A DNA stretch of 43,648 bases from Octopus bimaculoides (taxonomy: Eukaryota), in contig NC_068982.1 in the NCBI RefSeq assembly GCF_001194135.2, positions 166,565,620 through 166,609,267 of the forward strand. Direction: 5' to 3'. Shown piece after piece: positions 1-43,648 of this stretch. The notes under the pieces were generated by a model that saw only the letters and a list, made by a program, of their open reading frames with translations, was not told where the DNA came from and made no database searches. A program made the translations under genes and the position numbers. Numbering within the stretch: position 1 is the stretch's first letter; each line of letters begins with the position of its first letter.

Positions 1-26
1 TCTCTCTCTCTCTCTCTTTCTCTCTT

Positions 27-57
<31 letters not shown>
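1..57. repeat. (TC)n microsatellite
   Basis: Visible directly. Confidence 0.95.
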
Positions 58-59
58 GA

Positions 60-377
60 AAGTATCTGTCATTACAGTATCGAAATGTGATTGTTTCAGT
101 TAGTAGAATAGTTTCATTTTTAAAGTGAAAGTATTTGACATGAGTGTCTTTGTTTCACTTTTGACACGTAATACTTAAATAGTGGAGGAGATATTATGTT
201 GCTGTGGGCTCGAACTCTGGAAGAAGTTAAAATTTTTTTTGACTAAAACACAACTGGAACCCTAAGTAAGGCATCTGTAAAATTTGAATGAAATTGGTTG
301 CGTAGTTCTCGAGTTTTAGGGATTCACACAGACAGACAGACAGACAGACACACATTCTCATTTTTATATATATAGAT
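60..377 (+). mobile_element. 3' end of a non-autonomous Helitron-like (Lep1/HINE-type) element
   Basis: AAATTTGAATGAAATTGGTTGCGTAGTTCTCGAG, then (CAGA)n, ending CATTTTTATATATATAGAT. This layout resembles Lep1-like rolling-circle elements (recalled, not searched). Confidence 0.45.
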
Positions 378-1752
378 AACACACGCATATATAGAGAGAG
401 AGATAAAAAGAAAGGGGAGGAATAAAATACAAACTAGAAACTAAACACTGCACAAAACATCAGTAAAAGACAAAATAACAGAAAAGATTTAAAAAAAAAC
501 AAAATCAAAATAGAATTCTAAAATATCCTAAAGAACAGAAAAAACCTCATTTCATGTCCAATACCATGTAAAACTCAATGGATAGGAAGTAAGCCAGTGT
601 GAAAGCTAAAAATGGCTCAAAAGCTCTGGGCTAAAAACAGAAATGAAAGATCTGATTTTAACTGCATGGAATCAATGCCTGACTACAAATAACAATAAGA
701 ACAAAGTGCACAGTATGCAATTAGTAGGTGACGAAGTAGCATAATCATTAAATAGAATGTTTCACAGAAATCAAGTTTGCCTTTCCTCCTTTCAGGTTTG
801 ATAAAAGGGTATCAATTCAGGGCAGTGGATTGGTGTAAATATAAGAATGTTGGACGGGATGTTTTGTGGTATTTGTTCTGACTCTTTGCATTCTGAGTTC
901 AAACTCTGCCATGGCCCACAGGGGTAGTAGACTTACCACTGCCCTGTCTAACACCACCAACCTGCATCTTGAGTGCTTTAAGCAAAGACTACTCTGTTGC
1001 AAGCATTCAATACCAAGTGTCTGGTTTGAAGGTGACTTCCCCTACTCTCCACCACCAGTCTTGAAGACCCTATAACAGGCCTTCTCTCCTGACTAAAAGA
1101 TTTAGAAAAAAGCAATCAGTACAATGAGGAAACTGACATAATTTTTTTTTGCCTAGTCTTTGCAATGTATACCCACATATAATAATGAGCCCCTAACTAC
1201 AACCACAGAGCAATATACCAACACTTCATGAAAATGGTTAAGAGGTGGTATAAATATACTGAACAGGGTACATAACAAAGCTATAGCCACAGTCATCTGG
1301 AACATGCCTCTCCAAACTGATAAGGAGATGAAAGAAAACTGTCCAACTGCAATAAGAACAGAAATGAAAATCTGTGTACACTAACAGAGATCTTGATCCT
1401 TTTCTCACCAAAGAATTACCCTATTAATAATAACCCAAAAGGAACATGAATAAAAGTAAACCATACAAGAGTTCACAGCCTGACACAAAATAGCCCTGGT
1501 AGGTACAGCCCACATCTTATACAAGACACTTTCAATTCAAAAGCACGTTTCACACAATACACTCCTTTCACAACTTGTATAGCACACAGTTCTTGGTCAT
1601 CACTCAACACACACACTGATCACTTAGTAAAATAACATAATGTATACTCTACACCAAACACTAACACAAACTCACATTGCATGTATTCTACACAGTAAAC
1701 AGACAAAACATTTGAGTGTTTTGTCTGTTTAAAGAAACAAAACTGTGTATTA

Positions 1753-2222
1753 TCATCATCATCATCATCATCATCGTCGTTTAACGTCCGCTTTCCATGC
1801 TAGCATGGGTTGGACGATTTGACTGAGGACTGGTGAAACCGGATGGCAACACCAGGCTCCAATCTAAATTTGGCAGAGTTTCTACGGCTGGATGCCCTTC
1901 CTAACGCCAACCACTCAGAGAGTGTAGTAGGTGCTTTTATGTGTCACCTGCACGAAGGCCAGTCAGGCGATACTGGCAACGGCCATGCTGGAAATGGTGT
2001 CTTTTATGTGCCACCCACACAAGCCAGTCCAGGGGCACTGCCAACGATCTCGCTCGAAAATCCTACGAAGGCCAGTCAGGCGGTACTGGCAATGGCCACG
2101 CTCAAACTGGTGCATCTTATGTGCCACCCGCACAAGAGCCAGTCCAGGGGCACTGGCAACGATCTTACTTGGCTTGCCGGGTCTTCTCACGCACAGCACA
2201 TTTCCAAGAGACAATTTGGATC
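1753..2222 (-). mobile_element. 5'-truncated RTE LINE: last ~14 codons, repeat-containing 3' UTR and (ATG)n tail
   Basis: Minus strand LWKCAVREKTRQAK*, then the same UTR and tail (GGAAGGGCATCCAG...GCATGGAAAGCGGACGTTAAAC(GAT)n) as the RT-bearing copy at 42589-43460. Confidence 0.85.
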
Positions 2223-2297
2223 CCTCCCTACCACAAAAAAAAACAATGCTGCACACACCTCAGGAACATAACAGCACAGCAGAAACATAAATGAAAT

Positions 2298-2350
2298 AAG
2301 GCAGCAAGCTGGCAGAAACGTTAGCACGCCAGGTGAAATGCTTAGCAGGA
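2298..2350 (+). mobile_element. 5' head of tRNA-like SINE family A, truncated
   Basis: GCAAGCTGGCAGAAACGTTAGCACGCCAGGTGAAATGCTTAG is nearly the reverse complement of 39790-39838. Confidence 0.7.
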
Positions 2351-2589
2351 CCCATGGATATTCCACAATTCATGTTTCTAACTTGATGCATAAAACTGAA
2401 GATTTTCATAACATTGTTTCATATGTTAAAAATTTCAATCAAGTCCTTGATTTTCTTCTATAATTAAGTTTGCTGAATGTATAAACACTAACTTGTTCTA
2501 TTATGGTGAATTTTCAGTTACTACTTAAGTCTGTTAAAAATGGCATACAAGCACATATCATGACAAGCTGAATATTATTATTATCATTG

Positions 2590-3556
2590 AACTGGCAGTC
2601 ATAACAGCATTTGTTACAATACTTTACATTTTCAGTTCAAATCCTGCCAAAGTTAACTTTGCATTTCATTCTTCAGGGATTGATAAAATAGAGTACCAAA
2701 CAAGCACTGGGGTTGGTGGTATTGACAAATCCCCTAGCTTCAAAATATTGGCCTTGTGCTTAAATCAGAAACATTATTATTATCATTATTAGGGCAGTAA
2801 TCAACTAACTCATACCCCTAAAACTTGTACCTATGTTAGATATTAAGTACTATTATTAAGGTAGAGAGCTTATCAAAAAAAAAAATATATAATGAAGTAT
2901 ATAATTTCATTTGTCTGTTCTGTCGTAGACAAGTTTACATTTCATTCTATTTAGTTGGAGGCGGTTAAATAAATATCAAGCATGTACTTGTGTCAACTAA
3001 ACCAACTGTTTTCCTCGATTCTAAAATTCATGGCTTTGAATCTTTTTTTGGCAAACAAAACATCTTGCAATATTTTTTCTAGTGCCTTATGTTCTTTGTT
3101 AAATTTTGTCGTAGTCAGCTCTGCCTTTCAACCTTCTGACATTGATAAAATAAAGTACTAGTCAAATACCAGAGACAATATAATCAACTTGCCACAAATT
3201 TGAGGCCCTGTGTTTATGCTAGAAATGAATTTTATAAAACTGGATATGTATCCTGGTTTTTAGTATCCTGGTTTTGCCCTATATCCTTGCACATTGTAAG
3301 AGGTGACCAAAGAGCAGGTAAAAAATAAAATGTGCATCGAGTCAGAAAACATAACTTTAATATGTCCCTAGCTAATCCATGCCAACATAGAAAAGTAAAC
3401 ATAAAAATGATAAAGAATTTTGTTATAGTCCTTTACATTTTAAGTTCAAATCTTGCCAGGGTTAACTTGATTGTCATCTATCTGTGTTAATAAAATAAAG
3501 TACCAGGTAGTACTGAAGTTGATTTAGTCTACTATAACCTCTCCCTACCCAAAATG
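2590..3556 (+). mobile_element. Three decayed SINE family A copies (~2590-2790, ~3060-3228, ~3415-3556)
   Basis: Each has a variant of AGTTCAAAT..GTYAACTTTGCCTTTCATCC..GATAAAATAAAGTAC. The first ends in an (ATT)n tail. Confidence 0.65.
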
Positions 3557-3901
3557 TTTAAGAAGAAAACAAATATAATTACTGTCATGTAGAGGCAAAA
3601 ATAGACCATTGGACTATAATGCTTTACAATATTTAATTTTGATCTTCTTTATCCAAAGATGACACCAGAATCTTACTGGGAAAGTGTGTGAGTGTAGAAG
3701 GAAGTCTGAGAAATAACTTGGGGCTTGTTCCAAATGATTATACCCCTCACAACTTTAGTCTTTTATCTATTTCAGCACCACCATTATCAAAATCTTCATA
3801 AGCATGGGACATGGATGTTGAATGATGATGATGATGATGATGATGATTAAATGAATGAATGAATCTGTTTTTAAACATAATCTTGGTTTGATAACACTTA
3901 C

Positions 3902-3992
3902 CCTGAAAGTGTGGCTTCTTTGATGAACACATAAGTTTTTGGAAATATTCCCCTCTCATGTTTGTTTTTAATTTTGTAACCTTTATACCACC
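3902..3992 (-). CDS. DOCK1: DOCK-family coding exon 3: C-terminal half of the SH3 domain
   Basis: Minus strand: ttttttatttgtattttAG | GG TGG TAT AAA ... CTT TCA GG | GTaagt. 91 nt, phase 1 in, phase 2 out, translating (G)WYKGYKIKNKHERGIFPKTYVFIKEATLS(G). Compare DOCK1 [27 protein letters not shown] and DOCK5 GIFPETYIHLKEAT. Confidence 0.93.
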
Positions 3993-6900
3993 CTAAAATA
4001 CAAATAAAAAAATGTATAAATGGAAGAATTCATAAAAGAGAAATGTTTCATACTTAAAAAGACAAACAAAAGGATTCTTGTTTAGCAAATAATGATGAAA
4101 GTAATGACAAGAGTAGCAAGTAAAAGTAATAAAACTGAAAATGAATTTCTATCTTGTAAAATGGACTTGTTTCAACAAACATCAACATTTGCTAACACAG
4201 TAAATAGAGAGGTAAACCAACAATAATTATATAAAGTTCCTTGAATTTGACCTCAAATTTTGGGGAGGATATGGTCAATAAAGCTCTAAAGAGGAGCAAA
4301 ATTAAATACTGAAGTGCATTTATTCCAGTGCTCAACTGTTTCTATCACATCACTTAGGAACATGACAAATTGTAGAAGAGAAAGGGAATTATTGTTTTCA
4401 AGCTCAATATATTAGAGGATACTTTTTTACTGAGCCTAGAGGGAAGGGAGATAAAGTCAAACTTGGTAGGGTTTCAATTTCAAGGTAAATCTATATTAAT
4501 AAACGTGAATTTCTGTCTGTCCAGGACCCCTGTGTCTCAGTCTACATCTGCTCTACATAGCCATATTATACCTTTTGGGAATCAGGATGATCCCGAGATT
4601 AAAATTCTGCCCTTCATTTGGTTCTTGAACATCTGGCTTTGGAATCTGAATTAAAAGCATTTGGGTTGCTATTTCTAGCTGACAAAGCTTGGCTGATTCA
4701 TGCCATCTTGGTTGGCATTTGTCAGACGATGTCAGAAATCAAGGGGTAGATAAATGACGTCCGTTTCATTAATTTTACATTGAGATGAGAACTATGGGAC
4801 AAATTGGCCAACAGTTGGAATTCAAATTGGGACTGGAACAATAGAATGATTGCGTTACAGAATTAATTCTCATCTGTCCTTAACCGCTGATCAAACACCA
4901 CCGAGGCAGATAGTCATTATAGACATATTATAGTCATGCTATTTATCTCTCTTTAGTTTTGAGCCACAGGCCCAATTAGTCCTCTGCAGGAGCTAGCCTA
5001 AAAGTCCACATGGGGTGTGTTTGAAGCTAGTAATTTAATATAATTGAAATTGTAATAAATTGGCTTTTCAGTGTAACAGCAGAGAGTATGTAGTGGAATA
5101 TGCTAGAATGGAATGAGGACATAAAATAACAATGATTTTGATATATACATATTGTTGTTTGCTTCCATTCACTAGGCAAGAAATAGCCTCAATTTCAAGC
5201 AGACACGCACTTGTTAATACAAAACAGATGCATTACAAAAATTATCATGACAAGATTATTGGATATCCTCAACTCTATGCTTTCTCCACTCATTGATCAA
5301 CTACTTTACAGAGTGCTCTAGTTGTATTATATTATAGTACCAGTACTAGAAAGGTTGTCATATCTCCATATAATAAAGCTGTTTTCTCTGCTCACTAGAG
5401 AGTGCACCTTGCACATTTCATGGTTGAACCAACATAAGAAGGGTTGCGTTGTACAAATAAATGTAAAAGGCTAGTCACTATTCTAAGAGATGTAATTTGT
5501 TCAACGTAACATGATTGAGGTGGGGGAATAGAAAGGAGAGGAAGAGAGAGTACAAATGATGACAGCAGAACCAGAATGGGTAGGTGAAAGGAACAAGAGT
5601 ATGATTGTAGAGATAGAGTGATTGGAGTGAAGGGAGGAAGTTAAGGATAATATTAGAAGTAGATATAGTCAAAAATAAGTGATGGGTGACAACAGAAATG
5701 ACTGTGGAGGCAGAGAGGAGATGAAAACTGACGCTACAGAAAAGTTGAAGGTAGTGTGTGTGTGTATACATAATAATATTTATAAAGACATGTCTCAATG
5801 TAATCTATATCTTCTAACTGAAACATGTATGACTGTACCTATATCAATGCAAACATACATGCATGATTTTCTATTAAAATATTAATCCATTATCTTCATT
5901 TTCAAATTAATCTTTCTCCATGATCTGCATCTAGTTAGTGGAGTGATGTGTGTGTGTGTGTTCACATACAGGTTACATTGTTTTAAATCTACCCTATATT
6001 GATGTGGAAAAGAGAAATTTGATTTTAGTACTGAGATTGATAAACTATATGGTAGTTTCTATTTTGCCTCTACAACACTTTATTTCCTTCTCCTTTTTGC
6101 CATCTCAAAACAGGTGCAAAGGCTTTTATGGCTTATCCAGCTTCAGCTCATCTCAGCTCAAGCATGCCTGACACAAAAGCAGCCCTTAGAATTGTTGAGG
6201 GCAACCTTGAGCTTAAGGCATAACATACTCCAATCTGATTTTGGATCACAGACACACTTGGTCATGCAGAGGTTGGATGCATAGGGTACAATGTAGTAAA
6301 AAAAATATGTAGCTTCTACTTTATTGTCCAAATGCTCTGGGGTAGTCTAACCAAGTTGCTATCATTGACATTTGACTAGATTTTTAAGACAACGTTAGCC
6401 AATTTATCCTTCTTTCAGGAAGTGATTTGTGAAAGATTATGCTTGCTATTTTTACCAGGCCAAGTAATTGTGTAGAGGTTCCTTCTTTCGTGCATCCCAA
6501 GCAGGGAAATATGGTTAGTAATACCAATCTTCAAAATAATATGAATAATGATTATTAACAATAAACAACCTCTTTTCTGAAGTAAGGTAAATATAAAGGG
6601 CTACTTACCATAAAAGTGTAGAGGCAGTTTTGCAAAGAAATATACACATGCCTGGATGTGTTATAACATGTTACATTATATAACTTTGAGCTTCACATAT
6701 ATGTTTCAAATATTCTGTTATTCTATTTTTAGCCTTTTTTTTTGTAACACTACACTAAAAGAAACATAAAGCAACCATGACTTTTATACTACTATCTTAA
6801 AAACAAATTAATTACAAAAACACACTAGTTATAAGGTTGCATGTGTTGAATCAGTGATTGTAAGATCCTAAGTTCAAAATATAACCCCAACCAAATTTTA

Positions 6901-7084
6901 AAATTATATAAGTACAAAATTGATTTTGCATTTGAGGGCTGTGAAAGGTATCTTATTGAAATGTTACTTAATTCAATTCCTGACACAGGCACATTAGCAA
7001 TAACAACGAGACAACAGTACCTTTTTCCTAATGAAAGAAGTCAGAGAGTAAAAAGAAGTTTCTAAGGTAAATTCTATGAGGCTA

Positions 7085-7900
7085 CAAAGAAATTAATTCT
7101 CTTATTGACCTTGTTACTATTCATTTTTGCAGTGATGATGATGGTGTTTTGGATATTTGATGTCGTTTTACAAAAAAGAATGAATACAAGTCTGCTAAGA
7201 AAGTAAGTGAGATATTTTTGCAACAATTCTATGTAGATGAATGCCGGTTTAAATTTTGTAAAGTTACTAGATAAAGCATGACAGGCAAATAGGTGCTTTG
7301 TGATCACAGTGGAATGCATGGTTGAGGTATTTCAATGAAAAACTTCAGAGAAGTTTGTTAAGTTATATATGATAATACTTGATAGCAATCAGGACTCAGA
7401 GATAAGGAGATGCTCTATTGCAGACACAAAATGGATGCTAAAACATTGATGGTAATGAGAAAGTGGAAGAAATATTACTAAAAAAAAAAAAAAAAAAAAA
7501 AAATGAGTCGTCAAATAGAAAACAAAATGTGTAAATTGACAACAACAATTTTTTTTTTTTTAATTAGGCATGAAGCCCTAAAGTTATGCAGTATGGGGAA
7601 ATGAGGACAATCAGCTGTTCTATTCTAACAGAGGATTGAAATTGGGTCACAGATTCCATTGCTGAGAATATACTACCATACAATTCCACTAACACGATAA
7701 ATTTCTTAATCTTCCATAACAATAAAGATGATGATGAAGATTTATAGGAGAAAGGAAGTTGAAGCATTTGAACTATTTCTAAAAGAACATTTTAGACCAA
7801 AGTGTATTCAATCGGGGAATTGAAACAAGTCACACATTACAATAAATTACTTCTTTTACCAAAGAATAAAAAGTTTTTATATATTTCTTCTATCTTGTTT
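7085..7900 (+). mobile_element. Highly decayed hAT (Ac/ZBED1-like) transposase remnant
   Basis: LVTIHFCSDDDGVL..KSAKKVSEIFLQQF resembles the hAT catalytic VTAHFIDxDW..HTAxNIAE region. SILTED*NWVTDSIAENILPY resembles LSxxEW..L..LxPF. Many stops. Confidence 0.35.
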
Positions 7901-7999
7901 ATTTATTTTTTGAAATTGGAAGATATTTTGGTATTTATTTGTCTAGTTCTATATTCACTCTACTAATCTACCACTGCTAATGATAAATAATTTCTATCA

Positions 8000-8150
8000 T
8001 TGGCACAATGGTAGAATTTTGGTATAAGGGTGCAGCCAATTTAAAATAGTCTCAATACCTGATTGGTACATATCTACCCAAAAAGAATAAAAGACAAAGT
8101 ATACTCTAACAAGACTTGAACTCATGATTTAAAGAGGCACAAGGAAGCAA
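8000..8150 (-). mobile_element. SINE family A, decayed
   Basis: Reverse-strand match to the core (CCCAAAAAGAATAAAAGACAAAGT..TTGAACTCA). Confidence 0.5.
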
Positions 8151-9894
8151 CGCAGGTATATATTCTGGTATTTTGATACCAATGGTGATAATGATTTCTA
8201 CCTTTGAAAGAAAACCACAGATTTCTAAATTTAAATAAATGAGATAGATGAAGATTTCAAAATTTTAATTGTTTTAGAGAGAATTTGTGACCAAAGTGAC
8301 TTGGAAGTTCTATGATTCTTTGTCATTGCTAATTCATGTTAAAAGAAATAAGAAAACAAAACAGATCAGTGCAACAAAAAGCATCCAGTTGTAGCATTTT
8401 CTGCTCCACTAACAAATGATCTGGTGCATAAAATGATGCCCCATTTATTGTGCAATCAGAACTGAGTTAACTTATGATGCATCTCTAGGGCAGTGACATA
8501 CATATATTTAGACAGACTTCATAACCTCCTACCAGCATAGAACATATGTTGAAATGATGACGAAGACAAATTTATGTACGGTTGTTAAAAAAAGATCTCT
8601 ATTTTTAAACTTGTATTTTATTAGCCTACTAAAATTACTAGTTTTGATATAGCATATTAGGTTTAACCTTATAATTTGTAAGATACAATGTATATACTCG
8701 CAAGTTTTGTGATGCTTATCATCAGATGGATAAAGTAGTAGGCACTATGTTTAAGAAAAAAGATATATTCACTTCTATAAAATGACAAATGTTGACCTAG
8801 TGTAGTTTTAAACCAGGAGTTCTTGTGAATTTCAGTCAAGCTTTCTACCAGCTACCTCTCTAACATAAATCTCCAAGTCCACTCAGCAACAAAAGTATGA
8901 AAAGAACCTGTCACAGACTTATTGCATTATGTTTATGAGATTTTTTAACACCATCACTTATAAATGATATAGATGACAAAATAAAAGATATTCAACTTCG
9001 CATGAATGGTGAACAAATTTTCTTCAACTTTTTATTCTTTGAAATACAGACCATATTCTTTAGCTTTAAATTTTAAGATATTTTTTCAAAAGATATGATA
9101 GTTAAAGTTAGAATGCCAACCAAATGTTAATAAAAATCATAAATATGATTCCAACATACCACACATTACACATCTGCATATTTGAAATACTGGAATTATG
9201 TGTTGCCACATTTGATTGGTTACCCTTGTATCAAAGTTATGTTTGAGTCAATGTGAGCTACTCAATAATAACAAGATATTTGAATCATATATATATGATG
9301 ATATGTGTTGTATGGTTACAGAACAGTCTGAAGTATGGTATATTTGAGATTCTTGAGAACTGCAATGAAATATATCCTGTCACTTCAATTGTATGGTACC
9401 CCTACCAAAATCAGTGAATTCTTAACAGATCAATTTTCTTAACTATAAATTAGTAGCAGAAATACATTTTTAAAGATGAAAAGGACTGTAATTAACGCAT
9501 GGCCTGGCGAAAATCATTAAAGGACAAATACCTATTTCCACAATAACGGCATAGACTGCAACATCATGAATCAACATGGGTGTTGCAAAGGATAGACTGG
9601 TTAAAAACTCAAAAGAGCATAAAGCCATGAGACTAGCCCCTTATGCATTGAGCCATTGCAAACATCAACTGCGAGACAGGGAATAAGAGAGATTCATTTT
9701 CAAAGCTTCATTAGCCATGTCTTCATGCAACTGCTTGCAAATATTTCTTTTAAAATTTATCATCAAAGAGAAAGAAAATTTATGTAGGCTGTATTATGAT
9801 TCAGTCTATAGTAAGAGTTACATACAGCCACCATTAAGTTACTAATTCAGGTTTGTTATAATCTCAGTGTAAGTAACTGATATCAATGAGAAAC

Positions 9895-9898
<4 letters not shown>

Positions 9899-9933
<35 letters not shown>
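9899..9933. repeat. (TG)n microsatellite
   Basis: Visible directly. Confidence 0.95.
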
Positions 9934-9936
<3 letters not shown>

Positions 9937-10579
9937 CATTTATCTTTGTGTATATGTATGCATGGCTCAGAGCTATTTTTAGACAAAAATATATGTGTAT
10001 TTCTGCTACTATTCTCATTAGATTATTTTGCTTGTGGCTAACTGTAGCAAAATTAAAGAGAACCATGTTAAAGAAATCTAAGCAGAAAAATAGTTAATAT
10101 TTAATTATGAAATATATCCTAAAAAAAACAGCATTTTTAACTTTCAAGTTGGCTCAATTCAAGACACACTCTATGGATAGCAGACTCTACTAAATTTCTT
10201 TTAGGATAATTTTAGGAGATTTTATAATTTATATTTTTACTCTCATAATTTTCTGTAAGCAAAAGGAAAAGAAATGAATAAAAGCAAGGTGTAAAACAAT
10301 ACTACTAGCTATATATATTTATACAGTATTTACCTTGCCTGAAGATGAAGTAAGTAATATATATGTAAACATTCATTTTATGGTAATATTATACCTCAAA
10401 TGTACCTGAGAACTTGCTAGTCTCAGAAATTGCTCACAGATTGAGCTTTATAAGTATATTTACAAGATTTAAGTATCTATGCATGCTTCTTACAAAACAA
10501 ATACAAATTGTAGTTTGTTTAAAGATGGAAAATGAGAGGGGGGTAATATATCCTCTCAAGCATGGCAGACATAATATTA

Positions 10580-11740
10580 CACACATCTGGCAACAAAAGC
10601 TATTAAGTTCCTAGATGAAGAGAATGGGACTATGGAGTCCCCAATGTAGCCAGTTTTGGTTCCATTTTCAGAGGTTGATCACTTCAATGAACAATAGCAT
10701 TTGCTTGGTAGTCAGACCAAGCAACCACTTACTGGAAAATATTTCAAAAACGTGTCCTCTCTTATCATCATGTATATCTTGGCTCTTGAACCATTTTTGT
10801 GATACCATATTCAATGAATATGAAGTGATAACAGGAACACACATTAATCCCAACTAGGAGATGAATAGGATCAGAGAGAAGCTAATAATCCAGTTGCCAT
10901 GTCCTACCCAGAAATAGGTTGAGAAGAAGCTATACCTGAAAGATTAGGCAAAGGTAATAAATGCATTGCTCTGTAATTCATTACTGTCTACTCGAGTTTT
11001 CATCTGACCAGGTTGGAATGTCTGCTTATTTGCTTCTTGCGGAATGTATACATTCCACAGGTTTAGTAAGTCTGTCTGCTGCCAATGTTGCTAATGGTAT
11101 AGCAACCCTTAGATTTTGTAGAGGGTTAGTGGTGGACAAGAACAAAAATATTTGGGTGAAGACTGTGAGTCCTTGTTATTACTTCATATTCATTGAATAT
11201 GGTATCACAAGCCCAGATATACATGAGCGATAAGAGAGGACATATTTTTGAAATGATTTCAAAATATTTCAACGGACTTTCAGCTGGGGGACTATATAGA
11301 TAACTCCCTGAAATCTTTGATTTATTTGTGAAAAACCGAGGACAGCTAGTTTAATATAAACTCTACAGGTACGATGACGCCAGTAGCTGGACGTGTTTGA
11401 GATGCATGCTGGGCAAAGAAACTATTCTGCACATACTCACTCAGCGTCCAGATTTTACTGACTTGGGCAGTTACTTCAAATAACACATTGCAAGTGGGAA
11501 GGATTTAGCTATCTACCAAGTCTACTGTAAGGATCACCATTCTACCTACCATTAACCAGGAAGGAAAAGCAGTTTTCCTCTTTAGTAGTCAAGATGAAAG
11601 AAATTATATGGTGGACAAGAGTGAAAGGACTGAAGAAAGACACTTTCTTCTTCAAACAAACTCTGATCAACTTCAAGTTCCACTTGGAGAGGAATGTGAA
11701 AATGAAGAGGCAAGTATTTCCCCTCACAGAATTTTCTGAA
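10580..11740. mobile_element. Decayed LINE reverse-transcriptase-like remnant with an internal inversion
   Basis: Weak RT-like fragments (LLAECIHST..NVANGIATL; IEYGITK; KYFPVSG). Part of the sequence is present in both orientations. Clade not assignable. Confidence 0.3.
10735..11260. repeat. Inverted repeat: arms 10735-10842 and 11165-11260
   Basis: The reverse complement of arm 1 aligns to arm 2, with core ACTTCATATTCATTGAATATGGTATCACAA identical and a ~13-nt gap in arm 2. Confidence 0.9.
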
Positions 11741-11964
11741 GGTTGGTAAGAATAGCTCTTACCCATGATAATCAAACTAATCTTGGACCTGTAAAGTTTT
11801 CTTAATTAACCCTTGATAACTGTGTTCCTATTGAGATGTCTAATTTCATTCCTTTTGTATAATGTTGTATTCCATGCCTGTTTTTTTTTTTTCTACAATC
11901 AATTAATTGTGCATACCCACCACCACCACCACCACCACCATGTAATGTCCCCTCATCCATCAAC

Positions 11965-12168
11965 CTTGAGTTATTTGTTCTAGTTCGTTATGTACCGAGT
12001 TCAAACTCCACCAGGTCAACTTTGTCTTTCATCCTTCTGGAATCTGTAAATTAAAGTATCAGTGAAGAACTGAAGCTGATTTAATTGACTACATTCTCCA
12101 TCCCTAGCCCTCACAAATTCTGACCTTGTGCCAATGTTAGAAACAATTATTATTATTATCATTATTAG
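11965..12168 (+). mobile_element. SINE family A
   Basis: GAGTTCAAACTCCACCAGGTCAACTTTGTCTTTCATCC core, GACCTTGTGCC end, (ATT)n tail. Confidence 0.75.
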
Positions 12169-12554
12169 GTGAAACACTGACCTCAAGACAACCACTGGAG
12201 GAAAAATAATGGCTTTTACTCTTCATGCAGTCCTGACACAGAAACAATAAATATTCTCAGTTAAGGATACCTATTTTTTCTGTCACGTTGTTGTTAAACC
12301 TTCAATTTGGTTGACTGAGCAAACAATCAAGCCATGACCACCTTGCTTTTTTTCTTGCCAAGATAAAATCCATCCTGAACTATGTTATATTATTTAATGT
12401 ATTATCTTTTTAAGATAGTAAAGTATGATATGAGGGAGACTGGGATACTATTTCTAGCAAGTTGAGTGACTATGTAAAGACCTACTGATATTGTTTTTGT
12501 CGTTAATATCTGGTATGGCCTTAAACTAATGTTCAAATCATTAATAATATCTAT

Positions 12555-12800
12555 TAATTGTGGGATGACGTCAGTGGTTGGGGAGCTGACCAGAAGAGGA
12601 AGGGCGCACAGGTGACGTATGAACAGGTGGGGGAAGATTGTGCCCCTTTCGATTGGGGAAGCCGTGAGTGCAGGACGTGTCAGTGCTTTGTCAAGGTGAG
12701 GGAAAGCAGCTGCTATTTTTAGCGTTTCAGGACGGGCCACGTGGAAGGATACATTACCACCTGACAGGTCTGCGCCAACGAAGAGGAGGTAGGTGTCTTA
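12555..12800. promoter_or_regulatory. CpG-rich patch with CRE and E-box motifs; candidate intronic regulatory element
   Basis: TGACGTCA 12566-12573, TGACGTAT 12613-12620, CAGGTG 12609 and 12624, CAGCTG 12707, CACGTG 12738-12743. Motifs are seen directly; function is inferred. Confidence 0.3.
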
Positions 12801-13004
12801 CTTCTAATGTCCCGCATTCACTACATCAATATTAGAGGTCGAAATGCCTGCAACATTTAGATACTTTCTGAGTTCTAATCCTGGTAAGGTAAACTTTACC
12901 TCAAAGTTTATAAGGTGAAGCACCAATCAAATACTGGAATCAATTTAATATAGCTAAAAGAATTCTGGGTGTGAATGAAATAATAATAGACATCAGTATC
13001 ATAT

Positions 13005-13160
13005 GAAGATGTTGCTTAACCCCAGGTCAACCTTGATTGAACATATTTATAGGAAAGGCTTTCCAGCTGTGACTGTCCCAACTTTTGCAGACAGTGCATT
13101 TAGGATTATAAGGGTGTTCTGTGAGGAAAATTGGCAGCTACTTTTTATTTGAATGGAAGT
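13005..13160 (-). mobile_element. 3' part of a separate SINE family (AAC-tail type), decayed
   Basis: GTTGCTTAACCCAGGTCAACCTTGATTGAAC..TTCCAGCTGTGAC matches a recalled cephalopod repeat end. Confidence 0.4.
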
Positions 13161-13501
13161 GTAGCACAAATTAACTCAATTTGATGCCAATAAAAACAAA
13201 CAGAATATGAGTTCTTTTTTTAACAAATGCTTATTGAATTATATCCAAAAGAGTCTTTAATTGATTAGATATTGTCTTGAAGGATAATCAGCTAATTCAT
13301 TCACCTTTGCAAAAGAGATTAACATTTGTTATATTAAATGATTTGCTCTTCATATTCTGATATTATAGGTCCTGTTTTGCTAAACCCAGTGAAGAGTGTA
13401 GCAATAGACGTATCATTTTTAGTACACAAAGTTGCCACCACAGACACAGCTACTAGTCTGGCACAGTTATAATCAAAGTGATAGTCATTTTTGATTTCAG
13501 T

Positions 13502-13715
13502 TTATCCCTTCAGCATATCAGGCCAAAATATTCTACCTGTTTTATGTTCAAACTAGCCAGATTCAGCCTATCACACTTACCCTTCAATGTCATTATAAAA
13601 TATACAATCACATCATCAAAATTTTGAAGCTACAAAATAATGCATGATTAATTAAAAACAATTTGAATGTAAAAGTATTACATTTGGCAGAATAATCTGA
13701 ATGCTAAAGGGTTAG
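13502..13715. mobile_element. piggyBac-like MITE
   Basis: Ends TTATCCCTTCAGCAT and ATGCTAAAGGGTTAG are imperfect inverted repeats, with CCC/GGG termini inside decayed TTAA sites. Confidence 0.55.
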
Positions 13716-14094
13716 AGCATATGCCCAAAGTCATTCATTTACACTACAGAAATAGATGAAATCAAGAGGTATTTTCAGGAATAAAAAAAATCTAGTTTTA
13801 GACGATAGTGACTTGATAGAACAGAAAATTATATAATAGTCAGTGAAAGTGAATTATTTAAAAGGTAGAAGTAGGAAGTATATGAGGTGACCACAGTAAA
13901 TGAGAGATGTTTGTTTGTGATGAATGAAAGGGGACGGGGCAAGAGAGATTGAATGGGGTGATCGGTAGTGGAAGTAAGAACTCACTGTATAATGTGAATT
14001 AAGCAAATTGTTTGTGGGTTTGGAGTTTTGGTTATGCAGGTGTGCACATGCACACACACTTACACACTATTGCATTTAACTCCATTATGATGGT

Positions 14095-14305
14095 TTTAAA
14101 TTTTGGCACAAAACTAGCAGTTTTTGAGGGGAGGGAGAAGTCAATTACATGGACTCAGTACTTGACTAGTATTTATTTTATTGATCCTGAAAGGATGAAA
14201 GGCAAAGTCAACCTCAGTTGAATTTGAACACAGTATGTAAAAACAGATGAAATGTCACTATGCATTTTTTATGGCAATGCTAATGATTCTTTCAACTCAT
14301 CACCT
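14095..14305 (-). mobile_element. SINE family A
   Basis: GATCCTGAAAGGATGAAAGGCAAAGTCAACCTCAGTTGAATTTGAAC is the reverse complement of the core. Confidence 0.8.
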
Positions 14306-14496
14306 TATTTAACTCTATTAGAATAAGTATTATGGGCATTTGTTACAAACTTTTAAAAGAAAAGTTGGGTATAAAATTCAGGACAAGTTGGGTATAAAAT
14401 TCAAGGTGTTGTTTTTTACTTAGTCAAATTGAAACAAGTGCATCTTGGACAATCTTATCTATGACAGAAAAGAAAGAAAAAAATATAGTTACACAC

Positions 14497-14580
14497 CATC
14501 TGTTTCTTCTTCAATATATACAGTTTGTCCAACAGTGAGGGGTAAAGTCCTATCTGCAGTGCCATGATAGCTGTAAATCA
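14497..14580 (-). CDS. DOCK1: DOCK-family coding exon 2: N-terminal half of the SH3 domain
   Basis: Minus strand: ttttctttttttgtttcAG | TG ATT TAC ... GAA ACA GAT G | GTgtgt. 84 nt, phase 1 at both ends, translating (V)IYSYHGTADRTLPLTVGQTVYIEEETD(G). Length and phases equal vertebrate DOCK1 exon 2 as recalled ([28 protein letters not shown]). Confidence 0.9.
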
Positions 14581-17550
14581 CTGAAACAAAAAAAGAAAAT
14601 GGAAAGAAAAGGAATATTAATAAGATTTAAAGGTATCACTGGGATCAAACAAATTATGCTATCAGATAATAATCTCTTTCTTCAAGCATTGTCATTGTCA
14701 TTATTAATAATAATGTATATCAGTGTTTATATCAAAGCACATAATTATCTCAACTCAAAGGGTCAAAAATTATTCTCTTTATGTATGATTTAATACAAAG
14801 AAATGTAAAAAAAAAAAAATCTTAAAACATATAATCAGCTCAGAATGATAATATCAATGTGATTCAACCAGAGGTTTTCTAAATATTCTGAACTTTACAT
14901 GGCAACATTTCTGACAGATTGTCTTCACATCCAATTTCTCTAGGATCGCACAGAAGAAAAAAAGAAAAAAGAAATTTCTATCATCTGTGCATTTGTTTCT
15001 TTACAAATGATTTAGATAAGAAGCTATGCAAAGGTTTCAGCTTCATTCCAAACATGTATACTTTATTCCAAATCCACTAATTCTATCTCCTTTCGGAACA
15101 CTTTTCAAGACAGAACTAGCAATAAGAATAAACCACATCATTTTAATCTTCAACTGACATTTCACATATGAAAATCCCTAGCTGATGAAGATTACTTTTG
15201 TCACTAAATCAAGGAGTAAAGGATAAGATTCAAGCTAATAGTCTCCTTCAATCCCTTCCTAAAGAAAATATCGGCATTCCTGCAGATGTTTTTCTCTAGA
15301 AAAGAAAACAGCAGCCGACTATGAATTCTAATGGGAAATGATCTTACAGAAAAATAAACTTGGTTTTGTCTTTCAGAAGAGAAAATAAGGGGAAAAAACA
15401 CATAATGAAGTTATGGATATCTCAATAAGATTAGGATGTGTTAAGTGTAGGTGACACTTCTAGTAAAGTTCAAAGGTCACCTAAGACATGAAGAATAACA
15501 ATGTTTTGAACACAATGTCACTATTTTACCAAATGTTATATCTAGAAATATTTTCTTCAATTATTTTTATCAACAGAAAACAATACAACAATTGTTTGAT
15601 ATCTCAAAATTGTATTACATATCCTAACATAAGACAATTAAATTTGCCTGGTCATATCAAATATCACTAGGATGTGAATATAAGAATAAACTGCTACAAT
15701 AGCAGTTTGAAGTCATGTTGATTCTGGCTGCTTTTCAGTATTTTACATATACTTTTTCCCAACACTAGCATGAAATATTTACATAGATATTCTTGCAGGA
15801 AATATGTTCCCCATATGGCTACTTTTGTTACTGTTACTCACAGCTGAAAAAAAACTCTGTGTCATATTTTCATCTGAAGGATCAATGGCTTTTATTTTTG
15901 TCAATAATAATGTGTTGTATTCATAATAAAAAGAAAAAAAAATTCCACTTTCCAGTCCAGTTCACTAAGTTGTGAGTAGACATTATGAAGTGTACAGCAT
16001 ACTGCTGCAAACAGTGGGAACACTGTGAAATTAACAACTGTTTTCAGAGCTGAGTTCAAAATCTATTTTATTTTAGACTTGATATAAAAGAATGATTAGT
16101 AAATTCTTAGATTTGCAAATTATTATTAATTCTTTCAAACTGGTGATGGGTGGTCTAGATGTTCAATAGTTATACAATCCTGTTAGCATATTCCAAAATT
16201 TCTCCTGAAAAATTGTATTAACCAACACCTATGTATAGTTTAAAACATGTAAGCTCTTGCAGAAACAAACTGTTCTACAGTCATCATTCATTTAATGCAT
16301 TCTCACAGAATAACAAACTAATGGTAGGTGGAGTTATATAAAACTAACATTGCCATTACTCATTTAATACTCAACCTATGCAATAACTGACTCTACACCT
16401 TTGTATATATTGAGCAATTTAATGCTTTTGTACAAAAGAAAACTTCATTGTGTGTGTAAGCACAAGTATAGAAACTTGAGCCAAACAAAGCCTTGTCAGA
16501 TGGTAAATGAAAAAATCATGAATTTGTGCTTTCCCAGATGTGTGAAATAGCGGATCCCTTAAAAATAGGTAAGAACATAAAATGCCTCAATAATATATTA
16601 ATCATACAAGCATGGAAAAATGGATGTAAAATGAGCAGATACAGCATTTCCTGCATGAATGCAAGACATGTAATGCAGACCTAAGATATATACATGAATG
16701 CAAAAAAAAAAAAACTTTTAATATAAAATCTTTTCATTTTTATGAAACAGCTGAAAAGAGGATCCAAACATGCTATATATATTCTACTTCAGTTAAATGG
16801 TTTTCATTTTTAAAATTGCATGTCCTAGCTTAAGTACCAAGAATCACTCCAGTTTCTGTGTGAGTGTGTTTGTGAGGGAGAGAGAGAGAAAGAGAGAGAG
16901 TGTGTGTGAGTGTATATATATGTGTGTGTGTATGTGTGAGTGTGAGAGAGCATCTTTACAAGTAGTACTCAATAGTAACATGACTGATACTTCTAAGTTT
17001 ACAACTGGGATTGGTTTTCAGAAAAAAGCTTTACAACATATACTGTGTGTCTGCATGGATGAATGTGTGTGCGTGTGTGGGTAATATATAAGAATATTAT
17101 TATCTGAATTTTTTTCCCTTGTAATGGCTCGATCAGAGGAGAAACTATCCTCATATTGGAGACCTACTTGCAACAAAGTGAATTCCACTAATGGTGTCCA
17201 AGAACCATATTGTGGTGTGAAACTGGCTGACATTTGCAGTGAAGCATTTATAAATAGAAACAGTGTCTCTGATAGGCTTCCATAGTTTCTGTTTATTAAA
17301 TTTTCTTCACTAGGCTTTGGCAAAAGTCAGCCAAGAGTATGCAGTAAGATCAAATGCAAAATCATACTATGACAAAGTAAACTTCTTAACTGTATGACCA
17401 TGACTGTCCATACTTTTATCCCCTGATGTCAATTTAGCAAACAGGTTTAGAAAAAGTAGTTAATATACAAAATACTTTTACCTTGTTATAGTACAATTTT
17501 TAATATTTTACTTTTCTCTGAGCAAGAAAAACTATTAGACAAATTAAGTT

Positions 17551-18212
17551 TCACATGACAATGAAACATGGGCTGTGACTACTGTGGATATGTGAAGGCT
17601 TGAAAGAGATGAAGCCAGTATGTTCTAATGAATGTGTAGTGTCAGTGTGCATATATGACAGACTGTAAGTGATTTGAGAGAAAAACTGGGCATACGTGGT
17701 ATCAGATGTAGCATGCAAAAGAGAAGACTGTGCTGTTACAGCCATGTAATGCATATGGATGAAGACAACTGCATCAAGAGGTGATGATCTCAAATTGTAG
17801 AGGGAACTTGTGGAAGGGGTAGACCTTAAAAGATGTGGGACAAAGTAATGAGAAAGAATCTACAGATGTTAGGGTGCACAGAGGGGATGGCAGGGGACTG
17901 AGCCTCCTGGTGGTTTACTGTATTTGAAAAGATACATGAAGCCAAGTAAAAGTATGGATGTTCTTGCATAGAGGCTGTCCCCTACATCCCTCTCTAGCTG
18001 AGCATTCCTAACCTTGCAGGCTCATGGGTGCTGGTGCTGCATAAAATCACCCAGTACACTTTGTAAAATGGTTGGCATTAGGAAGGATATCCAGCTGTAG
18101 AAATGATGCCAAAACAGACATGGAGCCTGGGCAGCTCTTAAGCTGGCCAGCTCTTGTCAAACCGTTCAACCCATGTCAGAATGGAAAACGGATGTTAAAT
18201 GATGATGATGAT
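17551..18212 (+). mobile_element. Older 5'-truncated RTE LINE (RT C-terminus, 3' UTR, (ATG)n tail)
   Basis: ETWAVTTVDM*RLERDEASMF**MCSVSVH..LREKLGIRGIRC..KRRL..HVMHMDEDNCIK..VEGTCGRGRP*KMWDKV is collinear with the ORF at 43133-43460. Tail at 18060-18212. Confidence 0.85.
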
Positions 18213-18364
18213 TGATTGAATGTTAAGTTAAAAAGAATTGATGTCTTCAACAGTTATTTCTTACCAACAAAGCTAACAAGACTTTAGAGTTGTTTGCATA
18301 TCTTCAAATATTGATACAAGACCCAATCCTTGTTGCAGTATGGTAGTTTGTGTGTTACAATAAA

Positions 18365-18830
18365 CTTGAGAGCCATGCCAGTGGAGAGCAAACCCCTGAT
18401 AGGGCTCCCATGTGAAGCAAATCAAAGGATAGAGGCTAGACTAATATGGACCGCTTCTTCCCAAAAGGAAAACTGAGTTTACATGGGCCAACACTCCTAG
18501 CTAGCTAAAGACAAAGTTACAGAAGCATCAATCACAATTCAAAACCAACAAAAACTGGGAGAGGAAGGCCTTCCCTTAGGGAAACATGACACGGTGCAGC
18601 AATATTTGAAAGGAAACCAACATCTTGCACTACACATAGGCTTTGACCTGGAATCCACAAGGGAGGCAGAAGAGAGGACTCCCTAAAATTGTTAGAATAC
18701 TGCAGCAGGATTGAAAAAGCAGGGATCTGACTGGAAAAAAGCAGAAAAAACAGCCCAGAGTCAAGAACAGTGGAGAAGGGTCATCAAAGAGTCCTTCATA
18801 GGGAGCAAAGTTCTTCAGTACATGTCAAGT
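18365..18830 (+). mobile_element. Internally deleted RTE element of a second (SR2-like) lineage: 5' leader joined to the ORF 3' end
   Basis: Leader GGGCCAACACTCC..AAAGTTACAGAAGC and ATG at 18586. Directly after come RKPTSCTT/ALTWNPQGRQKRGLPK/WKKAEKTAQSQEQWRRVI, a typical RTE C-terminus. Confidence 0.6.
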
Positions 18831-18944
18831 ACATAATAACATATGATATGTTATTAAAAAATAATAATTACAGATTCATGAGTGCTTTTAATGACTACTA
18901 GGATGTAGCCCTGATACACAGTCCCAGATTAAACAATATAAATA

Positions 18945-19140
18945 ACAATTTCTTACATAGGCATAAAACCATAAAATATTTGTGGGAGGGCATAATCAAC
19001 ATTAACTAGAACTTACTTTATCTACCCTAGGAGGATGAAAGACAGAGTAGACATCAATGGAATTTAACTCAGAATGCAGACAGATATAACTAAGTACAAC
19101 AAAGCATTATGTCTGGCACTCTACTGATTCTGCCATCCAC
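18945..19140 (-). mobile_element. SINE family A
   Basis: GGAGGATGAAAGACAGAGTAGAC..AATTTAACTCAGAATGC is a reverse-strand match to the core. Confidence 0.7.
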
Positions 19141-20240
19141 TAACTTAACAACAACAAAGTCAAACAAAAATCCATTTTAATTGAAACATAGTTGTTTCTA
19201 GGCATATAAGCCTCTAAAGGACAATTTATTCATGTATAAATGAGGGAAGAAAAAAGGAAGAAGTGGAGCAATGAGATTCCAATTCAGAGACCTGAACCAT
19301 TATGTAAGTCAATTATTCTTGGGTGTGTTTTATAGGAAATAAAAAGATACCAATATATAATATTCAGTACAAATTATATGAAATTACATGAAGAAAGTAT
19401 TATTAAATATTCCAGATATACTAATAGGTTTTCAACTTGCAACTTTGAAAGTCGCTGAAGAGAAAATATTTTTTTGTACACTATGAAATAGTTTGCAATA
19501 TTTAGAAATAAATATTAAAAGTCAAACAAACCAAAATTATGTTACAATGTTCATAAATTTTCTTAAATGTTGATTTTTAACAAACAGTAAGTAACATATA
19601 TAAAAGTAGTAGAGTTGAAGAGATTATATTGTATAAGATGAATACCACCAATCTATTAGGGCTGATTTTAACTGACTACATGCAGGTCTTTTTGTTGGGG
19701 GCTGATTGTGCCTAATAAAATAAAATAATTATTTCATAGTGCAATAAATTTCCTAAAAGAAAAGTCTCCTATTTAATAACAGAAGTTCCATATCTTTCTA
19801 TTAAGTATATGTATTTTGTGTATGTATGTGTATACACATGCATATAAATTTGTTTTTAATAAATTAATCAGTTATCCAAGGAGGAGAGGCAGTACTTCAC
19901 CTTTGTAGGCTGATGAGATTGATATAGATGATAAACTTGAACACCTCCAAATCAATGTCTGTAGGAGAATATTCCAGAAGATAGCAGAAAGGCTGTGAAG
20001 TGTTTTGTGTAGAGTTTGGGGAGATAAGGCACTAAGAGTGATAGGAGAAAGAAAGACAATTGGGTTAGATAAGATGTGGAAACAGTACACAGCTAGCTAG
20101 TTCTCTCTCTCCATGCCCACAATTTTTAAAGTTTAAGAATATTCTTGTAAATATATGATTTCTTCAGTTGTTAAATAATAATATTTAATTTTTTTTTTCT
20201 AAACCAAAATTTAATGAAAAACTATATATGTATATATATA

Positions 20241-21439
20241 TTGGGTTATCCCATAGATGATGCGGTTTTTTTCAATTGCATGAACTAAAATAGGAGGGGG
20301 ACAAGATAAATTAACTGCATCAACTTGCTATAAAAGCAGGTAGTAATTTTACCTTGAATGTATTCTTAGTGCAAGTTTTGAAGAGTGCAATTCGATTTTA
20401 ACAGTATTTTCCAAAGCTATAATGGAAGTGACAAAGGAGCATATTCGGCATATTTTGCTTTATGAGTTCAATAAACGCAACAATGTAACGGAAAGTGCAA
20501 GGAATATTAATGTCATATATGGGGATCGGACAATATGCATAAGCCAGTGTCAACAGTGGTTCCAGAAATTCTGAGCCGGAAACTGTAGCCTAGAAGACAA
20601 GCTTCATCCTGGAAGATCTGTAGAGCTTGATGAGAATGTCCTGCAAACCCTGGTGGAACAAAATCCCATCATAACCGTTGAGGAACTAGCAGAGAAGCTT
20701 GGATTTGGTCATTCAACCAATCATCAACACCTGTGTGCCATTGGAAAAGTCAGCAAATTGGGTTAATGGGTTCCTCACAAACTTTCCAAGTCTAATTGCA
20801 TGCAAAGAATGAACATGTGCTCTCCTTTGCTGTCACATCTCACAAATGAACCTTTTTTGGACTGAATAGTGACTGGTGATGAGAATTGGGTTCTCTATAA
20901 AAATGTCAAGTGTCAAAGACAGTGGGTAGGGAAAGGAGAAACACCAGCACCCCAGGCCAAAGGTCTTCACCCATATAAGGTGTTGTTATCTGTCTGCTGG
21001 GATATGAAAGGTTTAGTCCACTTTGAAGTTTTAAACCCAAACCAAATGATAACAAAGGAGATCTACTGTGAGCAGCTTGAGCAGCTTAAGTCAATGCTAG
21101 AAGAAAAACAACCATCTTTGGTTTCAAGGTTTTCTTCCATCAGCATAATGCTTTGCCACATACAGCGAGGATGACATTCCAAAGGCTAGAGCAGTTTCAA
21201 TGGGAAATGATGCCCCACCCACCATAGTCACTGGACACTGCCCCATCTGATTATCATTTATTTCACAGTCTTCAAAACAGAAAAAATATGAGGTCAGAAC
21301 AATACTGGAGAAGTATTTTTCATTATGGACAAGTGGATTTTGACTGCCAGATAGATGGATGTGCATTTTAGATTAAAAAAGAACTTTATCTTAATTTTGA
21401 AAAATAAAAAAAACCCACATTATTTATGGGATGACCCTA
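20241..21439 (+). mobile_element. Near full-length dead mariner (mellifera-subfamily-like) with both TIRs and TA target duplication
   Basis: TIRs TTGGGTTATCCCATAGATGATGCGGTTTTTT and reverse complement TAGGGTCATCCCATAAATAATGTGGGTTTTTT, TA on both sides. Transposase from ATG 20422: MEVTKEHIRHILLYEF..WVPH..VTGDENW..HQHNALPH..*SLDTAPSDY. Stops, a frameshift and D>H at the second catalytic Asp. Confidence 0.93.
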
Positions 21440-21639
21440 TATATATATATAAGAAACAAGTTTACAATAATAGTCCCAAGTTATGAAATAGTTATTACAG
21501 AAGATTAACATCACGTTGAGACTAGATATTTTACACATATTTAGATATATCTAATATCTATCTTTTGTGAAAATTGCAAGTGAATGGAATAAATATTTCC
21601 ATAAGTCATGAAAAAATAAACAAACAATCTTTCAAATTG

Positions 21640-22223
21640 CAGCGGCCAAAAGTTAAGAGTCACTTAGAGAAAATGAACTGCTAATCAAGGAATTTGTTGT
21701 TTAGAAGATTGTTAATGGGCTAACAGTTACTGTTTATGATCCTACATTATTGGCACATTCAACTGTCGACATGGCAGCTTGTGAGAGATGACCGATGTCC
21801 TGTGATGAAAAACATAGGATTGTGTGCCTTCACCAAGAGGGTAAGTCAAATTCTGTGATAGTGACTCATGTAGGAAGGTCTAAAAGTGTTGTGCAACAAA
21901 TTGTAGCTCATTTTAAGTCATCAGGATTGACAGACGCTAAACCCAAAACTGGTAGACCTTGTGAAACTTCACAAAGACAGGATCGTATTATGGTTAGAAT
22001 GTCACTGAAGGATAGGTTTAAGAGTGCTGCTGAGATATCCCGTGAGTTTAGCTCCACTTCCCATGTCAGCGTATCGTGCAAAATAGTTTCTCGGAGGTTA
22101 CGAGGTTCTGGGTTGCTTGCTCGGGCACCAGCAAAGAAACCTCTGATCTCCAAGAAGAATCAAAGAGCCCATCTTCATTTTGCTCACAAACATGTCATTT
22201 GGACAGAAGTATGGCAGACATAA
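21640..22223 (+). mobile_element. 5' half of a Tc1-like transposon (DNA-binding domain)
   Basis: TIR-like CAGCGGCCAAAAGTTAAGAGTCAC at 21640. ORF 21795-22223 has ..KTGRPCETSQRQDR..VSRRLRGSGL..KKPLISKKNQRAHLHFAHKHVIW. Truncated before the DDE domain. Confidence 0.88.
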
Positions 22224-22255
22224 AATGTGTGTGTGTGTATATCTAACTATCTAGC

Positions 22256-22258
<3 letters not shown>

Positions 22259-22327
<69 letters not shown>

Positions 22328-22446
22328 ATTGCTGCATTGGACATCTGCAATGGCTCCTTTACTGTCTCAGTTATAACCTTGGAGTCCTAGCAAACCATTA
22401 CACCACTTACCTAATCATTTAGATCACCTGTGAACTAAACCCCCAT

Positions 22447-22486
<40 letters not shown>

Positions 22487-22504
22487 TATATATATATATA
22501 TATC
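22259..22504. repeat. (AC)n/(AT)n at 22259-22327 and (TA)n at 22452-22504
   Basis: Visible directly. Confidence 0.9.
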
Positions 22505-23004
22505 CCAGTAAGATTGCTAATGGCTATCCTTAGTATAGAGGCTAGAACAATGGTTCAAAGTTCAAAAAATCAAATGGGAATTTCAATGGTTAATTAGCCC
22601 AAACAGCAAAACTAATATCTTTATTATGTATATACATCACAACAAGAATTTTTAACAAGAACAAAATGAAACCAAATTGCGTCAAATCAGTTGGTACCTT
22701 CAAATGTTAATCATACGCAAAAAAGAAACAACATAATAAATTATGACATACCGTGTATCAAACTTAAGGTGAAGGAACAACATAAACACAAATAACAAAC
22801 AATGACTGACTACATAAGAGGATGACCCAATGATATAATCAGATATGAAAAATCAATACTGTTCAACAAACACAAACAACTAAAAGTATAAAGACAAATA
22901 AGCAAAAGATGTAAGAATATACACTAAATAATTGCTATATATATTGCTGTCAATACATTATTTTTAAGATAGTGTGTTGGTAGGGGTAAAAGGGTAAAGA
23001 ACCC

Positions 23005-23322
23005 CCTCAATCATAAATGACCATGGGATTGCACATAGAAAGTTCCTCTCCAAGGCACAAGTCTGGGTAAGGTTGCTTATGGAAGACCAGCAGTTGCCCA
23101 TGCATACCAGCCTCCCCTCTCTACACCACTGATGTTATCCAAGGGAAAGACAAACGCTGATACAGCTTGGCACCAATGACATCCTAACTCATTTCTACAG
23201 TTGAGTGAACTGGAGCAATGTGAAATAAAGTATCTTTCTCAAGAACACAACACACAGCCTGGTTCGGGAATCGAACTCACTACCTCATGACTGTGAGCCT
23301 GACACTCTAACTACTGAGCAAT
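23005..23322 (-). mobile_element. tRNA-derived SINE family B, near full length
   Basis: Minus strand starts GCTCAGTAGTTAGAGTGT (A box) ... GAGTTCGATTCCC (B box), then TGTGTTGTGTTCTTGAGAAAGATACTT. Confidence 0.8.
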
Positions 23323-23781
23323 ATAAAATACGTAATGTTGCTAGTCTCTATATCCAGGAGTTCATTTACTGAATCTAGCTTGGTTTCATGCTTATTTATC
23401 TCATCTCTCCCTCCCACTATCTTTTCGTATTAGTGTGTTAGTATTAGCATAAAATGCATAATACAAAAAGATAGTGAGGAGGGAAGAGATAAGCAAGAAA
23501 GCAAGCTGGATTTAGTAAATGAACTCCTAGATAGAGAGAGCAGCAACAAAAACACACCTCCTTGGGTTTGGTTTTATTATTTTGTTGCCAAATTACACTG
23601 AACGAGAATTTTGCATTTTGGCTGAATACTCCTGAGAATAATTCGGAATCATGTTCTTTGGTATCATCATCATCACAATTATGTAGCTATAATAGAGTTA
23701 TGTATGTAATACTAAAAAACAAATCTCTCAAGTAGCAGAGTGCTGAACTAAATACTTTTATACTATTTCATCTCTCTAGAT

Positions 23782-24170
23782 CAGGCATGGGAAACCTTTT
23801 TCGAGAAGCAGGCTGCATGAAACATGGCTCTTATCTTTCCAGGGTTAAATGATATCAAGCATATACTGAAATCAATTCGATCACTTATATCCATCTTCTA
23901 TGAATTTGTGATGCATCAATGTAAGAAATCCATATTTCAAAGAGAACATTCATGCAAGATGTCTTGTTTCTGCAACACTACGTACCTCAGCAGACATCAG
24001 TTCTTACTTGACCATATTTCTGTTTTCTTTACCTTTCACCTTGCTCTGATTGGCATGTAGCAGTGCAGCAAATACAGAACAATTTTATACAAAACACAAC
24101 ACTTCAGGCAACTATCAGAATGAGATGAGAGAACTTTCACTTGATGGAGACAAGATGTGTTTGAAATAGC
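23782..24170 (-). mobile_element. hAT (Charlie/SPIN-like) 3' end with transposase C-terminal remnant
   Basis: End CAGGCATGGGAAACC is preceded by CTCTAGAT (NTCTAGAN target). The minus strand reads GT*CC..KTSCMNVL, like the STYxCEQxFSxM dimerisation motif. Confidence 0.55.
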
Positions 24171-24628
24171 AACCAAATCTTACAAAAACGACACCCTGTC
24201 ATCCTTAAAAAAGAACGACACATTGCCTCATGCACACACACACACACACAGACACACACACACATACAGCTTTAAAAAATATGATCAGAGCTGACTTGGG
24301 GTAAACAATTGCCATTGGAAAGATGATGCCCATTTTTACTTTTACAACAAATAACAATAAAAAAGAAAAAAAAGTCTGGATGCCACTCACATCAAACTCT
24401 TTTAATATATCCAATATACTTTAAAAAAAAAACACAACAAAAAGAACTATAATTGAAATAATAGAGTGATTGGCTGTTTGTAACTTAATCAGGGATGCAA
24501 ACAAGTGATACTGTTACCAACCTAGTCTTGCATTACCTTACATCAAAACAAACATTCATTAACTCAGGTATGGACTGTATACATAAGTTATTATGTAACA
24601 AAATTACTGTGTATTATTCTATCAGTCT

Positions 24629-24672
<44 letters not shown>

Positions 24673-24892
24673 ACTAGTGGAACAACCAGTAGATTATTTT
24701 ACAATAAGTGAAAGAACAGAAAATACTGTCTTTAAAAAACAAATGTTATGGTAAAGATATTAACAGGGAGTTTAGAAAGGGTAATTAGTTTAGGGATACC
24801 ATGGGAGAGGTAAATTAACATATCTATTATCACAAAGACATCAGCTTTGTCACAAATATAGAATCAGATTACATGAGGGATATAGTCTAGAC

Positions 24893-24960
24893 CAGAGATT
24901 CTCAATCTTTTTTGTCCCATGCCCCATTCAAGTTTCCAATAAAAACATGCCCCCCACCAA
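24893..24960. mobile_element. Isolated hAT-Charlie-type terminus
   Basis: GTCTAGAC (24885-24892) then CAGAGATTCTCAATC, like CAGTGGTTCTCAACC ends. Confidence 0.4.
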
Positions 24961-25618
24961 GAAAGTATATAACACAGATATATATTCAAAATATTGTGAG
25001 TTTTATTCACTTGTAACTTACTTACACCACTTTCTGAAGTTCAAAGTTAATTTATTAAGAATATTTTCTAAATGACATAGAAGCTAGAAATCATTCAAAG
25101 AATTCCAAAAGTACTTTTAAAAATTATGACTTTCACTCTACCCACACCTTCCATCATGATGCTTGTGTAACGAAAGATGGCATTAGATTTGTTCATATTC
25201 AATTTATTTCCTATTATCATCATTCTTTACTACTAGCCATCACCCACTCTATTAACATCTGCCACTTTGGATTACAATCATTCATCTGTACTGCTATCCA
25301 CCACTTATTACCTCAAATCATCCTTATTGCTATGCTTTAATTCTTTACTTTCTCATTTTCTTTTTCTCTCTCCCTCCCTCTGTCTGTTTTTCATACACAT
25401 AACTCTCACCTTTATCACTCTTTGTTGGCATACATCTCTTTCCCTCACTTCCATTACTCTCGCTTTCATTATTCTGTTTCACCCCTATCACAGCACACAT
25501 GCTGTTTTCCTATTCAATTTCCTTATCAACAACCAACATATATCTGCCTCTCTCTTTCATTACTTCATCCCTCAGCAATCTCTCTTTTCTAGAACTCTGC
25601 CATAATACTCATATTCTT

Positions 25619-26595
25619 AAAAGGCAATCATTACACCCAACTTCATGTGGATGTTTTGTTAGAACAATAAATACTGCATTATTTACCTACAGAGGACCTC
25701 TCATATGCACACATGGGACATAAAAGCAGTCCTGTTTATATTGTTGGCAGATGCGAATCATCTGCTAAGGGCACCAGAACTGCCAGATCATGTAATTTTG
25801 ACCTACCTGGTCTCTTCAGTGGCAGTCATCCAGTAGCTGCATAACAACTAAATCTCAATGTCAATGATATATAAAACTGTTGTGTCGTTTCAGGCACTGA
25901 TGTTACAAACAGCCAGCAAGCTTATTAAAAAATAATTAATAGTAACAGATGCAGTATTAATACCAAAAGGCAATCTTTGTATCCAACTTAACATGGATGT
26001 TTTGTTAGAACACTGAAAACTGCATTATTTCCCATGCGAGGACCTCTCATATGGATGCATGGTGCATAAGAGCAGTCTTTTTTTTAGAAATAATACATTT
26101 CTAAATCTCTCAGAGAGATTTATGAAGTAGTGATACGATGAAGTAGTTGTATGCTGTCAACTTAATGTGACAGTCCCCTGAAGGGAATAATACTGCTGTT
26201 GGTCAGACCTAGGAAGCTGCACCGCTTCCTGTCGGCCTCGACACATTTCCTGTGTCCTTATGTTTACAAGGGGGAGACAAGACTCAGAAACATGTCTCTG
26301 GATGTAGGCTTAGCTGGGTGGAGGTGCTTGTCTCCCCCTTGTAAACATAAGGACACAGGAAATGTGTCAAGGCCGACAGGAAGCGGTGCAGCTTCCTAGG
26401 TTTAACCAACAGTAGTATTATTCCCTTCAGGAGACTGTCACATTAAGTTGACAGCATACAACTACTTCAAAAGGAGTCTTATTTATATTGTTGGCAGATG
26501 AGAATCATCTGCTACAGGAACTAGAACTGCCAAGTTACATGATTTTGTCTTTCTTTTCTCACCCGCTTTCCCTGGTTCTCTTTCAGTCAGCAAGC
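25619..26595. repeat. Local tandem duplication (period 346 bp); second copy interrupted by a 395-bp insertion
   Basis: Copy 1 starts AAAAGGCAATC at 25619 and copy 2 at 25965. They are collinear through GAGGACCTCTCATATG, and homology resumes at 26481 (TTTATATTGTTGGCAGATG). Confidence 0.9.
26139..26469. repeat. Fold-back: 143-bp inverted arms (26139-26281, 26327-26469) with a 45-nt spacer
   Basis: Hand alignment gives 138/143 identity with no indels. Confidence 0.97.
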
Positions 26596-26679
26596 ATTTT
26601 TCCTGTTCAATCTCTTGGTCACATTTACTTTGAAGAGACAGTGACAATATAGAGAAAAGAGGATATTAGTTTTCCAAGT

Positions 26680-27010
26680 GACAAAGCAACCTCTCAAGTG
26701 CCGGAGTCATGATAAACTGCATTCTATATACACGATAATGTGGTTGGTGAGCAGAGACAATGTTAGAAAGAGAAGACTCTTCAGTTTTTGCTGAGGACAT
26801 GGCAGCTTCTCTGGTGATGTGATAAAATACTCTCAGTACACTCTGTAAAGTTGCAGGCACTAGGAAAAAGTATCCTAAAAAGCATGACAAAATGGAATCT
26901 ACAAGTGAGACGTGGTCCTCAGACTCATCCAGGAGGGCAATAACTCCATATAAGAACTGACTCAGACAACCAGTCCAACCTATGCCAGCATGAAAAATGG
27001 ACATAAAGTG
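26680..27010 (+). mobile_element. Very old RTE LINE 3' fragment
   Basis: RRLF..LCKVAGTRKKYPKK resembles the RTE C-terminus. It is followed by CCAACCTATGCCAGCATGAAAAATGGACATAAA, the RTE tail motif. Confidence 0.5.
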
Positions 27011-27934
27011 ATATTGCTGTTAACCAGAGAGAAATATTATGTAGAAATATTAGGAAGTAGTTCAGAAGAAATCAAAGCATGAAATAGTCATAAATTTTAA
27101 AATAATTATACAAGAGAAATTCTACCGGAAAGAAAGAACTAATGTACATTGCTTTCAGACACTGGACAGACAAATTATACAACATTGTTAGAATACCAAT
27201 CCTTCACTAGTCTTAAGTCCTATCTATTGACAGACCTGATCCATTAATCTCCTTAACAAGTCAAAGAAAAATATGCAACATGCCTGTGTCAATCACATGC
27301 TGTATTATTTAATGGTCTCCGGCCAGGCTGGTGTGTCATCTTCAAGTCAATTAGTAGTTATTGCAGTCTGGTATTTTTTTTTTATCATTCTCTAGTGAAT
27401 GGTTAAGTTATCCTCAGACATAAACACAACTCAACACACCATTTTCACTTATATGGTATGCACAAACATATACATTATTTTTATACACACACACACACAC
27501 GACAGGCTCCTGCACACTTTCTTTCTGTTAAATTCTACTCTGAAACATTGGTCAACCCAAATTTACAGCAGAACACATGTGTCCAAGGTACCACGCACTG
27601 GCAATATATGACAGAAATCTTTATCATTGTTCTTCAGTTATTTGTTTCTTTTTAAGTTAAATGTAGAAACATGCATATTTTAATGAATTATACAGCATTC
27701 AAAAATAATTATAGAATACATTAGTGATTAAAATGAAGTTAGTAATTTGTTGCAAACACTAATCAGACATGGCCACACAATTAAGATTAACTAGAAAACA
27801 AAATGATACCCCATCTAGCAGGTAGTGAACTATACAGGTCATTATACATCAGGGTGCAAGATCTCTAATAGATTTATATATATAAGGCAAATAAGTAAAT
27901 GGGAATGAATTATGTAAAATATTAATGTGTAGTT

Positions 27935-28060
27935 ATAATTTCACTTCACAATCACATAGTATTAAGTTCAGTCCCATTGTGTGACACCTTGAGCAAGTGT
28001 CTTTGGTTATTGCTTCAGATTGAGTGATGCCTTATTAGTGGAATCAGTAGGTGGAAACTG

Positions 28061-28127
<67 letters not shown>

Positions 28128-28130
28128 TGT
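27935..28130 (+). mobile_element. SINE family C ending in (GT)n
   Basis: GTTCAGTCCCATTGTGTGACACCTTGAGCAAGTGTCTT..GGAAACTG, then (GT)n at 28063-28122. Confidence 0.7.
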
Positions 28131-29959
28131 ATTTAAGTCCAAGCTGTCAGTACTGTTTTTTGCATGAGATTGTTTGAGTGTAAAAAATATACGGTGTTGT
28201 CTTGTTTAGATTCCTGGGGACAATAATGTCTCATTAGCTCTGCATACTTGAGCCACACTTGCAAAACAAAAAAAAAAGGGTTGTCAATGACAAGAGCATT
28301 CTGCCTTAAAAACTCTGTTTCAAACAAGTACCCATCCAACCAACACCAGCCTAGAAAAATATACATAAAATGAATAGTGTGTGTGTGCGTACACATGCAC
28401 ATAAATAAGCATATCGTGCATGTAGATGTATGGATGCATACACACAATTTACACAATGGAAATAAATTTACTATTACAATAAATTCTAAATTCTCTATAA
28501 GATATATCAATTTAATATTTACTAATAAAATTATCAACTAGAACATTTAATTAACATTAAAAAAACAAAACTGAAAGGAAAGAGAAACTATATTCAAGAC
28601 ATTGATTTAATTCCAAGATGATATATTTCTAAACAAGTCTTATCTCTTCAAAGATAAGCTTGATAACCATTCCACATATAACCTATCAAAATTCCAAGCA
28701 GAAGTAATTTAGAATAAACACACAGTGTCATAAGTTCATCAGCTGTACTATAATACCTAAATAACTTCAACAGTAATGAACTGAATGCTATGAACTTTCC
28801 AGATGACTTACTGGAAGTAGTAAGCTAGTTCTATAAATATAACAATATTAATGGACATATATAAAACACATACACAATTAGACAGCTTCTAGTTTGTAGT
28901 TGTTTATGGCCTTAGCTGAAGATGCATCAAATTTCTTATCAATCATATTGGTTTTCTTGAACCAATCAATTTTGATTGGCTTACGGGTAAAGATCATCAA
29001 TTTGTGGAAATTTTCAGCAGCTTCACTGAAAAGAGTGAAGCATTTATGCAACACAGGAAGTAACAAGTCAGCAATTAACAAACCCTGTTGCCTGGCTGAA
29101 GAAAAAAGATTGTAGTGTCAGAAGTCATTTCCAGCAGTAGGATGAATATTTTAGATCCCTTTGAATGGTTCTTGTCATTTGACATGCAACAAGGTGCTGT
29201 CCTGTCATGGTTCATTCTTTCCAACCATTGGGCTACATAGAGATGAAGCTCAAAAAAGACCATATGAAAATGCAAACACTAAAAGGAAAATATCTTACAA
29301 AAGAGACAATTAAAGAAATTTTTTTTAAAAATAAGCTTTTACAAGAAATCACTAGAAATGTATCCCTTATAAAAATACATCATATCTTGTCAAAGATTAG
29401 ATATAAGTAGGTTAAACAGAGAAAAAGCGAAAAAATAGGTGAATGCTGGCTTCAAAATTTGAGACCTTATCTATATATATATATTTTTTTTTATGGCAGA
29501 GTTTGATTACATCTGAATAAACATCAGAGAATATACTGGAAGAAATTCTATGTGAAATCAGTTCATCTCTACTCACCATCAACAGTTTCTATCTTATACC
29601 CATTAAACTATCTTTGCTGTGACTCTTCTAACTTTGATATTGCACATGAAACAAGTTATTTCTAACATGCAATTATCCCCAATCAGAGGATTCAGCAATT
29701 AAATTTCCCATATTTCAAAAAACCCAACATATAAATCAATTTTGCAATCAAACAATAAACAATGCGAAAAAAAAAAAAAAAAAAATGAAAGAAAGGAAGA
29801 AAGTAGTTTTGAAACAACTGTACTAAAAACTCAAAATTACAAGCTGCATTAGGATTGCTCACAAAAAAAGAAATATATATATCATCAACATTATCATCAG
29901 CATCATCATGGTTACCATTACCATGGTATTTTTATTAACATCAAAAATTCATACTGGCA

Positions 29960-30125
29960 TGAAATGGCCATAAGTGTAGTGATAAATAAGAACTTCACAC
30001 TGCAATCATATGATTTAAGTTTGATCTCACTGCATATCTTCAGTAAGTGTCTTCTACCATAACCTCAAGTCAATAAAAATCTTTTGAGTGAAATTTGGTA
30101 CACAAAAACTGTGAGAAAACCTATT
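29960..30125 (+). mobile_element. SINE family C, decayed
   Basis: Collinear with 27935-28060 (CAGTAAGTGTCTTCTACCAT..GAGTGAAATTTGGTA..AAAACTG). Confidence 0.6.
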
Positions 30126-31826
30126 GGATGGACTCAGTTCATGGGTGGCAACATTCATTGTTGTGTTTAATACCACCATCTAGTTTGTAGGTAAGTCATT
30201 CAGGCCAGGTATCCAATCTGCTCATAGGTGTTGTCTTTTTCCCTCTGAATATGCTCAAGAAAACATATATGAAGAATATAATGTTTTATTCTGTTATTTT
30301 CTTTTCTTTTTATTCAGATCTAATAACTTCAATCTATTTTCAACTTATTATCCTTTTTTAAGAGCTCAGAATACTAATTTAGTTAGTCCTCTATTCATAA
30401 ACATTTGAAAATCAGAAGAGGCAATAGCAAACATGCTTCAGTACATTACTAATGTTTTATTAAATCCCAGAGTAATTAATGAGCGCATATATGTGAGTCA
30501 ATAGCATACCAGGCAACCAAACAAGCAGCTGGCATTTAACATCTTACCACTAGGCAACATTATGTCTGTGGTCAAGAGTCCAGTCAATTTAGTTGGAAAT
30601 AAGTACTACAGGGCATGAGCAACTCACTCTTCAAATAGCAGTAGCACTGAAGAATGCCACATATTTTGTTACTTTGCAATCCAACTGCTTGTATGGGTAT
30701 AACTTAGAGGATAAGGCTCCACCAAGCTGACATGCTCCAGATGCACTTCATAAAGATAAAGTATTCAGGTGTATGCTATGACCTAGTGGTTTTAAAAAAT
30801 CAGCTCAGAGATGCCCCTCTTAGTATGTAGTGTTTCTACATTAGTATTTGATGGAAGGGTTTGTTTTATATAATCTTTGTATTAATTACAATTCTGGATC
30901 CTTGCATCACAAAGTCTCCATGTTTGAACAATAACTCACCAGGTTTTTAAAAGCAGCAATTTTACCTCTGCTACTGACCACAACAAACTCAACACATTTA
31001 CTCAGTAAGCATCAGTCATTCAAATTACATATCTGTATATGTGTAATCAGTTCTGCATAGATATGCCACCTAATTTTGACGCCCAATACCATTCTCCACC
31101 CACTTATCATCAACTCTTAAAGAATCAATTATTGTACATACAATGTGCCACTTTCAAATTCATTATTTTTCAATTACTACAAAAAATTCAATATTGACTG
31201 TAAAATTTCTTACATAATATCATACTGTATTGAAACAAGATATTCTAAGTTCATAATTTCAAACATAAATCCTACATTTAACCAAATGTTAAGGTGAGGA
31301 ACAAACTCTGCAGTTAAGGGCCAAGATTTTATTAGTAGGAACACAGTACAAGTCATTCAAAAGATCCCATCTCCAGTATGTGACAGTACTATTAATAATT
31401 AAAATGTTTAATTAATTGTTTGTGAACTGTGTCAGTTGCCTGAGAATTTAACTGAATGAGAAAATCAGAGAAATGACATTTACAATTATAAAAAGAAAAG
31501 AAGAAAAAAAAAACAGGACTTTCCACTGTAATTAACTGTTTATCTTTATTTTTCAGAGCTATGTAGTGTATTATGATATATATATGTTCATGAAGTAATA
31601 ATACTTCATCTAATAAGATCATATAATATTGTAGTAGTAACTTAGAGTGCATAATTTCTCACGGAATTCTAAAGGAGTGTAATATTTATTACTTTGGCAC
31701 ACTCTCACTTTTCTTTCTTTTCCTTTCTCTTACTCAGTATTATGGCTGGATGCCTGTCACCAACCACTGTAACTTAATTCCACTTTATAGTATAGGACAA
31801 AATGATATAAATATTTATGAACTCTA

Positions 31827-32098
31827 GTTTAGTTAAAATATGTCTGTGACAGATCTTAACTTCTAAAGACAAATTCACTGCAGTTGCCATGGAGCAAAAA
31901 TTCTCTCATAGTAAAAGGTGCAAAGGCACCACATCTGCCCAGTGCTTCCCTCTATTGGATTCCCAAATGGCTGTTTCTGGCTCTTTAGCCTTCCTCAATG
32001 AGAGGTGTTTTTACACCTTTTACCATAAGATAGAATTTTTTCTTCATGGTAACTGCCTTTAGAAGTTAAAATATGTTACAAACATATCTTAACTAAAC
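31827..32098. mobile_element. MITE-like fold-back: ~100-bp imperfect TIRs (31827-31930, 32004-32098) flanked by TA
   Basis: GTTTAGTTAAAATATGTCTGTGAC..CTTCTAAAG..GCAGTTGCCATG..GTAAAAGGTG pairs with the right arm, with an 11-nt gap. TA at 31825-31826 and 32099-32100. Confidence 0.7.
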
Positions 32099-33170
32099 TA
32101 AAGTTTGTTTATTCCTAATCACTGCTTGGCACTGACGCTGTTATATAAATAGTTACATATCACAAGTAATATTTTCAGATGATCAAGTACCTGTTTCAGA
32201 CACCAAAGTGAACTAAAGCAATGCAGAATAAAGTGATCTTGTAAAGACAATTTGGGGATGTTACCCAAAAAGACTGACATCACAAAGGAAAGGAGAAATT
32301 TATCTGAAAGATAAAGACAAATTTCACATGCAGGCACATGTAGATCAAGATTAAACCAACTGTATCCATATACATTTTGAAGGGTCTAAGAACTGTTAAC
32401 ATTTTTACAACTACCATATGTTCACTTTTGAACTATTGTTTAGAGAAAGGGACCTTAATGGGTTAGGGATCAGTGCTTGAAGTTTATTAAATTATATATA
32501 TCTTCTATTTCAAATGATTTTTTTTTTAAATAACAATTTATTATGAATTAATTGTTAATACTACTGCTATTGTTATTATTGGGACTCCATTTTTTTCATT
32601 GTATATATTTTTATAACATGAGAATGAAGAGAATGTAAGTGAATTCTGTTGGATTTTTTTTTTCTTTTTTGCAAACAGCTTTATTTTGATTCTCTAATTA
32701 TAAATCATTAAAAACAGGGCCCTGTATTGTTCTTAAATGTTTCATCACAAAACTAAAAACATAATGTTGAACAACTTTTTAAAATTAATTCTTTTGCCCA
32801 ACAATGGAATTTTATCATGTGGAAACAGAGCTTAGTGATGGTTCTACAGTAAAGAAGATGAAACCATCTTTTATGAGAAACAAAAAAAAAAAAGATGGTG
32901 TTATTTAAAATTCTGTAAAAAAATCTATATCTCAATAGACACAGAAAAGTATATATATTCTCTAAAAAGTTCAGCCTTGTCTTGTCAAGCACAAAGAAAA
33001 AAAAAACAGGATTATAACACAAATTAGTCATAAGAATTATACAAATGAAAACTTCTAAGTCGTTACTAAATAGTTGTCTTTCGTTTTCTTCTCATAATAA
33101 AAATGACTTACTTAGAAACAGAACTTTTTTTTTTATAATGGGAAATGAATTGGTGAATTGAATTATTGTA

Positions 33171-34135
33171 CAAAATCTGCCCAAAAAGAAACCAGATATT
33201 TTAAAAACTAAAGTTAATGTTTAATTTACAATTAAATCAGATTTGTCTTCTTCAAAATGGTTTCTTCCACTGTTGACACATGGATCCTAATGTTTGTTTT
33301 GGAATGACTCCTGGAATACATTTTCAGAAGCAGTGTGCAGTTCCTAGAGTAAATTTTCTTTGATCTGCTGTCTAAATCGGTGACCTTTCAGGGCAGATTT
33401 CAACTTCAGAACCAGAAACAAATCCACAGAGGTCAGATCTGGACAGTATGGCAGCTAAAGGATAAGTGTAATCTAATGCTTTACTAAATAGTCATGAATA
33501 AGGAATGACACATGAACAGGTGCATTATCATGGTGTAGCATCCAGGTTTTGACAGTCCTTGTCTTACCTCTCTTCCTTAGTCTTTCTCAAACACCTCAAG
33601 GGTGAACAACATATGCCAATCAAAAATGGAAAAAAATAGGCACCACCACCTTCACATTTGACTGATACTGAATACTTTTTTAGGCTGTGGCAAGCATGAT
33701 TCAAACCATAATGACAATTGTTTTTGATTTTAATAACATAGCTATACACCAACATTTTGTTACCTGTTATGACAGTTTTCAAGAAGTTTTCAACAGCATT
33801 TGAATGATCAAACAACTCCTGACTGACTGTGACTCATTTATTGTTGTATTCACAAATTTTGTGACAGCATGATGCAACTTCAATTTGTCCTTTAAATCTA
33901 TAAGTTGTGAATTTTTTTCAGATGCCAATTATTTTGGAATTTTCATTCAAAGAGTGTCAAGTAATGATTTCCATGGATAGATCACAACACAATTTCAAAA
34001 TGTAATCATAGTCCACTGTCATAGAAGGTTGTCCAAATTTGGGATTGACTTTGGTGGGTATTCCTCCCAATTTGAAACATTGCTACCACTCAGCACATTG
34101 TTCAAACAATCTAGCCCATAAGCTTACTACAACAG
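33171..34135 (-). mobile_element. Second, more decayed mariner (different subfamily); 5' end missing
   Basis: Minus strand FLKTVITG.., HHDNAP-like HDNAPVH, PYCPDLTSVDLFLVLKLKSALKGHRF. TIR-like CAAAATCTGCCCAAAAAGAAACCAGAT after TA 33169-33170. Confidence 0.85.
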
Positions 34136-34145
34136 TAGAAAATTC

Positions 34146-34465
34146 ATCATCATTATCATTTAACGTCCATTTTCCATGCTGGCATGGGTTGGACAGTTTG
34201 ACAGGAGCTGGCTAGGCAGAAGACTGCACCAGGCTTCACTGCATGTTTTGGTATGGTTTTTATGGCTGGATGCCCTTCCCAATGCCAATTACTCCACAGA
34301 GTGGACTGAGTGCTTTTTATGTGGCACCAGCACTGGTGAGGTCTATTTTGGCATGTTTTTGCAGCTGGGTACCCTTCCAAATGCTTACCATTTTACAGTG
34401 TGGACTGGATGTTTTTACATGGCACCAGCACTGGTGGGGTCACCAAGTAACTTGCAAGACTTGGT
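34146..34465 (-). mobile_element. RTE LINE 3' UTR/tail copy
   Basis: (CAT)n TTAACGTCCATTTTCCATGCTGGCATGGGTTGGAC..GGATGCCCTTCC; a ~70-bp unit is duplicated. Confidence 0.85.
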
Positions 34466-34769
34466 GACCCCACCCAAAAATTTCAGAATTTGAAACATAG
34501 CATCATTGAAACATGTTTCTCTTCCAAATTCTTTATTATCTAATTTGCAACAAATCGCCAAGTGCATTATACATATGTTCATACTAGCACACATAGTTCC
34601 ATAGCAAACCGACATTGCATGGTGTGGGTCACCCATTCACAGCACTGCTATCACAAGCATACTACACCAAAGTTTATCTTGGTAGGAACTGAACTCAAAA
34701 TACAAAGAAATTCCACAAGAAAGTCTATCCAATGCCCTAACAATTCTGTTTAACCACTATCCTTCAATA

Positions 34770-35185
34770 ATTATAATAACAATTGTTTCAAATTTAGGCA
34801 CAAAGACAGCAATTTTTGAGGAGACAATAACAGTTGATTACATTGATCCCAGTACTAAACTAGCACTTTATTTTTTTTAACCCCAGAAGAATGAAAGGCA
34901 AAGTTAACCTTCATGGAATTTGAACTCAGAATACAAAAAGCTGGAACTTATACTGAAAAACATTTTTATATGACTAACAATTCTGGCAATCCACCATTCT
35001 AATAATAATTTCCAACATAGGTACAAATCCTCAAATTTAGAGATAAGGGTACAGTCAAACCGATCCTATTACATGAGTAATGCCTTATTTTGATGACCCC
35101 AAAAAATGAAGATAAAGCTGTACTTTATGCAATCTTAACTCAAAATGTAAAAACACATAATTAAATACTGCAAAGCATTTGCAGA
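34770..35185 (-). mobile_element. Two adjacent SINE family A copies
   Basis: AATGAAAGGCAAAGTTAACC..TTTGAACTCAGA at ~34890-34930, and a weaker second copy at ~35095-35150. Confidence 0.65.
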
Positions 35186-36869
35186 TGAGAGTAGTGGTGT
35201 TATCTTCATATGCACCATATTAGTTTTGTGAGAGAGGACAGAAGTTGTAGAGTTAAATAACTCAACTCCAATATGGTACTGGCATTTATCTTCTTGACCA
35301 TGATGGAAGTGATGGAATATGTTTCAATGTGTTGTATTTTTTTCTAGCGACCTCTAAAAAAAAGAAAGCAAAGGCACATTTTATTTGAGATTATACCAAG
35401 TCTACAAAACTTTAAATAATTTTCTTTAGTAAAATGAATGTTGCCCTCTATTCAAAGTTGTCAAATATCCAAGCATACAGAGTAATCATCTTGCAGATTG
35501 TTTTACATTCAGAGAACTACATGGGAAAACTTAAACCAGTTTTTCAATTGACAGATGGCCAATATTAAAGATCTCTGCAGAGTCACTGGAGAACCAGCTA
35601 AGCAGCTGACATGTCAGTGGTTCATGTTCTGGCAACATCCAGGCAGAGTGCTCCTAGCAAAAACAACATTCAGAAACTGAATCATAAAAATACTTCATTT
35701 GCTTGCTCAGAACTTTTTAAGGACATTTGCTCAACCTGTGTACTTTCTGTTCCTTTTCTTTTTTTACGTTATTGGGCCCATACTATCATACTAAACAATT
35801 TCTTGACCTTTCCACCTCAAAACTGCAACACTTAGAAGCTCTCACAATCCTCACATTTTTCCCAACATACATCTATGTGAACAAGTTTAAGCTGGATATA
35901 TACTACCTGGACTTTTACAACAACAACAGTAATAGACTAGTATTCTAAACAGGGAAAATACTGTCTCTAAACTTTCTAATGCATGAAACACTGGGAAATA
36001 AGCTCCAGTGCACAGCAGTAGTTTCTGGCAACAGTAAGTAAGAAAAAGAAAGAATGCAACAATGAAGAAATTGTAACACTTCCAGAAAATTTTCAGATAA
36101 CCATTTCCTGGTCAGACTAATTTCAGTGTATCTGATGTCAGCCAAGACAGCAATAGATAATTTAAAGTAACAGAAACAAATAAAATGTTTTCTTAAAAAA
36201 TGTTGAAAACAGCAAACCCTAATGCAGACAGGAGCAGTTCTCCTTTGAGACAGAGTGTCCCATCAATATCACAAGATGTTTTTTAGTATGGATTGTCATC
36301 AAGATGTCTTCGTGAATTTCTTGAGTACAGAAATGAATGGGAAATGTGTTAGCTAAGTAGTTAGTAAAGACTGCTAAACTACACACACACACATACACAC
36401 ACATGAACACATACACACACACACATGCATATACACATACATATGCACATTCTCAAAGTTCAGCTCTCTCTTAATGACTCAAATCAGGATAAATTAATAA
36501 AAAAAACATGACATGAAAATTAACTATATTATCTGAAATAGTTCTTTATCCCACCCATAGATCGTCATCAACAACAACAAAAATGGTGGCAGAAGCAGAG
36601 AGTTCTGTGTTCACTTTACTCTCAACTTCTCTTTGCAAACAAAATATGCCTGAATTATCTAAATATCCAGTATCTAAAAAGTAATACACATTTTCTAAGC
36701 CACTTTGTCAATTAACAACAAAAAAAGATTTATAATCACACACACACACACACACACACATATAATAAAATGGAAGATGTGTGTGTGTACAGGCCTTTTT
36801 CTTGATCCCCCTTAAAATAAATATTTTTCATCCATTTTTGTTCATGCTGGCAACATACATCACTTATGT

Positions 36870-37625
36870 TCCAGAGATGGTCACAGATTCTTCAAATTTT
36901 CCACATGAGTAATGCTGCCCCAAGGGGACGAAAACACATTCTTATAGGTAAATAACAAATACCAACAGTCATTGCTTCAAGGTTCATTACTCTTAACGAT
37001 GTAGTTATGCTTCTCTCACTACGTCACCTACTATAGTTTTTACAATGTCCATTCACTGCAAACCGCAGATATTTGCATATTAGCACTTCCTTGAGGCAGC
37101 CATGCAATTTATATCAACATTCAATTTTTTAAATGCCTTCAGAAATTAATCCATATTATATATATTCTCTGCTTTTACTCATACGAAGTTGTGACAGTTA
37201 TACAGTTTTTACAATCCCCATTTAATGCAAACTACCAATATTTGCACATTAGCAAAGGGATGTTCTTACACCTACAAATGCAGCTGTCACCATTCTTAAC
37301 TACAACTTACTTAGTAAGCTACCTTCTTAAGAATGCTGTTACAGATCAGTTGACACTGTTACCGACCTCAATCAGGTTACACTTTCCAACAGAATTTCTC
37401 AACTCTCAACATCTTCCAGGACTCCCTCCTCATGAACTTCACTTAAAAGTCTCAATTGCTCTGTCATCCTCCTATGCAATTTAAATGCATCTACACTGAG
37501 CAATGGAACTCACCTTGTAGTCAAACAAATGATGGACCACGTTGATGAAGTCCAAATTATCACGGGACATGGTAAAAATGATAATGTTTTTGTTCCAAAA
37601 ATTCTGCTAACCCCTACCATATGCA
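36870..37625 (+). mobile_element. Helitron PIF1-like helicase remnant
   Basis: HFPTEFLNSQHLPGLPPHELHLKV and LSNGTHLVVKQMMDHVDEVQIITGHGKNDNVFVPKILLTPT match Helitron helicase motifs (FLNS..PxGLPPHxLxLK; CNGTRL). Frameshifts and stops. Confidence 0.85.
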
Positions 37626-37705
37626 GAGACTGACCAGTCCTTCAGGTGGTTGGCTGTCAAACAGTCCAACCCATGCCAGTATGGAAAACAGATGTTAAAT
37701 GATTA
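37626..37705 (+). mobile_element. Short RTE tail
   Basis: GTCCAACCCATGCCAGTATGGAAAACAGATGTTAAATGAT. Confidence 0.75.
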
Positions 37706-37876
37706 TATATATATGCAGCTTCTATGGTGAAGTATGCATTGAAATTTCTGTAACTTGTAGACCAGTACATGCATGTCTGTGTGTGTGAATGTATTTACAA
37801 GTATGAAGTTACACACATTATGGTAAAGTTTCTGATTTCATACAAGCATACTATGATTTTCAAACACATACACACA

Positions 37877-37916
<40 letters not shown>

Positions 37917-38084
37917 AGAAATATATAAGAGTTACAGAATGGAGTAGATAAGATCTGGGCTACATATTTTTCATAGTGAGCAAAACCTCAGAAGTGGCAA
38001 ATATCCACATGAGGTGTACACCACAGGCTACTCTTCAGACAAAGGATATCTTTATTAAATGAAAGTTTACATTATCACAAGGAG

Positions 38085-38400
38085 GTACATGTTAACACTT
38101 GTGCCGGTGGCATGTGAACAAAACATTGGACTGACTCCTGTGCAGGTGATACATAAAAAACACCATTTGAGTGTGGCCATTGCCAGTACCACCAGACTGG
38201 CCCTCGTGCTGGTGGCACGTAAAAAGCACCCACTACACTCTCGGAGTGGTTGGTGTTAGGAAGGGCATCCAGCTGTAGAAACTCTGCCAAATCAGATTGG
38301 AGTCTGGTGCAGCCATCCGCTTCGCCAGTCCCCAGTCAAATCATCCAACCCATGCTAGCATGGAAAGCGGACGTTAAATGATGATGATGATGATGATGAT
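38085..38400 (+). mobile_element. RTE LINE 3' UTR/tail copy
   Basis: UTR repeat units, GGAAGGGCATCCAGCTGTAGAAAC, (ATG)n tail. Confidence 0.88.
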
Positions 38401-39049
38401 ATATATATATATTCAAAGCTGAGCTCCCTTCTATTGCAACTCTTAGTTTTATACTTCTACTGGAGAGAGTGAGAGATGCAATAAAGTAAATGAGCAAATA
38501 AAATTGGATATTTGAAAGATGAAGACCAGGAAATATATTTTCCCAAAAACTGAATTCTGCTAATAGATATTAAAAAAAGAAAAATGGAAAATTTTACACA
38601 ACAGGAAATGTAGTTTGTAAATGATATTGTGCTTGAAAGAAGGAGAGACAAAGACATATAGAGACAAAACAGTAGACAAATATGGAGACAAAAAACAAAC
38701 AGTGAAAGGAAAGCAAGGGTTACAAGTTCCCTTCCCAAAGAGTATGCCTACATGAATGAATGCTTAATTATGATTTTTAAAAATATTATCTCATTTATTA
38801 TTCTTTTTCTTTTACCATGTCACTAGAGACTTGGATTTTAGTTTAACTTGTACCACATTCCTAATAACATCTGTTAATTCTTTTCACACCTTTATTGACA
38901 TGAAGATATTGCATGAGGAATCATCTGGATCAATTTTTAGTAGATACTAAATTTTAAGCATTGCATAAAACAATCTATTTTAATACATATATCATTATTT
39001 TATTGGTTAGTCAAGAGGAAAAGCAGTGTTCATTACCATTTTTGAGGTC

Positions 39050-40190
39050 TTTAAGAGAGATGGGTGGAGGTTAGACTAAATATCCTGAAACCAAAGACTT
39101 GCCAAGGATCAGATGATGATATTAAATCAGATGGATTGCTTTTACAACTCAAGTAGGCCATGGCAGAATTTGAACTCAGAATGCAAAGAGCTGGAAGAAA
39201 TACAAGGCATTCTGTCCTTTCTGAAGATGAAGATTGTAATTTTGAGATGTAGCTATTTGTATGTGAAAGAATGCAGTAATGGTAGCAGCAGTTTGATGCT
39301 TTTTTAAACAATAACTATAATAATTCTTTCTAACTGACATTGCCAGATTATGGTGGAGAAAGGATATAGTCGATTCAACCAACTCTAGTACTAGACTAGT
39401 ACTTATTTTATTGGCTCCAAAAGGATGAAAGGTTAAGTTGATCTCAGTGTAATTTAAGCTCAGAATGTAAAAGAACATAACTAAATACCACAAGGCATTT
39501 TGTCTAATTTTCAACTGATTCTGCCAGCCATTTCTCTTAGTCATATTTGTACTTTATTAAATATAGCTGTATGATAATAAGGGAGATGGTGGATTGATTT
39601 CTTTTGAATGTTAATCATAATAATAATGGTTTCAAATTTTGTCACAAGGACAGCCATTTTGGAGGAGGGAATGAGTCGAATACATCAACCCCAGTGTTTC
39701 ACTGGTATTTAATTTATCAACCCTGAAAGGATGAAAAGCTAAGTTGACCTCAGCAGAATTTGAACTCAGAACTTGAAGACAGACAAAATACCACTAAGCA
39801 CTTCACCTGGCGTGCTAACGATTCTGCCAGCTTGTTGCTTTATAATCATAATAAATGATAGACTGACATCTAACTTAAACAAAGTTCATACATTTTGGGG
39901 GTGAAAACAGCCAATTTGATCACTCCTAATACTATAGGGGAAAGACTAACTCATGTTGTTGAGATTTAAATCCAGAATGCAAAGGGACATAACTACACAC
40001 CACAAGGTATTTTGTTCAATACGCAACTGATTCTGCTAGCCACTGCACTTCAGGACAATAGTTTCTGATTAAGGTACATGGCCTAAAATTTTAAAGAGAA
40101 GAGGTTAGTTGAAACCATCAACCCCACTATTTGACTGGTATTTTACTCCATCGACCCTGGAGGGATGAAAGACAAAATAATGACAATACT
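39050..40190 (-). mobile_element. Head-to-tail run of about five SINE family A units
   Basis: Core or parts of it recur near 39170, 39430, 39740, 39970 and 40165. The best copy is 39625-39838. Confidence 0.7.
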
Positions 40191-40199
40191 AATTATTAC

Positions 40200-40362
40200 A
40201 GACACTCTTGGAGTGGTTAGCATTAGGAAAGGCATCCAGCTGTAGAAACCTTGCCAGATCAGATTGGAGCCTGGTGCAGCCTCCTGGCTTGCCAGTCCTC
40301 AGTCAAACCGTCCAACCCATGCCAGCATGGAAAACGGACGTTAAACGATGATGATGATGATG
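40200..40362 (+). mobile_element. RTE tail copy, well preserved
   Basis: About 92% identical by hand to the reverse complement of 42597-42752. Confidence 0.9.
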
Positions 40363-40869
40363 AAAAATATATTTGAAATATTTATGATGGAATGTTAATA
40401 ATCATGTTTTTGTTATATTATATTTAGTTTCCAGCTTCAGTTAGGAACTGAAACTGGATTGCAGACTTGGTTTCTTTAAATAAATCAGAGATTCATTGCC
40501 ATACAATGAATTAATGACTGGCCTGTTTTACTGAATGCCAGATGGATGAAATACAAAGCTTATCCCAGTAGGATGTGAATCAACAATAAAATATATACAT
40601 GAAGTTAGGAGTAATGTGTTTGTTTTTCTTTGTCATTCATTCTACAATCTCAGTCATGTTGCTATTATTTTAGTTTCATTACCAGCATAATATATCCACA
40701 TATGTATCATCATCATCATCATCATTATCGTGAAGTAAACACTGCTGTATCAGAAACTTATCGCAATAACATCAGTACAATACCAAACAGATAAGACAGT
40801 GGAAATGGAGTGACCTAAGAACATTATGTACATATATTCAAAACTCATGCATGCATGCACACACAATAT

Positions 40870-41055
40870 TAACAATAATTTTTAACATAGACTCAAAGTC
40901 AGAAATTTGGGGGTTAGAAGGTTGATTAAGTCAATCCCAGTACTTGACTGATACTTTATTTTATCAACTTGAGATGGAAGAAAAGCAAAGTTGATCTTAG
41001 CAGGATTTGAACTCAAAACAAATACTGCAAGGCACTTTTTCTGATGTGCTAAGGA
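40870..41055 (-). mobile_element. SINE family A
   Basis: AAGCAAAGTTGATCTTAGCAGGATTTGAACTCA is a reverse-strand match to the core. Confidence 0.7.
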
Positions 41056-41099
41056 TTGTGAGAAACAACTTCTTTATTTGAAACTCAATGAACAAGGAG

Positions 41100-41275
41100 A
41101 CGAAAAACTAAGTTAACTAATAGGTGCATTCATGATTGTGTAGTTACCAAGTTTGTTTCACAACCACATGGTTCACAGGTTTGATTCCTCTTCATGGCAC
41201 CTTGTACAAATGTCTTTAACCATAGCCTCAGATTATAAGTGGAAAGAAAGGCAGAAATTGTATGAGAGGTCATAG
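41100..41275 (+). mobile_element. SINE family C, decayed
   Basis: GGTTTGATTCC..GGCACCTTGTACAAATGTCTT..ATAGCCTCAG. Confidence 0.5.
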
Positions 41276-41714
41276 TATATGCTCATATGCAAATAACTTT
41301 CACCAATGAATATCAGCAAACGATGTACATATCAGCAACAATACAAGTAAACTGGAGCTTTCAGACAAAAACCTTTAATTATTTCTTTCATTGCGTTGCA
41401 AACCAGCCTATTTTACTGAATGTTACAATGACAGAAACAGAGCTTTTTCCAGTAGGATTTGAATCAGTAATAAAATATTTTCATAATGTTAGGAACAAGG
41501 TGTTTGTTGTTCTCTTTCAACGATTCTGCAACCACATTCAATGTTTCTATGATTTAACTTTCATTCCCAGTGTTATATATCGGCACTTATATCATTATTA
41601 TATTATATATCTACTCTTCACAGCTGCATGGGGTGGATGGATCATAAAAGACTGAATTAGTCCTTATCTGGAGTCACTACCTTCTTAAGCTAGTTAGTGA
41701 CAAAGTCACACTTG

Positions 41715-41825
41715 ATTGCACCAGTTTTGGTATGGTTTCTATAACTGGATATACTTCCTGTCACCAACAACTTCACAGAGTGTACTGAGTGCATTTTATT
41801 GTGGCACCAGCACTGGAGAGCCTGC
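41715..41825 (-). mobile_element. RTE 3' UTR fragment
   Basis: GCACCAG..TATGGTTTCTATAACTGGAT..GTGGCACCAGCACTGG matches 34225-34340. Confidence 0.65.
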
Positions 41826-42106
41826 CTTGTTCCCAACAAGACTAAAGAGTTATTTGTATCCTACACTGTTTTCATTCATTTATCAATATAAGGTCATTTT
41901 ATTCCTGGTAAACAGAAAAGAGAGTGCTGTGAGAGCAAAAGAAAGAGGGCAACAGAGAATAATAAGAGAACCAAAAGGTAAAGGAGGAGAAAGTGAAGGA
42001 AGAGAAAGTGATGGCTAACAATACAGAAGGGGTAATGCTAAGGGGAGAGTGAATGTATATGGACTGATTCAATGCTATCCCTCAACAGACAGGCATTCAA
42101 TATCTA

Positions 42107-42152
<46 letters not shown>

Positions 42153-42329
42153 TATTCATACATACACAAGTACACAGAATAAGTGCTGTAAAAATAAAAC
42201 AAAGCAGGTTGGCATCAAGAAGGGAATCCAGCTATAAACATAGCCTCAAAAAGTCTGGCCTAAACCCATGCTAGCATGGAGAAGTGGACTTAATATTGAT
42301 GATGGTGATGATATATATATATGATGGAA

Positions 42330-42588
42330 TCTCCTATAAAAGACGTGCTCAACAACCAGCACAAATAATTTGTTTATAGTGATCAAATGTATGTGCCATA
42401 CATTAGATCACTCCCTCCATCAAATTGACATTATCTGAACAGGTGCATGGGGTATCACATATCAGGTGTCAAAGTGATTGAAGAACAATGTGAGATGAAG
42501 CTTTTTGCACAAAAACACAATGCACCACCTGGTCTAAGAATTGAAACCATGATTTCACAATTGTGCAAGTGCAACACTCTAACCACTA
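42330..42588 (-). mobile_element. tRNA-derived SINE (family B-type head)
   Basis: Minus strand TAGTGGTTAGAGTGTTG..GGTTTCAATTC..TGCATTGTGTTTTTGTGCAAAA. Confidence 0.65.
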
Positions 42589-43460
42589 TCATCATCATTA
42601 TCGTTTAACGTCTGCTTTCCATGCTGGCATGGGTTGGACAGTCTGACTGAGGACTATCGAGCCAGAAGGCTGCACCAGGCTCCAATCTGATCTGGCAAGG
42701 TTTCTACAGCTGGATGCCCTTCCTAACGCCAACCACTCCAAGAGTGTACTGGGTGCTTTTATGTGCCACCGGCACAAGGGCCAGTCAGGTGGTACTGGCA
42801 ATGGCCACGCTCGTATGGTGTTTTTAATGTGCTACCTGCACAGGAGCCAGTCCAGCGACACTGGCAACGACCTCGCTCGAATGTTGTTTTTCACGCGCCA
42901 CCAGCACATTCCAGTCAGGCAACACTGGTAATGATCACACTCGGATGGTGCTCTTAACGTTCCACAAGCATGGATGCCAGTCAGGCAGTGCTGTCATCGG
43001 CCATGTCAGCAAATTTGATTTCAATTTCACTTGCCTCAACAGGTCTTCACAAGCAGAGTTTAGTGTCCAATGAAAGAAAGGTACATATTAGTGGGCTGGT
43101 TACACCACTGGCATAGGCAATGGGTTATGGTCTCACTTGGCTTGCCAGGTCTTCTCAAGGACAGCATATTTCCAAAGGTCTCGGTCACTTGTCATTGCCT
43201 CAGTGAGGCCTTATGTTTGAAAGTCGTGCTTCACCACCTCATCCCAGGTCTTCCTGGGTCTACCTCTTCTATTGGTACCCTCAGCCTCTAGGGTGTGGCA
43301 CTTTTTCACACAGCTATCCTCATCCATTCTCAGCACATGACCATACCAGTGCAGTCGTCTCTCTTGCACACCACATCTGATACTTCTTAGGTCCAACTTT
43401 TCTCTCAAGGCACTTACACTCTGTTGTGCATGCACACTGACATTACACATCCAGTGAAGG
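42589..43460 (-). mobile_element. 5'-truncated RTE LINE: RT C-terminus, 3' UTR and (ATG)n tail
   Basis: WMCNVSVH..LREKLDLRSIRCGVQERRLHWYGHVLRMDEDSCVKKCHTLEAEGTNRRGRPRKTWDEVVKHD is the RTE signature. Premature stop at 43211-43213, natural stop at 43133-43135. Confidence 0.93.
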
Positions 43461-43561
43461 TTATATATATATTGATGATGTATTTTTTATTCTCTCTCGG
43501 GTTCCTTTCTGTTGAAGAGCTTGTTGTTTACACACCTGTCTTCGTCTTTTGTAAATTTCAA

Positions 43562-43605
43562 CTATATACATATTTATATATATAGTATATCTATCTATCT
43601 ATCTA

Positions 43606-43648
<43 letters not shown>
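43562..43648. repeat. (TA)n/(TATC)n microsatellite
   Basis: Visible directly. Confidence 0.9.

What the first reader, a model, noticed from the sequence alone, without database searches (positions are those of the whole stretch)
26074..26480. A 143-bp near-perfect fold-back inserted with retroposition-like hallmarks
Seen: comparison with the uninterrupted duplicate at 25721-25745 defines the empty site, so 26080-26474 (395 bp) is an insertion. It is flanked by AGTCTT (26074-26079, 26475-26480). Most of it is a 138/143 inverted repeat. On the minus (DOCK-sense) strand it ends in an A-run (T8 at 26078-26085, partly overlapping the duplication). The hairpin itself has no target duplication or recognisable TIR motif. 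Known: poly(A) plus a target duplication marks target-primed reverse transcription, whereas MITEs carry the duplication right at the TIR ends. Inference: a non-coding long-hairpin RNA mobilised in trans by a LINE, or a Penelope-like inverted terminal structure; possibly an undescribed mobile hairpin family.
Basis: partly seen in the sequence, partly recalled or inferred. Interest (0 to 1): 0.7.

Follow-up and report, generated by a model that had tools for sequence, protein, structure and literature searches.

The report
Hairpin-shaped insertion, probably a retroelement scrap
A 395-base piece of foreign DNA that folds back on itself sits inside an older repeat upstream of the first recognisable exons of a DOCK gene, and its shape fits a known by-product of retroelement integration better than a new kind of mobile hairpin, so it is probably ordinary.

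Summary
Bases 26080-26474 are missing from the paralogous copy at 25619-25800. The joined flanks align to that copy without a gap. The insert is bracketed by a perfect AGTCTT duplication. It holds a 138/143 inverted repeat (arms 26139-26281 and 26327-26469) around a 45-nt spacer.

The anatomy is asymmetric. The right arm tip lies 0-5 nt from the duplication. The left arm tip lies 59 nt inside it, behind a "tail" made of two perfect small palindromes. The true ends of the insert share no terminal inverted repeat. The "A-run" is weak evidence: of the eight T's, two lie in the duplication and three in a palindrome.

This is not MITE geometry. It matches the arm'-spacer-arm-tail pattern expected when both nicked target strands prime reverse transcription on the same short RNA 3' region. 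That pattern is documented for Penelope-like elements and, with much shorter overlaps, for L1 twin priming.

No homology links the insert to any element. There is no hammerhead ribozyme, tRNA, Rfam family or coding signal. The tools held no genome of this organism, so copy number, the decisive test, could not be measured.

Verdict: a single integration event, most likely retroelement-derived. A "new mobile hairpin family" is unsupported. Interest is low.

The parts
25619..25800 (+). Copy A: uninterrupted paralogue of the target. It serves as the empty site, with a single AGTCCT at 25728-25733.
   Evidence: Direct-repeat families D1 and D2; alignments. K2P distance to copy B is 0.163.
25965..26079 (+). 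Copy B, left flank of the insertion.
   Evidence: 80% identical to 25619-25740. Gapless across the junction when joined to the right flank.
26074..26079 (.). Left copy of the target-site duplication, AGTCTT. Possibly 8-12 bp if imperfect: GCAGTCTT or AAGAGCAGTCTT.
26080..26138 (.). One-sided 'tail', 25% GC. It holds the rest of the T-run, a perfect palindrome at 26083-26105 (9-bp stem), a perfect palindrome at 26102-26122 (10-bp stem), and a 16-nt diverged copy of the arm tip (26120-26140 resembles the tip of the arm).
   Evidence: (pair I4).
26139..26281 (.). Left arm of the 143-nt inverted repeat, 48% GC. It is contiguous with the tail.
26282..26326 (.). 45-nt spacer (loop) with no complementarity across the turn. 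It contains an imperfect 16-nt palindrome at 26285-26300, which I read by eye from the sequence. The script's scan for perfect palindromes (stem of at least 5) found none in this region.
   Evidence: inward pairing check; no perfect palindrome in 26275-26332.
26327..26469 (.). Right arm of the inverted repeat, 45% GC. Its tip lies 0-5 nt from the target duplication.
26470..26474 (.). AAAGG: either 5 nt of junction filler or part of a longer imperfect duplication (copy A has AAAGC).
26475..26480 (.). Right copy of the target-site duplication, AGTCTT. It is followed by ATTTAT.
26481..26547 (+). Copy B, right flank of the insertion.
   Evidence: Family D2: 26469-26547 is 82% identical to 25722-25800. 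BLAST gives 87.5% over 26469-26532.

Best explanation
One integration event pasted about 250 nt of the 3' region of a non-coding retroelement RNA into copy B, and that event itself created the hairpin.

Shown:
- The 395 bp are an insertion with a duplication of at least 6 bp.
- They arrived as a single asymmetric piece, arm'-spacer-arm-tail. The right arm tip abuts the duplication, while the left arm tip is 59 nt inside it.
- The insert is about four to five times younger than the A/B duplication.
- Its true ends carry no terminal inverted repeat.

Inferred:
- The target was nicked on both strands about 6 bp apart. On the + strand the nick falls at AGTCTT|ATT.
- The + strand 3'-OH primed a cDNA that begins at the tail end and runs through the left arm.
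- The - strand 3'-OH primed a second cDNA on the same RNA region, starting 59 nt further in, at the arm tip.
- Each cDNA was 5'-truncated after about 190-200 nt, and the two were joined head to head. The unequal truncation points, or filler, left the 45-nt spacer.
- The enzyme was supplied in trans, or by a parent element that was truncated away. It was either a Penelope-like element (RT plus GIY-YIG endonuclease, which cuts and extends both strands and uses two internal start sites) or a LINE acting by twin priming.

The product is a dead, non-coding scrap. If the region is transcribed it would give a 143-bp dsRNA stem, but no function is shown.
For: - Insertion and duplication.
- One-piece asymmetric anatomy, and no direct repeat at the arm tips.
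- No shared termini (TTTTTTAGAA... against CCTTTTGAAG...).
- Age: arm K2P 0.036 against A/B K2P 0.163.
- The insert is foreign in composition: arms 45-48% GC against 35% in the flanks.
- PLE inserts with inverted pseudo-LTRs (pLTRs), flanked by 8-10-bp duplications, with palindromes inside the pLTRs (PMC3846280).
[quoted passage not shown] It starts reverse transcription at two internal sites whose interval is the tail, and it prefers AT-rich ATT cut sites (PMC11167929).
- L1 twin priming gives the same topology, and the two cDNAs can overlap (PMC12016303).
- The window is rich in retroelement 3' fragments.
Against: - No sequence homology ties the insert to any retroelement. None is present in the window and no repeat library could be searched.
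- No hammerhead ribozyme motif, which canonical PLE pLTRs carry.
- The tail is 59 nt, not 30-40.
- No open reading frame starts in the arm and runs through the tail, unlike A. vaga pLTRs. I read this by eye from the sequence.
- The 143-nt overlap is about ten times the human L1 twin-priming median of 12 bp.
- There is no clear poly(A).
- Three serial perfect palindromes could also point to fold-back DNA synthesis during repair.
- The motif TGAAGTAGT recurs near both ends (pair I4), a pattern also seen in subterminal repeats of DNA transposons.
Confidence: 0.42

Rival explanations
1. Non-autonomous DNA transposon (a MITE or foldback element, for example hAT-like with an 8-bp duplication) with long subterminal inverted repeats and an asymmetric left end.
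For: - GCAGTCTT/GGAGTCTT can be read as a 7/8 8-bp duplication.
- A TGAAGTAGT-like motif occurs twice near the left end and inverted at the right end (pair I4).
- The window carries mariner and Tc1 relics and other compact inverted repeats.
Against: - The inverted repeat does not reach the left end of the insert; it is 59 nt short.
- The real termini share only a T-run plus GAA.
- There is no direct repeat at the arm tips. The TA or TTAA sites lie inside the arms, so the complementarity runs past them.
- No second copy in 43.6 kb.
Confidence: 0.18
2. One reading: a pre-existing long-hairpin non-coding RNA (arm'-loop-arm-tail-A's) was reverse-transcribed and inserted in trans by a LINE, possibly as one member of a mobile hairpin family.
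For: Target duplication, a short A-run on the minus strand and a T-rich nick site. The anatomy cannot be told apart from the best explanation without other copies.
Against: - The A-run is at most 6 nt and partly belongs to a palindrome.
- No RNA family, tRNA-like head or second copy.
- A near-perfect 143-bp stem, plus two perfect 9-10-bp stems, looks like freshly copied DNA rather than an evolved RNA fold.
- It needs an extra entity, a hairpin source gene, that the integration by-product model does not need.
Confidence: 0.13
3. Not a mobile element: a fragment captured or synthesised by fold-back (snap-back) DNA synthesis during repair of a staggered double-strand break.
For: Three consecutive palindromes (23 nt, 21 nt and 331 nt) in one insert. 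No homology to anything searched.
Against: - Clean target duplications are not typical of end-joining capture.
- There is no complementarity at the turn of the big hairpin, which self-priming would need.
- The arms and tail are not copied from the flanks or from anywhere in the window.
Confidence: 0.12
4. The 395 bp are ancestral to both copies, and copy A lost them by a deletion between the two AGTCTT microhomologies.
For: A flanking direct repeat with a single copy in the 'empty' allele is formally symmetric between insertion and microhomology-mediated deletion.
Against: The arms differ by 3.6% while A and B differ by 16%. An ancestral hairpin should be as decayed as its flanks unless the arms were continuously homogenised by gene conversion.
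Confidence: 0.03

Closest known systems
Penelope-like element (PLE) insertions with inverted pseudo-LTRs (pLTRs) and a one-sided 'tail' (Penelope/Poseidon, Naiad)
   Same: - Head-to-head inverted copies of the same terminal region.
- An extension at one end only.
- A short target duplication and an AT-rich/ATT nick site.
- Palindromes within the repeat.
- A published mechanism that primes on both target strands from two start sites.
   Different: - No RT/GIY-YIG ORF and no homology to a PLE.
- No hammerhead ribozyme.
- The tail is 59 nt rather than 30-40.
- The insert consists only of the two inverted pieces, with nothing between them but 45 nt.
L1 twin priming (5' inversion of LINE, SINE or processed-pseudogene insertions)
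   Same: An inverted 5' segment joined to a non-inverted 3' segment, flanked by a target duplication. The two cDNAs can copy the same RNA stretch.
   Different: - The overlap here is 143 nt, against a median of 12 bp (quartiles 4-17) in human L1.
- The non-inverted part is only about 200 nt.
- There is no convincing poly(A).
- The LINE family visible in this window ends in (GAT)n, not in A's.
MITEs and foldback elements
   Same: Small, non-coding, with long inverted repeats that fold into a hairpin, and flanked by a short duplication.
   Different: The inverted repeat is not terminal on one side, and the true ends are not inverted repeats of each other.
Hairpin-RNA (hpRNA) and miRNA loci, and SRP RNA
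   Same: A long stem-loop. Rfam covariance models for SRP and for some miRNAs give low E-values on it.
   Different: All hits are far below the gathering scores (49 against 70 bits; 37 against 84). They align only the helix: SRP helix 8 and the Alu domain are deleted in the alignment.

Membership tests
MITE / cut-and-paste DNA transposon | Terminal inverted repeats at the very ends of the inserted DNA | tested here: not met
   The left arm starts 59 nt inside the insert. The first 30 nt and the reverse complement of the last 30 nt share only TTTT..GAA.
MITE / cut-and-paste DNA transposon | Fixed-length target duplication directly abutting the inverted-repeat tips | tested here: not met
   The flanks of the arm tips are ...GATACGA| and |AAAGGAG, with no direct repeat. 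The duplication sits at the ends of the insert, not at the left arm tip.
MITE / cut-and-paste DNA transposon | Many copies sharing both ends | not testable with these tools
   No genome of this organism is held. A control repeat core from the window was found in only 4 metagenome contigs.
LINE-mediated retroposition (SINE or processed retrocopy) | Target-site duplication of variable length | tested here: met
   6 bp perfect, or 8-12 bp with 1-2 mismatches.
LINE-mediated retroposition (SINE or processed retrocopy) | 3' poly(A) or a LINE-specific 3' repeat next to the duplication | tested here: inconclusive
   Of the T8 run, 2 nt lie in the duplication and 3 nt in palindrome 26083-26105. At most 6 A's remain.
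LINE-mediated retroposition (SINE or processed retrocopy) | A source gene or element elsewhere, with copies 5'-truncated to variable extents | not testable with these tools
   No copy in the window. The public collections held here lack this organism.
L1-type twin priming | Inverted 5' segment plus non-inverted 3' segment inside one pair of duplications | tested here: met
   Arm'-spacer-arm-tail between the two AGTCTT copies.
L1-type twin priming | Little or no overlap between the two cDNAs (median 12 bp in human L1) | tested here: not met
   The overlap is 143 nt (compared).
Penelope-like element insertion | Inverted 5'-truncated copy adjacent to the unit, forming inverted repeats | tested here: met
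   Anatomy, compared with PMC8557442.
Penelope-like element insertion | Optional 30-40-bp tail at one end only | tested here: inconclusive
   A one-sided extension exists, but it is 59 nt (53 nt without the T-run).
Penelope-like element insertion | Hammerhead ribozyme motif in the pLTR (canonical clades; absent in Naiad and Chlamys) | tested here: not met
   No hammerhead family at E up to 10 in the Rfam scan of 25900-26650. No CUGANGA core on either strand.
Penelope-like element insertion | RT plus GIY-YIG ORF, or sequence homology to the pLTR of such an element | not testable with these tools
   The insert has no coding signal. No repeat library or host genome is available.
Known structured RNA genes (SRP, miRNA, snoRNA, tRNA-derived SINE heads) | Score at or above the Rfam gathering threshold, or a tRNA-like fold | tested here: not met
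   0 gathering-level hits in the window. The best sub-threshold hits are helix artefacts. ARAGORN finds nothing.

The most novel reading that the evidence does not exclude
The insert is one member of an undescribed family of retrotransposed long-hairpin RNAs, in effect a 'retro-MITE'. Its source RNA already folds into a stem of about 140 bp, and a LINE or Penelope-like RT copies it in trans. Such a family would seed perfect dsRNA stems (ADAR or Dicer substrates) in and near neural genes such as this DOCK gene.
Probability: 0.08. Interest if true: 0.6.

Novelty: new member of a known kind. Interest (0 to 1): 0.2.

Why it matters
If the best explanation holds, this is a textbook-quality small example of how reverse transcription primed on both target strands turns a linear RNA end into a near-perfect genomic palindrome. 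That is useful for repeat annotators, because such scraps are easily mis-called as MITEs or hairpin-RNA genes. Here the Rfam SRP model gave E=1e-11 on the helix alone.

It could matter biologically only if the region is transcribed. A 143-bp perfect stem inside or upstream of a DOCK transcription unit would be a strong substrate for dsRNA-editing or dicing enzymes. Nothing here shows that this happens.

Tried and rejected
1. **Other copies in the window.** BLASTN with word size 7 found none. The best partial hit, 27025-27062 (29/38 matches), scores 20 against a background of 15-18 for other 500-bp tiles, so it is chance.
2. **Other copies through predicted proteins.** The 77-aa hairpin ORF has no word-sharing hit among 5.8 billion proteins. 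An exhaustive HMMER search gave 5 hits, but these are translated tandem repeats. A single 14-16-aa motif (HFLCPxxY[KR]G), repeated 15 times, inflates the score, and one alignment is only about 25 bits. I rejected these as homologues.
3. **Exact look-up of two window ORFs next to or inside the hairpin.** Neither is on record.
4. **Exact scans with arm sequence.** One 22-mer was scanned against the metagenome, prokaryote-genome and viral collections, and two further arm patterns (22 and 21 nt) against the viral collection only. All gave 0 hits. These negatives are uninformative for three reasons:
   - a control core of the window's commonest repeat occurs in only 4 metagenome contigs and in no genome or viral contig;
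   - the DOCK SH3 exons find no protein;
   - the LINE tail finds only 3 metagenome proteins.
5. **SRP RNA or miRNA.** Rejected as helix artefacts.
6. **tRNA-derived SINE.** No tRNA-like fold.
7. **Vector, plasmid or phage contamination.** No BLASTN match.
8. **Sequencing or assembly fold-back artefact.** Rejected. The arms differ by five transitions with no indels, the spacer does not resemble the SMRTbell adapter sequence as I recall it (from memory, no tool), and the insert has a target duplication.
9. **ADAR-editing signature in the mismatches.** All five mismatches being transitions is not significant (P about 0.13).
10. **DOCK exon 1 in the window.** Not found. It therefore stays open whether the hairpin is intronic or upstream of the gene.

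Full report
**What is there**

The window is AT-rich eukaryotic DNA (about 34% GC) packed with transposon relics. On the minus strand it carries two exons that encode the N-terminal SH3 domain of a DOCK1/2/5-type protein, at 14497-14580 and 3902-3992. The best solved-structure match is DOCK5 (E=3e-14; exon sequences).

The finding lies about 11.5 kb upstream of those exons in gene sense. I found no exon 1 in the window, so I cannot say whether the site is intronic or 5' of the gene. From memory, the (GAT)n-tailed repeats look like those of coleoid cephalopods. That is a lead, not a result, because no tool here could name the organism.

**Checking the observation**

- The arms 26139-26281 and 26327-26469 are 143 nt long with 138 complementary positions and a 45-nt spacer.
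- Either strand folds at about -290 kcal/mol, against about -100 for shuffles (z about -33).
- Copy A (25619-25800) is an uninterrupted paralogue of 25965-26079 plus 26475-26547.
- With one AGTCTT kept, the joined flanks align to copy A without a gap across the junction, at 85.5% identity.
- AGTCTT occurs at 26074-26079 and at 26475-26480, while copy A has a single AGTCCT at 25728-25733.
- The insert has no other copy in the window.

**Refinements to the anatomy**

*Length of the duplication.* The duplication may be longer but imperfect: 8 bp with one mismatch, 12 bp with two, or 19 bp with four. Measured against the arm divergence, the 19-bp reading is improbable (P=0.005) and 6-12 bp is acceptable.

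*The A-run.* It is weak evidence for a poly(A) tail. Of the eight T's, two belong to AGTCTT and three pair with AAA inside a perfect palindrome.

*The 59-nt left part (26080-26138).* This segment is highly structured. It holds two perfect, overlapping palindromes, 26083-26105 (9-bp stem) and 26102-26122 (10-bp stem). After them comes a 16-nt diverged copy of the arm tip. Only 141 of 20000 shuffles of this segment reach even one 9-bp stem.

*The geometry.* The right arm tip is 0-5 nt from the duplication, and the left arm tip is 59 nt from it. The arm tips have no direct repeat of their own, and complementarity stops dead on both sides. The whole 395 bp therefore came in as one asymmetric piece, arm'-spacer-arm-tail. 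A later local inverted duplication would have no reason to end exactly at the target junction.

*Age.* The arms differ by K2P 0.036 and copies A and B by 0.163. The insert is much younger than the A/B duplication. This argues for insertion into B rather than precise loss from A.

*The mismatches.* All five are transitions, and all are G/C in the left arm against A/T in the right arm. With five sites this is suggestive only.

*Composition.* The arms are 45-48% GC, the tail 25% and the flanks 35%. The arms are compositionally foreign to the locus.

**What it is not**

- *Not a known structured RNA.* There are no Rfam hits at gathering level in the window. In permissive mode the hairpin draws Metazoa_SRP (49 bits, threshold 70, E about 1e-11) and three miRNA models. 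The alignments pair only the helix and delete SRP helix 8 and the Alu domain.
- *Not a tRNA-derived SINE.* ARAGORN finds no tRNA-like fold.
- *No hammerhead ribozyme*.
- *No coding signal.* The open frames across the arms hit no Pfam family and no real protein homologue. Five hits in the exhaustive search are translated tandem repeats in which one 14-16-aa motif, repeated 15 times, inflates the score.
- *Not plasmid or phage DNA*.
- *Not an assembly fold-back artefact.* The arms have diverged by substitutions only, and the insert has a target duplication.
- *Poor fit to a cut-and-paste MITE.* The inverted repeat is not terminal on the left. The real termini (TTTTTTAGAA... and, reverse-complemented, CCTTTTGAAG...) are not inverted repeats.

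**What it most likely is**

The pattern arm'-spacer-arm-tail between short duplications is what results when both nicked strands of a target prime reverse transcription on the same RNA 3' region, from two start points, and the two truncated cDNAs are then joined head to head.

This is documented for Penelope-like elements (PLEs):

- In Adineta vaga, inserts bounded by inverted pseudo-LTRs (pLTRs) have 8-10-bp duplications and a 31-bp tail on one inverted pLTR. The pLTRs carry palindromes and can mobilise unrelated sequence in trans (PMC3846280).
- The purified anole PLE protein cleaves and extends both strands, prefers ATT in AT-rich DNA, and starts reverse transcription at two internal sites whose interval corresponds to the tail (PMC11167929).

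Here the + strand nick would fall at AGTCTT|ATT.

L1 twin priming gives the same topology, and its two cDNAs can overlap. In human L1, however, the overlap has a median of 12 bp (PMC12016303), against 143 nt here.

I therefore commit to a single target-primed reverse-transcription event with priming on both strands. The anatomy is PLE-like, and the hairpin is a by-product of integration. My confidence is about 0.4. The RNA intermediate, the two start sites and the enzyme are inferred. Only the insertion, the duplication, the one-piece asymmetry and the relative age are shown.

**Why not more confident**

- No homology ties the insert to any element.
- The hammerhead motif typical of canonical PLE pLTRs is absent, although Naiad-type PLEs also lack it.
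- The tail is longer than described for PLEs.
- No ORF start runs from the arm through the tail (read by eye from the sequence).
- The three serial perfect palindromes would also fit fold-back DNA synthesis during repair.
- A TGAAGTAGT-like motif near both ends (pair I4) recalls the subterminal repeats of DNA transposons.

The decisive test is copy number and the shape of other copies in the genome. It could not be run. The protein and DNA collections available here hold almost nothing from this organism:

- the DOCK SH3 exons find no protein;
- the LINE tail finds three metagenome proteins;
- the core of the window's commonest repeat occurs in only four metagenome contigs.

The zero hits for the hairpin therefore say nothing about its abundance.

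**Comparison, novelty and verdict**

The thing works like a PLE-type or twin-primed retroelement insertion. Membership in either family is unproven. For PLEs the anatomical features are met or nearly met, one sequence feature (the hammerhead) is not met, and homology is untestable. For L1 twin priming the topology is met but the overlap size is not. MITE membership fails on two defining features.

I rate it a new member of a known kind, with low interest (0.2). The most novel reading still open is a family of retrotransposed long-hairpin RNAs. I give it about 8%. It would be moderately interesting, because such a family would scatter perfect dsRNA stems through genes.

Noticed in passing
window 42588-43486 (-), 17553-17873 (+); also 1758-2058, 18028-18212, 34144-34333, 38127-38400, 40202-40363, 42588-42881; locus L005: On first reading the window's commonest 'SINE-like' repeat seemed to me RTE-like from its ORF2 tail motif (RRLHWYGHVLRMDEDS...GRPRKTWDEV); that label is from memory and was not tested. 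It ends ...CCATGCCAGCATGGAAA..GTTAAAC(GAT)n and is the 3' UTR and tail of a LINE. A metagenome contig (L005) aligns continuously from the ORF tail into the repeat. Most copies are therefore 5'-truncated LINE ends with a (GAT)n tail, not poly(A).
   Followed up: partly
window 20231-21449: A Mos1-like mariner pseudogene. Pfam HTH_48 and Transposase_1 hit in different frames. It is bounded by 47-nt inverted repeats in TA-rich flanks.
   Followed up: partly
window 21792-22220 (+): An open 143-aa N-terminal fragment of a Tc1-like transposase (HTH_Tnp_Tc3_2, E=1e-15). It runs straight into a (CA)n microsatellite.
   Followed up: no
window 14497-14580 (-) and 3902-3992 (-): Two exons with canonical splice sites that encode the N-terminal SH3 domain of a DOCK1/2/5-type protein (PDB DOCK5, E=3e-14). 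Exon 1 is not in the window, so the intron upstream of 14580 is either more than 29 kb long or exon 1 is too divergent to recognise.
   Followed up: partly
window 23336-23548, 31820-32105, 10735-11260: Three other compact inverted-repeat units: arms of 47-110 nt, 78-91% complementary, spacers of 93-320 nt. They look like older MITE-type elements. No clear target duplication could be read at their tips.
   Followed up: partly
window 40202-40361 and 42588-42747: Two copies of the LINE-tail repeat in opposite orientation, 93% complementary and 2.2 kb apart. This is a second potential long dsRNA-forming pair in the window.
   Followed up: no
window 25619-25800 and 25965-26547: The target itself is a two-copy direct repeat of about 185 bp. 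The two copies start 346 bp apart, and the 164 bp between them is not repeated after copy B. They are two neighbouring copies of some short element or an old local duplication (K2P 0.16), of unknown nature.
   Followed up: partly
window 26157-26427: A caution for pipelines. In permissive mode the Rfam Metazoa_SRP model gives E about 1e-11 on this hairpin purely from its long helix (49 bits, gathering score 70). Three miRNA models behave the same way.
   Followed up: yes
loci L001-L004 (JGI metagenome contigs): Four metagenome contigs carry the same conserved repeat core (TCCAACCCATGCYAGCATGGAAA...) in otherwise unrelated, eukaryote-like sequence. The core domain is therefore shared beyond this genome.
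   Followed up: no
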